Virus record (IMG/VR): IMGVR_UViG_3300011785_000002
Coordinates: 1 to 64,000 of that record
DNA length: 64,000 bases
Source: an uncultured virus (IMG/VR IMGVR_UViG_3300011785_000002)
Taxonomy: Duplodnaviria; Heunggongvirae; Uroviricota; Caudoviricetes
Reading direction: 5' to 3' (one strand)
Below are positions 1 through 64,000 of the stretch, in pieces (positions within the stretch are counted from its first letter, which is position 1; each line of letters opens with the position of its first letter). The notes under the pieces were generated by a model that worked only from the letters and a program-made list of their open reading frames with translations, made no database searches and was not told the origin of the DNA. Position numbers and translations under genes: made by a program.

Positions 1-51
1 TGCCTTATTTATCAATAAATTAGATTTAACTGTTGAATTAAAATCCGGACT

Positions 52-480
52 TTAAAGTCCGAATTTATTCATTTCTTCTGGTGTCATCTTGAACAGTTCT
101 TTCGCATTATTTGCAAACGTCTGTTCTTCTTCTTCCTGAATTCGCTTATCTAATTGACAAGCAATCTCTGATAAGTGTTCCCGGAAGGAATCGTAAAGTT
201 GAGTATCAACAATACCTAAAACCATACAATGATTTACTGGGATGTGTTTTCCTAATTTTTCCATAGTTTCATGCACTTCAACAATTTCAGAGATAAACAT
301 TTTGTTGTTGTATGAAGACATGACAAGCATCCCAGGTTGGTAGTCACCTCCTTCTGCAGCATACATAGTAATGGTTTGCTGATTATTTACTGACTTTACA
401 ATTAACTCCACTAAGTGTTTCTTTTTCCAGCGTTGGAGTAGACGACTTTTAGTTTCGAGCATTTCATTGATTTTACTCAT
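52..480 (-). CDS. hypothetical protein
   Basis: ORF in the co-oriented early gene block, with AGGA RBS upstream. Confidence 0.7.
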   Translation of the reverse strand: MSKINEMLETKSRLLQRWKKKHLVELIVKSVNNQQTITMYAAEGGDYQPGMLVMSSYNNKMFISEIVEVHETMEKLGKHIPVNHCMVLGIVDTQLYDSFREHLSEIACQLDKRIQEEEEQTFANNAKELFKMTPEEMNKFGL

Positions 481-489
481 GGTTTTTCC

Positions 490-810
490 TTACAGTTTGA
501 TTGTTTCATTGTCCCGGACCACAACATTGGTCGGCATCAGGACGATTTCACCGTTTTTGAATTTGAAGTAGTCACTTTTACCTGCACCGGTAAGGACTGC
601 ATTAATGCGTTCCCGGGTTACGTTGGTTTGGAAACCACAGAAGTTCACCACAACAGTATTATCTTCGTGAAACACCTTGGCAATTTCGCTGCCATGAAGT
701 GAAACAGAAGATTCTTCTTTGGTCAGGGAATACTGAACCAAGGTGTTGCCTTGGTTCATGTTTTCTTTTTTCTCAATAGCGAGTGCTACTTGTTGGTCTA
801 TTTTACGCAT
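490..810 (-). CDS. conserved phage hypothetical protein
   Basis: MRKID..A..I...NT.V...LHG.EIA...G..T..T..R.NA pattern recalled from a widespread small phage protein family. Confidence 0.7.
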   Translation of the reverse strand: MRKIDQQVALAIEKKENMNQGNTLVQYSLTKEESSVSLHGSEIAKVFHEDNTVVVNFCGFQTNVTRERINAVLTGAGKSDYFKFKNGEIVLMPTNVVVRDNETIKL

Positions 811-1979
811 TGTACGTTTCCTAAAGTTGAGTAAGAAATTGTTGGTTTCATATCTTCGAGTTTGTCCGCCTGATCAAAGTGTTCGATTGCTACTTCTTCA
901 GAGTCAAATCCTCCACAAGATTCTCCGGTTTCGATAAACTTAATCCCATCTTCTTCTTCAAATTCATCGTAGAGGTGTTCTTTACCTTCAGGGATGATGA
1001 AGATTTCCTTGGCGTAATACCATTCACCGTTCAGGAACTGGTTGATGCCTGTCTCAACCTGATTGGCTTGTTCTACAGACTCAGCAATAACGAAAGCGTT
1101 GGCGTCATCTACATCTTCGGCATCGTGCTTGATTTTAGACGAGTCAAAAACATTGAGCATGTAGTTGTCACGGCCTTCGGTAACATCTGCCAAAAACACA
1201 CAAGGATTTTTATTTAGATATAAATCGACTGCTGTTTCACGCATTAAATCAAGGATTCCTAAACAAGATTCTCCATCTTCGGTATAGGTGGTGAAATTAC
1301 TTACGCTGATCCACATTTCATGGAAGAATTCAATGAACATATCCAGAGTAGAAGTTGAAAAATTCTGTTCTTCTGTAGACATTTGATTTTCCAAATGGCT
1401 AATCCAGGTTCTGGTCATTTTGATGAAAGCAGTATTGTCCTCCCGAGTTTCTTCCAACATATCGTCAATGTCCATTTCCAGACCATTGAAAATGTCGAAA
1501 CTTGAATATGTAATGTGACGACCCATATCATCAAAATATTCACGAAGATCTTCAAAATCTTCTTCTTCAAGACGGTTTTCTAACCACATTACATGACTGG
1601 AATAAGCAGGTTTCCAGCGTTCATTCCAGATAGTCCATGCAATTTTGTCATAATTCACAGACATAAACGCTTCTGGTCGTCCATGTGTGGATTCCATCAT
1701 TCGCAAAGCCATTTCCCAGTTGCTTTTGGCGTTGCTTGCCATAGATTCTGTATAAGAACCAATGTTGGTGTTTAATTCCTCCTCAAGATAAAGGAACAGG
1801 CTCTGCTCATTGCTAAAGACCTTATCTCTCATATTTGAAACGCTACGAGAAGACTTATCAATGCTAATGGCACGATCAAGCCACTCGTCATAGTCCTGGA
1901 GACTGTTCCAAAGACGTTCATATTCCTGTTCAATAATCAGGCCATAGTTGCTGTTTGGGTATTTGTGAATCGTTGTCAT
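798..1979 (-). CDS. acidic hypothetical protein
   Basis: 393-aa ORF, very D/E-rich, C-terminal FLNGEWY...ESCGGF. Confidence 0.75.
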   Translation of the reverse strand: MTTIHKYPNSNYGLIIEQEYERLWNSLQDYDEWLDRAISIDKSSRSVSNMRDKVFSNEQSLFLYLEEELNTNIGSYTESMASNAKSNWEMALRMMESTHGRPEAFMSVNYDKIAWTIWNERWKPAYSSHVMWLENRLEEEDFEDLREYFDDMGRHITYSSFDIFNGLEMDIDDMLEETREDNTAFIKMTRTWISHLENQMSTEEQNFSTSTLDMFIEFFHEMWISVSNFTTYTEDGESCLGILDLMRETAVDLYLNKNPCVFLADVTEGRDNYMLNVFDSSKIKHDAEDVDDANAFVIAESVEQANQVETGINQFLNGEWYYAKEIFIIPEGKEHLYDEFEEEDGIKFIETGESCGGFDSEEVAIEHFDQADKLEDMKPTISYSTLGNVQCVK

Positions 1980-2013
1980 GGTATGTTTCCCTTAATTAAA
2001 TAATTACTTTGGT

Positions 2014-2388
2014 TTAAGCAGATGTTACGTTAGGAGTTGTTTCCTGTTCTTTCAATTGTTGAACTTTCTCAATTAAATTATTGAGTAGTTCGTAGCGTTG
2101 TCCTTGAACAACACCACAATTGGGTTTATTTTCTGGAAAGATATTATTCAAAATATCTTCAATCAGAACCCGATGTTGGGAGGCAAGCTGCAGCATCGGC
2201 TTCCCGATTTTGTTATTGCTTTCATAATGCTTTCGCAAATATTTGAGCGTTTCCAGCTGGTTTTTTGCATCTTTCAAAATATCATGCCAGTCGTTTTTCA
2301 ATAAAAACTCACGGTCCGAAAGGACCGTGGCTATTAAAGAAATTGACGACGACTCAAGTAGAACTTGGGTTATCTTTTTCATCGACAT
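2014..2388 (-). CDS. hypothetical protein
   Basis: tightly packed minus-strand ORF. Confidence 0.6.
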   Translation of the reverse strand: MSMKKITQVLLESSSISLIATVLSDREFLLKNDWHDILKDAKNQLETLKYLRKHYESNNKIGKPMLQLASQHRVLIEDILNNIFPENKPNCGVVQGQRYELLNNLIEKVQQLKEQETTPNVTSA

Positions 2389-2614
2389 TCTCTCTTGGTT
2401 CGACCGCTGTGATATGTAAGACGGTCAGGTTTGGTTTCAAGACTGGAAATACGGTGACAATAAACTTGTCGCTCATGTTCCGTCGCATTAAGGCGTTATT
2501 TGCATCTTTCCGAATTTTTTCAGCCAACGCTTTATCAGGGGTTCCCCAGTAATAGCGATCAACCACTTCTTCAACCATCATCTGGATGACTTCATAGGTT
2601 GGGATATGTTTCAT
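2354..2614 (-). CDS. hypothetical protein
   Basis: ATGA overlap with the upstream gene. Confidence 0.65.
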   Translation of the reverse strand: MKHIPTYEVIQMMVEEVVDRYYWGTPDKALAEKIRKDANNALMRRNMSDKFIVTVFPVLKPNLTVLHITAVEPRENVDEKDNPSST

Positions 2615-3183
2615 TGATATTGAACCTCAATAATGTCGTACATGCTGAACATCTTGTTTACATGCCCATTTGGTAAATATTCCCGACCGTTCTGGTAGTA
2701 ACTTTTCATTTTGTAGTTACTATCCCCACCGGTTTGTTCCATCTGCAGCATATAAATACCACGGTTTGTATCTTCCAAAATATCCTTGACCGTGTACCAG
2801 TGGTTGGCCCGGTTACAGACACGGATGATTTTTGGGTTTGCTTTTTTTACTAAGGATAAATCTACACACATAGCTCCATGAAGATTTCCTTTGTGTGTGA
2901 TGTGGGTTGAGTTATCCAATGTGGTGACTGCAATCACATCGTTAATACAAGGTCGTGTCTGGTTTGGTAGGAAAGAACCATCTTCCTGAACCAATAAATT
3001 GGTATGTTGAATTTCTTGCTGTTTTTTATAGAAGCGTTGAAGTTTCAACAACACCCATCCTGGCTGGGCCGGTTCAATACTATTGACCTGCATAGACAGC
3101 CCAGATCCCAGTTGCACATATTGACGTGCTGGAAAACCTGCTGCGTTTGTTTCTGAATTTTTTAACAGTGCTGATAGTGTCAT
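2611..3183 (-). CDS. hypothetical protein with two copies of a small repeated beta-rich domain (family B)
   Basis: ATGA overlaps; two segments ending EDG..NDVIAV and YYQNG..YDIIEV. Confidence 0.7.
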   Translation of the reverse strand: MTLSALLKNSETNAAGFPARQYVQLGSGLSMQVNSIEPAQPGWVLLKLQRFYKKQQEIQHTNLLVQEDGSFLPNQTRPCINDVIAVTTLDNSTHITHKGNLHGAMCVDLSLVKKANPKIIRVCNRANHWYTVKDILEDTNRGIYMLQMEQTGGDSNYKMKSYYQNGREYLPNGHVNKMFSMYDIIEVQYQ

Positions 3184-3866
3184 TCGTTTAGCCCTAATTT
3201 TTCATTTAAAAATCGTAAATATCGAGTGTCCATACTTTCTTTGAATTGGCGTACAAACATACCAATTTCTGACCTGATCAATTCTCTCAGTATCTCGTCT
3301 GTAAGATAACCTGAGATCTGGGTTCCTCCTTTTTTCTTCCACTGGATTTGTTGGTCAAAACGTTCAAGTGATACATAAGGACTCACATGAAGTTTCACAA
3401 AACCATATCCGGTTCCTGGTCTGGTTAATCTGACCTTTGGCGGTTTTTCATAATACCGTAAAAGTGTCAGGGTGAAATTGTCGGCCAACATGGTTGGGGT
3501 TGGGTGGGGAATACGCTCCAAGTCCTGGCCATTGATTGGGATAAAATACTTTCCTGTTGGATCTCCAATATTGCTGCCATGGTTTCGTTTCAGATACCAA
3601 CGGAGGAACCTGCTCGGGTTTCGATAAATCGAAATTCCATACGGAAACAGATTCATCATATATACCTTTCGCTTGGCCTCGCTCCGTGGGTGGGTCTTGG
3701 CACCTTGTCGATACGTTTCTCGGACCAGTTGGAGCCAGTACAGGGCAAAACTCAGGCTGGGGGATTGATCCCCGTTGTGAGAAAATGCCTGCCTGGCATG
3801 ATACAAGGTCTGTTCCTTGATCGAGTCAGTGCTCAGAGGTATAAGCTGTGTTGGTTTGTCGAACAT
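3180..3866 (-). CDS. hypothetical protein
   Basis: 228-aa ORF overlapping both neighbours. Confidence 0.7.
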   Translation of the reverse strand: MFDKPTQLIPLSTDSIKEQTLYHARQAFSHNGDQSPSLSFALYWLQLVRETYRQGAKTHPRSEAKRKVYMMNLFPYGISIYRNPSRFLRWYLKRNHGSNIGDPTGKYFIPINGQDLERIPHPTPTMLADNFTLTLLRYYEKPPKVRLTRPGTGYGFVKLHVSPYVSLERFDQQIQWKKKGGTQISGYLTDEILRELIRSEIGMFVRQFKESMDTRYLRFLNEKLGLNE

Positions 3867-4119
3867 TTTCTTCTCTAATTTCCCATTCTAGTTTACGTGG
3901 TAATTTAACTGTTCCATGATAAACCTGAACTAAGTTCCCGAAATCGTCCTGAACATATTTCGTGTCTGTATAGTGACTTCCACGAAAATGATGGTTATCA
4001 CACCAATACATAATATCTTTTTCAAAACCTTTAAAGATCTTGTTACTTGGGTGATAACGATCAGGATGGACAGATTGGTTAAATCTTTGGAAACCTCTAC
4101 TTTTGATAATTATTTCCAT
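3826..4119 (-). CDS. hypothetical protein
   Basis: RBS AGGAAG, packed ORF. Confidence 0.6.
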   Translation of the reverse strand: MEIIIKSRGFQRFNQSVHPDRYHPSNKIFKGFEKDIMYWCDNHHFRGSHYTDTKYVQDDFGNLVQVYHGTVKLPRKLEWEIREENVRQTNTAYTSEH

Positions 4120-4129
4120 CTTAATCTTC

Positions 4130-4480
4130 CTAACACATAGGGTTAAAATTTAAAATATCCACAACATCGTCACTGTATGGTGCTTTCAAATGAATATTTT
4201 TAGAGAAGTATTCCATGCACTCTACGAATGTTTTCCCAAATAACTGTTCAAGATGATTCCCTTTCAAAATTAGAAATCGAGAACCGTACTTGTGATTTTT
4301 ACCATAAGCACAGGTTATAACAATGGCTGTTGTTACATCCCCATAAATATGTCGATCTACATTGTTATAGCTTATGTAGTGCCAAGGGGATTGTTGATAG
4401 GCTTTATTTGGAATTAAAACAGGGAATCCACCCATAAAACGCATCTGTGATGTGTCTTTTTCCATTTTATTTTTCCTCAA
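4130..4480 (-). CDS. conserved phage hypothetical protein
   Basis: YISYN...YG..TTAIV...FLILKGNH...C..YF pattern. Confidence 0.65.
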   Translation of the reverse strand: MRKNKMEKDTSQMRFMGGFPVLIPNKAYQQSPWHYISYNNVDRHIYGDVTTAIVITCAYGKNHKYGSRFLILKGNHLEQLFGKTFVECMEYFSKNIHLKAPYSDDVVDILNFNPMC

Positions 4481-4970
4481 AATAATCTAGGTCAAATCCC
4501 AATTCAAACCAATCCACATATTTACAATCACTGATATATGCTTCCCGGTTTGAGTGCTTCACTTTAATACCTGGATGTTCAATGATTAGTCGCGCCAGTT
4601 TGGGGTTGATGCGAGTCCAGTTCTGGTCGTCTATCTTAATAGATGCCGTGTGTTTCGCATTTAACGCATTGATTCGGATTTCATACGTTGGATATATATC
4701 CATGTTTCGATTAGAAAAACGATGGTTGCTAAACTTGTGAGCATAATAGACTGCTTCAACACCATCCTCTCTTGAATCAATCGGGATCGGTTCACCTAAG
4801 TAGTCCTTGTCACATAACTTGACACGCATTTCATGCCAATCTAGTTCGTGATTATAATTCCAAACCGAAAGGGTAAGTCGTTTATCTGGGTTGAGCCGGT
4901 TGAATAACATCCACCCATCTAAGCGGCGTTTAAGGGATTTTCGAATCATTTCTTTTGTTGGGAAGGTCAT
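4467..4970 (-). CDS. hypothetical protein
   Basis: GAGGTG RBS, packed ORF. Confidence 0.7.
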   Translation of the reverse strand: MTFPTKEMIRKSLKRRLDGWMLFNRLNPDKRLTLSVWNYNHELDWHEMRVKLCDKDYLGEPIPIDSREDGVEAVYYAHKFSNHRFSNRNMDIYPTYEIRINALNAKHTASIKIDDQNWTRINPKLARLIIEHPGIKVKHSNREAYISDCKYVDWFELGFDLDYFEEK

Positions 4971-4978
4971 TTGTCACC

Positions 4979-5230
4979 TCACATATCAAGCGTCAGGATG
5001 TAATTTCCTAGACGGTTATGATCTAAATAACATTTGAGAAACAAAAACTGTTTCTCGTTCAATACATAGCACCAACGTGGGAGTTTAGAATCTATCCGAC
5101 CATATTTGGTGACTTTCAATTTTTCAAGAAACAAGATGTGCCTTTCTCGGTGCATTTTTTCCACAACGAGTTTCATACTGCTATGTTGCTTATCCAACTC
5201 GTCAGCAAGAGTTTTAGTTGTATGTCTCAT
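4979..5230 (-). CDS. Rha-like phage regulatory protein (short)
   Basis: T..LA..LDKQH.S...V and Y.LNEKQF.FL match the Rha family pattern. Confidence 0.5.
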   Translation of the reverse strand: MRHTTKTLADELDKQHSSMKLVVEKMHRERHILFLEKLKVTKYGRIDSKLPRWCYVLNEKQFLFLKCYLDHNRLGNYILTLDM

Positions 5231-5238
5231 ATTTCAAC

Positions 5239-5778
5239 TCACTCTGCACAACGGCAATGGTTGCTATAACACAGATAACTGAAATCCCCATCCTCATGGG
5301 GTTTTTCACATACAATTTCGTAAACAGTATCTACATATTTGAAGGTTTGGATCTTAACAGCTGTTACAACAAATTTATGATCTGTACTTTTATTACGTAA
5401 AACCATCCCGGGTTTTAAATCCAGATGTTTTGGAAGTACAGGATTACTTATTGTGGAATTCAGCGGTAAAACGCGGTCGTTGTGTTTCAAACAAACTGGA
5501 ACCTGCATATAAGCATAGCGACCATCAGGGAGTAAGCCTTGAATATAGCTTACGTCTCCAAAATAGTTGTCGTACATTGAATTCCAATGTTTGATTGCTT
5601 CTTCAGCTGCTGCAGCGTGGTTGTCAGCTGTGCCTAGTGAGTAGTCCCAAGGTTGGGTGTATTCAAATTCATCCGTACCTTGGTTTGAATATTGAACAAA
5701 AATAGATGTTCCTGTTTCTTCCGTAGGTGCTACTGATTCAGAAACAAAACCGTATTTGTATGTTTGATAGATAGTCAT
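5239..5778 (-). CDS. hypothetical protein
   Basis: AAGGG RBS after an AT-rich spacer. Confidence 0.7.
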   Translation of the reverse strand: MTIYQTYKYGFVSESVAPTEETGTSIFVQYSNQGTDEFEYTQPWDYSLGTADNHAAAAEEAIKHWNSMYDNYFGDVSYIQGLLPDGRYAYMQVPVCLKHNDRVLPLNSTISNPVLPKHLDLKPGMVLRNKSTDHKFVVTAVKIQTFKYVDTVYEIVCEKPHEDGDFSYLCYSNHCRCAE

Positions 5779-5809
5779 GATAGTTTTCCCTTAATTAATT
5801 AATTAATGA

Positions 5810-6658
5810 TTAAATTTCAATTACTTGCAACATGTGTTCAAGGAGTTCGAATCTATGTTCGCCTTGCTTTCCTGTCCATGATGGCTCTCTCAGATATTGA
5901 GCAAAGGCACCGTCCCATGATGGATTTTCATCCCCAACGAAGATTGGGTAATCTTTAAACCCTGAATACTTAGGCCACGATGTGAAACAGTGATCAAAGA
6001 TAGTGTCCAGGATTTCTTCAAGGTCAGGTGTAACGGGTTTACCTTCATTGATAAGATCGTTGTAGATTCTACTTTGAAGGTTTGAACAGATACCTTGATC
6101 ATTATTGCTGACCTTTTTAACTTTTAAAATATATTGGATGTTTTCAATTAAAACATCAGTTACTTCTGGAGAAATAATTTCCAGGAGCTGCTTAACTGTG
6201 AGTTTGCGTTTGAGCAAATATTCCCAGAAGGTGGTTTTGTATAGATAACATTTGTGGTTGTCCATAAAGACCCGATCGAATATATAATCCTGATCTAAAG
6301 GCATCCACTTTTCGTTCCATTTCACACTGAAAAAATCACCGTCGTTGTAGTGGTAATGAACAGGGACTTTGTTATTTAAAATATTTTCATCTTTCCAAGC
6401 ATATTCTCTTAGATCTTCTCTTAGATCTTCTTGTTGACACACCACAAAAGCGTGGACATTTCGGACTTGCTCTTTTACGGCCTGAGCATGGCCTCCGGTT
6501 CTAACATGGAATCTGGCGTTTTTCGCGATCCCTGCAACAATATTTTTCTGGACAAGGCCGTCTACCTGGACACTAAACGTTTTCGGTTTGCTGTGTAGAT
6601 TCAGGTAGATGTAACAATTTTGGGTCAAGGTATTTTCTGACATGGTAGTTTCTCTCAT
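5810..6658 (-). CDS. two-domain protein: N-terminal YxNLH...RNVHAFV domain plus C-terminal family-A (GxC...WP.SG..YP) domain
   Basis: both motifs visible in the translation. Confidence 0.7.
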   Translation of the reverse strand: MRETTMSENTLTQNCYIYLNLHSKPKTFSVQVDGLVQKNIVAGIAKNARFHVRTGGHAQAVKEQVRNVHAFVVCQQEDLREDLREYAWKDENILNNKVPVHYHYNDGDFFSVKWNEKWMPLDQDYIFDRVFMDNHKCYLYKTTFWEYLLKRKLTVKQLLEIISPEVTDVLIENIQYILKVKKVSNNDQGICSNLQSRIYNDLINEGKPVTPDLEEILDTIFDHCFTSWPKYSGFKDYPIFVGDENPSWDGAFAQYLREPSWTGKQGEHRFELLEHMLQVIEI

Positions 6659-6896
6659 TGATTAGAGCTACGAAGCTGGATTTTTGTTCAGGTTTCAATT
6701 TACAGACAAAGAAACGTCCGTCTCTTTCACTGGTAATGAATCCTTCTTTGGTGAAGCGTTTTGATAAGTTGCGAAGTCGGTCACTGGAATATTTAAAGCG
6801 ATCTATATAGAATTCGTGACCTCGCAGCATGTGGTTATAAAAAGAAACCTGAGATCGAAGATCTAAAGGAATCTCAACTTTATTTTGGTGGGGCAT
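6573..6896 (-). CDS. hypothetical protein
   Basis: packed ORF. Confidence 0.55.
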   Translation of the reverse strand: MPHQNKVEIPLDLRSQVSFYNHMLRGHEFYIDRFKYSSDRLRNLSKRFTKEGFITSERDGRFFVCKLKPEQKSSFVALINERNYHVRKYLDPKLLHLPESTQQTENV

Positions 6897-7353
6897 TAGT
6901 GATTACCTTCACAATATCTTTTGGTGATAAATATTGATTTAATTCCGTGTGGTTTTTACCTTTTATTGAATAATATTCAATTTTATGTTCAGCTCCTTCA
7001 AACACAATGAAAAAATCCTGTTGGTTTTTTTCATTTTTCTTTTCTGGTAATCTGCCTATAGCAATTACTTTAACAACGGAACGATCAAGCAGCTCCACCA
7101 ACGTTCTAGGTTTGATCTTTAAAAACTCTTTTTCGAGATTCAAAATATCTGGAAGATTCGACATAAAATCATTAACACACCCTAAAAAAGAACGATGTGT
7201 GTCGTTATATTTGCTGTCTTCAAACAAAGATTTTAAACCCTTGCAGATATGCCAGTGTTGGTCTATATCTGTTGTTTCCGCCCAGGGTTTTGCTTTTTCT
7301 TGGATATAAAAAGCATAAGCGATTGTAAATTCAAAATCATTCTGGGTCATCAT
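6880..7353 (-). CDS. hypothetical protein with C-terminal family-B domain
   Basis: YYSIKG...SPKDIVKV resembles the paralogues at 8255 and 9448. Confidence 0.65.
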   Translation of the reverse strand: MMTQNDFEFTIAYAFYIQEKAKPWAETTDIDQHWHICKGLKSLFEDSKYNDTHRSFLGCVNDFMSNLPDILNLEKEFLKIKPRTLVELLDRSVVKVIAIGRLPEKKNEKNQQDFFIVFEGAEHKIEYYSIKGKNHTELNQYLSPKDIVKVITNAPPK

Positions 7354-7880
7354 TGCTGCTTCTCCTTAGATTGAACTTTTTCCACATGCTTAATTAGAAT
7401 TTCTAAACGTTCGATAGCGTGGGCCTTGGTGATGGTCTCGCCACGGTTGTTAATATTGCTACCAAAAGCGTAAAGGTCTGGCATGAATAACTGAATAGAA
7501 ATCCGATATGGTATATTGAAGAATTCAGCCCCTGCATTGGTTCCGAAAGAGTTTTGATATACTACCTCTCCTAAATTTAAGTCATAGTGCAGTCCTCTTT
7601 CACGGAAGTCTTCAATAGTTGCAGCCCAACCCAGCATACAAGCCACTGTTCCGCATTCGTGTTTCAAGTCATACGAAGTCACAGCCCAGGCTGAGTCATT
7701 AGGCTGCCCGGGTTGTACGTTTAAGTTCTTTCGCCAATGGTTGAGATTAAACTTTTCATCCGGCACTTCTGCTTTTAAAAAATCCCGAAGTGTTTTCAAA
7801 CTTTCGAGATTTGTATATCGGAAATAATATGGGTCTGTTGCGTTTAAAATCTCAATAAACGGTGTGTTATTCAATCGCAT
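7350..7880 (-). CDS. conserved phage hypothetical protein (CGTxACxxGW motif)
   Basis: HECGTVACMLGWAA motif; start moved to ATG 7880, which follows an AAGGA RBS. Confidence 0.7.
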   Translation of the reverse strand: MRLNNTPFIEILNATDPYYFRYTNLESLKTLRDFLKAEVPDEKFNLNHWRKNLNVQPGQPNDSAWAVTSYDLKHECGTVACMLGWAATIEDFRERGLHYDLNLGEVVYQNSFGTNAGAEFFNIPYRISIQLFMPDLYAFGSNINNRGETITKAHAIERLEILIKHVEKVQSKEKQQ

Positions 7881-8244
7881 TTGAATATCCTTTTTCAAAA
7901 AAGTCACTGAGGTTGATTCCCTTAATAAGTTCACCATGTCGGTTATATTGCTCACACCAACCGTCGAAGTGTCCGTCTTGGGTGATTGAAACACATTTGA
8001 TGCTGTATTCCTGCATGGCAAAGGATGCGTGTTTCTTGATAATTGCCTGGATCTGGTCCAATTTGTCGGTCAGGTCGAAGTAACCATCTAGGTGTATTCC
8101 TGTTTGGGCAGGGTGAACTTCCAAACGTTTGTTTGGTCCTACCAGGTTGCGGATTTCATTTACACAGCGGATCATATCTGCTGAAGATACAAACAGAAGT
8201 TCTGATGAAAACCAGCGGTGGTTTTCGAGTTGTTTTCTAGTCAT
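7867..8244 (-). CDS. hypothetical protein
   Basis: AGGA RBS, packed ORF. Confidence 0.65.
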   Translation of the reverse strand: MTRKQLENHRWFSSELLFVSSADMIRCVNEIRNLVGPNKRLEVHPAQTGIHLDGYFDLTDKLDQIQAIIKKHASFAMQEYSIKCVSITQDGHFDGWCEQYNRHGELIKGINLSDFFEKGYSNAIE

Positions 8245-8254
8245 GGTTTAATTC

Positions 8255-8731
8255 CTAAAATTTAATCAGGTTTAATTGATAAGGAAGGAACTCGTCATCG
8301 TCTATGATCAGGTTCCCGTTCGGGGCGATTGTTACCAATGTATTTAGTGGTAGAGAGAGATAGTGACTCCCATCATCATATTCCAGGTCTAAACAACCTT
8401 CTCCTTCATCATATTGTTTTAATGAGAAAGTTTGACCTGATCCATTGTGGATAAAACAGCTTGTTTTTTCGTACACCTCGGAAAGCGTAACCGTTGTTCG
8501 TTTAGAAAAACTTAAAATGTCACGTGGGTCTTCAACATTTTTACCCCATTGGTACATTCCATTTGGTCTGTAAAAAAGAGGTTTTTTAGTTTCTACAAAC
8601 TTAACGTGGATTCGATATTCCAGATCCTCATGGTCTGGGTCATAAATAATCTGGTCGATAGTTAGATGTGCACCGTTTCGGAGAACAACAGTGTTCCCGG
8701 GTTTGGCCTGGGTTAAATCGATTTGTTCCAT
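8255..8731 (-). CDS. hypothetical protein with N-terminal family-B domain
   Basis: GNTVVLRNG...KFVE...Y..NG...DPRDI; likely start MEQIDL after AGGA. Confidence 0.7.
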   Translation of the reverse strand: MEQIDLTQAKPGNTVVLRNGAHLTIDQIIYDPDHEDLEYRIHVKFVETKKPLFYRPNGMYQWGKNVEDPRDILSFSKRTTVTLSEVYEKTSCFIHNGSGQTFSLKQYDEGEGCLDLEYDDGSHYLSLPLNTLVTIAPNGNLIIDDDEFLPYQLNLIKF

Positions 8732-8741
8732 GTTGTGGTTC

Positions 8742-8999
8742 CTATTCTGGAAAAATGTCTTGCTTTTCAACAAGATACACCCAGTCCCCGTCTTTTAACA
8801 ATTCAGAGACATTGGCATAGCTTGAGAATGCCCAACAGCCAGTGTTTGGGACATAGATCATGACCTGGCCTAGTTTCACTGTGTAGTACAGGAAAGATGT
8901 ATCGACCTTGACACAGATCAAGGCACCGGCAGGGGCTTGGTTAAAGAGCTTGTCACGGTACTTTTCAATCATGTGTTTTGATAGTGGTTTGGTTGTCAT
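8742..8999 (-). CDS. hypothetical protein
   Basis: AAGGAG RBS, ATGA overlap. Confidence 0.7.
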   Translation of the reverse strand: MTTKPLSKHMIEKYRDKLFNQAPAGALICVKVDTSFLYYTVKLGQVMIYVPNTGCWAFSSYANVSELLKDGDWVYLVEKQDIFPE

Positions 9000-9457
9000 A
9001 GCAACTCCTTCATACTTTCCAGGAATTTTCTGGATGCAGCAATATCTTCTTTTATATCAACCACTGCGGTGTGGCTGAACATTGAAATAAATGAGTTTTC
9101 CTGTTCTTTCCATTTTTTGTAGAGGAAATCTTCCTTATCATCCTCGTCTTCAATTGAGTCACTTTCACGAATGTAGCTTTCAACATAATCCACAAACTTG
9201 GTGGTTTCACGGACCATGGTTTTGATAATTTTACGAATGGTTACTTTGTCAGAAACAATGAGAACCCCATAGCCGAATTGGTAGTTTTCCTCTTGATAAA
9301 GATCAACCTTTTCATCGTGTTTAAAATGATCAATCACATCAAAAATTTTTTGACCTATCAGGTCGTAAGCATCGTAACTTTCTGAGCTGTTTCCAATTGA
9401 GAAATTTAGAAAAGTTCGATGTGTTACAACTTTAGATTCTTGAATTGTCATTGCCAA
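8996..9457 (-). CDS. hypothetical protein
   Basis: packed ORF. Confidence 0.65.
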   Translation of the reverse strand: MAMTIQESKVVTHRTFLNFSIGNSSESYDAYDLIGQKIFDVIDHFKHDEKVDLYQEENYQFGYGVLIVSDKVTIRKIIKTMVRETTKFVDYVESYIRESDSIEDEDDKEDFLYKKWKEQENSFISMFSHTAVVDIKEDIAASRKFLESMKELL

Positions 9458-10011
9458 AGCCCTTTTTCTAATTCATGGACGGTTAAGGTCAGGATATAAT
9501 CTTCAACATTAAGTTCTTCATATTCTCCGGACAGGAACATTTTGATTAACTCTCCCAGTGTTGGTGCGTTATATTCCTCATAGTTGGAAATCAGATAGGT
9601 TCGCAAATTGCCTTTTCCTGTCGGGGTTTCCAGGGTTAAAGGATTTTTAACTGGGACGTTTTGATTGATTTGATCCAAGACCTGTTTAACACTTGGGGGT
9701 TTGTTGAGATAAGCGGCTAAGACTCCAATGTCTTCCATATTAAGTATATAGACTTGAGGCGTTGTGTTGTGGATCTCGACAATGTCACGTGAGTCTTCAG
9801 TAACGTTGAAATTTCCGTTTAAACCATAAAGGTGAGATACATCAAAAGGTTCTTCCACGAATTTCAGGTAGACAGTGTAAAATTCTTCTCGGTCCCCTGC
9901 AGTAAGTAGTTGAACAGGTGTGGTGAAAATCACCGATTCGATCACATGCTCGGTTCCGTTTCTAAGCACGACTACGTTTCCAGCTTGTAGATTTTCTAAA
10001 CTAATGGGCAT
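9448..10011 (-). CDS. hypothetical protein with N-terminal family-B domain
   Basis: GNVVVLRNG...KFVE...Y..NG...DSRDI; likely start MPISLE after GGGGA. Confidence 0.7.
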   Translation of the reverse strand: MPISLENLQAGNVVVLRNGTEHVIESVIFTTPVQLLTAGDREEFYTVYLKFVEEPFDVSHLYGLNGNFNVTEDSRDIVEIHNTTPQVYILNMEDIGVLAAYLNKPPSVKQVLDQINQNVPVKNPLTLETPTGKGNLRTYLISNYEEYNAPTLGELIKMFLSGEYEELNVEDYILTLTVHELEKGLWQ

Positions 10012-10021
10012 ATTTATTCCC

Positions 10022-10621
10022 CTAATCAATTTTGATTCCCATAAGCACCCCACGTGCTTTATAGTTTTCTCCACCTATGTTGCTAAAATCAACGAAAGCC
10101 ATTGGTGGTTGTTCTTGAACAGTTGTTAGCTTTACCAGAGATAGTTCTTTTTTAACCCCGATAATTTTTGCTATTTTTTGATAGTCAGCCATATAGTCCC
10201 AGTTGAAACATATCTGTTTATCAATAAAAACAGGAGCTTCATTTTTAGGAATTACTCGTTTCCAGTCTGGGTATTTGGCATTAATCAATTGGAATGTTTG
10301 AGAATTGGGCGTCCCCATTATTTGGAGAGTACATTGCTTGGTATCATGTGTTACAAGCACATTGTATTTAGTTAAATCAAGAGATCTTGTGTTTTTAAAC
10401 AAAAAATCAATCGAGTCTTTTGGAATAATAATGCTTGGAAGATCATCATCCAGGTTGGTTACTTCGCAGTAAAACAGGCGGTGACCATCTGTGGAAACAA
10501 TATGGCCTTTATCAATTGCTACGCCTTCGAGATAAAAACGAATGTCTTTATGTGCGGTGCATAATAAGGCTGCTTTTAAAGGGGCTGCAGGTATTTCAAA
10601 TTGGTAATGAGACATAATCAA
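10022..10621 (-). CDS. DNA polymerase III beta-clamp-like protein (partial, ~200 aa)
   Basis: DIRFYLEGV..VSTDGHRL, IIIPK, KYPDWKRVIP and FN.DY motifs of the DnaN middle/C-terminal domains. Confidence 0.8.
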   Translation of the reverse strand: MIMSHYQFEIPAAPLKAALLCTAHKDIRFYLEGVAIDKGHIVSTDGHRLFYCEVTNLDDDLPSIIIPKDSIDFLFKNTRSLDLTKYNVLVTHDTKQCTLQIMGTPNSQTFQLINAKYPDWKRVIPKNEAPVFIDKQICFNWDYMADYQKIAKIIGVKKELSLVKLTTVQEQPPMAFVDFSNIGGENYKARGVLMGIKID

Positions 10622-10734
10622 TCCTCCCAGTGGTAACGAAGTACACGGGTATTTTGTTTGGCTGCTTTTTCCAGCATGTCACCAAATGACTTGGCACGAA
10701 TGGTGTTGCCGTTCTCAAGTTTTGCTACGATCAT
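10618..10734 (-). CDS. small hypothetical protein (38 aa, not in ORF track)
   Basis: GGAGG RBS then MIVAKLENGNTIRAKSFGDMLEKAAKQNTRVLRYHWED*; fills the gap and overlaps both neighbours. Confidence 0.6.
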   Translation of the reverse strand: MIVAKLENGNTIRAKSFGDMLEKAAKQNTRVLRYHWED

Positions 10735-11209
10735 GGTTTAATTCCTCCAATAATTTACGTAAACCTTCCAGCCAGAATTCGGCAAGTTCAAAGCGTAACG
10801 CGCCATATTCACCGACATAGCGACTGCCGGAAATGTTGTCGTAGAGTACCATCGCCTTGTGCTTCGCCGGTTCCTGGTTGACGTCATATTCCAAGTACAG
10901 TTTCATTGTCTTGAAGTCGAAACCGTCCGGTGCAGGGACAGGATAAAAAACTGATCCGGAGAACTTAGGCCACTGTTTGGAAAGATCCATCAGAATATCC
11001 GAGATACAGCTATATCCACGTTTTGGTGTCTTGCCTGATGGGTAATTCTTTTCAATGTTCCGGCACAGACCAGAGGTGTTGCTGATTTCAATGCCTGAGA
11101 TAGATTTCAGGTCCGGACAGAAAGGAAAAATATCTTTTTGAGATAAAAGATATTCGAGTGTTTCAATGGCTTTTTCTATATATGGAATTTCTTCAATTGA
11201 CCATTTCAT
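10715..11209 (-). CDS. family-A paralogue, hypothetical
   Basis: GLCRN...WPKFSG..YPV...YG.LRFELAE. Confidence 0.75.
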   Translation of the reverse strand: MKWSIEEIPYIEKAIETLEYLLSQKDIFPFCPDLKSISGIEISNTSGLCRNIEKNYPSGKTPKRGYSCISDILMDLSKQWPKFSGSVFYPVPAPDGFDFKTMKLYLEYDVNQEPAKHKAMVLYDNISGSRYVGEYGALRFELAEFWLEGLRKLLEELNHDRSKT

Positions 11210-11750
11210 GTAATTTCTCCTTCAATTTTCCAAGTAAAAACTCAGCTAATTGAAAACGTAACTCACCATAATCGTCGGCATACATGTTTGCACATTCATC
11301 AATACAGGTATGGTAGGCAGCGTATGCTTTTTCCTTTTCATCATGCTCGTCCAGTTCCTTGTCGGGTTCACTGTAAGCTTCCCAGTCCAGGTTGAAGTGT
11401 TCAGGCATAGGTACAGGGTAGCCGTTTGAACCAGATGATCCGGGCCATTCTAAGGATAGTTCCTCAGACATGATTTCAAATTCCGTAAGCCTGGGATCAT
11501 GATGGTGTAGATCCAGGTTCTCGATCTGGTTCGTTTGGATGTTGCTACACAATCCGTATCTGAGATATATCAGTTGATTGTGTTCTCCATAAACATGATC
11601 AGCTCCCGGGGCGTTATATAGATCAATATGAGCCATTCGGGTTTTGTTTTCGATAATCTGCTCAAGCGTCAGAATTGCAGATTCGATCAAAGGTTTCAGG
11701 TGTGGATTGTTGTTTGTCATGTCAGATTTCCTCCAGCTCGATATTTTCAA
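11193..11750 (-). CDS. family-A paralogue, hypothetical
   Basis: GLCSN...WPGSSG..YPV...YG.LRFQLAE. Confidence 0.75.
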   Translation of the reverse strand: MKISSWRKSDMTNNNPHLKPLIESAILTLEQIIENKTRMAHIDLYNAPGADHVYGEHNQLIYLRYGLCSNIQTNQIENLDLHHHDPRLTEFEIMSEELSLEWPGSSGSNGYPVPMPEHFNLDWEAYSEPDKELDEHDEKEKAYAAYHTCIDECANMYADDYGELRFQLAEFLLGKLKEKLHEMVN

Positions 11751-12003
11751 AAATCACATGCTCAACACGGAACCCTGAAAAGTAAAAGCCACCGATCTGG
11801 ATACGGCCGGCGTCTGTGATGATTGCTTTGTCATCTTCCGAAACGACACCTACAAGGAGTTCACTTTGATTTTTATCAACCATGTAAAAGCCTATTTCTG
11901 CGTCGGGTAACTCCTTCATCACAATCTGATTTGGGGTCATGTTGGTGTGGAGATATTGGACTTTATTAAATAAATCCAGAATTGAAATCATACCTCGGTT
12001 CAT
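11722..12003 (-). CDS. hypothetical protein
   Basis: AAGGAG RBS. Confidence 0.65.
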   Translation of the reverse strand: MNRGMISILDLFNKVQYLHTNMTPNQIVMKELPDAEIGFYMVDKNQSELLVGVVSEDDKAIITDAGRIQIGGFYFSGFRVEHVIFENIELEEI

Positions 12004-12004
12004 G

Positions 12005-12637
12005 TTATTTCTCCTTGTTTATCAATTCGTTAGGTGCAATCACTGATCCAATCACAGGCCATTTAAGGTCACCTTCTGTTTGAATTTTCACAGCGTAAGA
12101 CCGAATCTCGGTCAGGGTCTTGATCATTTCTTTGAGTAGTTTCAGACGGTTTGCACCATAAGGTGATTCAGAATCATATTGTCTAAGTGGAAAATAATCT
12201 GAGCAGTGCGACTGGTGCCAGTAATAGGTAAAGACGTCTGGTCGTGTTTTATAATGTTCGATCATTAAGGGACCACAAGAAAACAGGGTATTATTCATTG
12301 CCTGTTGAACTTCTTTTGAAAAATCTGAAATCTGACCTGGTACTGGGAAATCGGAGTTGTCAAAGAATCTCCAGCGGATGTAGTCCATAAAATTTTCAGC
12401 TTCATATTCATTAATCCCAGATATATGTAAACGTGAAGTAATTTGACCGCATAGTCCCATGTTTAAATTGATAGCCAGGTTGTTTGGCATGTGTAATTCG
12501 TCTTTGTTTCGGACGTGTTTAATCAAATATTCTCGGGATTGGCTGAAGTAGTGATCCAGACAGGTTAATCGATCCAATGCGTGGATCAGGCACTCAGTAT
12601 TTAAACTTGGCGCGTTATTGATGTGGATTTTGTCCAT
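12005..12637 (-). CDS. divergent family-A paralogue, hypothetical
   Basis: GLCGQ...FPVP...PYGANRLKLL. Confidence 0.7.
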   Translation of the reverse strand: MDKIHINNAPSLNTECLIHALDRLTCLDHYFSQSREYLIKHVRNKDELHMPNNLAINLNMGLCGQITSRLHISGINEYEAENFMDYIRWRFFDNSDFPVPGQISDFSKEVQQAMNNTLFSCGPLMIEHYKTRPDVFTYYWHQSHCSDYFPLRQYDSESPYGANRLKLLKEMIKTLTEIRSYAVKIQTEGDLKWPVIGSVIAPNELINKEK

Positions 12638-12688
12638 GGTTGTGCCTCTGTTTGTTGGGCTAAAAGAATAGTTTCAGATAAAGGTGTT

Positions 12689-12940
12689 TCAAATATCGTC
12701 TAAAATTAAATTAATCTGTGCACATATATAGTTGTAGTTACAGTTAATGACGTGGACACAGTCCTCGACTGTTGGATTGTCCATTGCTTCAATCTCAGGC
12801 GAAAACTGATTAATCAGATTAAGCAGCGGTTTGTTCAGTGACTGCATGGTCTGGTTCGGTGTATCTGATATTTGAATATGAGTCTGCACATCCATCACAT
12901 AGGTAAACACTTGAATAAAAAGATAATTTTTCTCGTTCAT
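12689..12940 (-). CDS. hypothetical protein
   Basis: ATGA overlap. Confidence 0.6.
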   Translation of the reverse strand: MNEKNYLFIQVFTYVMDVQTHIQISDTPNQTMQSLNKPLLNLINQFSPEIEAMDNPTVEDCVHVINCNYNYICAQINLILDDI

Positions 12941-13167
12941 TGTACAGCTTCCGTTAATTGGGTTTTAAATTCCAGAACAGAACAATCCATGATCGTTGGA
13001 ACGTGCATGTGATCAACACGTAAGATCTGGAGCCAGGTATTAAATCCTTTCACTTCCACAAACTTGTCGTTGACATAGCCTGTGTAAACATACCAGCTGT
13101 TTTTCTTGTTACGTCGAAGCGTATTGATGTAGGCAACAAATTCTTCAGTTGTTAAATAAGATTCCAT
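12937..13167 (-). CDS. hypothetical protein
   Basis: AAGGA RBS; W...G.V....V.VKGF.TWLQI pattern. Confidence 0.65.
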   Translation of the reverse strand: MESYLTTEEFVAYINTLRRNKKNSWYVYTGYVNDKFVEVKGFNTWLQILRVDHMHVPTIMDCSVLEFKTQLTEAVQ

Positions 13168-13178
13168 GGTTTGATCCT

Positions 13179-13280
13179 TTAAGTTTTAATTGCCCAAACC
13201 ACCGCGCTAATTGCGATGATCCAGAATGTCAGGCTTGCGATAATAACCCAGCCCAATACCGATATTTTAAATCTCATCAT
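13179..13280 (-). CDS. small membrane peptide (33 aa, not in ORF track)
   Basis: GGAG RBS; MMRFKISVLGWVIIASLTFWIIAISAVVWAIKT* forms a single hydrophobic helix. Confidence 0.55.
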   Translation of the reverse strand: MMRFKISVLGWVIIASLTFWIIAISAVVWAIKT

Positions 13281-13336
13281 CTTTCTCCAAATAGCTCTGG
13301 TTTGCGTTGTATGGCCGTTTTAGGTCTTGGTGGTAT

Positions 13337-13540
13337 CTATCTACCTGTCTGGTTGAAATACAGCGAAATAAGCATGAATCCGAGCGAAGTAACGAGTATA
13401 TACAGAGCCTCAAACAGATTCTGGATTCGGATCGTGGTTGGTTGGGCTGAAAAATAAATATTCCAGATAAACATGACAAAAGCGATCAACATAACGATGC
13501 AGCCAAGGGTTGCAGTTGTTGTGGAGGGTTTTATGTTCAT
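13337..13540 (-). CDS. small membrane protein
   Basis: two hydrophobic segments, GAGG RBS. Confidence 0.6.
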   Translation of the reverse strand: MNIKPSTTTATLGCIVMLIAFVMFIWNIYFSAQPTTIRIQNLFEALYILVTSLGFMLISLYFNQTGR

Positions 13541-13956
13541 AATGCGTCCTCTTTTGCGTTTACAGCCATTTCACGGAGTCGCTTGGCCGTTTCCCAATGA
13601 ATTTTGAAAACGTGCGAAATACGAGAAATGGTGGCGTTTTGAGATATTAGTTGGTTCAACTGTTGTTTTTGTTGTTCCGTCAAGCTGTCGAATAAAGGTT
13701 GACGGTTGTTTTGCCGGTTACTGGACAAGTACGTGTTGTCGACCGTCCAGGGGATAGTTTGATTGCGACGCTTCAAAACCAGTGTGTGGTTGACTGGTTG
13801 ATTTTGAAACTGGCTGTTAAACCATTGGGTGAAGCTGTAGAAACTTTTGAAGATCGGGTCACAGTCCCAGTAAGGATCATGGATCAGTCTTTGCCAACGT
13901 GGGTACAGTGGGTGATAGGTGCGTTTAAAGCCCTCTATGATTCTTGGTTCAGACAT
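13537..13956 (-). CDS. degenerate HNH-endonuclease-like protein with possible C-terminal HTH
   Basis: HPLY..W...C..F..F..W...L.LKR....W..DN resembles the phage HNH scaffold (L.IDR.D..GNY...NC), but the catalytic residues are altered. Confidence 0.45.
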   Translation of the reverse strand: MSEPRIIEGFKRTYHPLYPRWQRLIHDPYWDCDPIFKSFYSFTQWFNSQFQNQPVNHTLVLKRRNQTIPWTVDNTYLSSNRQNNRQPLFDSLTEQQKQQLNQLISQNATISRISHVFKIHWETAKRLREMAVNAKEDAL

Positions 13957-13975
13957 GGTTGGTGTCCTCGAAAAT

Positions 13976-14001
13976 AAGGCAAGGAGGTTAAGCCTTGCCT
14001 T
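13976..14001. terminator. intrinsic terminator-like hairpin
   Basis: AAGGCAAGG/CCTTGCCTT stem flanked by A/T runs. Confidence 0.6.
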
Positions 14002-14007
14002 TTGAGA

Positions 14008-14637
14008 TTAAATTTCGCTGAAATATAACTCACGATGTTTTACTTCATGCTCAATCAGATATTCCATCAAACGTTTTGCCGTTTCACCATAGACGAATAA
14101 TGTTCTGGATTCAGAATCCACACTCGTAGGCAATAACGGATCTTGTTTTTTATTCAAAGTCACCGAAGGTACTTTGATGAAATAGGCTTCATTGGTGCCT
14201 GAAGCATTTTTCAAATTCTCAACCAGATACTTATAACCAGATTTGGCTTTATCACATTCAGTAATTAAGCCGACATGCTCCAATCCCATAAGAACCAGTT
14301 CTTTTGAATATCGCTGGGTTAATTGATTCACAATGAAGCCGCCCATTGTGTCGTAAACCTGCTTAGATTTATGAATGGCATAAGCAGCAAGAACACTAAA
14401 TTGGGAAAGCACTAAATCAAACAAGGCTTGATTCATAGCCAAGTGCATTAAGCGACCAGAGGGGGAGTAAGTTCGGAGAATAATAAATTCCCCATATTGC
14501 TCAACACTTTTATCGGTAATATCAGGCACATTAAACCCCAGCTCGGCTAGGGACTTGAAAATACGCTTGTGTACGGTTCTAAGATCACAAGCACAGAGGG
14601 TGGAAATCTCATGAGATTGGCGAATATCTGAAATCAT
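14008..14637 (-). CDS. hypothetical protein, weak Rha-like N-terminus
   Basis: AGGAG RBS; SHEISTLCACDLRTVHKRI loosely resembles the Rha N-terminal helix pair. Confidence 0.6.
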   Translation of the reverse strand: MISDIRQSHEISTLCACDLRTVHKRIFKSLAELGFNVPDITDKSVEQYGEFIILRTYSPSGRLMHLAMNQALFDLVLSQFSVLAAYAIHKSKQVYDTMGGFIVNQLTQRYSKELVLMGLEHVGLITECDKAKSGYKYLVENLKNASGTNEAYFIKVPSVTLNKKQDPLLPTSVDSESRTLFVYGETAKRLMEYLIEHEVKHRELYFSEI

Positions 14638-14858
14638 AACTACTCCTGCATTAAATGCTTTACATTTGGTGATGGAAACTCACTTTTTGATAATAATTTA
14701 TGAGCGTAACGATTGCAATAGGTGATACACAATTTGCAGTCATTATTTGCATCGTGGACAACGTTGAGGACACACTTAGGGTGTTTTTACGATCACAGAC
14801 ACGGTTTCGGACAAAATCAGGGACACGGTTTTTGACACAATCCCTTTAAAAACAATGC

Positions 14859-14991
14859 TGTAACTCTTTTGGACATAATATTTTTTTTTATTTACTGCGA
14901 GTAGTATTTTTATCATAATTACATAACTTTACAATACTAACAACTTCCACTCGTACAAATAAAATTAAAAATTATGTCCAAAAGAGTTACA
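14859..14991. repeat. long inverted repeat (21-bp perfect core, imperfect extension inward)
   Basis: TGTAACTCTTTTGGACATAAT (14859-14879) / ATTATGTCCAAAAGAGTTACA (14971-14991). Confidence 0.95.
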
Positions 14992-15037
14992 ACCTTGAAA
15001 AATAAAGCAAAATGGTTTTTTGCAGCTCGTTAAGCAC

Positions 15038-15095
15038 GTAACTGGTTTGTAAAAATCGAATACTTTTTAATCAATTTCACTTACAAGCCAGTTAC
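15038..15095. repeat. 15-bp inverted repeat, 1 mismatch
   Basis: GTAACTGGTTTGTAA / TTACAAGCCAGTTAC. Confidence 0.85.
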
Positions 15096-15151
15096 AAAAG
15101 ACCAAAATCGCAAAATTTCTAAATTCGAAAAACCCTGAAAATTTGGGGACC

Positions 15152-15469
15152 TTATAACTTTTGCGTATATAGACCCAGAATACGATGTTCAATTTCGATA
15201 AAACCCTGTGGTTTAATCTTATTTTTCCATGTAAAAACTAAGCTCTCACCTGTTGACACTTTCACATTTAACGAGTAGCGATTTACAACCCCAGGCCGGT
15301 ATCGGAAATATTCCCCAACCCGAACCCTGGCTCCAACATCACTCCCATCCTCAAAACTGATTTGGAGCATGTCCGTGAAGCCACGAAGACTGACCCCCGA
15401 CCCAGGCAAGACCCCAGACAACAACCCAGCTTCAATATTATTCTTCAGACTTTCAATTTTACTGTTCAT
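15152..15469 (-). CDS. hypothetical protein
   Basis: 105-aa ORF. Confidence 0.55.
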   Translation of the reverse strand: MNSKIESLKNNIEAGLLSGVLPGSGVSLRGFTDMLQISFEDGSDVGARVRVGEYFRYRPGVVNRYSLNVKVSTGESLVFTWKNKIKPQGFIEIEHRILGLYTQKL

Positions 15470-15488
15470 ATAACACCCAAATTTCCAT

Positions 15489-15520
15489 AAAAAAGCCGTA
15501 ATTCACCACGAACTACGGCG
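15489..15520 (-). terminator. intrinsic terminator
   Basis: minus strand GCCGTAGTTC-..-GAATTACGGC followed by a T run. Confidence 0.7.
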
Positions 15521-15572
15521 CAAATAATATTAAATATGGCCACAGTTCGACCCGAACCACGGCGCAAATCAG

Positions 15573-16070
15573 TTAGAAATTGATTTCAGTTTCAATTTCT
15601 AACGTGTTCCAGTTGATCAAATGGCCACTTTCCAAGGCATCAATCAGAGCCATAGCGTGGTTCAGAGCCAGGATTGTGTCCGAGATTATGCCCTGGAATG
15701 GGTCAGAAGCCTGAATTGTGTCACCGGCTTTGATTAAATCACGGACTTTGCCCTGGATCTGGTCACGGATAAAGTCCCGAGTAGTGGCTGTGAGCAGGTC
15801 AGCGTCCGTGAAACCACCCTTGTAAAAGACACTGTTCGGTAAATGTTCTTTGAACCAGATTCTCAAAAGAGAACAAGCGCTCAAAACCGGCATGGTTGTG
15901 TCCCATTGCTTTAAATCATGCGTAGGGAAATCACGGACAAAGTTATTGACCCAGCCTGAGTCCTGGACACGATGATTATTCATCGCGAAATGGAGGCAAC
16001 GCGCCGTTTCTGGCAATTGGACAAGAATTTCTTTAGCGATCATGGTTTTTATTCCTAAATTGAATTTCAA
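15573..16070 (-). CDS. hypothetical protein
   Basis: 165-aa ORF; likely start MIAKE after AGGA. Confidence 0.65.
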   Translation of the reverse strand: MKFNLGIKTMIAKEILVQLPETARCLHFAMNNHRVQDSGWVNNFVRDFPTHDLKQWDTTMPVLSACSLLRIWFKEHLPNSVFYKGGFTDADLLTATTRDFIRDQIQGKVRDLIKAGDTIQASDPFQGIISDTILALNHAMALIDALESGHLINWNTLEIETEINF

Positions 16071-16152
16071 ATTTCAAAAAAACGGCCTCGCGTTTCTAGC
16101 TGGATGCAGCCAGAAAGCTCGCCTTAATAACGCGTTTCTAATACACGTGCAG

Positions 16153-16235
16153 GTGTACGTACACGCACACGCACACACATGTGCGTATGTGTACGCACGC
16201 ATACGCGCGCATACACATACGCGCATATACGCGCG
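16153..16235. repeat. 83-bp perfectly alternating purine/pyrimidine tract (potential Z-DNA)
   Basis: GTGTACGTACACGCAC...ATATACGCGCG; alternation checked base by base. Confidence 0.95.
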
Positions 16236-16243
16236 ATGATCTT

Positions 16244-16317
16244 TGTGGATAACTTTGTGGATAACTCTGTGGATAAGTCGGAAACCCTGTGGATAACTCA
16301 GGGTTCCCTGTGGATAA
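16244..16317 (-). promoter_or_regulatory. array of five perfect DnaA boxes (TTATCCACA on the minus strand)
   Basis: TGTGGATAA at 16244, 16256, 16268, 16288 and 16309. Confidence 0.9.
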
Positions 16318-16325
16318 GTCCGGAC

Positions 16326-16341
16326 TGTTCCACGTGGAACA
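16326..16341. promoter_or_regulatory. parS: parS centromere-like site
   Basis: perfect palindrome TGTTCCACGTGGAACA matching the chromosomal ParB-binding consensus, flanked by TCCGGA on both sides. Confidence 0.85.
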
Positions 16342-16367
16342 ATCCGGATTGTGACATGGGCTAAGGC

Positions 16368-17015
16368 TTAGGCCACTTTCTGAGCCTGAGCCGCTTGCAA
16401 TTTTGCAATGTGGGCCTCAAGTAGTGCCTGGACTTTTAAAGCATTATCCAAGTCAAGCTTGGAAATTTCATCAGCCAATAAAAAAGCCGTGTCATTATCA
16501 GTAACAATGGCCGGCGCGTTGTCCATGTCGTTGCCAGTGATCGACTCAGGCGCATCACCTGAGGTCTTCATCTGGTCAAAGCCATAGGCAATTGACACGG
16601 TATTAAAATCAACTTGATCATGAGCATACTGGCTTAAGATCCCGTCTTTTAGCACCTGAGCACTGGCTACAATGGCCTTGATTTTTTTCTTGTCATCTGC
16701 TGTTAGCTCAGTCATTGTCTTAGCTAGTTTTTTATACATAGCCAAGTATTGTGCATAGTTGTCATGCTTACATGCTTTAGCTGCCGAATCCTGATTGTGA
16801 ATTGATAAAGCCTTGTTAAGCAAGGCGTCTTGTAAGCCATCCATAACAAAAAAGTCCAGTGTAGCGTTGGTTTTTTTAGCCTTTACCGCTTTTAGCACCT
16901 GATTTAAGACTTGTGCATTTTTGCCTAAGTTTACGATTTTAGAAACGAAAGTTTCCGCTTTGATTGCTTTTGACACGTTGTCTGCATTGAACGCTGTTAG
17001 CTTTAAAGTTTTCAT
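16368..17015 (-). CDS. Ala/Lys-rich hypothetical protein (candidate first-expressed gene)
   Basis: 215-aa ORF, AAGGA RBS, alone downstream of a sigma70-type promoter. Confidence 0.75.
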   Translation of the reverse strand: MKTLKLTAFNADNVSKAIKAETFVSKIVNLGKNAQVLNQVLKAVKAKKTNATLDFFVMDGLQDALLNKALSIHNQDSAAKACKHDNYAQYLAMYKKLAKTMTELTADDKKKIKAIVASAQVLKDGILSQYAHDQVDFNTVSIAYGFDQMKTSGDAPESITGNDMDNAPAIVTDNDTAFLLADEISKLDLDNALKVQALLEAHIAKLQAAQAQKVA

Positions 17016-17484
17016 GATGTTTTTTCCTTTTGGAGTGGATGCAATCGCTATGATATGGATTGCATCAGATAATTTAAAACGTGATTTTGATTGACAGATT
17101 TAATAGCCGATTACTTATTTCATCTTTACATTTTACTTGTTTAAGGTATAGGTAATTGCAAAATGCAATTAGACTGATAACACTTAAATCCAAGGCGGTG
17201 CAACCGTTTCCGCTTCGGCTTCTGTCTTTGTCGGGTATCACGCGTTACGCCTGATTTTCGCCTAAAATTTGAATCTATACACTAGCCGGAACTAGGCAAA
17301 GGTCAAATTTTGGGAAGACTAACCCTATCCAATATCTTCCATTGGAATTGTAGGCGCAAGGCACTACTTGGGTGTAATTGTCCATTGATCATACCCCCAC
17401 CATAAGGCATAATCGTACCGGACGCTAAATAATAGCGCGTATATAATAAGCCTGTCTTTTTGCTCCTTTCCTTTCGTTATAGCC

Positions 17485-17513
17485 ATTATGTTTCAGCACA
17501 ATATCAGAGTAAA
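17485..17513 (-). promoter_or_regulatory. sigma70-type early promoter
   Basis: TTTACT-17 bp-CATAAT with AT-rich upstream sequence. Confidence 0.7.
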
Positions 17514-17698
17514 GCGTTTACTTCATCTTTTTTAAAAATAATTTGTAAGTCTATGATTTTACAGTAAATTTAGTTGAAAATAATTAAGGGTGGATAGGTT
17601 TTTTTCCCTTTTCACTATGCAAAAATGGATACAGGGGTCCAGACCTCGCTATAAAAAATTTTAGTGATTTTTCAAGAGACAAGTAAATCCTCTCCCAC

Positions 17699-17800
17699 CC
17701 GAACCGTGACTGTGACCATATCTGTAACCTTAACCGTGACTGTAACCAGGATAAGAAATAGGGCTGTAACCATGACTGTAACCGCGACTGAACCTGTGAC
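17699..17800. repeat. in-phase degenerate hexamer array (YGTRAC-like, 17 units)
   Basis: CGTGAC TGTGAC CATATC TGTAAC CTTAAC CGTGAC TGTAAC ... TGTAAC CATGAC TGTAAC CGCGAC TGAACC TGTGAC. Confidence 0.85.
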
Positions 17801-17806
17801 AAGGAC

Positions 17807-17837
17807 GAAAAAAACCCCAGCCAAGGCCGGGGTCTTT
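17807..17837 (-). terminator. intrinsic terminator ending the primase operon
   Basis: ACCCCGGCC-..-GGCTGGGGT followed by a T run on the minus strand. Confidence 0.8.
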
Positions 17838-17852
17838 ATCAATAACAATAAA

Positions 17853-18248
17853 TTAGCTAAAACCAACACCATCAACAGGACCCATATCTTCCATCAAGGT
17901 CACGTCCGATTGTTTGTCTGCAGGCCGTGTCAATACCACTAAAGGTGTCGGCAATGCGTAAGATAACTCATGCGGTAGCATGTCGTGCTCCACCAAATGG
18001 TCCACAACTTCACCTAACTGGGTAGAATGTAGACAAAGAACACGCAAATCTTGCGCTTCAGGATCTGTTTGCCCCAAAGGACGAAGCATTCCCTGAATAT
18101 TTTCATCCTCTTTCAGTGGGTATAGATTCATGGCCACAATACGAAGTGCGGAAATAACCACCCAATCATAACCAACAGGCACCCGGGTCCAGTCAAATTG
18201 TGCCGTGTGAGAAACCGACATTTCACCCAAATCTTCAATTTTTAACAT
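17853..18248 (-). CDS. hypothetical protein
   Basis: packed ORF in the primase operon. Confidence 0.6.
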   Translation of the reverse strand: MLKIEDLGEMSVSHTAQFDWTRVPVGYDWVVISALRIVAMNLYPLKEDENIQGMLRPLGQTDPEAQDLRVLCLHSTQLGEVVDHLVEHDMLPHELSYALPTPLVVLTRPADKQSDVTLMEDMGPVDGVGFS

Positions 18249-18250
18249 AA

Positions 18251-18517
18251 TTAGTATCCATAATAATCAACAACAATGGCTAAAACCCCGATTCCACCAA
18301 ACATAACAACGGCCCAACCAAAAGTAGTAACAAACGGCGCAATAAATAAAAAGAACAGAACATCCATCAGGATAAATCGACGCTCTACTTCATTTGTAAC
18401 TTTGTGCCAGTTTCTGAGCATATAAAAAGAGAAGAATAATAGCGAAAGGCCATAAATCCCCCACAAAAGAATATTTGCTTTCCAAACCTGCTGCGGTATA
18501 TCAGTCCATAATTCCAT
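18251..18517 (-). CDS. membrane protein
   Basis: hydrophobic segments, AAGGAG RBS. Confidence 0.65.
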   Translation of the reverse strand: MELWTDIPQQVWKANILLWGIYGLSLLFFSFYMLRNWHKVTNEVERRFILMDVLFFLFIAPFVTTFGWAVVMFGGIGVLAIVVDYYGY

Positions 18518-18854
18518 GTTTTTCTCCTTGCTTATCCAAGCTAATTTGTTGTTTTACTGCAAAAGTCAGCATGTTAAAGGACATGTTGATCTTCTTATTG
18601 GCTTTGCGCTGCTCCTGATGCAACCGGTAGGATTTATCAATTAACGGTTCTGGCTTGTTCTGAACCAAAAAATCTTCCAGACGCATAGGGGCCTCCTCAA
18701 AAATCGGAGTGCCACGTAACTTCATAAGAGCCAGGTCCTTTTTCATAAGTTGCTGCAGTTCCTGGCGTTCAAAATCTTCATAAGCTTGCATTTTCTTCTC
18801 CTTGTCTCTGATTAAATCGATAAACCACTTTTCACACGAATGCCGCGATACCAA
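18501..18854 (-). CDS. hypothetical protein
   Basis: packed ORF; likely start MQAYE after AAGGAG. Confidence 0.6.
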   Translation of the reverse strand: MVSRHSCEKWFIDLIRDKEKKMQAYEDFERQELQQLMKKDLALMKLRGTPIFEEAPMRLEDFLVQNKPEPLIDKSYRLHQEQRKANKKINMSFNMLTFAVKQQISLDKQGEKHGIMD

Positions 18855-21478
18855 TGGTTAATATCTCCATCTTTACTAAAGCGTTCGATACCACGTGCTT
18901 TAATAATTTCTTCCAGCATGTGACGGAATTCCTGCATTTCTACAGTTCTTCGACTACCAATACCCAAACGCATGAATTGACGGAATTGGATATGTAAATC
19001 CAGTTCAGTACATTCAAACATTTCATTTTGTTTATTGGCCGGCATGAACTGACGAATTTCCAGACTTGGATCTTTCATCAGGAAGAACAAAGCCGGGTTG
19101 GTCTGGAACGCCAAGGTTGCCATTAACTTTTTATGTGACTTCGGCAGTGTAAAGCCACGTGCCATAGCGAGACGATGCCCTGCTTCAAGTGCCCATGCAA
19201 AGATTGCTTCACGCTCTTGGCTAATGATTTTTTTCGCCAGATCAACATCGATATTTTCAGGCATCACCTGCTGGTCAAAATGGAAAAATAACCAACGGCG
19301 AGTAAAGCCTTCAGAAGTATCATGCGTTTTCGGCAAGTGGTTTGAAGCTGCCCAGTGTGCTGCAGTCGGACGCATCGTGAAGGCTTCACGGTACAGTGGA
19401 TAAACTGCTCGGGGTGAACCGTCAATCACTGATTTAAATACATCACCTTCGATATATTTACGTTCACTTAACTCGCCTACAATGTTGATATTCTTACGAT
19501 GCAGACTGACAACTAAACGGTTTTCTCCCATTTTGTCAAAGCTAACACTGGACTTGGCTTCGTCTGGGAACAGACTACCGATGATTTCGAGCAATACAGA
19601 TTTACCTGATTGAGCCAGTCCGTAGAGGAGGAATGCTCGTTGATATTTAGTGGCACGACCCATAAAGCTAACATAAAGAGCTTCTTGAAGTGCATCACGA
19701 CGCTGCTGATAATCATCATTGTGACCCCAACTATCATGTAAAAATTTATCGAAAAGTGGCATTTTACCTGCCAGTTCCGGAACATAACGGTACGGAAGAA
19801 CATAGGTTGAACCGTATTCTTTCGAGTGTGGAATGAAACTCAAAGGTGAAGACATGCTTGCCTTGAACTGTTTCACAGCATTTTCCTGTGCCTGTTCAAT
19901 TTCAAACGCGGTCCACATTCCCATCGTAACGTTCGGGTGCTGCAAAATCTGATCCTTGATGCGTTGGATCTCTTTTTCCATCGTGTGGTTATCGCCCACC
20001 AGTTTCGCAGCTGGATTTTCTACAACCATACCGTTCGCTACGTTTACATACGCATCACTGTTTGCAATAAGTCCTTGATTACACAGGATTAATAGCTGAC
20101 GATACACACCTTCAATATCTGAGTTGCGTTTCATAATATCGAGCTGTGAAAAGTTCATGGCAATGAACTGTTTCAGTTCAACCGATTCAAACATCACCCA
20201 ATGTGAACCCATGAATTTGTACATGGTGCCCGAGTCAACGATTACCGGGTGCATACTTTCCAGTAAATCTTTTGCTGCCAAAGCAACTTCGGTATGTGTG
20301 TTCAGACTGATTTCAGTTGCGCCTTTACCATCTTCGTCACCACCAACAGAAGTCGTGGTGTTAATTTCATCCCGTTTTTTCGCTGCTTGTGCTTTAAGAT
20401 CCGCAACTTTAATAGGTAAACCAGACTTGTCCACAATCTTGGTCAAGATAAAGGTTTCACGCATCTTGTCCTGTTTTTTGATCTGGGCAACGCGAAGTAA
20501 AACTTCATCCACCAGTTCCAGAGCTTTGTCTTCTGGTGTGTTATCCGCTTCAACATTGTAGTAACTGAGGATACGTTCATAGGACCATTCTTCATTTACT
20601 TCAGTCAGGCCAAGCATACGAACTTCTTCTTCACTCAGACCTTCATCCCAACCAGAAGGAAGTGCAACTTTACGTTTATTTAAAGTTTGCTGGACAAACT
20701 TGATCAGGTTACGGACGTGTTTGTCCATATCCATTGGATCGCCTTCAACCTGTTCAGTGAATCCATCATTAATTGCGTGAAGATGATCAATAGCTTGACG
20801 AACAGAGATTTTGCCTTCTACAATCTGGTGTGCAAGCAGACCATTTTTCTGGGTAATCGACGAATCACGGAAACCTGCAGGGATGTGTTCTACCAGTGAA
20901 CCTACACCTTTATTGGAAATGTCATAACCTTTAAGCACACAAAGATTACGGATACGGTCTTCAAGATCATCCGGAATCATCGGTAATTCATCAAGAACTT
21001 CCCAAAGATTAGTATTTGACGTATATGGGCGATTGGTATCCGGGTGAATAGATGGAGGCAAAACAATTTGCTGACCAGTACATAGATACTCGACCAAAGT
21101 ACCTTTTTGTTTGTCAATAATTTTGAAAGCTTTTGGAACTTTTGGGTTATATTTGAATGCAAACACCATCCCCTTGGCACCAATACGAGTCCATTTGTCG
21201 TAGCCAGGAGGAAGCATTTCCAGAATTGCAGCAATTAAATCATCGTCTGCATAGTCAATATCAAGTGCGCCAATACGTGACTGTTTACCCAACACCAGAC
21301 CGATGTTGTGTTCCCCAGGAAGTGAGCGCCAGTTTTCATAAACATCCTCTGGTACTTGGTATTCAGAAAAATCAGACCAAGCGTTGGTTAAAGGACGTTT
21401 TGACTTTTCACGAAGCGGAATAACTGACATTCCTTTTTCGTGGTAGTAAGGGGCGAATTGAGCGAAAATACTTGCCAT
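18812..21478 (-). CDS. bifunctional primase-polymerase / D5-like SF3 helicase
   Basis: N-terminal Prim-Pol motifs (VIPL..K.P, NIGL..G...LDID, Q.V.PPS.HP); C-terminal GLAQSGKS Walker A, ASN.LP...GF.RR. Confidence 0.9.
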   Translation of the reverse strand: MASIFAQFAPYYHEKGMSVIPLREKSKRPLTNAWSDFSEYQVPEDVYENWRSLPGEHNIGLVLGKQSRIGALDIDYADDDLIAAILEMLPPGYDKWTRIGAKGMVFAFKYNPKVPKAFKIIDKQKGTLVEYLCTGQQIVLPPSIHPDTNRPYTSNTNLWEVLDELPMIPDDLEDRIRNLCVLKGYDISNKGVGSLVEHIPAGFRDSSITQKNGLLAHQIVEGKISVRQAIDHLHAINDGFTEQVEGDPMDMDKHVRNLIKFVQQTLNKRKVALPSGWDEGLSEEEVRMLGLTEVNEEWSYERILSYYNVEADNTPEDKALELVDEVLLRVAQIKKQDKMRETFILTKIVDKSGLPIKVADLKAQAAKKRDEINTTTSVGGDEDGKGATEISLNTHTEVALAAKDLLESMHPVIVDSGTMYKFMGSHWVMFESVELKQFIAMNFSQLDIMKRNSDIEGVYRQLLILCNQGLIANSDAYVNVANGMVVENPAAKLVGDNHTMEKEIQRIKDQILQHPNVTMGMWTAFEIEQAQENAVKQFKASMSSPLSFIPHSKEYGSTYVLPYRYVPELAGKMPLFDKFLHDSWGHNDDYQQRRDALQEALYVSFMGRATKYQRAFLLYGLAQSGKSVLLEIIGSLFPDEAKSSVSFDKMGENRLVVSLHRKNINIVGELSERKYIEGDVFKSVIDGSPRAVYPLYREAFTMRPTAAHWAASNHLPKTHDTSEGFTRRWLFFHFDQQVMPENIDVDLAKKIISQEREAIFAWALEAGHRLAMARGFTLPKSHKKLMATLAFQTNPALFFLMKDPSLEIRQFMPANKQNEMFECTELDLHIQFRQFMRLGIGSRRTVEMQEFRHMLEEIIKARGIERFSKDGDINHWYRGIRVKSGLSI

Positions 21479-21493
21479 TTTTATAAATAATCC

Positions 21494-22090
21494 TTAGTCG
21501 ATTTCTTTCAATAGGTCTAAATAGCGATCAGCGATATTTTTCAGGTCGTTGTATTTGCGAAGTTCGTGGAAGAAACGACGTGTCACTGATTCAATTTTTT
21601 GAGCTTTTTCCAGATTCATTAAGCGTTCAAGGATGCTTAATTGTTGATCCTGGAAGTCCATGAGTTTCGCAGTCGCTGACATTTTCACGGTGTCAGAACT
21701 ACCAGAAGAAGCAATTTTTTCCAGGCTGCGGATGGTGCGTTCAACACGAATCAATAAGCGGTAATTATCCTGGTAGTCAGATGAACGTTGATCCAGGTTT
21801 TCGTTCAAGTCAGCAAATTGCTTTTCAATATCTGCAGCCAAAAGAGCTTCAGATTTGGTATCGCTGGATTCAGCACCTGAACTGCTAATCAGACCCGATT
21901 GCATTTCAGAACGAAAACCAGCGATTACTTCATTAATGGTTTTGACCATCAAAGAACTGTAAGGTGCCCCAATAACATATTGTGGATTTTTCAAAGCATT
22001 CAGGATTACTTTCGCTGCATCGGTCAACGCTTCCTGAGTAATTTTAGGATATTCTGACATTATTAAATCCTGTGAAAAATAAATCCCCAT
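21494..22090 (-). CDS. helical hypothetical protein, possible terminase small subunit
   Basis: 198-aa ORF divergent from terL; function inferred from position only. Confidence 0.5.
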   Translation of the reverse strand: MGIYFSQDLIMSEYPKITQEALTDAAKVILNALKNPQYVIGAPYSSLMVKTINEVIAGFRSEMQSGLISSSGAESSDTKSEALLAADIEKQFADLNENLDQRSSDYQDNYRLLIRVERTIRSLEKIASSGSSDTVKMSATAKLMDFQDQQLSILERLMNLEKAQKIESVTRRFFHELRKYNDLKNIADRYLDLLKEID

Positions 22091-22398
22091 TGATTGGGGC
22101 CGGTATGTGACAAGTATATTTATTAAGGAGGTGTAAACAAGATGTTAAAAATGAGAAGAAACGGTAATAACGATAATCAATAAAATTTATATGAAAATCA
22201 GCGTAAAAAACATCAATAAAAACAAAGACCTAGAAGTAACCATTTGTAAAACCGATTAAGAAAGGTGATAACCACTCACAGAATCAAATTTCGACTTTTT
22301 TTAAAGTTGAGAAAAGCCATTTTATTTTCCATTTGTATTTTTCAGCTTTAACTGAGAATCAGATATACTGACCCAAAAATTCAAACTGGAATCAACCA

Positions 22399-24150
22399 AT
22401 GGCTAAGAACAGTTTCCGCGAACGGATGGAGCATTATGTTCAGGAGCTGGTGAATCCTATGTCTTACTATGACTGGATTAATCAGAATACAACAATCGGA
22501 GGTGTACCATTCACCTGCGACCGGTATCCTTTCCAGAAAGATATTATCAATGATATGTCTCTGGAATTACACTGTATCAAACCATCCCAGATTGGTTTGA
22601 CTGAGGTACAGCTGCGAAAAGCACTGGCATTTACTGCACGTAATCCACACCGGAACCTGATCTATACTATGCCGGATGAGAACATGCGTAAGCGTGTTTA
22701 TCAAAACCGTGTGCTTCCTATTCTGACTGAAGATAAAATCTTCCATGCTATGAACGCAGCCGGTAAAAAACCAATTCGTTCGATTGAAATGACGGAAATT
22801 AACAGCTCATTTATGATGATGTTCCCTGCCAATGAAAAAGCAGCAACATCACAACCAGCCGATGTGGTTTTTAACGATGAGGTGGATTTATCAGATCCGC
22901 AAATCCTGGCGTTATTTAACTCGCGTGTGCAGGGTTCTGATCTTCGTATGATTCACAACTACTCGACCCCAACCTATGATGGTTTAGGGATTTCCGCGTT
23001 GTATGAAACATCGGACCAACATGAATATTTGTTTAAATGCCCACACTGCGGCCACTGGCAGTTGCCGGCCTTTAATACAAAATTTATTCGAATTCCAAAC
23101 CTTCCGATTGAAGCATCGGACGATTTGACTAAATTCGACCCAATATGGGTAGATAAATATGGGATCAATCCGCTTGATGCTTACTCAGTTTGTTCAAAGT
23201 GTGACAGACGAGTTACTTACGGTGATTCTGAAAATCACCGATGGGTCTCAAGACATCCTCACCGTTCTAACAGTCGTGGGTATCGTATTAGCCCATTTTC
23301 AACTCGCAATTTGGATGCTGCTTACGTATTCAACCAACTCTTGAAATATCAAATGCAAGATAACATGAAAGGTTTCCACAACACCGTACTGGGAACCACG
23401 CATGAAAGTTCGGATGAACGTTTATCTGAAACATTGCTTCGTACATTATTTACGGCCATGTCTGATTTTTATTTAGACCACAACGGCATACCTCATTTCA
23501 TCGGCATCGATATGGGTAAAGTGTGTCACATCACCATCGGCCGAGCTGAGTCAATTGGCAAGGTAAAAACCGTTTTGATGGAAGCGGTAAAGGTTGAGGA
23601 ATTAGAAGCCAGATTCCGCTTCTACTGTGACAAATTACCAATCGCCGGAGGTTTCATTGACCGCTTGCCTCTGATTACTGAATCCAACAAGATCCGGAAT
23701 ATTTCAGACTTCGCAGTTATGCCAATGCAATATGGTCGCAACTCAGGCGGTATGATTGTTATTCCTAAAAATGACGAGTACGGAAACCTGGATTATATCG
23801 AAGCACACCGTACACTCCACCTGGATAAATTTGCCAACGCAATCCGCAGTGGTTACATCACATTTGCTGGATATGGTACACAAAAGGAATCAATCATCAA
23901 CCATTTACGCGCAATGGTCCGTGTGTTTGAAGAAGACAAAGATGGTGTGGAGAAAGTACCTGTCTGGAAAAAGAAAGACAAAAACGATCACTATTTCCAC
24001 TCTATGGCCTATATGTACCAGGCGGTTGTTCAATTTTATGATGGATATAGTTATTTAGATACAGAACAACTCAATTCAAGTATTATATTGGAAAGCATGA
24101 ATAATTTCGTGATTCCTGAACGTTCTATTTCAATCCTTGGTGGACGCTAA
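22399..24150 (+). CDS. terL: terminase large subunit, lambda GpA-like
   Basis: KPSQIGLTE Walker A, FNDEVD Walker B, STPT, CPHCG...C..C zinc finger, GID.G nuclease, DHY.H. Confidence 0.9.
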   Translation: MAKNSFRERMEHYVQELVNPMSYYDWINQNTTIGGVPFTCDRYPFQKDIINDMSLELHCIKPSQIGLTEVQLRKALAFTARNPHRNLIYTMPDENMRKRVYQNRVLPILTEDKIFHAMNAAGKKPIRSIEMTEINSSFMMMFPANEKAATSQPADVVFNDEVDLSDPQILALFNSRVQGSDLRMIHNYSTPTYDGLGISALYETSDQHEYLFKCPHCGHWQLPAFNTKFIRIPNLPIEASDDLTKFDPIWVDKYGINPLDAYSVCSKCDRRVTYGDSENHRWVSRHPHRSNSRGYRISPFSTRNLDAAYVFNQLLKYQMQDNMKGFHNTVLGTTHESSDERLSETLLRTLFTAMSDFYLDHNGIPHFIGIDMGKVCHITIGRAESIGKVKTVLMEAVKVEELEARFRFYCDKLPIAGGFIDRLPLITESNKIRNISDFAVMPMQYGRNSGGMIVIPKNDEYGNLDYIEAHRTLHLDKFANAIRSGYITFAGYGTQKESIINHLRAMVRVFEEDKDGVEKVPVWKKKDKNDHYFHSMAYMYQAVVQFYDGYSYLDTEQLNSSIILESMNNFVIPERSISILGGR

Positions 24151-24152
24151 TT

Positions 24153-25634
24153 ATGGCTGTTACAGATATTTGGGGTAAGGTAAACCAAATGGTATTACCG
24201 ACAACCACAAAAACTGGGGGTGCTGCTTTAGCACCTAGTTATGACCCCCAGCAAACGGACCAGGTAATCACCTCATTAGAAACAAACAAACACTTGCGTA
24301 ATTTATTAGACGAGCGAGTTTCTACTGAAGATGATGACCTGATTGAAACTTTAATGCAGTACGACCCCGACGTCGGTGCTGCAGTCGGTGCTTATTTAAC
24401 TTTAAGCAACACTGAAATGCGCTATGTGGCCAGAACACCTGAAGGTGAAATTGATTCTGACGCCATTGAAAAAATCAGTATGTTGCTATCTCAACTATCG
24501 TACCCAGTTGATTATAGTGTGGGCTTTACACCAGCGCGTAGTTTAAAAACACGAAATGAAGCTTTTCGCTACATGCTACTCAAGCGTGGTTCTATTTCTG
24601 CAGAACTGGTTTTGGACGATACCTTCGGCGTGTTGGATGTGCGAAATATCGACACACTAACCCTGGAATGGTATCAAAAGAAAAATGGTTATTTGACACC
24701 AATTCAGAAAGTAGGCAGCGACGAGATTGATCTCAATATCCCTACTTTTTACCACGCACGTCATCGCCAGGATCCGGGAACACCTTACTCAAAGAGTATG
24801 TTTATTTCTGTGATTAATACCGTTTATGCCCGACTCCAGATTATCAATGACTTGTATAACATTATGCAGATCACAGGTTATCCACGAATGGAAATCACGG
24901 TGCTGGAAGAAGTGGCCACACGTGCCTTGCCAGAACAAGACAAACGTAATCCTCAAAAGCGTGATGCTTTCGTAAAACGTGTTTTAAGTGATGTAACCAA
25001 CCGCTTTGGATCCATCCGGGCCGACCAACCGATTGTGCATACCGACTCAGTTGAAGTAGGTACTTTAAACACCCCAAGTGGTGCATCTGGTATTGACATT
25101 CAACCGGTCATCAATGTGTTGAATGCACAAAACCAGGCTGCGTTAAAATCAGTAGCGACTGTTTTGGGCCGTGGGGAATCAGGCGTAAATACCGCTTCTG
25201 TAGAATCTATGATTTTCAGTATGCAAGCTGCCGAAATCAACGAACCATTAGCAGAAATCTGGTCTGCCTTGCTTACTTTTGCTTTGGCACTTTCTGGATC
25301 AACCTCGAAAGTTCACGTCTATTTCGATAAACCAGAAATGCGACCACCAAACGAACTGGAACCTGCTAAAGTACAAAAACAAGCGAGATTACTCAAAGAC
25401 TTATCATTAGGTTTAATCACTGATGACGAGTACCATTGGGAAATGTATAATCGCCCTAAACCAACGACAGCACCAGAACTATCTGGTACAGGTTTCCTGG
25501 ACAAGAAAGAAGATTCAAGCAGTGATGCAGCTACGGCACAAAGTAATACTCCGCAGAAAGACCAGCCGGATTCAAGACAACGTGCCCAAACCAGAAAAGC
25601 AGACGCTTCTGCGAAAAGTAACGCAGTTAAATAG
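24153..25634 (+). CDS. portal protein
   Basis: 493 aa directly after terL; DPDV.AAV motif and charged C-terminal tail. Confidence 0.8.
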   Translation: MAVTDIWGKVNQMVLPTTTKTGGAALAPSYDPQQTDQVITSLETNKHLRNLLDERVSTEDDDLIETLMQYDPDVGAAVGAYLTLSNTEMRYVARTPEGEIDSDAIEKISMLLSQLSYPVDYSVGFTPARSLKTRNEAFRYMLLKRGSISAELVLDDTFGVLDVRNIDTLTLEWYQKKNGYLTPIQKVGSDEIDLNIPTFYHARHRQDPGTPYSKSMFISVINTVYARLQIINDLYNIMQITGYPRMEITVLEEVATRALPEQDKRNPQKRDAFVKRVLSDVTNRFGSIRADQPIVHTDSVEVGTLNTPSGASGIDIQPVINVLNAQNQAALKSVATVLGRGESGVNTASVESMIFSMQAAEINEPLAEIWSALLTFALALSGSTSKVHVYFDKPEMRPPNELEPAKVQKQARLLKDLSLGLITDDEYHWEMYNRPKPTTAPELSGTGFLDKKEDSSSDAATAQSNTPQKDQPDSRQRAQTRKADASAKSNAVK

Positions 25635-25644
25635 GAAGTAGATT

Positions 25645-26757
25645 ATGTTTCGAATTGACATTGAGAAACACCCAAAAGTCAAGCAGAAACTACAAGCCTT
25701 GCTTGGATCAAAGGTTGATCTAAGCAAACTGGCTGTATTTGAAGCACGTGCCAATGATACCTTAGCTATCTCTGGCGCAGGGGGATTTCTTAAAAACGCA
25801 CGTATGACTGAAAGTTATCTGAAGGCCATGGCCACCAGTGTTCAAGAAGGTCAGTACGTACCCATTATTAAATTACACGACCAGCATGGTTCTTTGCCAG
25901 AAGGTCGAATTTTCGATGCTGCTGTTTTTGAAAACGCAGATAACACTGAAGAAAAAGATCTTCATATCTTGTTCTACGTGGACGACGATTCAGAATATGC
26001 CAGTAAGATCGACACAGGCATTATTGCTGAAATGTCAACAGGAACCACACCGAAGGACCTGAAATGTTCATCTTGTGGTTACGACTTCCTGGCCAGTGCG
26101 GATAATCGACGTAATCTTTACAGCGGTAAAGGCTATACACCTATGTGTCCAGAAGGTCACCAATGGGGTGTTGGTGGAAACCATTTGAAACTATCTGCCT
26201 TGGGCAAATGGAAAGAAACCAGTGTTGTGACTCGGGGTGCTGTTGATCGCGCTAAAATACTTGATGAATCACAAATTAAATTGGCATTGTCAGATAAAGA
26301 AATTAATTTGGCAGCCTCTGATAATAGTGATACACTTCTGCTAGTTACCTTGGCAGACGCGGCACCAGATGCTCTGAAGCCACAGAATATTTCAAACTTA
26401 AATGAGAAAGATCCAATGACAGATGTAACTCTTTCGCAAGACGATTACAAAGCGTTGCTCTTAGCCGAAGCTCAAAAAGAACAGTTTGAGGCAAAACTTC
26501 AGGACGCAAATACTGCTAAAGAAGCTGCTGAAACTGCTAAAACCGCTGCGGAGCAAGCACAACAGGATGCCGAAGCTAAACTAGCTACAGCAACTACGGA
26601 ACTTGATGCTGAAAAAGCAAAAGTAACCGAGCTGGAAACTAAATTAGCTGCAGCCACTACTGGTGCCGGTGATAAAAGCAAAGGGGTAGGCGAAGACGGC
26701 AACGATCAGGAAGCCAACTTTGCGCTTGACACTTCTTATTATAAAGCTGCTAAGTAA
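25645..26757 (+). CDS. prohead protease / scaffold
   Basis: HD...P.GR and ETS.V..GA protease-like motifs, followed by an Ala/Glu coiled-coil scaffold. Confidence 0.75.
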   Translation: MFRIDIEKHPKVKQKLQALLGSKVDLSKLAVFEARANDTLAISGAGGFLKNARMTESYLKAMATSVQEGQYVPIIKLHDQHGSLPEGRIFDAAVFENADNTEEKDLHILFYVDDDSEYASKIDTGIIAEMSTGTTPKDLKCSSCGYDFLASADNRRNLYSGKGYTPMCPEGHQWGVGGNHLKLSALGKWKETSVVTRGAVDRAKILDESQIKLALSDKEINLAASDNSDTLLLVTLADAAPDALKPQNISNLNEKDPMTDVTLSQDDYKALLLAEAQKEQFEAKLQDANTAKEAAETAKTAAEQAQQDAEAKLATATTELDAEKAKVTELETKLAAATTGAGDKSKGVGEDGNDQEANFALDTSYYKAAK

Positions 26758-26768
26758 GGTAGAAGAAT

Positions 26769-27167
26769 ATGAAAGGTTTTAAACCAACGACTACTGGTAT
26801 TCCAGTAAATGAAACACGACACACCTTCCACGGCACAGGTATCACCAATGCCGACGTTGGTAAAGCTGCAACATTAGTAACAGGTGGTGCGGACGTAACA
26901 GTAAAACTAGCTGGTGCTGATGATGTTGTTTTGGGTCAAATCGAAACAGTTGAAATTGAAACCACTGGTGAAATTATTGTAAACGTACTAATCATGGGTG
27001 GTTACCGTTTACCATGTGCGACTGACGCAGTAATTGCTGTAGGTGATACAGTTGTTGGTGCTGCAGCCGGACTGGTTAAATCAGGTGGCGCGTCTACTGA
27101 CTTGCGTTTCGTAGTGACCGAAGCTTCAACGATTGCCGAAGGCTTCGTTGGCGTACTTAAACTGTAA
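26769..27167 (+). CDS. head decoration/cement protein
   Basis: 132-aa Gly/Val/Ala-rich protein just before the MCP. Confidence 0.7.
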   Translation: MKGFKPTTTGIPVNETRHTFHGTGITNADVGKAATLVTGGADVTVKLAGADDVVLGQIETVEIETTGEIIVNVLIMGGYRLPCATDAVIAVGDTVVGAAAGLVKSGGASTDLRFVVTEASTIAEGFVGVLKL

Positions 27168-27181
27168 TTGGGGATTTAAGC

Positions 27182-28375
27182 ATGACAGCTTATAAGTTTT
27201 TCAAAAAAGGCGAGAAGTTGAAACCTCAAGAGGTTATCGCCAAGCTTAAGCATTCGGAAGCTTCAACAGGTCGTGAAAATGCAATGTTGCTTCTTCATGA
27301 TGCCAACACTATGGGCTTTGGTGTAGATGCACTTTTACATCAAAACGTGGAAGGCGGCAATGGTCTTGATGGTTTTGAAGCAACATTCGCTGCTTTGGGT
27401 GTTCCTTTAAATCTTAAAGATGACACTGCAATCGCTGCTTTTGCTTCTGCAACAACCAGCTTCATGACCAACGACGGTCTCTCAGTGTTGCTTCCATCAT
27501 TGGTAAACAACCTGCTTCGTTCTCAGGACAACAAAGGTATCATCGAAAAGGCTGACGATTTAATTCTTCAGACTCGTATGGTGAAATCAAACGCTGTTCA
27601 GAAAGAAATCGTTTACGACAAAGACACGAATGACTCTTACGCGACACACCGTATCGCGGAAGGCGCAAACATTCCGACTCGTAAACTAAAAACTGGTCAA
27701 AGCAACGTTAAGTTCTACAAAACCGGCCATGGTATTGAAGTATCTTACGAATTTGCTCAGGATATGACTCCGGACATTCTTGTTCCGTATGCAAACCGTA
27801 TCCAGTTTGAACGTAGCCAGTCTGAGCATATTATCGCTGTGCAAACCCTGATCAATGGCGAAAGCAATGATCCAGGTTCTGCAAACGGCGCGATTGCTAC
27901 TGATGATCTTGATGCCATTGATAGCAAAGCAGGTACACCGTTACGTGCACGTGCTGAAGGTTTCATCAAGTGGTTAATCGAAGCTGCACGTGCAGGTCGT
28001 CCAATCGACACACTTGTTGTAGGCTGGGATTCAATCTTTGAACTTCAGTACATGTTCCCAGTATCTGACGCGAATGGTAACGCTGCAGTTGGTGTTGGTG
28101 CAGTAGCAGCCGGTGGTGCTCTTGCTCAGATGCAGGTTAAAGTCGTAAATGGCATTAACTTCAACCTGAACGTAGTGATCAGCTCTGCGGTAGAAGAAAA
28201 ACAAATCATCGGTTACCGTAAAGGTGAAACGATGGAGCGTCTGATCAAAACGAACTCTCAGATTTCTGAGCAAGAACGTTCGATCAAGAACCAAACTTTG
28301 CTTTACACTAACACGATCATTTCTGGTTTCACGTTAGCGTATGGTGAATCTCGTCGCTTACTGTCTTGGACTTAA
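27182..28375 (+). CDS. major capsid protein (HK97 fold)
   Basis: 397 aa; IAEGA.IP...K.G..IEVSYE pattern; followed by a strong terminator. Confidence 0.85.
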   Translation: MTAYKFFKKGEKLKPQEVIAKLKHSEASTGRENAMLLLHDANTMGFGVDALLHQNVEGGNGLDGFEATFAALGVPLNLKDDTAIAAFASATTSFMTNDGLSVLLPSLVNNLLRSQDNKGIIEKADDLILQTRMVKSNAVQKEIVYDKDTNDSYATHRIAEGANIPTRKLKTGQSNVKFYKTGHGIEVSYEFAQDMTPDILVPYANRIQFERSQSEHIIAVQTLINGESNDPGSANGAIATDDLDAIDSKAGTPLRARAEGFIKWLIEAARAGRPIDTLVVGWDSIFELQYMFPVSDANGNAAVGVGAVAAGGALAQMQVKVVNGINFNLNVVISSAVEEKQIIGYRKGETMERLIKTNSQISEQERSIKNQTLLYTNTIISGFTLAYGESRRLLSWT

Positions 28376-28392
28376 TCTGAGCCTTAGCGAAT

Positions 28393-28426
28393 AAATAAAA
28401 ACCCCCTTTATTGGGGGTTTTTATTT
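28393..28426 (+). terminator. intrinsic terminator after the MCP
   Basis: AAATAAAAACCCCC / GGGGGTTTTTATTT. Confidence 0.9.
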
Positions 28427-28434
28427 GCTATAAT
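28426..28434 (+). promoter_or_regulatory. extended -10 promoter
   Basis: TGCTATAAT. Confidence 0.6.
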
Positions 28435-28456
28435 CTTCAATAAACCAATCACGGAA

Positions 28457-28891
28457 ATGTCTAAAATGGCACAGATTTTAATTACACCGCTACCAGGCAC
28501 TGCTCGTTCCTTCAATGGCCGAGTTCTTACAGGTGGTCATCACTATATGTTGGTTCAAAAGAATGAAGTTGAAATTCTGAATGCACTAACAATGGGTGTG
28601 ATCGTAGCGTTAGAAGGTGTTGAAATTGAAAAAACAATTTCCCCTGTTGAACTAGACAAACTGGTTCGTGAACTTGCAATGTCACGTGAGAAAGAAAAGG
28701 ACGAATCTTATGAAGATTATCGTGCTAATCTTTATCGTTTTGCGGTTGAATCCATGACTTCTGAAACTGAAGAAGAAGCTGCTAAAAAAGAAGCAACACC
28801 TACGCCTAAACGCAATACAGGTGGGAAAAAACAAACAGCTGAAACTAAAGCTGCGGAAACTGAAACTCAAGACACCGAAACTGGTAAATAA
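28457..28891 (+). CDS. hypothetical virion-region protein
   Basis: 144 aa with low-complexity E/T/K tail. Confidence 0.7.
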   Translation: MSKMAQILITPLPGTARSFNGRVLTGGHHYMLVQKNEVEILNALTMGVIVALEGVEIEKTISPVELDKLVRELAMSREKEKDESYEDYRANLYRFAVESMTSETEEEAAKKEATPTPKRNTGGKKQTAETKAAETETQDTETGK

Positions 28892-28893
28892 TT

Positions 28894-29604
28894 ATGCGTA
28901 AATATTTGGCACCTAATGACACTCATAAAATCACAATTCCGCTTGTTGTGGGTGCTGAATACGCAGTCCCTACCGGCGATGGTAAATTAACAACACGAAT
29001 TTCTGGGGTAGATACAATAGTGATTGTACCTGCCACAGAAACTTCGGAAGTGGAAGTAGATATTATTACCCCAGGAGTGGCAGCCGGTCAGGTTAAAATG
29101 ATCAACTGCTTATTCACTATGCCAACCACGATTGGCCGTATGCAGTGGCGTGAAAATTTTGGGGTGGTTGATTTACTAGACGTTCCGGCAACCCCATCCG
29201 ATGTGAGAAATCTTTTAGGTTTAACATTGGATGAACTCGAAGATGAAAACATCGATTACATTGAACATTATTTAAAATATTATTCAACATTAAAACCTGA
29301 GTTTCATTTACAACGTATAGATAACGAATATTTGACAAAACGTTTTGGGGATCTGATTGCAATCAATACAGCATTAGACCTACTACCTACGTTAATCACT
29401 CGCTTAGATAAAAAACGTGCAACCGAAAACGGTGAAATCACCCGATTAGGAACTGCTAAAGATCTTCTGGATCTGAAAAACTCCTTGGAAGACCAACTGG
29501 CTGAAATACTGGACGATCTGGTAGATTACCTGGATCAAGAAGCTCTGGCACTTACTCCAGCCTTCCAGTTCATTTCTTTATATCAACATAGTATTGGTAT
29601 TTAA
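28894..29604 (+). CDS. putative head-tail adaptor
   Basis: synteny; T..DVR.LLG motif. Confidence 0.55.
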   Translation: MRKYLAPNDTHKITIPLVVGAEYAVPTGDGKLTTRISGVDTIVIVPATETSEVEVDIITPGVAAGQVKMINCLFTMPTTIGRMQWRENFGVVDLLDVPATPSDVRNLLGLTLDELEDENIDYIEHYLKYYSTLKPEFHLQRIDNEYLTKRFGDLIAINTALDLLPTLITRLDKKRATENGEITRLGTAKDLLDLKNSLEDQLAEILDDLVDYLDQEALALTPAFQFISLYQHSIGI

Positions 29605-30169
29605 CATGGCTATCGCTTTAATCAACAAGCAAAAGCATAAAGAAAAATTCCGCCTGGTGTCCAATCCCAAGATTGTTATCTTGGGCCTGGTCCACGAACC
29701 GCCGGAAGAAATCAGATATTCCAGTAACTCAGTCATCCGTATGGTTGAAGTTGCTGGAAATGCTTATGATATTTTAGGACAACAGATCCAAAGCGTTGGT
29801 CGTTCGAAGATTATCTATCTTTGTGGATCCTTCATGCTATATCGCAACGACAAAACGTATCGCTGCTATGAAGTCACCCATCAAGGACTCCAATGGACCA
29901 GACAGAAGAAAAAAATCCACCCGGTAACTAAATTAGAAACTGGCGAGTTTGTTTACGAAGAAATGGGCAAGGTAAATATCTGCATCCAGTTTGATACCAA
30001 ACCGCCTTTTAGTAGCGACAATCCTACCCAGTTTGGTTATATTTACTCCACTGATGAACTTCAAGCAGGTGACATTGTTGGGGAATTCCTTATTCGGGAA
30101 ACCCGAAAACAATATGATATGTATACCTGCAGGTTCGAATACCAGGTAGTTCAACCTAATGGCCTCTAA
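29594..30169 (+). CDS. putative head closure protein
   Basis: synteny only. Confidence 0.5.
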   Translation: MVFNMAIALINKQKHKEKFRLVSNPKIVILGLVHEPPEEIRYSSNSVIRMVEVAGNAYDILGQQIQSVGRSKIIYLCGSFMLYRNDKTYRCYEVTHQGLQWTRQKKKIHPVTKLETGEFVYEEMGKVNICIQFDTKPPFSSDNPTQFGYIYSTDELQAGDIVGEFLIRETRKQYDMYTCRFEYQVVQPNGL

Positions 30170-31157
30170 ACCAACAGTACAAGTGTCCGGTTTCGATGAT
30201 CTATTTATCACAATAGATCGTCGTTTCAACACCCAATTGGACCAGGCGTTTTTTTCTAAAACCAATTCTGTAATTAAGCAGATTGATTTTGCATCTTCAA
30301 AAGTATTTAGCGCAATGGCATCGGGTGCAAACATTCAAGAGCATCAAGCCCTACCGGTAATGGGAAGATACGCTAGTCTGCCAGGGTTTTTATCTGAGTT
30401 TACTGAGCCTTGGGAGCCTTTAAGTGTAGAATACATTAAAAGAAAAAAGAGATATAACGAAGTTAAAGGCAGTAGTGCCCGACCAAACACGTTCTGGCAA
30501 TACAAAGGACAATTAAAAAGATACTTTCAAAAATATTCAGCCAGATTAGTGCGTGATTCAGGCAACGCATTTATGAATAATAGCTCGGAACAATATACAG
30601 ATCCTTTTACTAAAGAAACAATGTTTACTCAAAACCATAAGCAGCTAAACGCAGCTCTGAAAATAACGCCAGGCTATAAATCAAAAGCGGCTGGTCTCTA
30701 TGACTTTGAATATGATCCTAAAGGTAAACGACCAATAAAGGCAACACATACTGAGGTATCTCCAAAATTTGGAACGCCTGTAACTGCTCAAACCCTCAGT
30801 TCAATTCGACGCAGCGTTCGCTTCGACCTGTTCCGTGGTTTACAACTACATCTGGAAGCCATGCAGGGGAATAAAGTAATGGCGTCCCCTGAAGAATATA
30901 TTTCTGGAATCCAGCTGGGTGATACCAAAGGGGGGCGGATGCAGCAAATAAATAAAGGAACGCACTACATGTCACCAACCGGGCAAGCAGTGGAAAGAAA
31001 AGAATTCAACAACACCGGAATTGGTATAAAATTACACTACCGTAAAAAAGATGGTGTTATCAGATCTCGACCATTAATTACTCCATACATGAGATATTAT
31101 GCGAAGAAAGTTCTGGTGCCTTTATCTAAAAAATTAATATCTCAAGGAATTAAGTAA
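30159..31157 (+). CDS. putative neck/tail completion protein
   Basis: basic protein; W.PLS..Y..RK and RPLI.P motifs of neck proteins. Confidence 0.55.
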   Translation: MASKPTVQVSGFDDLFITIDRRFNTQLDQAFFSKTNSVIKQIDFASSKVFSAMASGANIQEHQALPVMGRYASLPGFLSEFTEPWEPLSVEYIKRKKRYNEVKGSSARPNTFWQYKGQLKRYFQKYSARLVRDSGNAFMNNSSEQYTDPFTKETMFTQNHKQLNAALKITPGYKSKAAGLYDFEYDPKGKRPIKATHTEVSPKFGTPVTAQTLSSIRRSVRFDLFRGLQLHLEAMQGNKVMASPEEYISGIQLGDTKGGRMQQINKGTHYMSPTGQAVERKEFNNTGIGIKLHYRKKDGVIRSRPLITPYMRYYAKKVLVPLSKKLISQGIK

Positions 31158-31666
31158 TGGCCATTGTTAAACAAGCCTATGAATATAAAGATGTTTATGT
31201 AAGTCTTTTGGCTTATTTAGGAAATGTGGCAGCCCGTATTGGTGCTAAGTATTCAATCCCAGCACCAACTGTCATCAACCTAGACGGTTACCCAGACCTT
31301 GCCAAATTGCCTAAAGGAGATTTAATTTTTGTCAGCGACTGGACACTAACCTCGGATGGGAATGTGTATGGTGACTATCATCAAATGTTGCTAGGTTTTA
31401 GCGTTGTGAACGATCCAAATCTCATGAAAATGGAAACAAAATACATGAATGAGTTGATGTTGGATATTGCACGTAGAAAACCTTGCCCCTCTCGTATTGA
31501 TATTATGAAAGAAAATGGAACTGAACAGGTTGGGGTACTTGTTTTTTCTGAAGATTATGAAACAATGTCACCCAAAGTTACCAACTCCAGAGTATTTAAG
31601 TCAGTGCTGGTTAATATGTTGAGTCCTCAACGTTTGTTAGCTGAAACTGATGGTGCAAATGGATAA
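31157..31666 (+). CDS. putative tail terminator
   Basis: synteny, immediately before the tail tube gene. Confidence 0.5.
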   Translation: MAIVKQAYEYKDVYVSLLAYLGNVAARIGAKYSIPAPTVINLDGYPDLAKLPKGDLIFVSDWTLTSDGNVYGDYHQMLLGFSVVNDPNLMKMETKYMNELMLDIARRKPCPSRIDIMKENGTEQVGVLVFSEDYETMSPKVTNSRVFKSVLVNMLSPQRLLAETDGANG

Positions 31667-31722
31667 AGTTGATTATAATTCAACTAAACTATTAATAGTT
31701 TACAACAATTGTTGAGGATACT

Positions 31723-32520
31723 ATGTCAGTACAAAACTTCGGTACAGCATTAGGTAATGGCTTCGTTTTAAACGAAGCAACGCTAATGATTGGAGCACTC
31801 GGTCAGGCAATGGATTTAACTGAAGAAAAACATTCTTTAGGTCTTTTCAAAAACCTTGCTGTGTCAAATGAAAAAACTTTTGCACCATTGAACCAAGGTG
31901 TTCGTCAAGATACTGTTCACCAGACTTTAACTAGCGACAACTGGACAATCTCTGGTAACGGTTATGAATATAACCCACGTACAATTTTGTACGCTTTAGG
32001 CCAAGCCGGTTACTCTGCAGACCCAACAGCCCCTCGCGTAATCTTGAATGTAACAGCTCCAGCTGCTGAAGCTACCTCTGAGATTACTGTTGAAGCTTCA
32101 ACAGGTGTTGAAGAAGGCGACTGGATTGTTCTTCAATCAAGCGTAGGTGCAGCCGACGGTCTTGCATACCAGGTTGAAACAGTAGCTGCCAACGTAATTA
32201 CTCTGGATCGTCCTTTAGTGGCTCCAGTTGTGGTTGGGGACAAATTGGTTAAATCTGTTTTGATTCAAACCAACGACCCAGACTCATGTTCAGGTGCAAG
32301 CTACTACTCAGCAAAAATCGTTTCTGCTGACGTAAACTGCAACCCTATCGTGTTGGTTATTCCAAAGCTTCAAATCACCTCTGGTTTGAACTTAACCTTC
32401 GGTGTGTCAGACTACAGCAACATGGCGTTCCAAGGAACACCAATGGCGTCAACTCGCCAAGATGCTTCTTATGATTTATATAAGAAACATGGCCAGTCTA
32501 AAGTATTCTTATTGACTTAA
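31723..32520 (+). CDS. major tail tube protein
   Basis: GAGG RBS; position before chaperone/TMP; followed by a terminator. Confidence 0.75.
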   Translation: MSVQNFGTALGNGFVLNEATLMIGALGQAMDLTEEKHSLGLFKNLAVSNEKTFAPLNQGVRQDTVHQTLTSDNWTISGNGYEYNPRTILYALGQAGYSADPTAPRVILNVTAPAAEATSEITVEASTGVEEGDWIVLQSSVGAADGLAYQVETVAANVITLDRPLVAPVVVGDKLVKSVLIQTNDPDSCSGASYYSAKIVSADVNCNPIVLVIPKLQITSGLNLTFGVSDYSNMAFQGTPMASTRQDASYDLYKKHGQSKVFLLT

Positions 32521-32531
32521 GAATATGCCAT

Positions 32532-32565
32532 AATAAAACCCACCCTAGCGTGGGTTTTATTTTTT
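32532..32565 (+). terminator. intrinsic terminator overlapped by an extended -10 (TGCCATAAT, 32526-32534)
   Basis: AATAAAACCCAC / GTGGGTTTTATT. Confidence 0.8.
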
Positions 32566-32580
32566 CTTGGAGTTTTTCAA

Positions 32581-32979
32581 ATGTCTGATACTCAGAACAT
32601 GGACACAGGCGTAAAAACATTTAACGTAGGCGGAAAACCGCGTGATTTGATGTTTTCTGCAGCAACCCGTTTTCGTTTATTTTTAAACATCCCAGTAGAG
32701 GATGTTCAAACATATATCACCTCTGATTTGTTCAAAATCAACGCTGTTGCTTTTCTCCTTTTTGGTAAAGAAGCCAAAGGTAAGAAGATCGACGAAATCC
32801 TGGATATGATTGAAGATGAAGGATTGAACGACGTTGAACTGGAAGAAATTGTAGGTTGGGTGCGTCAAAGAACATTAAATTTTATGTTGAAAGAAGCGGA
32901 AGAATCAGCGAAAGCCCTTCAGAAAGTCCTCCCACAAGCGACCGAATTAAGCAATACCTTGAATGGTTCTCAGATTTAA
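32581..32979 (+). CDS. tail assembly chaperone (gpG-like)
   Basis: lies between tail tube and TMP; contains a slippery site. Confidence 0.75.
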   Translation: MSDTQNMDTGVKTFNVGGKPRDLMFSAATRFRLFLNIPVEDVQTYITSDLFKINAVAFLLFGKEAKGKKIDEILDMIEDEGLNDVELEEIVGWVRQRTLNFMLKEAEESAKALQKVLPQATELSNTLNGSQI

Positions 32980-33278
32980 GTTTTGAAGAAGCCGTTTGTC
33001 TCAGTTTCAACATAAGACTTTCCCAACTGCATAACCTTCTTTGGGAAGTTACTATGGAAGATATTGAGACCCAGTTAAAGCTTTATTTACAAGAAAAACA
33101 AATTACTTTTCAGCAAGGTTATGAGCTGATGGTTTTGATTGCTAAAAGTATTCTTGGATCTTCTTCTAATGAAGAAGACACTAATGCTACAATTGACGCA
33201 AAGATTAAATCTCTGCCGACATTGAACAGCATTGACCAGGTTAAAGCCTGGTTCCAAGGAAACCAAGCAAATGGCTAA
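32877..33278 (+). CDS. -1 frameshift extension of the tail chaperone (gpGT-like)
   Basis: A AAT TTT heptamer at 32877-32883 in the correct frame; the -1 frame stays open to 33278. Confidence 0.7.
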   Translation, partial: KFYVERSGRISESPSESPPTSDRIKQYLEWFSDLSFEEAVCLSFNIRLSQLHNLLWEVTMEDIETQLKLYLQEKQITFQQGYELMVLIAKSILGSSSNEEDTNATIDAKIKSLPTLNSIDQVKAWFQGNQANG

Positions 33279-36200
33279 TAACAGCAATCAAAGCAACTTA
33301 AACGTTGGATTAAACCTCAACGGTAACGCGGTATCTTCTGTAGCTCAACTTGTTAAACACATGGAGGCACTTAAAAAAGCTGCTGTCGATGTGGGAAACG
33401 CTCTTGATTCAGTAGATGCCAAAACTGAGGTAATGTCGGCACAGACGCTCAAGAAGCTGAATCAACAGATGAAGCTTCTTACGACTTCCCCTCAGATGTT
33501 GGAACAACAATATTATCAATCAATCAATAAGACCGCCCAAGCCGGGCGGTTGAACTCCCTCATCAACACAACAAAGCAGTTACATAATCCAAATACTCTA
33601 AACAAACTGATTGAAGAACATGGAGCGTCAACTGTAGAAAAGGCTATTGAAACTCGTCTGAATGCTGCTAACCTCAAGAAAGACACCAAAGCCATTCAAC
33701 GTGCCCAGCTTGAAATGCAAACTTTCAAAGCAGAAATGGCTAAATATAATGTCAGCTTGAAAGGTCTTCAGCAAATTAAAGCAGAACAAGATGCCTTAGT
33801 TTCTCAAATGTTAAGCACACCAGTAGGCGCTGCAGCCCTACGCGGTGGTATGCAATCTAAATTAGGCCGAAACTACACAACAGCTGCTCAGGAAAAGCTG
33901 ATTCGCCAATACATGGCTAATCCATCACAGTTGGCGCCTGAAAACGCATCCGGACTAGCTACTGCTGCACCAGATGTTTTAAAACAACAACAACAAATGA
34001 ATGCTTCTAAAATTCAAGCAACCCAACGGTTGATGGGGCAATCACTATTAGAAGGTACTCCACAATCCAAAGCACAGTATGATTTACACGTAAAAACCCT
34101 AGCTGCTCTTGAAGATGAAAAAACCAAGCTTCAAGCCATTGGTAATTTGCGTCGAGCTAATCTACGTACACAGGATCAAGAGCTTAAAAAAATTCGTGAA
34201 ACTACAGAGGCCACTAAAGCAAATGAAAAGCTTAATAGTCTCTTAAACGGTAATTTAAAAACTCGGACCTTGTCTGCAGAACAACTCATGCAGCTTCCAC
34301 AAGATAATTTGCTAAACCGTGAAATCACTATGAAGACACGATTGAAACAAGCAAATGAAGCGATGCGCTTGTCCGAGTCTTTAGGAAATAAAAAAGCCCA
34401 AAAAGAGTCTGCTCAATTAGCTATTGCTTATCAAAAAGAACTGGACATGATCAGCCGCCGTAAAAAACAATTTGATCAAATAGATAAACCAAACGGAATG
34501 GTTTCTCGCTTCCAGGATATGTCTTCTGGAGAATCCAGTGGTGCGTTGTTGGGTATCCAGGGTATTTTGATGCGTAACTACATGCTATGGGGTGCCTTCG
34601 TTGGATCCATTGCAGGTTCCTACGCCTTCCTTCGTGATTTCGAACTGGCCTTGAAGCAAACCCAAGCTATTTCTCAGGCAACGAATACGCAGGTTGAACA
34701 GTTACGAGACAATATTCTTTCTGTAGCTGAAAACTCACGTTTCACAGCGATTGAAATTACTGAAGCTGCGACTGCACTTGCTCAAGCCGGTTTCTCAATG
34801 TCTGAGATTGAAACCACCCTTGAATCTGTGACTCTACTTGCAACAGCAACTGGCTCCACCTTGAAGGAAACGGTTGATATTGCAACAGCGTCATTGGGTG
34901 CTTTCCAATTGTCAGCATCAAACATGCCAAGCATTGTGAACCAAATCACCCAAGCGATGAACTTATCTAAACTGGATATTCAAAAATTCCAATTAGCTGT
35001 TCAATACGCAGGTAACGCTGCATCCGACGCAGGTTTAAACTTTGAAGAACTCCTGGCCTCTGTTTCTACAGTAGCCAATGCCGGTGTACGTTCGGGTTCC
35101 ACACTTGGTACAGGTTTCCGTCAACTTCTGTCTGATTTGATTGCACCTTCTGCTAAGTTTGAGAAGATCTTGACTCGTTTAGGTTTAACGACTGCTGATG
35201 TGGATGTTCGAACCAACGGCCTGGTTGGTACATTGAAGCAGTTAAAAGAAGCCGGGTTTACAACGGCAGATGCTTATGAATCTTTCGAAGTGCGTTCAGT
35301 GGCGTTCTACACTGCTTTGGCCAACAACCTAGACACCTATGACGACCTTTTAGCAAACCTGGACAGTAATACTGCTGCCATGGATGCCAATGAAATTCAA
35401 ATGAACTCATTGGGTGCCCAGACTGATCGAATGTTCAACCAATTCAAGGCAGTAGCCGAAGTGGTTGGGGGTCCTTTACGGGATGCTTTAACTGCCTTGT
35501 TCCGTTTGACTGCGGATATTTTTGTAGGAATTAAGGAATTAACCGACAACGGTTTGGTACGCTTCGTGGTTCAAGTAGCTGCAGGTGGTGCTGCTTTAGG
35601 TGGAACCGTTGTGGTGATGAAAGGTGTCATCGGCACATTGGCAGGTTTGGGTGGTGCTTTGAAAGCAGTCTCATTGGGCATGACTGCCACAGCAACAACC
35701 ACAGTCGCTGCCGGAACTGCTGTCACTGTAATGGGAAGAACCATTGCCTTGACCAACCCGGTTATCTTCGCCCTGGCTGCTGCTTTGACTGCTGCAATCC
35801 TGGTAGCAACTAAATTTACCAAAGCAAATGAAGATTTAAAAAATTCAGTTGAAGACTCTAAAACCGTTGTGAACCAGTTGAAGGATTCCACTGCAAACCT
35901 ACAAACGGTAATGGCCGAAACAGATAAGAAGATTGTTTCCCTGGAGTCTCGTTTTGAAAGTCTCCGCGATGACCCTGCTGCTGTTGCAGTTGAAATGACC
36001 AACTTGCAAAACAAGGCGATGGAACTAGGGGTCACCTTAGAAACTGACCTCAACAATGGTATTCAATCAGTCATTGATGGTTGGCGTGAACTCCGCCTGG
36101 AGCTGGGCAAAGAACTGGAAATGAACCTGGATCGTCAATTTGAAGAATTGAATATCCTGGCTGGACGTATGGCCCTGCTTCGTGCTGAAGAAATGAAGAA

Positions 36201-39200
36201 CAAACCGCGTTTGGATTCTGTGAAAGGTGCTGAAGAAAACGGTTTTGACTTCATTGCCAATTACGGAAACCTGAAAGAACAAGCAGGGGATCCCCTTAAT
36301 ATGGCTAAATCGGCCATGAGTGGTGGGGATCCATCAACACGTGCAGCTGCCCGAACTACTTTAGCTACTATTTTTAATGAGGTAGCAAAAGCAAGCGAAG
36401 TGACTTTAACAAGCACTGAGTTAATGGATCGGGTGACTACGGTTGAAGAAGCGGTCCGAAACATCGATTCGTATACAACAGAACAAATCGTGGCCAATCA
36501 ACCTAAATGGAACCAGATGATTGGTGAGGTGTTAGGAAGTCTACGTGTCGCAACAGATGACTATCGTAAATCAAGTAACACGACTAAGTTCAGTGCTGAA
36601 TCCCGGGCGAATGCTAAAAAATCGGCAGCCACCTTGGTTTCTGTGTCTGAAGCTATTCAGAACTTACAAACCACTCTGAACTCAGTGGCCCAACCTGGAC
36701 GAGAAGCTAGAACGGTAGGTGGTCAAGCATCGGTTCAAGGGTACGTAAACCAGTATGGCCAAAGTGCCGAAGTCGCGCTTAGATCTATGTCAGCTGCAGA
36801 ACATAAGAAAATTAAATATAACGATCCACGCCTTGATGCCTACACAGTTCAAAAAGGCATGGAAAAAGACATGGACTGGGCCATTCCCCTACTCCTTGCA
36901 ATTCGCAAGGACGGTGAAGCTTCAAATAATAATCAGACTTCACCAAAGGGTGCCAAGTCTGTTATGCAGTTCATGCCTAAAACTTGGGGTGACTTCAATA
37001 AGGGAGGTAAACGCGATTTAAATAACCCAGCGGATACGATTGATGCAGCTTACGATTTCGTAAATTGGATCAGTAAAAAATATAACACTACTGACCCTGC
37101 TGTAATTGCTGCTTATTATAATGGCGGTGATAATGATGCTATTTCAGTTCAAAAAACAGGAAAGGCTGTTGATAAAGAAGCTCAAAAATATGTTCCAAAA
37201 GTTATGGCAGGTTACCGTAAGTATTCCTCACAGAAAGGGTTTGTCACCACTGGTAATTTACCTCTGGATGAAAACGCCGAAGTCGGTTTAATGCGGAAAG
37301 AATACTTGGAAAGCCAAAAGCAAAAGGTTTCAGATGCCCTGACCGCCTTGGGTGATGCTTCTAAATATTCTGCAGAACAGAAAAAACTTGCTGAAGACTA
37401 TCGCAGTCGTTTAACCGCTTTGGATCAGTTGCTTTCTCAAGCTTCAAGTGAAACTATGAACGTCCTTCGAAATGCTCAATTACAGCATCAACAAGAAGTG
37501 AAGAAAAAAGATTCACAGCTTAAACTTCAGGACCAACGGGCGACTCAGGAAATTGAAAATATTGAGTACGAGATTAAAGAATTTGAACGAGACATGGCCC
37601 TACGTGGTTTTACGAAAAGCGATGTAGCAGGTCGTGATTCTTTATACAAAAAACTGGCAGATGCTAAAAAAGCCCAGCTGGAACTTAAAAATCAAATTCG
37701 TTTGAATATGTCTTATGAGTATAAAGAAGATCAAATCCTTACAAACGCCACATTGGAGCAAATGGCCAATGAGCAACTGGACTTTGATATTCAGAAAGTG
37801 GATCGTGAATCGGAAACCAAGCGGAAAGAAGGCTTGAAAACTTTAGCCAAAGAGTTCGCTGATAAGATCAAAGAACAAAACGATCTGTTTATCACCACGT
37901 TCAAAAACGAACTGTTAAGTATCAAGAACGAGTATGATGAAGCTATGTCTATTCTCGACTTTGACCGTAAACAGGCAGACAGAAATTTCCGTGAGTTCAA
38001 TGGTTTATCTAGTTTGAGTCGTGAACGTGCTTTGATGGATGATCCACGATACCGTGATCAATATACAGATACTCAACGAAGCAAAATAGATCGTGAAATT
38101 GAGTTGTTGTCTAATCAGGCGACACGTGCCCAGACTCCTTACCTGGAAGCGGATCGTAATGCAAAAGTTGAACAAGTGAAGAAGCTTGAAGATGCTTTAA
38201 ACTCACTGGTCCTTAAACGTAAAGAAGCCGAAGTCGAGTTTGATTTGAAGATCAACCGCTCTGGTTTAGATCAAACACAAGTAACTACTTTAAAAGCAGA
38301 ACTTGAAAAAGATTTGAACAAGAACGAGAAAGAGGTCAACAAACATCGTGAAGAAATTTGGGCACTACAGGACACTATCGCAAACCTGGATCTGGAAATC
38401 AAAGCAGCCCGTAACAATGGCCTTCCAGAACAAATGGACATGGGTTCAATCTTCCGTGAAAAGGCTGCGGAAACTTATCGTCTGACCCAAACCTCTGCAG
38501 CAATGGACAGCAACATCACAACCGTTCTGGACGGAATCAACGGCGCGTTCAACAACCTAATCAACACAGCGATTGATGCCAGTGACAACGTCGATGACTT
38601 CTTTAAGATCCTGACCGGTGGTGCTGAAGGTACACGTGAAGCGTTCAAAGCCATGGGTTACAGCATTGTCCAAACCATGGCCAAGATTGTTCAAGACACC
38701 ATGGTTAAGAAGTTCATGAGTATGATGATGAACTGGATTTTCCCAGAAGGGGGCGCATCTGTTGGAGGTGGCGGAGGTATTTTAGGAACTATTGTCGGAA
38801 GTATTGCCGGAGCCTTTGGCCAGGGTGTGGTTTCTGGAACAGGTACACTTTGGGGAATGCCGGCTGCGAACGCACCAACAGGTATGACTGGCACGATTGG
38901 CGCCGGCGGTGGTGTTTCTTATATGTCCCAAGGTGGCCGGGTGGTTGGTTCAAATAAGAACGTCGATGACGTACCTATCATGGGGGCCGATGGTGAGTAC
39001 ATGTTGCCAAGCAGCGTGACCGAAACCGTTGGTTTAGGATTCCTGGAACGTCTGCGTAAAGATCCAAACTCGGTGGTAAACGATAAGATCAAAATCAACA
39101 CAGAAGGTAAAGGAAAAGCGCAAGTACCAAGCTTTACCAACGTGTATGTGGTTTCACCGGATAAAGTACCTTCAAGCACATCGCAATCTGATATTATTGT

Positions 39201-39270
39201 TGCAGTCGAAGACAACATCAGCCGAAATGGTTCGTTGAAACAATTAATTAAGCAGGTAGCTAATGGCTAA
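33271..39270 (+). CDS. tape measure protein with internal lytic transglycosylase (SLT) domain
   Basis: ~2000 aa; TP901-like core (LAQAGFS, G..GS..GT..R); GE.S...SPKGA...MQFMP.T...AAYYNGG; likely start ATG 33271. Confidence 0.92.
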   Translation: MANNSNQSNLNVGLNLNGNAVSSVAQLVKHMEALKKAAVDVGNALDSVDAKTEVMSAQTLKKLNQQMKLLTTSPQMLEQQYYQSINKTAQAGRLNSLINTTKQLHNPNTLNKLIEEHGASTVEKAIETRLNAANLKKDTKAIQRAQLEMQTFKAEMAKYNVSLKGLQQIKAEQDALVSQMLSTPVGAAALRGGMQSKLGRNYTTAAQEKLIRQYMANPSQLAPENASGLATAAPDVLKQQQQMNASKIQATQRLMGQSLLEGTPQSKAQYDLHVKTLAALEDEKTKLQAIGNLRRANLRTQDQELKKIRETTEATKANEKLNSLLNGNLKTRTLSAEQLMQLPQDNLLNREITMKTRLKQANEAMRLSESLGNKKAQKESAQLAIAYQKELDMISRRKKQFDQIDKPNGMVSRFQDMSSGESSGALLGIQGILMRNYMLWGAFVGSIAGSYAFLRDFELALKQTQAISQATNTQVEQLRDNILSVAENSRFTAIEITEAATALAQAGFSMSEIETTLESVTLLATATGSTLKETVDIATASLGAFQLSASNMPSIVNQITQAMNLSKLDIQKFQLAVQYAGNAASDAGLNFEELLASVSTVANAGVRSGSTLGTGFRQLLSDLIAPSAKFEKILTRLGLTTADVDVRTNGLVGTLKQLKEAGFTTADAYESFEVRSVAFYTALANNLDTYDDLLANLDSNTAAMDANEIQMNSLGAQTDRMFNQFKAVAEVVGGPLRDALTALFRLTADIFVGIKELTDNGLVRFVVQVAAGGAALGGTVVVMKGVIGTLAGLGGALKAVSLGMTATATTTVAAGTAVTVMGRTIALTNPVIFALAAALTAAILVATKFTKANEDLKNSVEDSKTVVNQLKDSTANLQTVMAETDKKIVSLESRFESLRDDPAAVAVEMTNLQNKAMELGVTLETDLNNGIQSVIDGWRELRLELGKELEMNLDRQFEELNILAGRMALLRAEEMKNKPRLDSVKGAEENGFDFIANYGNLKEQAGDPLNMAKSAMSGGDPSTRAAARTTLATIFNEVAKASEVTLTSTELMDRVTTVEEAVRNIDSYTTEQIVANQPKWNQMIGEVLGSLRVATDDYRKSSNTTKFSAESRANAKKSAATLVSVSEAIQNLQTTLNSVAQPGREARTVGGQASVQGYVNQYGQSAEVALRSMSAAEHKKIKYNDPRLDAYTVQKGMEKDMDWAIPLLLAIRKDGEASNNNQTSPKGAKSVMQFMPKTWGDFNKGGKRDLNNPADTIDAAYDFVNWISKKYNTTDPAVIAAYYNGGDNDAISVQKTGKAVDKEAQKYVPKVMAGYRKYSSQKGFVTTGNLPLDENAEVGLMRKEYLESQKQKVSDALTALGDASKYSAEQKKLAEDYRSRLTALDQLLSQASSETMNVLRNAQLQHQQEVKKKDSQLKLQDQRATQEIENIEYEIKEFERDMALRGFTKSDVAGRDSLYKKLADAKKAQLELKNQIRLNMSYEYKEDQILTNATLEQMANEQLDFDIQKVDRESETKRKEGLKTLAKEFADKIKEQNDLFITTFKNELLSIKNEYDEAMSILDFDRKQADRNFREFNGLSSLSRERALMDDPRYRDQYTDTQRSKIDREIELLSNQATRAQTPYLEADRNAKVEQVKKLEDALNSLVLKRKEAEVEFDLKINRSGLDQTQVTTLKAELEKDLNKNEKEVNKHREEIWALQDTIANLDLEIKAARNNGLPEQMDMGSIFREKAAETYRLTQTSAAMDSNITTVLDGINGAFNNLINTAIDASDNVDDFFKILTGGAEGTREAFKAMGYSIVQTMAKIVQDTMVKKFMSMMMNWIFPEGGASVGGGGGILGTIVGSIAGAFGQGVVSGTGTLWGMPAANAPTGMTGTIGAGGGVSYMSQGGRVVGSNKNVDDVPIMGADGEYMLPSSVTETVGLGFLERLRKDPNSVVNDKIKINTEGKGKAQVPSFTNVYVVSPDKVPSSTSQSDIIVAVEDNISRNGSLKQLIKQVANG

Positions 39271-40162
39271 ATTTAACTACAGTCAAACCTTTCAGAGACG
39301 AGTCATTAGTGACTCGCCTCTGGAGCGATTCCAATGGGATATGTTTGCTTTTGACACACAATATAATGAACCCTTTGGGCATGTAAGTTTAGGTCAAACG
39401 TCTAGTCAGGGCTTTGTCCCTGATCAGGCTATGCGTCCTATTCGTATTTTCAACCTGGATTTTTCAGGGATGAAAATTTACGATGAAAACCCAGGGGATT
39501 ATCCCTTAAACACCAACTTTAATTATCTCTATGATTTTTATTTAAGACATGGAACCCACAAAAGGTTTGTTTTCGAACATCCAGTATATGGTGATTTAAT
39601 TGTTCGTTTTGGGAAACCATTAAGTGTGCCTAAAAAGACCCCCAATGGTTTAGGGTCACTGCAGACATTTCAAATCCTGTTAATTGAAAGCATTACTACC
39701 CATTATATGTTTTCAGAAACAGAATCGTTTGAAGGTGAACTTCCTTTTCACGCTTCTTTTTATGATGTGGAAATCGATACTGAGGAAGACACTTTGGTAG
39801 CTCCGTTGGGTGGCAACTACGAAATGGTTTTTAAACGAGCTAAGAAACCACTTCGGACCTTCAAATTGTCTGTTCAAGGACTGAGATATTTTCTAAAACC
39901 CGATGGTTCTTTAGACCCTTCTCCTTGTCCAGATCAGAATATGTTCCTCTTGGAATTATTTTATTTAAAACACCGCCTACGTGATCGCTTTATTTTCAGC
40001 TATATGGGTGAAGATACTTACGTCAGATTCAAAGAACCACTTTCGATTCCAAAGGTTGAAGGCAACACGGGTGTGTTAGGTTCTATCGAACTTACTTTGA
40101 TTGAAACACCAAACAAACCGATTTATGAAATTTCTGATTTGAAAGTGAGTAAACCAGAATGA
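39263..40162 (+). CDS. distal tail protein with tandem duplicated domain
   Basis: follows the TMP; two copies of R.F.L...G...FYL.H...RF.F....VRF..PLS.PK. Confidence 0.65.
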   Translation: MAKFNYSQTFQRRVISDSPLERFQWDMFAFDTQYNEPFGHVSLGQTSSQGFVPDQAMRPIRIFNLDFSGMKIYDENPGDYPLNTNFNYLYDFYLRHGTHKRFVFEHPVYGDLIVRFGKPLSVPKKTPNGLGSLQTFQILLIESITTHYMFSETESFEGELPFHASFYDVEIDTEEDTLVAPLGGNYEMVFKRAKKPLRTFKLSVQGLRYFLKPDGSLDPSPCPDQNMFLLELFYLKHRLRDRFIFSYMGEDTYVRFKEPLSIPKVEGNTGVLGSIELTLIETPNKPIYEISDLKVSKPE

Positions 40163-40635
40163 GTACAAACTTAGACTATGAAAAAATAACGAAGCTACAG
40201 CAACAGAATACGATTTATTTGCTGAAAATTAAAATGCCGGACGGACGGTATATTTTTATTTGTGATAGTTTTGAGATTGATTATTTAGGAGATAAATATC
40301 AATACTTGGAATTTACCATGTCTGGGGACAAACAATCCCAAACAGGTGAAAAATCACGTCCAACTTTAAATATCTCCAATCCTAATTATTTTCTCAACCC
40401 ACTGGCCTTGTCAGGTGAATTAATAGGTGCTTTAGTCACTCGCTATCAACTGGAAGCCACCTTCGACGGTTCCACCCAAATCCAACTGGTCAGAAGTAAC
40501 CAATGGAAGATTTACCAAATTAGTGGTGTGAGCACTAATTTAGTTTTACAATTAAGAACCTTAGTGGACTCAGCAAGTCGTACAGTTCCACCAAGGCAGT
40601 ATTTCCCTCCAATGTTCAACCATGTGAATGTGTGA
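40159..40635 (+). CDS. minor tail protein L-like (short)
   Basis: G..Y......G......RPTL.ISN...GA.VTR...P.R pattern of gpL N-terminal part. Confidence 0.7.
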   Translation: MSTNLDYEKITKLQQQNTIYLLKIKMPDGRYIFICDSFEIDYLGDKYQYLEFTMSGDKQSQTGEKSRPTLNISNPNYFLNPLALSGELIGALVTRYQLEATFDGSTQIQLVRSNQWKIYQISGVSTNLVLQLRTLVDSASRTVPPRQYFPPMFNHVNV

Positions 40636-40636
40636 T

Positions 40637-41122
40637 ATGTCTAATATTATTCCTTATGAAAAATATAAACACGTTCTCGACTACCCTGAGCATAAGCTCG
40701 GGGTTTTTGACTGCTACACAGTCATCCGGGACGTTTTGAAAGAAGCCTATGGTGTAGTGATTCCAAACTATGCCCGACCTGAGCATTTTTATTTACCCGA
40801 GCTGGATTTGTTTTCAAAGATAGCAACGGAAGATTTTTTTATTGAACGCCCAACCCTGGACGTGAAACAGTTTCAGGCAGGGGATGTTTTGTCTTTTAAA
40901 ATACAATGCTCAAACGTCAACCATGTTGGTATCTATCTGGGAAATAACCTTTTCTTACACCAGGTTCGGGATGCTTTACCACGTGAGGATAATCTAAGTA
41001 TCTCTTGGTTGAGAAGATTGGCTGCGGTACACTACCATCAAGACGTTGATCAAGAAAAAGTATTGGTCGATTTAATCGACCTAATGCCCGATCATTTGAA
41101 GGTTGAAAGATATGTCACATAA
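40637..41122 (+). CDS. NlpC/P60 tail assembly protein (gpK C-terminal-like)
   Basis: G.FDCY...NHVGIYLG...FLH. Confidence 0.85.
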   Translation: MSNIIPYEKYKHVLDYPEHKLGVFDCYTVIRDVLKEAYGVVIPNYARPEHFYLPELDLFSKIATEDFFIERPTLDVKQFQAGDVLSFKIQCSNVNHVGIYLGNNLFLHQVRDALPREDNLSISWLRRLAAVHYHQDVDQEKVLVDLIDLMPDHLKVERYVT

Positions 41123-41426
41123 TTTTTGGCATCCGGAATTAGAACTTTGCGGATTCCTTTTAAAAGACCAAACAGTGGTCCAAGTAACAAACAAAAGTGC
41201 TAATCCTTATAGCACTTTTGAAATATCTGAGGAAGATATTCAAAAAATTGGGTTAGAAAACATCGAAATCTTTTGGCATAGTCATCCTAATAATGATGAA
41301 AACTTATCGCTTCAAGATTATCGTTCTTTTCTACAATATCCACACCACAAACATCGTATTTATACAGAGAATGGTTTTGCTGAATATTACGTGCGCCGTG
41401 GTTTTGTTCTGCGAGTAGAAGAATGA
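41112..41426 (+). CDS. JAB/MPN domain protein (gpK N-terminal-like)
   Basis: ELCG...N...F.I...WHSHP.....S.QD. Confidence 0.85.
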   Translation: MSHNFWHPELELCGFLLKDQTVVQVTNKSANPYSTFEISEEDIQKIGLENIEIFWHSHPNNDENLSLQDYRSFLQYPHHKHRIYTENGFAEYYVRRGFVLRVEE

Positions 41427-42214
41427 TTTTAAAATTTCATGAAGATTTACGTTTTCTATTTCCTGAACAGGTAAATATTGAAGCAGCTACGCCTTTAGAT
41501 GCCTTAAAACTTATCGCAGTTCAACATCCAATGAATGGCAAGATTGAACCTGTACCGGTTCGGATCAAAGAATTACGCGAGTTAGAGCTTACGATTGATC
41601 CAACACTTGCTGACTCAGGCCGGGTCTATGAAATCGTCCCTGCCAATGCCTTGGAAATTAGCCCAGGCTATGCTGGAGCCAGTGGCGACAATGGTTTATT
41701 AAACATTGTTATTGGGGTGGTGTTAATCGCAGTCGCAGTCTTTGCTCCTTACATGGCTGGTGCTGCTTTAGCAACTACAACAACTGCTGCAGGTACAACG
41801 GTATTCGCATCTGGTACGTTTGCTGCTTATGCTGCATCTGCCGCTATGTCTATCGGTATTAGCCTGGTTTTAACTGGGGCGATGCAGTTATTGGCACCAA
41901 ACAAAAAAGACAACAATGAAGGCAATTACAAGTCCAGGGTTTTTGGATCTGCCACAACGACAGAAGTAGGTACACCGATTCCGATTATTTTTGGACGTCA
42001 CTTGACCTATTTCCATTTGTTTAGTTTTAACGTAGATGCCAGAAACTACAATGGTTTAGATGACCCCGATGATTCACCTTATTTTAAAGGCAAAGCAGAC
42101 GAGTTTTTACCTACTGTGAACCTGAATAAATTTTATGGTTATTTAAAAGCCGGTGATAAAGTTTATTTAAATCAAACAGACAATCAAACATACCGTACTG
42201 GGAGTGAATTCTAA
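41423..42214 (+). CDS. tail assembly protein I-like
   Basis: N-terminal ubiquitin-like part, hydrophobic Ala/Gly stretch, G.PIPIIFG. Confidence 0.75.
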   Translation: MILKFHEDLRFLFPEQVNIEAATPLDALKLIAVQHPMNGKIEPVPVRIKELRELELTIDPTLADSGRVYEIVPANALEISPGYAGASGDNGLLNIVIGVVLIAVAVFAPYMAGAALATTTTAAGTTVFASGTFAAYAASAAMSIGISLVLTGAMQLLAPNKKDNNEGNYKSRVFGSATTTEVGTPIPIIFGRHLTYFHLFSFNVDARNYNGLDDPDDSPYFKGKADEFLPTVNLNKFYGYLKAGDKVYLNQTDNQTYRTGSEF

Positions 42215-45200
42215 TGGGTGGAAAAAAAGGTAAATCCCCTACCATGACGGCAGACAACCTGTTCAACCAAGATACAGTAGAGTTAGGTCTTGCCATTTGT
42301 GAAGGAACCATCCGGGGTTTAACCAACGGATTGAAGACAATGTATGTCGGAGGTACACCGGTAGAATCAGAGACTGGGGAATTAAACTTTCAGGACTTAG
42401 GGATCAGTATTAAGCAAGGCTACTTTGATGATCAACCGACTCGTTATTTAATGGGGGGTGAAGCTTCAATTTTAAACACTGCAAGTAGTGTGTCTTTACC
42501 GGCCGATATTACTCGAACGTTTACTACACCGACCAGTTTTCGGGGTACGTTGTCTTTTATAGATATACGCCTTCTTGTTCAAGCACTTTATGCTGGAGAC
42601 AGCGGTGGAAACATATATGAAAGTTCAGTTCTTTTAGAAGTAAAATATAGAAAAACAGGTGACACTGAATGGCGTTACGTTTTGAAGGGAACTCAAGAAA
42701 TGATTGAGTACCGAAAACGTGTAAATACATTACGTCAAGAGGCTGCAGACCGTGGTTTGAATTTTGATTTAATGTCGGATGAAGAACAGCTAGAGTTTGA
42801 ATTATCTGTTCTAAAAACCATGAAGAATATCACCACTGATGATATTGCAGCTTTTAACGAAGGTATGATCGATTACACCTCAACCAATTTTAGAGGTGGA
42901 CGTGTCTACTCCAACGGGGCTGTTCTACTACCTACCAGCCAGAAGGTTAAGACAAGGGGGTTTGTTCAAAAACACTCTATCCTTGCTGATTACCAGAAGC
43001 AAGATCCAGATTTGACCCTTGAACAATTACAGTATGAATATATGGCCCTGCATGGTAAAACCACCAGTGGTTATATTCATGAAGTTTGTATCCCTATTTT
43101 TGACAACGAAGATGACACCCACGACTGGGAAATTCAGATTACACGTAAAAGTAAAGAACTGACTGCTGACGAGAAAAAATTCTCTGGTAAAGAGATAGTT
43201 ATTGAAAGCATAGCATTAGTCACCGAGCAAGAGCGTTCTTATTCCAAAGTGGCCACTTGTCAGGTTGTTGCCCAACACACAGATCGTTTTAACCAGATTC
43301 CTGATTTCTCTGGGGAGTTCGATGGTTTCATGTGTGAAGTACCAACCAATTATAATCCAGATGCCAGAACCTGGGCTGGGGTTTGGGATGGACGCTTTAA
43401 ACGAGCGTGGACAAACAATAATGCTTTGATTTTACGTGAATTAATCATGAACAGGGACTGGGGAAAGCGAAGTGTTGAACCCATGATTACGATGGATAAC
43501 ACTTCTCTATTCGAAGCAATCCAGTGGTGTGATGAAGAAATAAAAGATATTTCTGGGGAAATGAAGCCAAGACATACCTTTAATATGGTGGTTCAAGATC
43601 AACAAAACCTGGATGACTTTATTACGCTTGTAGCAGGTACTTTTCATTCTGCAGTTCGTGAAGTAATGGGCGTCAACTACATTTTTATTGATCGACCTAA
43701 AACACCTAAATTTTTTGTGTGTCCAGAAACTATTTTGCAGACCGATTTTCATTTCACAATGATGGATTTGCAAACCCAATATAATGAAATTAAGGTTAGT
43801 TTCCCGAACGCGGACAACAACTACACTGAGGATCGTCGTCGCGTGATTGACGAGCCAAGTATTGTACGCAACGGTTACATTCCTTATTCTTTTCAAGCCA
43901 CCGGTGTGACCAACTTGACTGAAGCTTTACGTCAGGCTGCGTATATCCTATACACCAACCGTGACGAGAATATTTTTGCGACCTATTCACAGCCACGTTT
44001 GGGCCACTTGGTGAATTTATATGACACCTTTTACCTTGCGTGTAAAAACAATGGTTGGGGGAATAGCGCACGTATCGCTGGATATGATCAGAGGACAGGA
44101 ATTATCACTTTACGTGACCCTATCCTGGAACTGCCTAGTTCTGAAAGCTACTCAATTACGTATCACAAACCTGCAGGTTTAGAAACAATCCAGGTTAAAA
44201 CCATAGATGGTCTTCGTCTTCAAGTGGAAGGTGCTTATATAGATTTTGCCAAGCATGGTTACTTGGTAGAAGAAGCGCCTATCATCATCGCCGGTGGTAG
44301 TTATGGTGCACCTAAAACTTTCCGTGTGATTGAAATGAATCAGACAGATTCAGACAACGTGGCTCAAGGTGAATTATTTACCTTTAAAACTTGTATTGTC
44401 TCTACTTCAAAATACGCCAAGTTGGATAATATTTGGGATGAAGAAAACCTGGATTTAGGACTGGAAAAAGAACTGGTAATCTATAAACGTGAAAAAACAC
44501 CAAGCAAACCTAAAGATGTTCGCTTGTACGCTATGGATAAAGGTAATGCTGAAGGCCAGCTGGTTTATAAGCTAATTTTTGAGGCGGATATACAGGCACC
44601 TGAGTATGAAGTTATCTGGGTAAATGAAGACTCTGGTGAGATTCGCCAGACATATATTCAAAATACTGAAGATCTACTGGCTCCGGCCTTTGACTACAAT
44701 ATTCCTGTCAGCATTAAAATAACCCCAATAAACTACGCTGGTGAACGGATGGATTCTGTAATTATGCAGAAAGTAGCACCTTCCTCTTTTATCCAGACTC
44801 AAATACCTGGTTTGGTTAGCATGACCTATGATGATTCCTTGGGGGGTGTGACCTTTACATGGGATAGTGATTCTGAAGACATTTTCCCATACAATCATAT
44901 CCTGGTTGATTATCGAAGCCCATCGAATATTAAAACAGGGATCAGGTTAGCAAAAGACCTTCGAAGCTTCACTGTTCCATTTGGAGGTTCTGGGGATTAT
45001 GTTGTTCAAATCAGCTACGTAGTCACCCCAGTGGAAGGTTTAGGTTATTCGGGTGAAGTTGCTGGACCAGTTTGGACTTATTCTTTAGACGCTACAGAAA
45101 TTGAATCCAAGCTAAATATCCCTACAAACCTGGATTTGAACATGGTAAAAACTATGGTGGTTTCATCCTCGTCTAATCAAGGGGAAATTATCCCTGCTCC

Positions 45201-45603
45201 TACAGGTTACGGTTTCATTAGTAGTTTTTCTTTTAATATTCCAGGCAGACTCACCAACCTGGAAGTAGCTTCTAACAAACAACCGTTCGCCTTGGAATAC
45301 ACACCATCTTCTGTAACTACTGGTGCGACATGGACGGAATTTACCTATTTTGGTGAAAACCCTACCTTGAAAGTGAACGTAAAAACAGTAGATGGGAACC
45401 CTAAAATCATATTGCAAAAATCTGATTTAACACCATCGCAGTCTTTCAAACTAGGCGGCTGGTTCCGTATCAAAGCCCGGTATGTAGAAGGTGGTTTTGA
45501 TTCAGTCAAAGACTCAGACTGGGTCATGATCCAGATTCCGACTAATGTACCTGATGAATCTTTATTTAACCCTGAAGATCTTTACGAACAACAGCTTAAT
45601 TAA
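42214..45603 (+). CDS. tail tip / central fiber protein (gpJ-like)
   Basis: CEG.I.GL, VP.NY.P..R...G.WDG.FK.AWTNN.A motifs. Confidence 0.88.
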   Translation: MGGKKGKSPTMTADNLFNQDTVELGLAICEGTIRGLTNGLKTMYVGGTPVESETGELNFQDLGISIKQGYFDDQPTRYLMGGEASILNTASSVSLPADITRTFTTPTSFRGTLSFIDIRLLVQALYAGDSGGNIYESSVLLEVKYRKTGDTEWRYVLKGTQEMIEYRKRVNTLRQEAADRGLNFDLMSDEEQLEFELSVLKTMKNITTDDIAAFNEGMIDYTSTNFRGGRVYSNGAVLLPTSQKVKTRGFVQKHSILADYQKQDPDLTLEQLQYEYMALHGKTTSGYIHEVCIPIFDNEDDTHDWEIQITRKSKELTADEKKFSGKEIVIESIALVTEQERSYSKVATCQVVAQHTDRFNQIPDFSGEFDGFMCEVPTNYNPDARTWAGVWDGRFKRAWTNNNALILRELIMNRDWGKRSVEPMITMDNTSLFEAIQWCDEEIKDISGEMKPRHTFNMVVQDQQNLDDFITLVAGTFHSAVREVMGVNYIFIDRPKTPKFFVCPETILQTDFHFTMMDLQTQYNEIKVSFPNADNNYTEDRRRVIDEPSIVRNGYIPYSFQATGVTNLTEALRQAAYILYTNRDENIFATYSQPRLGHLVNLYDTFYLACKNNGWGNSARIAGYDQRTGIITLRDPILELPSSESYSITYHKPAGLETIQVKTIDGLRLQVEGAYIDFAKHGYLVEEAPIIIAGGSYGAPKTFRVIEMNQTDSDNVAQGELFTFKTCIVSTSKYAKLDNIWDEENLDLGLEKELVIYKREKTPSKPKDVRLYAMDKGNAEGQLVYKLIFEADIQAPEYEVIWVNEDSGEIRQTYIQNTEDLLAPAFDYNIPVSIKITPINYAGERMDSVIMQKVAPSSFIQTQIPGLVSMTYDDSLGGVTFTWDSDSEDIFPYNHILVDYRSPSNIKTGIRLAKDLRSFTVPFGGSGDYVVQISYVVTPVEGLGYSGEVAGPVWTYSLDATEIESKLNIPTNLDLNMVKTMVVSSSSNQGEIIPAPTGYGFISSFSFNIPGRLTNLEVASNKQPFALEYTPSSVTTGATWTEFTYFGENPTLKVNVKTVDGNPKIILQKSDLTPSQSFKLGGWFRIKARYVEGGFDSVKDSDWVMIQIPTNVPDESLFNPEDLYEQQLN

Positions 45604-45608
45604 CATGC

Positions 45609-45642
45609 TAAAATGCGCTCTATCTAGGGCGCATTTTATTTT
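45609..45642 (+). terminator. intrinsic terminator overlapped by an extended -10 (TGCTAAAAT, 45606-45614)
   Basis: TAAAATGCGCTCTA / TAGGGCGCATTTTA. Confidence 0.75.
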
Positions 45643-45644
45643 GA

Positions 45645-46115
45645 GTGATTATGTCTACAGCTTCTCAACCAGTTTACAATTTTGTTTTCGACCTTGAACA
45701 AATTAAAACTCAAGTAAATAATCTTGCTGCTCGAATTGGTCAAGACATTAAAGCGTTACGTGACAATACTGATTTAGGAACATATAAACTAACCGGTTTG
45801 AATGTAAACCTAACTGGGGCTGTGACCTCAACTGATACTATTGTTCAGGCCATTGGTAGACTTCAAAAACAAGCAAATGATGCTTTAAGAACAACAACCC
45901 TTTCTGCATCTTCCAACGCTGACAATCTATCTGGTTCTGGTTTGTTTGTGATCTCAGCCCCAGCCACGGCTAATAACTTTCCAACAACAGTGTCTGGATC
46001 CTTGACCCAGGCTGTGATAGGTTCTTCTAAAACACAACAATATTTAACCAATACAGGTTTATTTTATGTACGTGGTTATAATGGTTCCACATGGTCTGAA
46101 TGGCGTTCAATTTAA
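45645..46115 (+). CDS. short tail-fiber-like protein with C-terminal knob domain
   Basis: TDTI.QA.G.LQ repeat unit; QQY......Y.R......WS.W terminus. Confidence 0.65.
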   Translation: MIMSTASQPVYNFVFDLEQIKTQVNNLAARIGQDIKALRDNTDLGTYKLTGLNVNLTGAVTSTDTIVQAIGRLQKQANDALRTTTLSASSNADNLSGSGLFVISAPATANNFPTTVSGSLTQAVIGSSKTQQYLTNTGLFYVRGYNGSTWSEWRSI

Positions 46116-46120
46116 AGACG

Positions 46121-46150
46121 TAAAAAAGCCACTCGTTTGAGTGGCTTTTC
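46121..46150. terminator. bidirectional terminator between convergent modules
   Basis: AAAAAAGCCACTC / GAGTGGCTTTT. Confidence 0.9.
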
Positions 46151-46156
46151 TTTGAC

Positions 46157-47251
46157 TTAGATTAAGCCCAGTTCTTTTTCAATGTCAGAATCTTTTTTGA
46201 ATCCGACTTTTGGATACTTCCAATCACCAACCATGGCACCGATTTGGTAGTTTGTACCGGCTGTTTCAAAGAAGTTGTCCAGAGATCCGGCAAATAAAGA
46301 AGATGCCCAAGTCAATTCAAGAATATCACCTACTTCCGGGAACAGTTTAGGCGCATTAATATTCAATTTTTTCAAACGAATATTGGCCAGTTGTTTCAGG
46401 AAAACTTCAATATCTTCAATGGTAAGCCCAGGCAGTGCTCCTCGTTTGAACACAGCCTTGGCATAATTCACACCACGTGTCACAGCACCACGGAACATTT
46501 CCAGAATGGCTTTATACAGTTTTTTGTATTGTTTAGAACCAACAAAATCTGGGTTTTCTTCCAGTTCTTTGTTGAAGAACCAGGTTAGGATGTAACAGTG
46601 GTCGTTTTCATCACGGCCAGACCAGGATACGACTTCTTGACCCAATGCTTTCATTTTACCAAAGCGTGAATCATTCAAAAGCATCAAGAAAATGCCGTAG
46701 ATACCTACACCTTCACCACAAACATGAATGGTTAAATCTGCCAGGCGTTCTGCAACACCTTTACCTTCAAACTGCTTGGCCAGCATGAAGTTACGTTGTT
46801 CAGCTACTTCATCCACATTTAATAGTTCAGAGTATTCAATACGTGGAATACCAAACTGGTCTGGGAGCATATCGTAGCAATCAACGTGAGTCATTTCACG
46901 GTCGATGATACGAGCAAGTGCCATACGTAGTTCTGGTTGCTTGTAGTGTTTCGCCAAACGGTCGAAGTAAGACGCTGCCACATCGACGTCTGCTTGCGTG
47001 AAATAGTTCAGCAAAAACTGACGTGGAGCACGTTCTTCATCCGTCATGGCCTTCCAATCAGCTACGTCTTCGTGAAGTGTACGTACTTCTTCACGGGTCC
47101 AGTTCATGCGACGATGATCTTCAGCCATTTTGTAAGCTTCTGGATAACGACGGGGCTGTAAATAGGCCCGTGAATCTGTTAGCTTCAGCTCCCAGAAGCC
47201 TTCAGGCATCTGGGATTTGTTTTCATTAACGTTGTTTTCTAAATGGTCCAT
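46157..47251 (-). CDS. nrdB: ribonucleotide reductase class I beta subunit
   Basis: FTQAD.DV, E..H...Y, EG, DE..H di-metal ligands; NFFE...Y tail. Confidence 0.92.
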   Translation of the reverse strand: MDHLENNVNENKSQMPEGFWELKLTDSRAYLQPRRYPEAYKMAEDHRRMNWTREEVRTLHEDVADWKAMTDEERAPRQFLLNYFTQADVDVAASYFDRLAKHYKQPELRMALARIIDREMTHVDCYDMLPDQFGIPRIEYSELLNVDEVAEQRNFMLAKQFEGKGVAERLADLTIHVCGEGVGIYGIFLMLLNDSRFGKMKALGQEVVSWSGRDENDHCYILTWFFNKELEENPDFVGSKQYKKLYKAILEMFRGAVTRGVNYAKAVFKRGALPGLTIEDIEVFLKQLANIRLKKLNINAPKLFPEVGDILELTWASSLFAGSLDNFFETAGTNYQIGAMVGDWKYPKVGFKKDSDIEKELGLI

Positions 47252-47254
47252 GGT

Positions 47255-49279
47255 TTATCCTTCACACGCCAGGCAAGCTTCAAAAGTAGAGTGTTTTGAG
47301 TAGTCAATCGTTTGGATGCGTTCAATCAACTTATCCGCGAAAGCATCACCAGACTTAACCGGTTTGGTGCGTACATAGTAGCGAGATTTCAGGCCACGTT
47401 TCCACATGTGGAAATGTACTGCATTCACATACTCACGTGGTACATCAGGCATAAAGAACAGGTTCACAGAAATAGCCTGGCAAACAAATTCCTGAGCTAC
47501 AGCAGCATGTTCAACAATCCACATCTGATCCACTTCGAACGCTGTACGCAAGTACAGTTTTTCGTTGTCAGTTAAGATTTCTAAATGCTGCACAGAACCA
47601 TCGTTGTCTTTAATAGACTTCAAAGTTTCTGGTGTGTTGATGCCATGGCGGTCAAGTACGCGAACCAAGGCTGGTTCAACAACTTCGAATGTGCCTGATT
47701 TTGTTTTTTGAGTGTAGATATTCTCAAAACGTTTTTCCATTGCTGGAGTTTTACCACCTGCAATAGTTGAGTTCGTAGCAGTCGGAGCAATGGCCATAAG
47801 GTGGCTGTTACGTCGCCCTGTGCCTTCCATATCCGGAGCTTCACCACGTTCTGTACCTAGACGTAGGCTTGCTTCAACAGCGTTGGCTTTGATGCCTTTA
47901 AACGCTTCATACGTGATGGTTAATGCTTCACGTGACTCGTAAGGAATCTCATTGGCCATGAAGTAGGAATCCAGACCCATTACACCAAGGCCGACAGCAC
48001 GTTCACGCTTCGCAGAATAGACCGCTTTTTTGTAGCCCATTACATGACGTTCAACAATATTTTTTGACATGTTATCAATAATATTGTTGAACTGTTCTTC
48101 GCCACCGTAGGTGTTGATTTTACGAATTTCTTCTGCTAATTCGCTGTCTTTGTTTTCATGGTTTGTCAATGCAGAGAGTAAATCTTCACGAATCGTGGCA
48201 CGTAAAGAATCCCAGTCGTAATCCTTGGTACAAGCATAGATCGCATTTTCAATGAAGTATTGAAGAACGTTGTCCAGGAACTCGATACAGTCAGAAATAA
48301 ATAAAGGGTCGTCTTTCCACTCGTCATATTTCGACATGTTGACTGAAGATAAACAGCAAACCGCAGTTCGATCTTTATTGGTTGGGAGCGTGATTTCGGT
48401 ACAGATATTGACTGTGTTTACTTTCAGACCTAAAGCGCGTTGAACACTTGGTAATTTGTCGTTTGAAGTGTCAATCCAGTGGATAAATGGACAGCCGGTT
48501 TCAAACGGTGTTTCCATCATTAATTCCCACAAGTAACGTGCAGAAATTGTTTTAACGGTGTTACCTTCGTGATCGATTAAAGCCCATTGAGCATCTTCAA
48601 TCACAGCATACATAAAGGCATCTGAAACGTTTACAGACTGGAAAATATTTCGTGAACGTTTGTTTGGATCCCCAGACATTTTACGAGATTCAATAAATTC
48701 AACAATCTCAGGATGGTTATCACGGATTGAACCACCATAAACACCACGGCGGTTATTACCTTGATGTGTAGCTACAATCATACCATCAGTGACGTGGTAG
48801 AATGGAACCAAGCCGCCAGTCTTTGAACCCGTAGAGGTTGTTGAGTTGACCGGACGTAAATCACCCCAGTAAGCTTTGTAACCACCACCACCAGATGCCA
48901 GCCACATTTCTTCATAGTAGTGGAAACCAATACCTTCACGCGAATCCGGTACGTAGCCAACGAAGCAAGAAATAGGCAAAGCCCCAAGCACTGATTCGTA
49001 ATTTTCTGCTTTGAAATTGTCAATCCAGTTTTCTGAGAATTTTAAACGAACTGGTGCGTTCGACAGAACTGGTGATGCGTACCCCAACCATTGTTTACTT
49101 GAATAACCATACATACGTTCAGCATGTGCAGCGTTGGAAGCAAAAGCGGTCGATGTTCTTAGAAAGGCGTGTTGTGGTGATGATTCATTTGTCTTTAAGT
49201 AGCGATCTTCTAGTGTTGCTTTACCAAAATTGGTCAGAAGCTCGTCACGTGAATAATCTAAAATATGCTCTAACAACAT
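47255..49279 (-). CDS. nrdA: ribonucleotide reductase class I alpha subunit (no ATP cone)
   Basis: PISCF, NICTEI, VCCLSS, AIAPTA, RYY.R, C-terminal CLACEG. Confidence 0.95.
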   Translation of the reverse strand: MLLEHILDYSRDELLTNFGKATLEDRYLKTNESSPQHAFLRTSTAFASNAAHAERMYGYSSKQWLGYASPVLSNAPVRLKFSENWIDNFKAENYESVLGALPISCFVGYVPDSREGIGFHYYEEMWLASGGGGYKAYWGDLRPVNSTTSTGSKTGGLVPFYHVTDGMIVATHQGNNRRGVYGGSIRDNHPEIVEFIESRKMSGDPNKRSRNIFQSVNVSDAFMYAVIEDAQWALIDHEGNTVKTISARYLWELMMETPFETGCPFIHWIDTSNDKLPSVQRALGLKVNTVNICTEITLPTNKDRTAVCCLSSVNMSKYDEWKDDPLFISDCIEFLDNVLQYFIENAIYACTKDYDWDSLRATIREDLLSALTNHENKDSELAEEIRKINTYGGEEQFNNIIDNMSKNIVERHVMGYKKAVYSAKRERAVGLGVMGLDSYFMANEIPYESREALTITYEAFKGIKANAVEASLRLGTERGEAPDMEGTGRRNSHLMAIAPTATNSTIAGGKTPAMEKRFENIYTQKTKSGTFEVVEPALVRVLDRHGINTPETLKSIKDNDGSVQHLEILTDNEKLYLRTAFEVDQMWIVEHAAVAQEFVCQAISVNLFFMPDVPREYVNAVHFHMWKRGLKSRYYVRTKPVKSGDAFADKLIERIQTIDYSKHSTFEACLACEG

Positions 49280-49387
49280 TTGATTACCTTGAAATTAAAA
49301 CGGACACAAAATGTGTCCGTTACGTTGACTGAATGTTGTCTAATTTAAATGAAATAGCACTGAATTAACAGTCTTGACTTTCTTAAA

Positions 49388-50659
49388 TCACATGGTTTCT
49401 ATGGTCGGAATTGGTCGAACATCTAAGACAATGTTTTTAAATAAGCGTAAGACTTGGTCTTTTAGACCTACATAGGTTACGTTGTTGTGTAAACCAAAGT
49501 TTGGGTTCTTCACGTAGTTACGTGAGTCACCTTCAAAAGTAAATCCAGGGCGGTGAACAGCGACAGAAATCACATGAGCGTCCGGAATCATTTTACGAAC
49601 TGTGTCAATTTCATAGTCAAAGCCCAGGTCGGGGACAACAATCACCGCTGCTTCATTGCTTTGTTCACGTTGGAGCTGAATCAACTCAGCAATGGTATCT
49701 GCAGTCCCACGTGCAATAAAATCTTGTCCATATTTTGGTTTGAGAACTTTCTCAGCCAGGTAAATTAAAATATCTCGTGGTGTCATCACAGCACCTGTTT
49801 CACCTGCAGCCATGGTCAACATTGGTTTGTCTTTTAAGTCACCATTCTGGCAAACAGAAGCCCAGAAGTTAAAATCCAAACCTAAAATCTTGGCGCATTC
49901 TCTATATAAAACTTCCTTGAAATAAGCGTAATGTACTTCAGGAAAGTGTTCCATGATAATTTCACAGGCTGAGTCCTTGCCTGAGCGTGGAGGGCCATTA
50001 AACATAATTACAAGCGGTTTATTTAATTTTTTGATTTTAAAAGTTTTTTCTTTTTCCATTGCCTTTTCATCCGCTGTTTTCTCTGCCTTGATCTCGGTCA
50101 TTAACTTGCCAAAGTTAGGCAATACACGTGTTTCAGCATATTCCTTAGCTTGAGCATGTGTCGGGAATACCACACCTTTAATGAGCGAACATCTGTAATC
50201 TTCTTGAACTGCTTCTACGTCACTATGTGCTGATGGGCAACCAAGCTGGGAATTAAAAAATGCGTGTCTTTCCATATCGCTGGCTATGATTTCTTCCATA
50301 GTCGGTGCTTTAAACCAAGTTAGTTTTTCTTCCTCAGTCAATTGGCCGTGATGACTGTAAAGCTTGGTTAAATAAGCTAAACGACTTGAAGGCTGTTGTC
50401 CTTCCTGAACGCTAACACCTGTTGGTTTAACAAAACCACCAGTTGGAGATTGCTTTTTATCCATTACTTTTTTAATCAAACCAGGGATTGGGCTGTATTT
50501 CGGTTCAGGAATCACAATATTAATCACATTCTGAACAGGTTTTGCAGCGTCCAGGATCTGTGACAGTAACTTGTTCCCTGCCGGTTGTTGTATCTGTACA
50601 TTTCCACCGGTTTTGGTTTTGGTGTCATAGTAGCTGACATTAAGAACGTTTTTATCCAT
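49388..50659 (-). CDS. deoxynucleoside monophosphate kinase-like protein with long N-terminal extension
   Basis: FNGPPRSGKD P-loop, TPR..L...E...K..G, D.GF..E, GDSR. Confidence 0.7.
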   Translation of the reverse strand: MDKNVLNVSYYDTKTKTGGNVQIQQPAGNKLLSQILDAAKPVQNVINIVIPEPKYSPIPGLIKKVMDKKQSPTGGFVKPTGVSVQEGQQPSSRLAYLTKLYSHHGQLTEEEKLTWFKAPTMEEIIASDMERHAFFNSQLGCPSAHSDVEAVQEDYRCSLIKGVVFPTHAQAKEYAETRVLPNFGKLMTEIKAEKTADEKAMEKEKTFKIKKLNKPLVIMFNGPPRSGKDSACEIIMEHFPEVHYAYFKEVLYRECAKILGLDFNFWASVCQNGDLKDKPMLTMAAGETGAVMTPRDILIYLAEKVLKPKYGQDFIARGTADTIAELIQLQREQSNEAAVIVVPDLGFDYEIDTVRKMIPDAHVISVAVHRPGFTFEGDSRNYVKNPNFGLHNNVTYVGLKDQVLRLFKNIVLDVRPIPTIETM

Positions 50660-50726
50660 GGGTTGACCTTTAAATTTTAGGTAATAAAAAAGCGACCCAT
50701 TTCTGGATCACTTTTTTAATTTAACA

Positions 50727-51692
50727 CTACACTTTTGGAATTACAATAGGTGCACCAAACTCTTTTTCTTCATAATAAGCACGATATTGAATAAATCCGT
50801 CGAAGTTACGACTACGGATGTGTTTCTCACGCGCTGCGTATGCTTGATGCTCCAATGGTGATGCGTGAATTGGAACAGACTCAGCCAACATTTTGAAGGT
50901 GTTGATCTCACGTTCCGGATTAGGAACCACACCTTCTTGAGTCAAATAACTGGTACGTGCACAACGAGCAGCACTTAACTTGGCCAAGTGATAAGGAAAC
51001 TTGCGATACTTGGTACGTTCTTCTTCTGAAACATAAGGAAGGTGCCACTGGAAAGCATCTGTCTCATGACCTTTGTTCGACACTTTACGATAACCATTGC
51101 TTAAATCCAGACGGTTTAATTCTTCTTCAACCATTAATGCGAGAAGAATAATCTCTGGCTGTGCATCATCATGTAAACGCAGATGTAGATAGTTCTGCCA
51201 GTCGGTGGCGGTCATCACCTGACGAATATAGGTGTGTGGTTCGAGTAGGCGATTGGTCCATTGTTTGTGTAAGCCTAGTTTAGCCAACAGGAACACAATC
51301 AGATAAGTGAACCAGGCATGGCTACGCCATAGGATGTGGCAAAGAATCGCTTTCCATTTAGGCATGGTTTCTGCAGATTGCATACCACTTTTATTTAAAC
51401 CCCAGAATAAAGGAATCACTGGGACTTTCATTAAAGATAAAAGCATACGAAGTACAGGAATAGCCCGGCTTGACCCTGTATTACGTGATTTTTTACGGTG
51501 GGTGTTTTGTTCGGCTAAAATGAAACGTGGAAAGTACATTTCAAAAGTCACAATCTTGGCACCAGTCAGTGTGCATTTTGTGGCTTCAATTACTTTAGCG
51601 TAGGTCGGAATATTACCCCGATTTTTGTAAAGAAAGTCTTTAATTGTTTGTACGTTAATTTTCACAAAATTTTCCTTAGAAGCGGTTGCCAA
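50727..51692 (-). CDS. thyX: flavin-dependent thymidylate synthase
   Basis: THR..SRN..SSRAIP, HKQ..NRLLEP, LR....AQPEI, SAARCAR.SY, H.SP.EH. Confidence 0.9.
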   Translation of the reverse strand: MATASKENFVKINVQTIKDFLYKNRGNIPTYAKVIEATKCTLTGAKIVTFEMYFPRFILAEQNTHRKKSRNTGSSRAIPVLRMLLSLMKVPVIPLFWGLNKSGMQSAETMPKWKAILCHILWRSHAWFTYLIVFLLAKLGLHKQWTNRLLEPHTYIRQVMTATDWQNYLHLRLHDDAQPEIILLALMVEEELNRLDLSNGYRKVSNKGHETDAFQWHLPYVSEEERTKYRKFPYHLAKLSAARCARTSYLTQEGVVPNPEREINTFKMLAESVPIHASPLEHQAYAAREKHIRSRNFDGFIQYRAYYEEKEFGAPIVIPKV

Positions 51693-52425
51693 TCATTTCA
51701 TCTAATAACTCATTGAACAAACGAGTCGGGATTGTGCCATGTGAGCCATGCTTTTGAATAGCGCGTTGTTTAATGGCTTGAACCATTTCTTTTGTCAGCA
51801 AACTACCTACTTTGGCTGCAGCCGTTTTGGTTGGTTTGATTTTTACCTCTGGAAGTTCATCATAGTGAACATCATGGAAATAAACGGATTTCAGGAACTT
51901 GTTTGGGGCATAGTGTTCGCCTTTTTCTGTGTCCCATTGTTCTTCGTGGATGGTACGTACCGGATAGAGTTCCCCTACGATTCCCAGATCTGGGCGATCT
52001 AAAGAAATAGGGTGAATTTCCGCTTGAATACCGATTGCTTTATATTTTTCAATTGTCATTTCAGCTTCTTCAAGCGTTTTAGGAATGCGTGACATATTGA
52101 AAGCACACATACGCTTGTAGTCAGCATCCAGATCCAGGCCACCGATAACACCTTGTTGACCAAAAGCGAGTAATACAATATCAGCAACAGCGTCACGAAC
52201 CTGGCCTAAGTCACCTGCAGCTGCAGCTTTCTTACCTTCCAGCAATTCTGACTCAATTAAATTAAACTGGTTGATGACAGCGTCGGCTTCTACTTCCATT
52301 TCTGGAGTACGACCTGCACGAAGATTGATTAATGCTGCAGTCTGAGCAGCCCCTAAGTTTTCAAGCTGTTCCATGTTTTCTTGAATTGAAACTGGTAATT
52401 CTAAGTCTGCCATGATGGATTCCAA
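51676..52425 (-). CDS. MazG-like nucleotide pyrophosphohydrolase
   Basis: LIESELLE...DAVADI....G...NMS pattern. Confidence 0.7.
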   Translation of the reverse strand: MESIMADLELPVSIQENMEQLENLGAAQTAALINLRAGRTPEMEVEADAVINQFNLIESELLEGKKAAAAGDLGQVRDAVADIVLLAFGQQGVIGGLDLDADYKRMCAFNMSRIPKTLEEAEMTIEKYKAIGIQAEIHPISLDRPDLGIVGELYPVRTIHEEQWDTEKGEHYAPNKFLKSVYFHDVHYDELPEVKIKPTKTAAAKVGSLLTKEMVQAIKQRAIQKHGSHGTIPTRLFNELLDEMIGNRF

Positions 52426-52442
52426 AAGATTTGTGTTAAAGA

Positions 52443-52470
52443 AAACACCAGCTTCTATAAGCTGGTGTTT
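52443..52470 (-). terminator. intrinsic terminator
   Basis: AAACACCAGCT / AGCTGGTGTTT. Confidence 0.75.
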
Positions 52471-52496
52471 GCTACTTGTCGGGTAGTGGTTACAGA

Positions 52497-52952
52497 TTAC
52501 TTTTCAATTTCAACTTTGTCAATGAAATCAAACGTGAAATTTTCTTTTCCATATTCGCCTGATTTAAGCTGTATTTTTCCAACCATCTGCCAATATAGGC
52601 CATGTCCTTTTTCATTCACAACTATAGCGACCAGACGGACGAAATCACATTTAAACATCCGGCCTTTATGGTAATCAGATAATTTAGGAACCTTCCCCTT
52701 CTGGTGTGGCAAAATCCCTTTATCCATCCAGGTCAGTGTGTCGTAAGGATACAGATCAGACTTGTACTCGCCTATTTTAAACTCCTGACCTATCCACTGC
52801 TTAGGACAAAAACGTTCAAATATTTCGGTTTTTATGTCGTCCATATCGTCATAAATAGCATCACGTTTATCTTCTAACTCTTTGATTTCACGATATTTTT
52901 TACCAGTTGTGAGTACCAGTTGTGTTAATGTTTTTTCCATTTTATACCTCAA
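52497..52952 (-). CDS. hypothetical protein
   Basis: GAGG RBS before MEKTL. Confidence 0.7.
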   Translation of the reverse strand: MRYKMEKTLTQLVLTTGKKYREIKELEDKRDAIYDDMDDIKTEIFERFCPKQWIGQEFKIGEYKSDLYPYDTLTWMDKGILPHQKGKVPKLSDYHKGRMFKCDFVRLVAIVVNEKGHGLYWQMVGKIQLKSGEYGKENFTFDFIDKVEIEK

Positions 52953-55107
52953 TCACATTGTCAATTCGTTCAAGCTCACGGTGGCTGATCATAATAATCT
53001 GCTTCATGGATCCATTTAACATTTCAGTCAAGGAATCAAGTACAGCCTGTGCCCGGTTATTACGCATGGAAGCATCAACTTCATCGGCCATAAGCACTGG
53101 AAAAACAGAGTTCGTCAACACTTGACCCAAAGCCATTCGTAAACTTAAATGGCCCAAAGCACGACCCGAAATAGAAAGTGCTTCAATTGGTTGATCACCT
53201 ACCAGGATCTCCATATCATCGGTTAAGGTGATTTTGAAATGTTTACCTTCCGACATTTTATAAAGCCAGGTAGATGCTACTGCATTTACACTTGGCAAGA
53301 TCGTAGTCTTGATCTTGGCCTTGAACGTGTTCAAGGTGTCGATTGCTAACTTTTCCTGATCTACTTCGTGACTTGCCAATGCGAAGTTATTGTTCCAGTC
53401 GGAGAAAAGTTGATCTAAACGGAAATATTCTTTCCACGCTTCAAACCACTTGGTATTTTCTTGCAGGGATTGTTCCACAACCTTTAATTCAGTCTGTGCT
53501 TGTTGCAATGCTTCTGCATCAAATGGTTCCAAGGCATCTTTTGACTTCCGCCATTGGTCCATAATTTGTTTGTTACGTTCATTCTGCACATGATTGGCCA
53601 TAGCCTGTTCAGCTTTATCTAAAGCTTCATCACTGTGGTTCTGCTCATTGAATTCTTTCAACTCATGTTCAGCCTCAACAACAGCTTGATTTAATTTAAG
53701 TTCTTTATCAGCCCAGACATAGAAGTTTTCTAAGCGACAGTTATAGTCTGTTTCACGTTCCAAAGCAGCAACGTGGTCATCCAAGGCTTCTTCTGAGTAC
53801 CAGTTTTTGTCAAAGTCAACCAGCTGGTTTTTAAAACCTGCCAATTGATTTTTATAATCCTCTACAGAATGGGTAATGTGTTCCAGGTCTTTATTTTTAT
53901 TGATCAATTCCTGAGAAGTAATCAAAGGTTTTTCAACCATTTCTGGTAAGTGGCTGTAGTGTGCCTGAATATGGTCAATTGCCAGAAGCACTTCACCTTC
54001 ACAATGATTGCAGGTGATCGATCCCTTTTCCTTGAGTCGTTGAACCTCTAACCAATCTTTGTATAAATTTTCCTGAGCAGCAACTTCTTCAATCTCAGAC
54101 ATTGGCACATACTGTTCACCGGAAATGTCTGGGAACTTTGCAATTTCCTTTTCAAAGAAATCGATTTTATTTAACAGCTCTTGGCGTTTAAGTTTTCCTG
54201 ATTGCACATCAGAGATTGTTAATCCTTCAATCAAAGCGGATAAATCAACGTCATCCGGACGCTGAACAGGACTCTGGCAGTGATCAGTATATTCTTTAAG
54301 CAAAGACGCTGCTTTGTCTTCCAGGCGTTGTCTTTTTAAACGAACATCTTTAACTTCATGAGCACCAATACTTAGCAAACCATCTACATTCAATAATTCA
54401 AACGGTGCCGGTTTGGAATTATCCAGTGCCAGGTGTTGGCGTTGATTGCTTTGTTGAACGGCAATGATTGCATTGAATTTATCAATGTTCTTACGTTCAG
54501 TCTGGATAATTTCCTCAAATAAAGGATTATATTCAACCTCAAGTTCAGCCGGTGGTTCTACTCGACGTGAAGCGAAACTTGCTTCTACCTTTTTCAAAGC
54601 AGACAAATTATTTTTTCGATCAATCAGAACCTGTTCAACTGCCGTCAAACCAACCACGTTGTCGATAGTGCGTTTACGTTCTGCAGGTTTCATCTGTGAC
54701 AGATATTGGATTGAATCCTGGGAGCTGTAATTGGAAACCATAAATACGTTGCGGTTGTACCCAAGCAATTTACGAATCTCTGCATCGACTGGCTTTACAC
54801 CAGATGCGATTAAATATGAATCGCAATCTTCTCCTGTGCCAGAGAAAAGTACAGCTTTTTTAGGTGTTCTACGAATCAGATAAACCTGTCCTTTAACCTT
54901 AAATACTAGCTCGGAGTGTAAATTTGTCGGGTACATAGACACAGGCAAACGCAGTGCCACAGATCCGTGAAGGGCAAAGTCAATCGCTTCAAATATAAGG
55001 CTTTTACCCGCTTCGTTTTCACCACGGATAACGTTAAGACCTTCTTTAAATTTGAAGGTCTTATTGTGATGTTTTACCCAGTTCAGCATGGTTAATTCTA
55101 AGATCAT
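52942..55107 (-). CDS. SbcC/Rad50-like recombination ATPase
   Basis: GENEAGKS Walker A, coiled coil with C..C hook, LSISG signature, DEVD, ISH. Confidence 0.9.
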   Translation of the reverse strand: MILELTMLNWVKHHNKTFKFKEGLNVIRGENEAGKSLIFEAIDFALHGSVALRLPVSMYPTNLHSELVFKVKGQVYLIRRTPKKAVLFSGTGEDCDSYLIASGVKPVDAEIRKLLGYNRNVFMVSNYSSQDSIQYLSQMKPAERKRTIDNVVGLTAVEQVLIDRKNNLSALKKVEASFASRRVEPPAELEVEYNPLFEEIIQTERKNIDKFNAIIAVQQSNQRQHLALDNSKPAPFELLNVDGLLSIGAHEVKDVRLKRQRLEDKAASLLKEYTDHCQSPVQRPDDVDLSALIEGLTISDVQSGKLKRQELLNKIDFFEKEIAKFPDISGEQYVPMSEIEEVAAQENLYKDWLEVQRLKEKGSITCNHCEGEVLLAIDHIQAHYSHLPEMVEKPLITSQELINKNKDLEHITHSVEDYKNQLAGFKNQLVDFDKNWYSEEALDDHVAALERETDYNCRLENFYVWADKELKLNQAVVEAEHELKEFNEQNHSDEALDKAEQAMANHVQNERNKQIMDQWRKSKDALEPFDAEALQQAQTELKVVEQSLQENTKWFEAWKEYFRLDQLFSDWNNNFALASHEVDQEKLAIDTLNTFKAKIKTTILPSVNAVASTWLYKMSEGKHFKITLTDDMEILVGDQPIEALSISGRALGHLSLRMALGQVLTNSVFPVLMADEVDASMRNNRAQAVLDSLTEMLNGSMKQIIMISHRELERIDNVIEV

Positions 55108-55322
55108 GTGCGTAACCCCTTCGCAATCAAATAACCGTTACGGATGGTTTTCCAAATAAAAACACCCATGATGAAATTAATTAAGGTGAATAAATAACCT
55201 TCATAATCCCAAACGAAAAGACAAAGCAAGTCTAAAATAATCAGGATTAAAATCATAAAAATACAACCCACTACTTTCAAAAGTGGGTCTATAACATCGG
55301 CTAATTTACTACTCATTTTCAA
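55104..55322 (-). CDS. small membrane protein
   Basis: two hydrophobic helices, overlaps both neighbours. Confidence 0.6.
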   Translation of the reverse strand: MKMSSKLADVIDPLLKVVGCIFMILILIILDLLCLFVWDYEGYLFTLINFIMGVFIWKTIRNGYLIAKGLRT

Positions 55323-56361
55323 TTCCTTTCATTTCAATTTCAGCCCACAACAAAGCAGCCGGCTCTGCATCCAACCCGGTCTCTGTCACCGACTGGTTCC
55401 AGATTGTTTTCGCATCATAGGATTCAACCACAACCTCGGTCACAGCATCTTCCATAGCCAAGGTCTCAGCCTTGTTCACCTGTAGACTTAAACAGTCCAG
55501 ATTTAGGGCAAGGAATTCATCCATGTCTTCTTCTTCGATGTAGACACGGACATGTTTGTGTTCTAAAGAACCTGCACCTTGTTCATCCAGAATAAGTTGA
55601 ACGTCTTTGAAACCTTTAATGGTGATGTAGTAATTAGAATCTGGATCTTCCGCGTGACTATATGGAAGCAGCGACCCTGTCCCGATCACGCTCATTTCAC
55701 CTTCCCAGAAATGGAATGGTTTATGTTCATGGCCAGTGACTACAGAAACAACATCCCTATCTTTCAGGAATTTGTAAGGGATAACGTTGTCATCGTTCCC
55801 ATAAGAAATACGGTCCAAATGACAGACCACCAGGTTTGGTTTAAAACCTGCTGTCTCGGCCTCAATAAAAGCCTGAGCCACGCTTTGGTGAATATTCCAC
55901 CCAACAAATAAAACTTGTGAATTGTCCGGGAACGTATGCACTGCCCATTTTTTGATGAAGAAAACTTTAGGACTCCCATCGAAAAATTTAGCAAGCATAT
56001 CCCAAGAGGTTGGTTCAGTTACTGATTTACTATCATCATGGTTACCTGAGATAATATAGATTGGTTCTTCAGAAGTAGCTTCGTAGAATTGAAGTAACTC
56101 AAGAGTACGCAAAACCGTCTGGTTTGAAACAACCGCTTTATCAAACAAATCACCAACTTGGCATTTGATATATCGTGATTTTTCTAAACCTTCAGGTCGG
56201 GAAGCGTTTAACAATCTTTCAAGTTCTTCAAACTGATGTTCTTCATATTCCCCACGACGGTTTAAAGCCACGTTGGTTTTAAAGACACGCCCAAGATGGG
56301 CGTCTCCAATGGTTTGAATCTGGTTCATCATTAAATGAACAATAGGGTTTCGCATTGCCAT
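55309..56361 (-). CDS. SbcD/Mre11-like metallophosphoesterase nuclease
   Basis: D.HLG, GDLFD, GNHD, GH.H motifs; adjacent to SbcC-like gene. Confidence 0.9.
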   Translation of the reverse strand: MAMRNPIVHLMMNQIQTIGDAHLGRVFKTNVALNRRGEYEEHQFEELERLLNASRPEGLEKSRYIKCQVGDLFDKAVVSNQTVLRTLELLQFYEATSEEPIYIISGNHDDSKSVTEPTSWDMLAKFFDGSPKVFFIKKWAVHTFPDNSQVLFVGWNIHQSVAQAFIEAETAGFKPNLVVCHLDRISYGNDDNVIPYKFLKDRDVVSVVTGHEHKPFHFWEGEMSVIGTGSLLPYSHAEDPDSNYYITIKGFKDVQLILDEQGAGSLEHKHVRVYIEEEDMDEFLALNLDCLSLQVNKAETLAMEDAVTEVVVESYDAKTIWNQSVTETGLDAEPAALLWAEIEMKGIENE

Positions 56362-56372
56362 GTTTGTTATCC

Positions 56373-56636
56373 TTATGATCCGTATTCTGTTAAAACACCA
56401 GTGGAGACTCCTTTTTCATGTCCTTTTTCTAATCCTACACAGAACATTTTAAAAACCGCTAAAGTGGCGCAGCACATATAGTTGCCTGAAGAATCTTTTC
56501 GTTTAAAAGACATTTCTTCTTGTAATTCAAAATGATCATACATAACACGGTCTGCGATTGCTTGTTCAAATAACGTTTGTGCTTCCTCAAGAGAAATGCA
56601 CGTAACTAACGGTTGATCTTTTAAGTTTCGAATCAT
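56373..56636 (-). CDS. hypothetical protein
   Basis: 87-aa ORF. Confidence 0.6.
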   Translation of the reverse strand: MIRNLKDQPLVTCISLEEAQTLFEQAIADRVMYDHFELQEEMSFKRKDSSGNYMCCATLAVFKMFCVGLEKGHEKGVSTGVLTEYGS

Positions 56637-56758
56637 GGTTTTACTCTCTTTAAAAATTTAGGGTGCAAAAAAGAGCAACCTATCGGTTACTCTTTCTATC
56701 TGGTTTGATTAGCTTCGTTTATTTTTTAAAACTTGTCAACATGAAATGTCGATTTATA

Positions 56759-57493
56759 TCATAAAGTTTCTAAATAATTTTTCACTTGCTGGGTTGAATC
56801 ATAGTGGCTCAGGATACGATCACAATGTTCTTTTGCCCATCGGATCCACTCCAACTGGTAGTGGCAGTCGACTGTTGCATTGTGCGCTTCATCTTCTTTG
56901 CCTTTGTCACGGATCTTTGCGTAGTCATTGAACAACCAGTACATTTCAGTATTCGCACCCAAAGGTAGTGGGTATTTATACAAGGCATAGAACACATGCT
57001 CAAACATGCTCATTACATAAGTTTTCATATCCATCACTTCACGGTAGTGGAAAGGACTAGGCACCTGATATTCCTGATACAAACCATCCAGGAAGGGATA
57101 GTCAAAACCTACCGGCTTTGCCCAGAACTGTGTCTTGACCTGGCCCTTTGACTTGACCCCATTTACTTGATTCAAACACCATTGGTAGGTTTCAAGTAGT
57201 GCTTCATTCATGGGTTTAGCAGCATTCACACCTTGAAGAATATAATTCAAAACATCACGACGTTCAGGTTTTTCCCACCACTCTACCGTAGACGGATTTG
57301 GTTTACGCCCTTTTCTGATCTGTTCATTCAACGGAAGAAAAATCTCAAACTCGTCCTTTGCCTCAAAAGTTTTTGGGTCAAAAGAAACCAGTGCGAGTTG
57401 CAGCACTGGTGTTGTATTTGGGGTAGTTCCTAATGTTTCACAGTCAAACATAATGGGAACGTATTGTGTATCAAGGCTGCGAATAGTAGTCAT
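56759..57493 (-). CDS. DEDDh 3'-5' exonuclease
   Basis: MFDCETLG, W.....FD, AHNA..DC..Q; likely start ATG 57493. Confidence 0.85.
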   Translation of the reverse strand: MTTIRSLDTQYVPIMFDCETLGTTPNTTPVLQLALVSFDPKTFEAKDEFEIFLPLNEQIRKGRKPNPSTVEWWEKPERRDVLNYILQGVNAAKPMNEALLETYQWCLNQVNGVKSKGQVKTQFWAKPVGFDYPFLDGLYQEYQVPSPFHYREVMDMKTYVMSMFEHVFYALYKYPLPLGANTEMYWLFNDYAKIRDKGKEDEAHNATVDCHYQLEWIRWAKEHCDRILSHYDSTQQVKNYLETL

Positions 57494-57950
57494 AAAGCTC
57501 TCCGGTGGTCCATGGGTATTTCTTAATAGTTTCAACGCTGATTGATTTTTTACCTGCTTGGAGTGCTTCTAAAATCTCAAACGATGGAACCAAATATAAA
57601 TTTTCTTTGTCTTTTAAAAATTGAAAGACAATAAAATAAGGGAGCTTTAAGTTATATGCTCGTTGCATACCTTGAAGCTGCCCTTTCTGGAAAGTTGACT
57701 TTATATTAAAACTGGTCTTGGTGGCAAGTGTTTCTTTTGATTCAATATAAAAAGTATTAGGTAAAAACTTTTCCAAAGCAACATCACGGCCCAGGCTAAC
57801 AATATGGTCGCAGGGTCTGGTGTCTTCATAATTACCAGTGTCGTATTTGTCCGGAAGTCGTTGAATATCGACGCTAAGTTTGTAAGCTTTACGAAGCATA
57901 CGAACCACTTGGTTTTCTGTAGATTTTCCTGAAGGGCGAAGCATTGCCAT
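57471..57950 (-). CDS. Holliday junction resolvase-like PD-(D/E)xK nuclease (RecU-like)
   Basis: G...E...RLPD...PCD...IESK...Q motifs. Confidence 0.7.
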   Translation of the reverse strand: MAMLRPSGKSTENQVVRMLRKAYKLSVDIQRLPDKYDTGNYEDTRPCDHIVSLGRDVALEKFLPNTFYIESKETLATKTSFNIKSTFQKGQLQGMQRAYNLKLPYFIVFQFLKDKENLYLVPSFEILEALQAGKKSISVETIKKYPWTTGELYDYYSQP

Positions 57951-57963
57951 GTAATCCTCTTAC

Positions 57964-58182
57964 TCAATACAGTCTGTGTTTTTCTGCACGTTTACGTTTT
58001 TCATAATCGTCCCGACAATCTATGTCACAGAACAATTGAGTGTCCTTGTCCAGTACCTCGTCACAATTGTAACATTCGCCGGTAGGTTGTAATCGTGCAT
58101 TCATTTTTTTCACGTTGCTCATTGCTTGCTGAAAATGCAATTCAATTGTTTGCTGTTCCAGTTCGTCTTCTTTCTCTGACAT
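57964..58182 (-). CDS. small C4 zinc-finger protein, TraR/DksA-like
   Basis: acidic N-terminal helix, C..C...FC...C.DDYE. Confidence 0.6.
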   Translation of the reverse strand: MSEKEDELEQQTIELHFQQAMSNVKKMNARLQPTGECYNCDEVLDKDTQLFCDIDCRDDYEKRKRAEKHRLY

Positions 58183-58339
58183 TTTACTTCTCTGCAGTTA
58201 TAAAAAGCCCACGCATGGACACGTGGGAAAGTTTGATTATGCCATGTTTTTGATAAAAGAAAAACCTGTCTATATAGACAGGCTGATCCTTACATGGCAA
58301 TGTTTGGTTAAGTTATCAAGTATTTCCTTTGTTGTCAAA

Positions 58340-60901
58340 CTAAGCTGCTTTTCTTTCAGTCAAATAGTTCAAAATAAGATCCCTTTCCTCACTACTCGCT
58401 CGTTCTTCCCAACGTTCTTTAGGAATACACGGAACACCTTTCTGAATCTCATGCAATTCAATTTGTCCATAAGGAGCCTGAACAGGGTCGAATGGTTGGA
58501 AGGTGTAACCGACGGCTACTGAACTATCGATTTTCACGTTCGGGAACAGGTCACTGTCCTGAATCATTTCGTTATACAGGAAATCACAAAATGCTGCAAC
58601 TTCTTGTTTTTTAACGGAAAATAATAATTCATCATGAATAAGGAGCATGAAACGTGCACTAAACCCTTGTTCCTGAGCATTATTCACAGTACGGATAATG
58701 GTTCGTTTCGCCAAAGCAGCACACATCCCTTGGATTGAGAAGTTCACAGCCTGGTTCAAAGAACGACGATGAATACGACGCATTGCTTCACGTGCAAAGC
58801 TCATGATTGCGTCTGACTCATAAGACATAAATACCTCTGTCATCAAATCCGACCATTCCTGGGTTGCTTCAAAACGTACCCGAGTGTGATGGTCACCAAG
58901 CTTGATAAACCCACGGTTTTTGACCTGTTCCTGGACACCTAAACGCCAGGATTCCGCAACTGGGAATTCACTTGTGTAGCCTTTTACAGCTTCTGCAGTA
59001 CGGTCCATATTCCAGCCCATTTCGTCAGCGATTGTACCTAACCAACCAGAATACCAATAACCGAAGTTTGCCACTTTACCCAGCACAGTACGGTAGAATT
59101 TTTTATCTGGCAATTCAGAAAATTCTTCAACGGACATACCCAAGATACCGGCAGCTGCCTTACTATGTAAATCTTTATGCGGTCGTTGCGAATAGGCTGC
59201 CAACATTGCCGGATCCTGGCTGTTTGCTGCCACACCTACCAATTCAATAGCAGACCAATCGGCTGAAACAATAACACTATCCTCGTCATCCGCCAGGAAG
59301 AAGCCACGGACGAAGACCGAATCACCACGCTTGGCCAACTGTTGTCCGTTTGGTGACGAACAACTGGTTCGACGTGTCGCCAGCATGGACGTCATTTGTG
59401 GGTGCATCAACCCTGTTTCTGGATCTACCAAACATAGGTATGGCGTGATATACAGCTTGAACGCTTGTTCTGCAGAAGCAATTTTCGCGTAAGCTTCCAA
59501 TAACGGATGCCCTTCCTCAAACTCTGCCAACATCGCTGCCCGGGCATCTTTATCCGACTGGATCTTGCCACCGGTTGCTTTGCAAGGTAAATCAAAAATC
59601 ACAAACATTACATAGCGCATGGCCATGTAGTGGTTAATTGATAACTGAGCACTTGGTTTAGCGTTCATACCTAGACGGTCTTCAATCCATGCGTTGCTTG
59701 GGGCACACTTCACCTGTGTAGCGATTGAATAGCTATCCAGATTATCTGGTGATTCAATCCACTGCTTAAATAGACGATAGTATTTTTCATGAGAAGCTGG
59801 TTTATACCATTTCTCGTACTTTAATAACTTTTCGTGCATTGGAGGCATTTCATCTGGGAAATGTTCCCGGACTGCTTTTTTAAGATCCAGCAAGGATTCC
59901 GTAAAGGACTCACGCATCGTATCACGACGCATTAAAATTTCCTTTCGGTTGACTCGCATACCGCCAATGGTGGTTTCAGCAAAGATCCGGGTGATTGGAT
60001 TCTCTGTTGATAAATAGGTGCCAATCACATCTGGATTTACTTGCTGTAAGTATTGGTAGACACGGAAGAATAAACGATAGGCCCAAATAGCATCGTCGGC
60101 ACCATATTCCAGCACTTGTGCAGCTGTTAATGCTTCCATGTCACATTCATCACCAAGCGTGTCTTTAAACTCAGCCATTTGGTAACCGAACCAGGATTTG
60201 ACTGCTTTCTTTAAACCATAACCGTATGAAATATCTTTCACGATCCCTTCATAGGAATGTGTCGCTTTCCCAGACTTTGCACAGAACTTGCCTAAGACTT
60301 CTTCCTGTTTAAAGGTGAGTTTACCTTGCTCATAATTTGAAAACTCACGTTCAATTTCCGGAATCAGTGGTTTAATTCCGCGAAGGACCGCAGCCTGTAA
60401 ATTATTCTTGTGATATTCATCTGGATTATACGCAGTCACACATAGCTGCATAGAACACAAAGTATTCGGCAACACCTGATCGTAACTACCACGATGCACA
60501 CAATATTCATAAGGTACGTTATGAATGATCAACGTATCGTTATGTCGCTTGGCTGTTTCCATCCATTTAAGCAGGTAGGAAATATCAATGGTGTTTTGTG
60601 TGTCGGCATGGCCGAAGTTAATGTAGAAAGCTTTATCAGGATGTGTTTTACCGAAGTAAAAAGATGCACCTGTAATTTTGGTGCGTTTGAAATCAAACAA
60701 TAACTTTTTACCATGGGAGAAGCCTTCATCGTCCACCTTCATCAATTTCTTGATGCCTTCGTGAGCGTCTCTTTGTGAGGTCTCTATGTCGTAACCTATT
60801 AAATTGTTTGGTGTTTTTACTTGTTCCATGAAAAAAACATCCCAATCCTGTATGTTATTTCGGTCAACAAGTATGTTCTGCACCGGTGCGTGGTAGTCCA
60901 A
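58340..60901 (-). CDS. polA: DNA polymerase family A with 3'-5' exonuclease
   Basis: DIET exo motif, DWSAIEL (A), K.ANFG..Y (B, Phe at the E. coli 762-equivalent), IHDEL (C); likely TTG start 60901 after AAGGAG. Confidence 0.93.
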   Translation of the reverse strand: MDYHAPVQNILVDRNNIQDWDVFFMEQVKTPNNLIGYDIETSQRDAHEGIKKLMKVDDEGFSHGKKLLFDFKRTKITGASFYFGKTHPDKAFYINFGHADTQNTIDISYLLKWMETAKRHNDTLIIHNVPYEYCVHRGSYDQVLPNTLCSMQLCVTAYNPDEYHKNNLQAAVLRGIKPLIPEIEREFSNYEQGKLTFKQEEVLGKFCAKSGKATHSYEGIVKDISYGYGLKKAVKSWFGYQMAEFKDTLGDECDMEALTAAQVLEYGADDAIWAYRLFFRVYQYLQQVNPDVIGTYLSTENPITRIFAETTIGGMRVNRKEILMRRDTMRESFTESLLDLKKAVREHFPDEMPPMHEKLLKYEKWYKPASHEKYYRLFKQWIESPDNLDSYSIATQVKCAPSNAWIEDRLGMNAKPSAQLSINHYMAMRYVMFVIFDLPCKATGGKIQSDKDARAAMLAEFEEGHPLLEAYAKIASAEQAFKLYITPYLCLVDPETGLMHPQMTSMLATRRTSCSSPNGQQLAKRGDSVFVRGFFLADDEDSVIVSADWSAIELVGVAANSQDPAMLAAYSQRPHKDLHSKAAAGILGMSVEEFSELPDKKFYRTVLGKVANFGYWYSGWLGTIADEMGWNMDRTAEAVKGYTSEFPVAESWRLGVQEQVKNRGFIKLGDHHTRVRFEATQEWSDLMTEVFMSYESDAIMSFAREAMRRIHRRSLNQAVNFSIQGMCAALAKRTIIRTVNNAQEQGFSARFMLLIHDELLFSVKKQEVAAFCDFLYNEMIQDSDLFPNVKIDSSVAVGYTFQPFDPVQAPYGQIELHEIQKGVPCIPKERWEERASSEERDLILNYLTERKAA

Positions 60902-60972
60902 TTCATAACTCCTTAAGTTATTTTTGGTATAGAAAAAGGACAGTAGCAATTGCCCTGTCCGTTGTTACATCT

Positions 60973-61002
60973 AAGATAGTTCATTTGTCACTTGAAAGTC
61001 AA
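60973..61002 (-). promoter_or_regulatory. sigma70-type promoter for polA
   Basis: TTGACT-18 bp-TATCTT. Confidence 0.55.
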
Positions 61003-61003
61003 C

Positions 61004-61026
61004 AAAAAACCCAACTGGAATTGGGT
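61004..61026 (-). terminator. intrinsic terminator
   Basis: ACCCAA-..-TTGGGT followed by a T run. Confidence 0.75.
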
Positions 61027-61325
61027 CGTTTGTCGTTTCTTTCAGTTTTCTGGAAAACTATCCAGTTTTGATTAAGCAGTGAGAATTACTTAATCACAAT
61101 TAAGGTCCGTTTTGCTGTCTCCACATTAGCAAAATAAAGGATGATCCAGTCCCGGACGATTAATTAAACCTAACATATTTTACTTTTAAAGTTAAACAAC
61201 ACACCATCGAAGAAGCTTAACTGGTCTTACCTGACTCTATGCGATGACCCATGTTTTTCTCGCGCTTTTTGGATCTAAGGAGAAGCGAGAAGTAAGACCT
61301 TTTAGATATGAATGGCTAACATCCT
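61004..61325 (-). ncRNA. candidate ~320-nt structured ncRNA
   Basis: own promoter (TTGATA-17-TAGATT, 61360-61332) and terminator; only very short ORFs; multiple hairpins. Confidence 0.55.
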
Positions 61326-61340
61326 GAGAGTAATCTACTA

Positions 61341-61763
61341 TTATTCTTTAAGTTTATCAATCTCTTTGTTCATACTTTCACGGATTTCATCCAGGTATTT
61401 TTGGTGTTCTTCAAAATCAAAACCCACACCTTCCAAATGCTGCCAAACATTTTCAGCGTGAGTTTTGTAGTGTTGGGCTTTTTCTAAACCTTCCGATGGT
61501 ACTTTACCCATCATGGCCAACATAAAAATATCGCTTGCAAACAGGCTTTCTTCTAACACATCAACTGAAGACATATTTATCTGTCCGTCCAGGATCACTT
61601 CCATGCTTTCTATTTTGGCTTGATTGTTTGGTAGCAAACCCATTGTTGCAGTAAACATAGTCAGAACCGGTTGGGTTCCTTGCTGTTTGAAAAGCATATT
61701 GGTTTGCAGAATATTCATTGCACGTTCTGCAGCTGACATAAGCGGTGCTAGTGTTTTAGCCAT
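61341..61763 (-). CDS. hypothetical protein
   Basis: AAGGA RBS, 140 aa. Confidence 0.7.
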   Translation of the reverse strand: MAKTLAPLMSAAERAMNILQTNMLFKQQGTQPVLTMFTATMGLLPNNQAKIESMEVILDGQINMSSVDVLEESLFASDIFMLAMMGKVPSEGLEKAQHYKTHAENVWQHLEGVGFDFEEHQKYLDEIRESMNKEIDKLKE

Positions 61764-61784
61764 TGGTAGGTTCCTTGTGTTATG

Positions 61785-61810
61785 AAAAACCCCAGACAGT
61801 GTCCGGGGTT
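61785..61810 (-). terminator. terminator after the tRNA cluster
   Basis: AACCCCGGACA-..-TGTCTGGGGTT followed by a T run. Confidence 0.7.
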
Positions 61811-61833
61811 GGGTTTATTTTCGTGGAATAAAC

Positions 61834-61909
61834 TGGTGCTCAAAGTAGGACTCAAACCTACGACCTGATGCTTACAAGGCAACTGCTCTATCAACTGAGC
61901 TATTCGAGC
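61834..61909 (-). tRNA. tRNA-Thr(UGU)
   Basis: 76-nt cloverleaf, anticodon loop CTTGTAA, encoded CCA. Confidence 0.92.
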
Positions 61910-61914
61910 TAAAA

Positions 61915-61990
61915 TGGCTGCCTCAACACGGTTCGAACGTGTGACCAACGGATTAACAGTCCGGTGCTCTACCAACTGAGCTATGAAGCA
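61915..61990 (-). tRNA. tRNA-Asn(GUU)
   Basis: 76-nt cloverleaf, loop CTGTTAA, TTCGAA T-loop, encoded CCA. Confidence 0.95.
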
Positions 61991-62000
61991 ATAAACTTTG

Positions 62001-62207
62001 ATTTACTTAAAGGTACGTTCTCCGATTGGTTGACTAGACCAGTCTAGGTTTTCGCAACAGTGATAATTAGTCACCCTTACTTTGGGTACAAACCTTTGAA
62101 AATGCCCTCATTCAGTAGTGCTTACTTCCTAGCTTCATTGGGAGATTAATCCCTCCACTATTACCTACACACCTTCTGGTTCGTCGAGAACGCACCTTTA
62201 AGTAAAT
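62001..62207 (-). ncRNA. candidate ncRNA closed by a 22-bp terminal stem
   Basis: 62001-62022 pairs with 62186-62207; the single mismatch is G.U only on the minus strand. Confidence 0.65.
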
Positions 62208-62221
62208 TGGACATAGAATGT

Positions 62222-62460
62222 GATTAAGATTCCTTCTGGATCCACTACAGTATCCAAAGCCTTGTCCAAGGCTAGTCAGCGGAAGTTAATGTAGTTGCTT
62301 ACATTACCTGGGTCTGTGTCCGTGACAGTGATTAAGTCACCAGCTACCTTTTAACGTCAATTAGGCTACCGACAGGATTTCATTTTAGGCTACTTTACTG
62401 CTTTATTAGTACAGTATTCAGCTCCTAAAACTACTCAGCCTTTTTAAGAAGAACTTAATC
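62222..62460 (-). ncRNA. candidate multi-hairpin ncRNA
   Basis: closing stem GATTAAG..CTTCT/AGAAG..CTTAATC with several internal hairpins; no substantial ORF. Confidence 0.6.
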
Positions 62461-62569
62461 TTCTTAGTCCAACAAGGATTGACTTAGTCTGACGTAAGAT
62501 TGAAACCTTGCTGGCTAAGAAAATCAAAACACCAACCTTGCGGTTAGTGCTTCGTTCTCTATGTGGTTG

Positions 62570-62599
62570 ACTATACAGATGTTCATGTGATCTCGTCAA
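62570..62599 (-). promoter_or_regulatory. sigma70-type promoter for the RNA cluster
   Basis: TTGACG-18 bp-TATAGT. Confidence 0.7.
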
Positions 62600-62731
62600 C
62601 ATCATTTTTCTGGTCTTTTTTACGCTTATGTTTGTCTATAAGACGAATACCTATGTAAAACAAAGCCTTAACTATATCTACAGCAAGTTCTCGTTTGTTC
62701 ATTTTTTATCCTTCCTATTTTTCTGTAACAA

Positions 62732-63457
62732 TCAACGACCTTTAAAGTAGCGTACTGCTGCAGCCAATTTACCATGATAGTCGTTTTTAGCGTAGAGTTT
62801 ACCATTGTACATCTGGGCAAAAGGACGACAAGCATCTGGTTTTTCAGATAAAGCCAGGAATTTAGACTGCCCTCGGTTCATTTCAATAAATGATACTAAT
62901 AAATCATACTGGGCTTTTTCCGTGTGCGTACATGCGTAAAGCATTTCCCATGGGGTTTTGTATCCCATCTGAATATAATATTCACCCATTACCTGGAAGG
63001 CACCCATAGACACGGCCATAAAAGCAGCACGTGGGTCATACTGACAAGCATGGATTAATTTATCGTAACTGTCATTGACGCCATTATTATCTGCGTCTGT
63101 TGTGTAATTTCCCCATGATGGGTAATTAAAGAAAGTAGACTTCGGTGCTGACACGTCATCATTATGTGCCCAGAACTTGTGGCGTTCATACAGGATTTTA
63201 GGCATACCATCATTGAACCAGCCTGAGCCATTGGCCTCTACCTTGGCCACGGCCTTGATCCGGACAGTGTCTGTGTCACCTAAACGACGTGCTAGTTGGA
63301 ATTTTTCTGATTCAGAAATGGCTGGAGCTTTCTTATTTCGGAAGCAAGCTAAGATCGCGTCTTTCGAACCGCGGCCGATGATTCCATCAATGGCTCCAAA
63401 ATAGAATCCTTTATCCTTCAGGAATTGTTGAAATTCCTTGCGCGTTTTTACAGACAT
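62732..63457 (-). CDS. endolysin: peptidoglycan-binding domain plus N-acetylmuramidase (DUF3380-like)
   Basis: Q..L...G.Y.G.IDG..G..S; VE..G.G...PKIL.ERH.F, S.G.FQ.MG, FA..YNG. Confidence 0.88.
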   Translation of the reverse strand: MSVKTRKEFQQFLKDKGFYFGAIDGIIGRGSKDAILACFRNKKAPAISESEKFQLARRLGDTDTVRIKAVAKVEANGSGWFNDGMPKILYERHKFWAHNDDVSAPKSTFFNYPSWGNYTTDADNNGVNDSYDKLIHACQYDPRAAFMAVSMGAFQVMGEYYIQMGYKTPWEMLYACTHTEKAQYDLLVSFIEMNRGQSKFLALSEKPDACRPFAQMYNGKLYAKNDYHGKLAAAVRYFKGR

Positions 63458-63514
63458 AAAATAACCCTCAGAATACTGAGGGTTATTCTACATCATTTGA
63501 AGTATCACTTGAAC

Positions 63515-63778
63515 TTAATGCCTATTTTTTATCTGTTGGCACTTTTTAAGATAGGGAAAATAATCTTTGTACATCCAGAATAAAGCCCCGATCACAATAA
63601 GCAAAGCTGGAATATGAATTTGACGCATACCCAGCCCAGAAGCAATTAAGAACAAAATAAGGTACTTCTGGCTTGTAATAAAAACAAAGATGTTTCTTCC
63701 CCGATTAAAGAAATATAGTCCTGTTAAGCTAAACAAAGCCAGAAGTGCCCAGACGATTGTAAAATAAGTAACTGGCAT
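63515..63778 (-). CDS. membrane protein, possible holin
   Basis: 2-3 hydrophobic helices, basic C-terminus, directly upstream of the endolysin. Confidence 0.5.
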   Translation of the reverse strand: MPVTYFTIVWALLALFSLTGLYFFNRGRNIFVFITSQKYLILFLIASGLGMRQIHIPALLIVIGALFWMYKDYFPYLKKCQQIKNRH

Positions 63779-63780
63779 GA

Positions 63781-63975
63781 TTAGTCACCACTTTTTGGTA
63801 TATTCATAGCTTTAGTGTACTCTTTGAACTTTGCTCGTAAGTTGAGAATTGTTACAGGTAGTACAATAGATGCTACGGTAATCCAGATGGGGTTAAGGAG
63901 TGTTAGGCTTTTATCTTTGTAAAGACAGTAAACAAAAGCTAAAACTCCACCTAATAACGCAGTTACGAACTTCAC
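63781..63975 (-). CDS. small membrane protein
   Basis: two hydrophobic helices in the lysis region. Confidence 0.55.
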   Translation of the reverse strand: MKFVTALLGGVLAFVYCLYKDKSLTLLNPIWITVASIVLPVTILNLRAKFKEYTKAMNIPKSGD

Positions 63976-64000
63976 ACTGGAAGGTAGATCTTTCTCACTA

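Follow-up and report, generated by a model that had tools for sequence, protein, structure and literature searches.

What are five consensus DnaA boxes and a chromosomal-type parS site doing side by side in a phage that appears to be virulent and that has no recognisable DnaA or ParB of its own? The question arises from one short non-coding gap in the DNA considered in this study (the window), which covers the opening 64 kb of a source record of 76,342 bp with a GC content of 40.7%. The last ~75 bases of the record duplicate its start, representing an overlap in the assembly.

Architecture of the Element

The gap measures 324 bp and separates two early open reading frames, both on the minus strand, being bounded on one side by the stop codon of the ORF at 16368-17015 and on the other by the ATG of the ORF at 15573-16043. 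Read along the plus strand, it contains a terminator-like hairpin, an alternating purine/pyrimidine tract, five DnaA boxes, and a parS site, in that order. The initial annotation had described the last three of these, a Z-DNA-type tract, five co-oriented perfect boxes, and a perfect parS, as following one another in non-coding DNA, and the description turned out to be exact to the base.

The tract (16153-16235) is a perfect alternation of purine and pyrimidine over 83 nt, internally repetitive and partly palindromic. The runner-up among alternating runs in the genome (76,342 bp) measures 18 nt; the longest run in each of 200 shuffles of the genome averaged 16.5 nt and never exceeded 25 nt. The tract has a GC content of 57%, and its 41 pyrimidine-purine steps comprise 14 CG, 18 CA/TG, and 9 TA, so that 32 of the 41 are CG or CA/TG. 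Such long, unbroken alternation rich in CG and CA/TG marks the tract as prone to form Z-DNA. Its minus-strand RNA is predicted to fold into a hairpin of ~29 bp. The tract is the least explained part of the element and could be Z-DNA, a cruciform, or an RNA hairpin.

Eight bp from the tract lies box 1 (16244-16252, TGTGGATAA), followed at intervals of 3 bp by box 2 (16256-16264) and box 3 (16268-16276). Box 4 (16288-16296) lies where an inverted repeat with 10-bp arms (16280-16289 and 16299-16308) would form its loop, and box 5 (16309-16317, again TGTGGATAA) ends 8 bp from parS. All five boxes are on the plus strand and hence co-oriented, with start-to-start distances of 12, 12, 20, and 21 bp, boxes 3 to 5 thus lying two helical turns apart. 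Each matches the DnaA consensus TTATCCACA at 9 of 9 positions, and all are contained within 74 bp (16244-16317). The sequence TGTGGATAA occurs six times in the 64-kb window, as compared to 0.84 occurrences expected, and a count of six was reached in none of 100 shuffles. The sixth copy stands isolated at 8446, and relaxing the consensus adds just one site in the whole genome.

The parS site (16326-16341, TGTTCCACGTGGAACA) is a perfect 16-bp palindrome of the chromosomal type. It is found once in the genome, nested within an 18+18-nt palindrome that spans 30 nt (16319-16348). Its sequence is identical to that of parS2 and parS3 of Pseudomonas aeruginosa PAO1, as given in Table 1 of PMC4368675; what differs is the setting, a phage genome with this one site and no neighbouring parAB operon. 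The repeat units that bear box 5 and parS have flanks that are 75% identical, and the 600 bp around the element hold 12 families of direct repeats and 22 inverted pairs.

At the other end of the gap, just before the next gene, the minus strand carries the terminator-like hairpin with its run of seven Ts (16076-16123), a feature recognised from sequence and fold. A simple terminator scan did not list this hairpin, and scans for promoters and terminators gave results no higher than those obtained with shuffled sequences. The minus-strand transcript of the gap as a whole has a predicted folding energy of -131.3 kcal/mol (z = -7.8), matched by none of 100 shuffles. No Rfam family reached threshold for the element, the sub-threshold matches being to animal microRNA models of similar simple repeats, and a 65-aa ORF that runs over the element had no matches.

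I consider it very probable that the element is a selected group of sites for host DnaA and host ParB.

The Phage and the Readers of Its Sites

The phage appears to be a virulent siphovirus of ~76 kb, of the Acinetobacter type and related to phage EAb13. By comparison of primases, the closest cultured phages are EAb13, TCUP2199, fJoAci01/04, and Mystique, at 63-64% identity, all of them virulent siphoviruses that infect Acinetobacter baumannii (EAb13 is described as virulent in PMC10508131). At the level of DNA, a megablast search of 15000-18000 against phage records gave no match, and a sensitive blastn search with the 324-bp gap matched only other arrays of DnaA boxes.

A Pfam scan of the 75 ORFs of the phage found no integrase or repressor family, nor any ParB, ParA, or DnaA family, and a six-frame search of the whole record for ParB_N and Bac_DnaA_C found no match, while the same search matched the control genomes. 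The replication genes include those for a PrimPol-helicase (18812-21478), situated 2.5 kb upstream of the element, and a family-A polymerase (58340-60949), and there are in addition genes for a flap nuclease, an SbcCD-like pair, a clamp-like protein, a helicase, and a ribonucleotide reductase. The initial annotation was therefore right in its statement that the phage encodes its own primase-helicase and family-A polymerase and no ParA, ParB, DnaA, or integrase. Since the phage has no recognisable ParB or DnaA domain, the sites, if they are used, would have to be read by host proteins, which is what that annotation had expected.

Would a plausible host recognise the sites? The exact 16-mer of parS recurs in a sample of 301 genomes from one gammaproteobacterial order (record title "uncultured Pseudomonadales"), 161 of which have it, usually in one or two copies each, and a reversed control pattern gave 0 in every row of the 301 genomes. 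A literature search on parS in Acinetobacter yielded nothing specific.

Position in a Putative Terminal Repeat

I judge it rather probable that the element lies in a terminal repeat, a placement that draws on homology to the repeat boundaries of EAb13 and on the synteny of the genes within. EAb13 has direct terminal repeats of 2,177 bp, mapped by PhageTerm (PMC10508131), which begin ~360 bp past the primase gene. At the left boundary, the non-coding DNA of EAb13 that crosses it aligns with 17560-17700 of the source phage and with the IMG/VR relative L007. At the right boundary, EAb13 DNA aligns with 14740-15030, including inverted arms around the boundary. Homology to both boundaries predicts a direct terminal repeat of 2,737 bp at approximately 14896-17632 (minus strand), containing the P0001 gene, the element, the P0004 gene, and an ORF of 105 aa.

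The boundaries themselves have recognisable surroundings. The right one (14896) is flanked by the perfect 20-bp arms of an inverted repeat (14860-14879 and 14971-14990), and the same layout brackets the boundary in EAb13 and L007. Just beyond the left one (after ~17633), a conserved non-coding motif (17644-17662, minus strand) is near-identical in L007 and can be recognised in EAb13, where it runs across the annotated start of the repeat. Upstream of this boundary is an array of GGTTACAG-type short repeats (17706-17790, minus strand), the place of which is taken in EAb13 by a different array of short repeats.

The midpoint of the putative repeat, 16264, falls inside the array of boxes. The element would thus be present twice in the DNA of each virion, 1.26-1.48 kb from each end, and the initial annotation's suggestion that it lies close to the genome end gains support from homology to the mapped repeat of EAb13. 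Depths over the region, taken from the assembled contigs of runs rather than from reads, showed no consistent twofold step and are given no weight here.

The first gene in the putative repeat is that of P0001 (16368-17015, minus strand; 215 aa), which is conserved across the phage family. Its homologues in L005, L006, and L010 show 41-42% identity and that in L007 25%, and CDS0003, the first gene in the EAb13 repeat, is a distant homologue that shares motifs with it at 24-25% identity. No DNA-binding or initiator domain can be recognised in the P0001 family. Among the 109 metagenomic clusters that match it, 108 are without a Pfam family and none is named, and an Atlas search returned viral hypothetical proteins only. 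An AlphaFold model built from an alignment of 5 sequences had a mean pLDDT of 43.6 and is unusable. I also considered a variable C-terminal DNA-binding domain in P0001 that would co-vary with the repeats, an idea dropped when the family was seen to align over its full length. The next gene in the putative repeat, that of P0004 (15573-16043, minus strand; 156 aa), belongs to no family, and its Atlas matches are mutually inconsistent. None of the ORFs in the repeat has a match in PHROG or Pfam. Neither flanking protein had relatives in IMG/VR when sought by peptide patterns, and a search with the family alignment led in IMG/VR to two known loci and in metagenome contigs to one new locus of 1.5 kb and a copy of a known one.

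Distribution in Relatives and in Other Genomes

Close relatives of the phage, with ~80-95% DNA identity, are found in wastewater runs of several studies. One wastewater contig (X9) spans 15573-16348 without a break and therefore contains the whole element. In two wastewater runs from other studies, the contigs (X1 and X3) align up to 16235, the exact end of the tract; from there the boxes, parS, and the 3' end of the P0001 gene (16236-16613) give way to 287 other letters, after which the alignment resumes. This natural swap of a cassette leaves the alternating tract in place, with the edge of the tract as its breakpoint. A search of a representative library with translations of the element returned P0117, an ORF called on a related contig, along with three long repetitive proteins judged to be compositional matches. 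P0117 encodes the tract, then FVDN, SVDN, and PVDN, and a terminal CG-stop, a pattern that at the level of protein, the one level of this comparison, would fit four or more boxes spaced by 12, 21, and 22, with one tandem box fewer than here.

More distant relatives, L005, L006, L007, and the fragment L010 (70-71% primase identity), have no boxes, parS, or alternating run within 10 kb. In the corresponding slot of all these genomes, the P0001 homologue is followed by a GC-rich palindrome whose half-site recurs as direct copies, then by an AT-rich hairpin with a run of Ts, and then by the next gene. The motif that is repeated differs by lineage and has no match to a known host-protein site.

Ten family records were searched for the sites. 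A parS-like 14-mer is present in two, the source phage and G004, and a cluster of at least three DnaA boxes in one, the source phage. The absence of the module from most of the ten indicates that it is dispensable for the family. In G004 two early genes contain the two parS sites, which are separated by 564 bp and lie ~8.6 kb beyond the putative repeat; the homologues of those genes in the source phage (2354-3183) have no parS. By this comparison the sites in G004 are an independent gain at another place.

Turning to cellular genomes, I searched 185,579 species genomes for the 40-base junction from box 5 to parS and found it in none, which speaks against the idea that the element is a copy of a host origin. 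A DnaA box no more than 30 bp upstream of the parS 16-mer was found in 33 of the 185,579, from many phyla; these 33 have no more than three boxes nearby and no alternating run longer than 16 nt. The term "origin mimic", used in the initial annotation, is a fair picture of the element as long as it is not taken to mean that an origin was copied. Clusters of the oriC and datA types resemble the element in having several consensus boxes close together and co-oriented, whereas the phage element is without an adjoining AT-rich unwinding element or a dnaA gene context and shows no switch in skew.

Viral genomes offer a few parallels. The combination of box and parS was found in one other IMG/VR contig, an 18.5-kb actinophage-like fragment (encoding a WhiB-like regulator and a helicase) in which three parS sites are interleaved with three DnaA boxes in one gap; no ParB or DnaA domain was found in the fragment. 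Triple co-oriented perfect boxes by themselves are a common feature of viral contigs, occurring at no fewer than 121 loci in IMG/VR, within short non-coding stretches and with 3-11 boxes each. Among the matches listed, a parS-like site was found in 1 of 121 and an alternating run longer than 19 nt in 0 of 121, and 19 of 80 triple-box viral loci, again among the matches listed, are cut by the end of the contig. In Klebsiella phage ZK1 and Shigella phage A7, both Autographiviridae, arrays of boxes lie in the first 200 bases of the records, beside a packaging gene. What the element shares with these and other viral arrays is at least three co-oriented perfect boxes in a short non-coding stretch. 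In the literature searched, no lytic phage was reported to carry host parS together with DnaA boxes, the only cases to turn up being phi29 and plasmid-prophages.

A Proposed Docking Module for Host DnaA and ParB

The explanation I place first, tentatively and with somewhat less than even confidence, is that the element is a cis-acting docking module for host DnaA and ParB that tethers and positions the phage chromosome, both proteins being ones whose usual business is the origin region of the host chromosome. Host DnaA would fill the five co-oriented consensus boxes and host ParB would load at the adjacent parS, placing two nucleoprotein complexes side by side on phage DNA. Through these the phage chromosome might be tethered or positioned by way of host ParABS and DnaA. 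Such docking could hold the end of the genome that enters first, keep the genome at origin-like positions in the cell, and permit partition of the phage genome when infection stalls. The DnaA array, 8 bp from parS, may serve as an anchor while also blocking sliding ParB clamps on one side, and the alternating tract may provide a structural flank, as Z-DNA or a cruciform in the DNA or as a long hairpin in the early transcript.

Three considerations put docking first: recruitment of ParB recurs in the family at non-homologous places, as seen in G004; no fixed distance from the end is needed; and phi29 gives an experimental precedent (PMC2731898). As that paper describes it, phi29 is a virulent phage with five parS sites bound by host Spo0J, as well as Spo0A boxes, and exploits the segregation machinery of the host to become entrapped in the spore. 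The phage considered here is similar in being apparently virulent, with a linear genome and host-type parS, in having no ParB of its own (a trait of phi29 in the account cited), and in offering, besides parS, binding sites to another master DNA-binding protein of the host (PMC2731898). The two differ in that the five parS sites of phi29 are dispersed and accompanied by Spo0A boxes, its genome is protein-primed, and its host is a sporulating Gram-positive bacterium, whereas the source phage has a single parS fused to five DnaA boxes and a tract, probably in a terminal repeat, and presumably a non-sporulating gammaproteobacterial host.

Docking is favoured as well by the exactness of the sites, which is far beyond chance, by the identity of parS to parS2/3 of P. 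aeruginosa and its presence in 161 of the 301 sampled genomes, and by the fact that the nearest cultured relatives infect Acinetobacter baumannii. The element has been kept in the lineage (the X9 contig and P0117), the two parS sites of G004 make recruitment of ParB look like a selected trait of the family, and the actinophage-like fragment with its parS sites and DnaA boxes speaks for convergence. Phage T5 provides a further precedent in the DnaA boxes of its terminal repeat, the anchoring role of which is a proposal in the source.

Other facts weaken the case. In the family genomes, a parS-like site is found in 2 of 10 and a box cluster in 1 of 10, and the cassette of boxes and parS has been swapped out in a relative (two wastewater runs). 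The arrays in the slot of L005, L006, L007, and L010 could be sites for a phage protein. The use that phi29 makes of parS, entrapment in the spore, cannot apply as such. ParB clamps can slide off the end of open linear DNA, and these phages are not known to have a non-lytic or carrier state; both points count against docking.

Docking might be one instance of something broader. It is possible, although I think it rather unlikely, that the terminal repeats of virulent phages with linear genomes are a recurrent landing pad for proteins of the host origin region, where bridging by ParB and oligomers of DnaA synapse and anchor the genome ends. T5 would use DnaA boxes to this end, phi29 would use parS, and the source phage would fuse the two. 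Synapsis of the ends could gate the entry of DNA, shield the ends, and partition stalled genomes, and it might promote recombination from repeat to repeat, helped by a recombination-prone tract at the breakpoint of the swap.

Alternative Explanations

The boxes of T5 suggest another reading of the element. In T5, DnaA boxes lie in the terminal repeat in pairs 3 bp apart, and DnaA at the membrane is proposed to halt entry (10.1101/866236); the initial annotation's remark that the injection-stop region of T5 is reported to contain DnaA boxes and repeats is accurate as far as that source goes. An injection stop of this type is a possibility I consider unlikely. Membrane-associated host DnaA (with ParB) would bind the array 1.3 kb in and transfer would halt. 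The promoter region and the P0001 gene would enter first, and a pre-early product would later lift the block.

T5-like injection-stop regions are described as untranslated, rich in repeats and palindromes, with DnaA boxes often 3 bp apart, and located in a long terminal repeat (10.1101/866236; PMC13250531). The element likewise has boxes 1-3 at intervals of 3 bp amid dense direct repeats and palindromes, and it would fall within the putative terminal repeat, right after the first gene. With the terminator-like hairpin downstream, P0001 would be the one gene transcribed early. Also in favour are the arrays of this box at the start of the record, beside a packaging gene, in two Autographiviridae, and the truncation by the contig end of 19 of 80 triple-box viral loci among the matches listed.

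In T5, as described, some eight boxes form four pairs associated with inverted repeats of 131 bp, the terminal repeat measures 10 kb, the A1 and A2 genes are present, two-step transfer is proven, and there is no parS; the source phage has five co-oriented boxes, parS, an 83-nt tract, and a putative repeat of 2.7 kb. The ORFs of the repeat are without a PHROG or Pfam match, so that no relatives of A1 and A2 were seen there. Relatives have no DnaA boxes in the slot, and the parS sites of G004, ~8.6 kb past the putative repeat, indicate that recruitment of ParB does not depend on a stop position. Even in T5 the role of DnaA is only a proposal, and the mechanism was still termed poorly understood in 2026 (PMC13250531).

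An origin of phage replication that uses host DnaA is less likely still. A DnaA filament would open or distort the adjacent tract, and the PrimPol-helicase would be loaded there. In E. coli oriC, the unwinding element lies 5' of box R1, and the tract, 5' of boxes in the orientation of TGTGGATAA, has the same polarity. The slot in relatives, with iteron-like repeats followed by an AT-rich hairpin, has the layout of a classic origin, the gene for the primase-helicase is 2.5 kb upstream, and the cassette swap, in which the 3' end of the adjacent gene is exchanged along with the repeats, resembles the exchange of ori/initiator modules in lambdoid phages. The flank that would have to be unwound, however, has a GC content of 57% and lacks an AT-rich unwinding element, and on the opposite side the boxes are bordered by parS, which plays no part in initiation. 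Cumulative GC skew has its extremes at 45075 and 76125 and no extremum near 16.2 kb, a weak test in that the skew of phages mostly tracks transcription. The P0001 family offers no recognisable DNA-binding or initiator domain (nor a usable model), and the C-terminus of the primase shows no unusual divergence among relatives. The initial annotation had joined a host-initiated origin to ParB loading that positions the infecting genome. The half concerned with positioning is supported by the precedent of phi29 and the gain of parS in G004, but the half concerned with an origin is weak, there being neither an AT-rich element nor a skew switch.

A decoy is improbable. According to this idea, amplified boxes and parS sites titrate host DnaA and ParB, stopping initiation and segregation in the host. 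Clusters that titrate DnaA exist on bacterial chromosomes, and five boxes of the high-affinity type in 74 bp resemble them; the number of sites would climb as the phage replicates, and the phage's enzymes need neither protein. A decoy, however, requires no fixed position, palindromes, or tract, yet the architecture of the slot is conserved, and a single parS makes a poor sink. The gain is doubtful for a fast lytic phage with its own genes for replication and nucleotides, and the module is missing from most relatives.

Least probable of all is that the motifs are incidental to a site for a phage protein (for packaging or regulation) or to an RNA element between early cistrons (a long hairpin serving as an RNase III or terminator signal). 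This reading does account for a transcript that folds far better than its shuffles (z = -7.8, 0 of 100) and for the differing palindromes, hairpins, and repeats that relatives carry in the slot, and the 75%-identical flanks of the box 5 and parS units favour it. Five 9/9 matches to DnaA and one 16/16 match to chromosomal parS are not explicable as by-products of a hairpin, however, no Rfam family reached threshold, and two other phages (G004 and the actinophage-like fragment) carry parS independently.

Implications

In the element, host-factor sites of two kinds already known come together in what is probably the terminal region of a phage, and the conservation of the element is patchy. If host DnaA and ParB do bind as docking proposes, this would be the first virulent phage beyond the phi29 group to enlist the centromere protein of its host, and the first to combine recruitment of host ParB with DnaA boxes of the T5 type. 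If terminal repeats are a recurrent landing pad, the element would belong to an unrecognised class of host-dependent cis-elements in lytic phages of Gram-negative bacteria. The module is small (~200 bp) and modular, as evident from natural cassette swaps and variants in copy number, and it occurs in relatives of phages that are candidates for therapy against Acinetobacter. An element of this size and modularity makes the role of host-protein sites in terminal repeats, whether in entry, the handling of ends, or persistence, directly testable, and it bears on how such phages behave in slow-growing cells, a matter of relevance to phage therapy.

DnaA Boxes and parS Sites in Other Genomes

Groups of three co-oriented perfect DnaA boxes are frequent in viral contigs, occurring at no fewer than 121 loci in IMG/VR (L046-L166). 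Among these loci the number of boxes reaches 11 within about 850 bp, and many of the loci lie on small contigs of 4-7 kb. Of the 80 that were listed, 19 are cut by a contig end. Two records from the Autographiviridae, Klebsiella phage vB_KpnP_ZK1 (L167:1-200) and Shigella phage A7 (L168:1-160), open with arrays of TTATCCACA boxes, in which the repeat unit is about 21 bp and next to which lies a DNA packaging gene. The flanks of the boxes are common to the ZK1 repeat unit and to boxes 4 and 5 of the window (16288 and 16309).

The two kinds of site also occur together in a high-GC, actinophage-like fragment (IMGVR_UViG_3300047275_000471) that encodes a WhiB-like regulator and a helicase. Within a single intergenic gap, about 300 bp from a contig end (L169:280-460), three perfect parS sites are interspersed with three perfect DnaA boxes, and no ParB or DnaA domain was found in the 18.5 kb of the fragment.

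A related phage, G004 (IMGVR_UViG_3300010372_000004), carries two high-quality parS sites spaced 564 bp apart, both inside the coding sequence of two neighboring early genes (L170:1600-2500, equivalent to G004:C1:24099-24999). The homologues of these two genes in the window (2354-3183) contain no parS. Among the bacterial genomes of the sampled order, pairs of the exact parS 16-mer separated by 630-645 bp are very frequent and are spread across many genomes, and this recurrent pairing suggests a conserved two-site centromere arrangement.

Additional Genes of the Phage

The 199-aa protein encoded at 10022-10621 (minus strand) has a PHROG match labelled RusA-like resolvase. A second match, scoring slightly below the Pfam threshold, is to the central domain of the DNA polymerase III beta clamp, so the protein may be a phage version of a sliding clamp. 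Genes for tRNA-Thr (TGT) and tRNA-Asn (GTT) lie side by side at 61834-61990 (minus strand); one tRNA-Asn has been reported in the cultured relative EAb13. Beyond the window, at 65464-67716 of the genome (L004:1464-3716, minus strand), is a gene whose 750-aa product contains a CotH kinase domain, which is unusual for phages of this type.

Probable Repeat Boundaries and the Region Downstream of P0001

Immediately downstream (3') of the homologue of P0001, the conserved gene beside the element, each relative has a palindrome of its own with direct copies of the half-site, followed by an AT-rich hairpin terminator (L005:9041-9240, L006:15467-15684, L007:14975-15184 and L010:815-1020). L006 and L010 are nearly identical in sequence, yet they differ in copy number.

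Short-repeat arrays of the GGTTACAG type (17706-17790) lie immediately outside the inferred left boundary of the terminal repeat, and a perfect 20-bp inverted repeat (14860-14990) spans both sides of the inferred right boundary. The same layout is found in EAb13 and L007, with different sequences, and the arrays and the inverted repeat are likely to be signals for packaging or cleavage.

Follow-up and report, generated by a model that had tools for sequence, protein, structure and literature searches.

Positions 61330-61004 (minus strand) of the window analysed here, a 64,000-nt stretch that makes up most of the 76.3-kb genome (GC 41%) of an uncultured phage, encode, as comparison with related phages supports well, a structured non-coding RNA about 320 nt long, which would constitute a new family of a known kind. 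Being non-coding and yet keeping its fold across related phages, the element is very likely an undescribed RNA gene, and we have little doubt that it specifies a genuine structured RNA. Within the material searched, the family appears to be confined to one clade of lytic siphophages, comprising five Acinetobacter baumannii phages and uncultured relatives. Phage-encoded structured RNAs are few and mostly without known function, and the comparative support for this one is unusually clean.

The phages that carry the element include cultivable broad-host-range A. baumannii phages studied for therapy. As the element is present in cultivable phages, deletion, mutation and direct probing are possible. 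A term search in publications on these phages gave no mention of a small or non-coding RNA.

Locus, boundaries and coding potential

The element lies on the minus strand within the replication and early region of the genome. Read along that strand, the order is endolysin, a small ORF, roughly 530 nt free of genes, tRNA-Asn and tRNA-Thr, a 140-aa ORF, the element, and the gene for a family A DNA polymerase (polA). The features of the locus, with the basis of each assignment, are as follows.

62732-63457, minus strand: endolysin (from the gene order upstream of the element)
61915-61990: tRNA-Asn (ARAGORN; Rfam scan of the whole window)
61834-61909: tRNA-Thr (ARAGORN; Rfam scan of the whole window)
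61341..61763, minus strand: 140-aa ORF upstream of the element, context (ORF list)
61332..61360, minus strand: promoter-like site, -35 at 61360-61355 and -10 at 61337-61332 with a 17-nt spacer, 9/12 consensus matches (scan)
61004..61330, minus strand: conserved non-coding element of about 320 nt, 289-327 nt in relatives (homologous loci; no ORF)
61002..61027, minus strand: intrinsic terminator, stem 61027-61008 and T run to about 61002 (terminator scan)
60973..61002, minus strand: promoter-like site for the polA operon, context, outside the RNA (promoter scan)
60937..60961, minus strand: conserved hairpin of the leader with a T run behind it, immediately 5' of the polA ribosome-binding site, context (scan and relatives)
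58340..60907, minus strand: polA, 855 aa from the ATG at 60907, context (protein matches)

The earlier note on this DNA had described a unit that holds only very short ORFs, and this was borne out. On the minus strand, 60950-61340 contains no ORF of at least 25 aa, and the longest ATG-started sense frame within the window element is 16 aa; across eight homologues, the longest such frames range from 5 to 33 aa and are not conserved. In the five deposited phage genomes, the corresponding stretch is either unannotated or overlaid by short, low-scoring ORFs that we regard as spurious.

Comparison with Rfam by Infernal, which the earlier note had put forward as a check, gave no family for the region of the element. 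With Rfam 15, the whole window yielded two tRNAs only, while a search of 60800-61500 returned no match even at E<=10, and ARAGORN called neither a tRNA nor a tmRNA within the element. Four homologous loci searched at E<=1 gave tRNAs only, plus chance-level matches elsewhere that fell far under the thresholds. The statement that this is not a recognised RNA such as tmRNA thus agrees with the searches, and the proposal of an undescribed phage RNA is now well supported by the lack of an Rfam match or conserved ORF together with the conservation of the element and its covarying helices.

The T-tailed hairpin that had been said to close the unit ahead of the polA promoter is present at 61027-61008, and beyond it, at 61002-60973, comes another promoter-like pair. 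The surrounding interval 60000-64000 is rich in terminator-like sites (11 vs 2.7 +/- 1.7 expected), and the scan places such sites at the equivalent position in three relatives (L009, L010 and L026). In L007 the scan gives the opposite strand only, and the terminator of L001 is absent from the scan list; a hairpin and T run are discernible by eye in both.

The own promoter proposed for the unit has modest support. The hexamer pair is located in the window where it had been placed, the -35 hexamer lying within the 140-aa ORF and the -10 hexamer directly after the stop codon of that ORF, and a promoter-like site at threshold at the 5' end of the element occurs in two of the six lineages checked (the window and L009). 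Nothing reaches the threshold at that place in the other four: the scan detected no such site at the 5' end in L007, L010 or L001, and the sole site listed for L026 lies about 40 nt further upstream. By eye only, and below the scan threshold, 8/12 matches can be read at equal distance in L007 and the Acinetobacter phages. Promoter-like sites in 60000-64000 are not above chance (12 vs 9.8 +/- 2.6 in shuffles). Because the promoter is patchy across the lineages, the element may either start on its own or be cut from a longer transcript.

RNA data consist of assembled contigs from four RNA or possibly-RNA runs, of 24 runs listed, and such contigs show neither transcript ends nor levels. In one run (X15), a high-depth contig covers 61109-61308 and a contig of depth 31 covers 61299-61553; since the former differs at 9 of 200 places and has an unlike 5' end, the two derive from different strains, and their depths are therefore not comparable. 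A second run (X16) contributes a contig of depth about 2 over 60924-61219, which spans the terminator.

Occurrence among related phages

The closest deposited polymerases are those of five A. baumannii phages (TCUP2199, fJoAci01, EAb13, fJoAci04 and Mystique), at 69-72% identity. Among metagenomic and viral contigs, identity is 98% for L006, 77% for L007, 71% for L008, and 70% for L009, L010 and L026, and a more distant group of polymerases follows at 33-41%. An element of 289-327 nt is found at the equivalent place in every one of the 12 loci with a polymerase identity of about 70% or more, those of the five A. baumannii phage isolates among them. Each of these loci has a gene-free stretch upstream of polA, and the element always lies directly 5' of the conserved leader of the polA operon.

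The neighbouring protein is conserved less well. In the Acinetobacter phages, the upstream ORFs are unrelated to the 140-aa ORF of the window, and yet the element follows immediately upon the stop codon; for L009 and L026, the ORFs at this place show only faint similarity to that of the window (25-29% identity, E 0.015 and 0.001). We conclude from these unrelated or faintly similar ORFs that the RNA is better conserved than the adjacent protein.

Homologues were also sought with two covariance models of the 5' domain: R1, based on just two sequences (the window and L006) and the proposed structure, and R2, built from nine aligned sequences. The R1 search identified seven further homologues (L007, L010, L009, L004, L026, L005 and L008; E 9e-13 to 2e-3), missed L001-L003, and gave one spurious match at E 2.9. 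With R2, every one of the 12 homologues was obtained, at E 1e-14 to 3e-29, alongside a single spurious match at E 0.94. Each complete phage record searched contains a single copy.

Outside this clade, R2 had no match in 19 loci of the more distant polymerase relatives, nor was an element detected with it in the Acinetobacter marinus genome or in 151 genomes of its family. In JWF, KB12-38, Seuss and Lumi, whose polymerases are about 40% identical, the genes upstream of polA are tightly packed and leave no gap. A blastn search of the phage collection with the window element gave no match. Polymerase pattern scans added only L026 among viral contigs and nothing among genome contigs, and a pattern for the 5' motif returned nothing beyond three viral contigs already known. 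A pattern for the leader hairpin proved too generic, matching at least 114 viral and at least 120 genomic stretches; R2, applied to 80 of the viral loci so obtained, found one element, on the same contig as L010. The family is accordingly small, comprising six lineages.

Secondary structure of the 5' domain

When the homologues are compared side by side, four helices (P1-P4) keep constant positions while their sequences differ by lineage. P1 is a long-range helix that closes the P2-P3 arm and the P4 arm into a three-way junction. The elements of the fold are as follows.

61167..61328, minus strand: 5' domain, three-way junction, the portion modelled by R1 and R2 (covariance models, covariation)
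61306..61310, minus strand: P1 5' strand, pairs with 61174-61178 (RNAalifold, covariation)
61174..61178, minus strand: P1 3' strand (RNAalifold, covariation)
61292..61299, minus strand: P2 5' strand, pairs with 61223-61230 (8/8 pairs changed on both sides)
61223..61230, minus strand: P2 3' strand (covariation)
61285..61291, minus strand: P3 5' strand, pairs with 61257-61263 (6/7 pairs changed on both sides; stem sequence lineage-specific)
61257..61263, minus strand: P3 3' strand (covariation)
61264..61284, minus strand: P3 loop, 21 nt, with an invariant CUCCUU core and an A-rich 3' part; of the single-stranded segments, the one conserved best (invariant columns, 12 homologues)
61215..61222, minus strand: P4 5' strand, pairs with 61190-61197 (7/8 pairs changed on both sides)
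61190..61197, minus strand: P4 3' strand (covariation; 9/9 single-sequence folds)
61302..61319, minus strand: candidate 4-bp pseudoknot or alternative 5' hairpin, 61316-61319 with 61302-61305 (weak)
61028..61166, minus strand: 3' domain, made up of an extended irregular arm, two more hairpins and a single-stranded spacer rich in A (folds; sequence varies by lineage)

In the nine-sequence alignment, 98.7% of 225 helix cells are paired, vs 66.2 +/- 2.5% in shuffles (none of 500 reaches the observed value) and 24.6-51.0% in controls in which the partner strand was slid. Compensatory changes affecting both sides were found in 25 of 28 pairs; as this alignment was fitted to the model, the covariation count leans towards the proposed structure. 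Unfitted analyses were therefore set beside it. From a plain MAFFT alignment of 11 sequences, in which the inner stems were misaligned, RNAalifold recovered P1 unaided, with five of its six pairs compensatory. Applied to three MAFFT lineage subsets, it recovered P1 in all three and P2 in two, P4 clearly in one and P3 only partially. Single-sequence minimum-energy folds contained P1 in seven of nine sequences, P3 in seven (with one more partial) and P4 in all nine.

The collection of homologues and test for covariation that had been suggested earlier thus yielded 12 homologues and compensatory changes above both types of control. The five hairpins named in the earlier note are all present in the window, and three of them (P2, P3 and P4) are backed by covariation; the long-range closing helix P1, however, had been overlooked.

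G-U cells outnumber A-C cells 11 to 1, which points to a structure formed on the gene strand and hence in RNA. Folding energy does not set the element apart, and the support for its structure comes from comparison across relatives: for the whole element the minimum free energy has a z-score of -1.21, 10 of 100 shuffles folding equally well, and the halves differ (5' half z -0.68, 3' half z -2.28).

Conserved unpaired positions comprise the P3 loop, the 5' end of the element and two joining strands, one after P1 and one ahead of its 3' side. An outer extension of P1 (61314-61317 with 61167-61170) is predicted in the lineage of the window. For the candidate pseudoknot, all 36 cells are paired and one of the four pairs covaries (U-A in six sequences, G-C in three). 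In each lineage, the 3' half forms one long arm plus one or two hairpins, after which come an A-rich spacer and the terminator.

The P3 loop and candidate modes of action

The P3 loop is 17-21 nt long across the homologues. Its CUCCUU core is invariant in all 12, while the stem that closes it is different in each lineage, and the core is followed by a partly conserved stretch and then an A-rich tail. CUCCUU is the complement of the strong Shine-Dalgarno sequence AAGGAG, and the core overlaps the anti-Shine-Dalgarno 3' end of 16S rRNA. By eye, identity of the loop with the rRNA end reaches eight to nine bases in L007 and the Acinetobacter phages; unlike the rRNA, however, three of the six lineages do not retain the first C of the rRNA core pentamer, and the motif is located in a hairpin loop rather than at a free 3' end. 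A conserved loop of this kind on a junction scaffold provides a concrete, testable handle on how the RNA may act.

We propose that the RNA would be made as a discrete species, either initiated at the promoter-like site located where the upstream ORF ends or cut out of a read-through transcript, and that it may act in trans through its conserved unpaired segments. In this scheme, the exposed P3 loop would base-pair with the Shine-Dalgarno regions of mRNAs and lower their translation. That the element acts in trans, with this loop pairing to ribosome-binding sites, is the reading we prefer among those considered, though only tentatively. It is favoured by a seed, in the predicted loop, that is complementary to one ribosome-binding site, in the window only:

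starts 7353, minus strand: candidate target, 157-aa ORF (loop-complement scan of the genome)

In the window, the loop and two bases of the stem form a perfect 14-nt complement over the Shine-Dalgarno sequence of this ORF, and no other non-self duplex in the genome scores as well as the one that results (-26.9 kcal/mol vs a mean of -7.9, sd 3.1). By a rough hand estimate, the chance of such a match at one of the strong ribosome-binding sites of the genome is about one in a thousand. In the closest relative, L006, the loop differs by one base within the 14-nt complementary stretch. Against the proposed pairing, it is neither conserved nor co-varying in the relatives examined: a complement of at least 12 nt at a ribosome-binding site was found in none of five records (TCUP2199, EAb13 and three uncultured relatives). 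The target ORF itself matches nothing in Pfam, PHROG or NCBIfam, has no counterpart in TCUP2199, and has one weak counterpart (E 0.005) in one relative. A similarly improbable match occurs in TCUP2199, where a second copy of the loop motif lies inside a coding region; such post-hoc matches can therefore be due to chance.

Further partners for the loop were sought within the element and in the host. By eye, we saw neither a conserved intramolecular partner for the loop nor a conserved pairing of the element with the polA leader hairpin. A BLAST search of 41 Acinetobacter genomes with the P3 region gave chance-level matches only (E 0.09-3.5). A recurrent 17/19 match in Acinetobacter genomes was considered as a partner and rejected, since it is a same-sense similarity that apparently lies in a host coding region and not in a tRNA.

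Typical base-pairing sRNAs are simpler than a 160-nt junction whose joining strands are conserved, and a fold of this kind would serve a protein or ligand as partner just as well. The RNA might bind a protein or another partner that is not an mRNA, serving as a sponge, decoy or scaffold that titrates, for example, a host RNA-binding protein or a defence nuclease, although we consider this doubtful. Stems that covary, together with unpaired segments that are strictly conserved and a junction of several helices, are what protein-binding RNAs usually show, and both the lack of conservation of the candidate mRNA target and the restriction of loop invariance to six bases and an A-rich tail would fit such a partner. 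However, the element contains no direct repeats that could correspond to the repeated binding motifs of known sponges, and the neighbouring 140-aa ORF, which has no match in Pfam, PHROG, NCBIfam or solved structures, is swapped for unrelated ORFs in the Acinetobacter phages.

It is unlikely, in our view, that the element is instead a cis-acting part of a longer transcript, be it a structured 3' UTR of the upstream mRNA (a stabiliser or processing mark) or a sensor or attenuator leader of the polA operon. The promoter that is weak or sub-threshold in four of six lineages, the invariable position directly 5' of the polA-operon leader (12/12 loci) and the low-depth contig that spans the terminator are all compatible with such a role. 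Furthermore, the 140-aa ORF starts about 12 nt after a terminator-like hairpin recognised by eye, so read-through transcription would be common in the region. Yet the element is kept although the upstream gene differs between lineages, and some 150 nt of variable sequence separate the junction from the terminator, unlike the expression platforms of riboswitches. Promoter-like sites between the terminator and the leader, one detected by the scan in the window and others seen by eye in relatives, likewise count against a cis-acting role.

Endoribonuclease toxins specific for the anti-Shine-Dalgarno sequence exist. The loop, presented on a rigid three-way junction, might mimic the anti-Shine-Dalgarno end and so divert a ribosome-disabling defence ribonuclease, or compete with ribosomes for strong Shine-Dalgarno sites and thereby re-programme translation in the infected cell; we regard this as improbable. 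In either form, such a mimic would be the first of its class among counter-defence or takeover RNAs of phages. Should the RNA tune one phage gene only, it would add modestly to the known phage sRNAs, whereas a decoy or a re-programmer of translation would represent a new mechanism.

Still less credible is a function of the hairpins in DNA, such as a replication origin or single-strand initiation site by the polymerase gene. The element does adjoin replication genes, and its GC content is slightly low (0.34-0.40 vs 0.41 for the genome). However, the excess of G-U over A-C cells singles out the transcribed strand, the element ends in a canonical terminator and contains neither iterons nor direct repeats, and five direct repeats, which we take to resemble DnaA boxes, are clustered elsewhere, at 16244-16320.

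A decayed tRNA gene or tRNA array, suggested by the two tRNA genes 500-650 nt upstream and by a resemblance of the loop, noted by eye in three lineages, to tRNA positions 3-15 (acceptor strand into D arm), is effectively refuted, as the searches at E<=10 and by ARAGORN gave no tRNA in the region, the tRNA-like positions outside the six-base core are not conserved, and a motif held in the loop of a covarying hairpin does not have tRNA geometry.

With respect to known systems, the proposed trans-acting RNA can be compared to bacterial and phage sRNA genes of the DapZ and MicL type, whose start lies inside a preceding coding region or where that region ends, and which use the same terminator as it does. 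As in these, a promoter-like site extends over the last part of the preceding ORF, the terminator follows an A-rich single-stranded stretch, and a conserved, exposed loop has a sequence that complements ribosome-binding sites; in contrast to them, the element, at about 320 nt, is two to three times longer, has a conserved three-way junction, and lacks a conserved target. GOLLD and ROOL are large, ornate phage-associated RNAs without known function that are often found near tRNA genes. The element resembles them in being phage-borne, near tRNA genes, multi-helical and strongly covarying, but it is about half their size or less, its helices are arranged otherwise, and the Rfam search at E<=10, which included both families, gave no match. 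Species 1 and 2 of phage T4 (rnaC and rnaD) are small stable RNAs encoded in a tRNA cluster and cut from a tRNA precursor. Likened by description alone, the element shares with them a stable-RNA-like gene, the early region of a lytic phage and the neighbourhood of tRNA genes, whereas the T4 RNAs are shorter and the element is separated from the tRNAs by the 140-aa ORF and a terminator-like hairpin.

Leader hairpin of the polA operon

Downstream of the predicted structured RNA element, the leader of the DNA polymerase gene carries a hairpin that recurs at the equivalent position in all 11 related polA loci.

60937-60961, - strand: polA leader hairpin followed by a T run

In 12 of 12 related loci, counting that of the window, the hairpin lies 20-30 nt 5' of the ribosome-binding site that comes first in the polA operon. 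An additional ORF separates it from polA in three uncultured relatives (L006, L009 and L010), that of L009 encoding 125 aa. The six-base stem is almost invariant and the loop variable; a variant stem is found in L026, another uncultured relative. As the stem shows no covariation among the 12 loci, the comparison suggests that the hairpin may serve in sequence-specific recognition, as an attenuator or as a 5' stabiliser.

tRNA genes and non-coding sequence upstream of the element

The set of tRNA genes 5' of the element differs among the lineages compared: TCUP2199 has none, L006 and L010 carry only tRNA-Asn, the window and L009 have Asn and Thr, and L026 has Asn, Met and Arg. Reading L006 by eye, we noted an apparent remnant of the 3' part of tRNA-Thr approximately 190 nt after tRNA-Asn, which gives the impression of an interrupted tRNA-Thr gene in this relative.

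~61776-61803, - strand: GC-rich hairpin and T run, directly after tRNA-Thr
61991-62525, - strand: ORF-free stretch (~530 nt) between a terminator-like hairpin and tRNA-Asn
62554-62525, - strand: terminator-like hairpin bounding this stretch
62599-62570, - strand: promoter-like site, just before the terminator-like hairpin

The GC-rich hairpin, a by-eye reading that is not among the terminator-like sites from the scan, leaves a gap of only ~12 nt to the start codon region of the 140-aa ORF. Expression of this ORF would therefore have to depend on read-through or on a processed transcript. The ORF-free stretch, for which an Rfam search (E<=1) gave zero matches, is possibly another RNA element; in the Acinetobacter relatives, ~1.36 kb after tRNA-Asn is without annotation.

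Records of two Acinetobacter phages

The annotation of the Mystique record splits the polymerase gene (locus 2995-5588) into four or five pieces, possibly frameshifts due to sequencing errors; the polymerase of its relatives is a single 859-aa ORF. At ~40027 (+) in the TCUP2199 record, the motif of the element's P3 hairpin loop occurs a second time, as an exact copy of its 15-16-nt consensus form. This copy falls within a coding region, is lacking in EAb13, and was treated as a chance occurrence.

DnaA-box-like repeats

16180-16330, + strand: DnaA-box-like repeat region, with five direct repeats (unit of 9-10 nt) at ~16244-16320

The five copies, whose unit resembles a DnaA box, lie in an ORF-free gap and are preceded by CG/CA-rich repeats in which purines and pyrimidines alternate over ~55 nt. 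We regard the region as a candidate for a replication origin or for a site that titrates DnaA.
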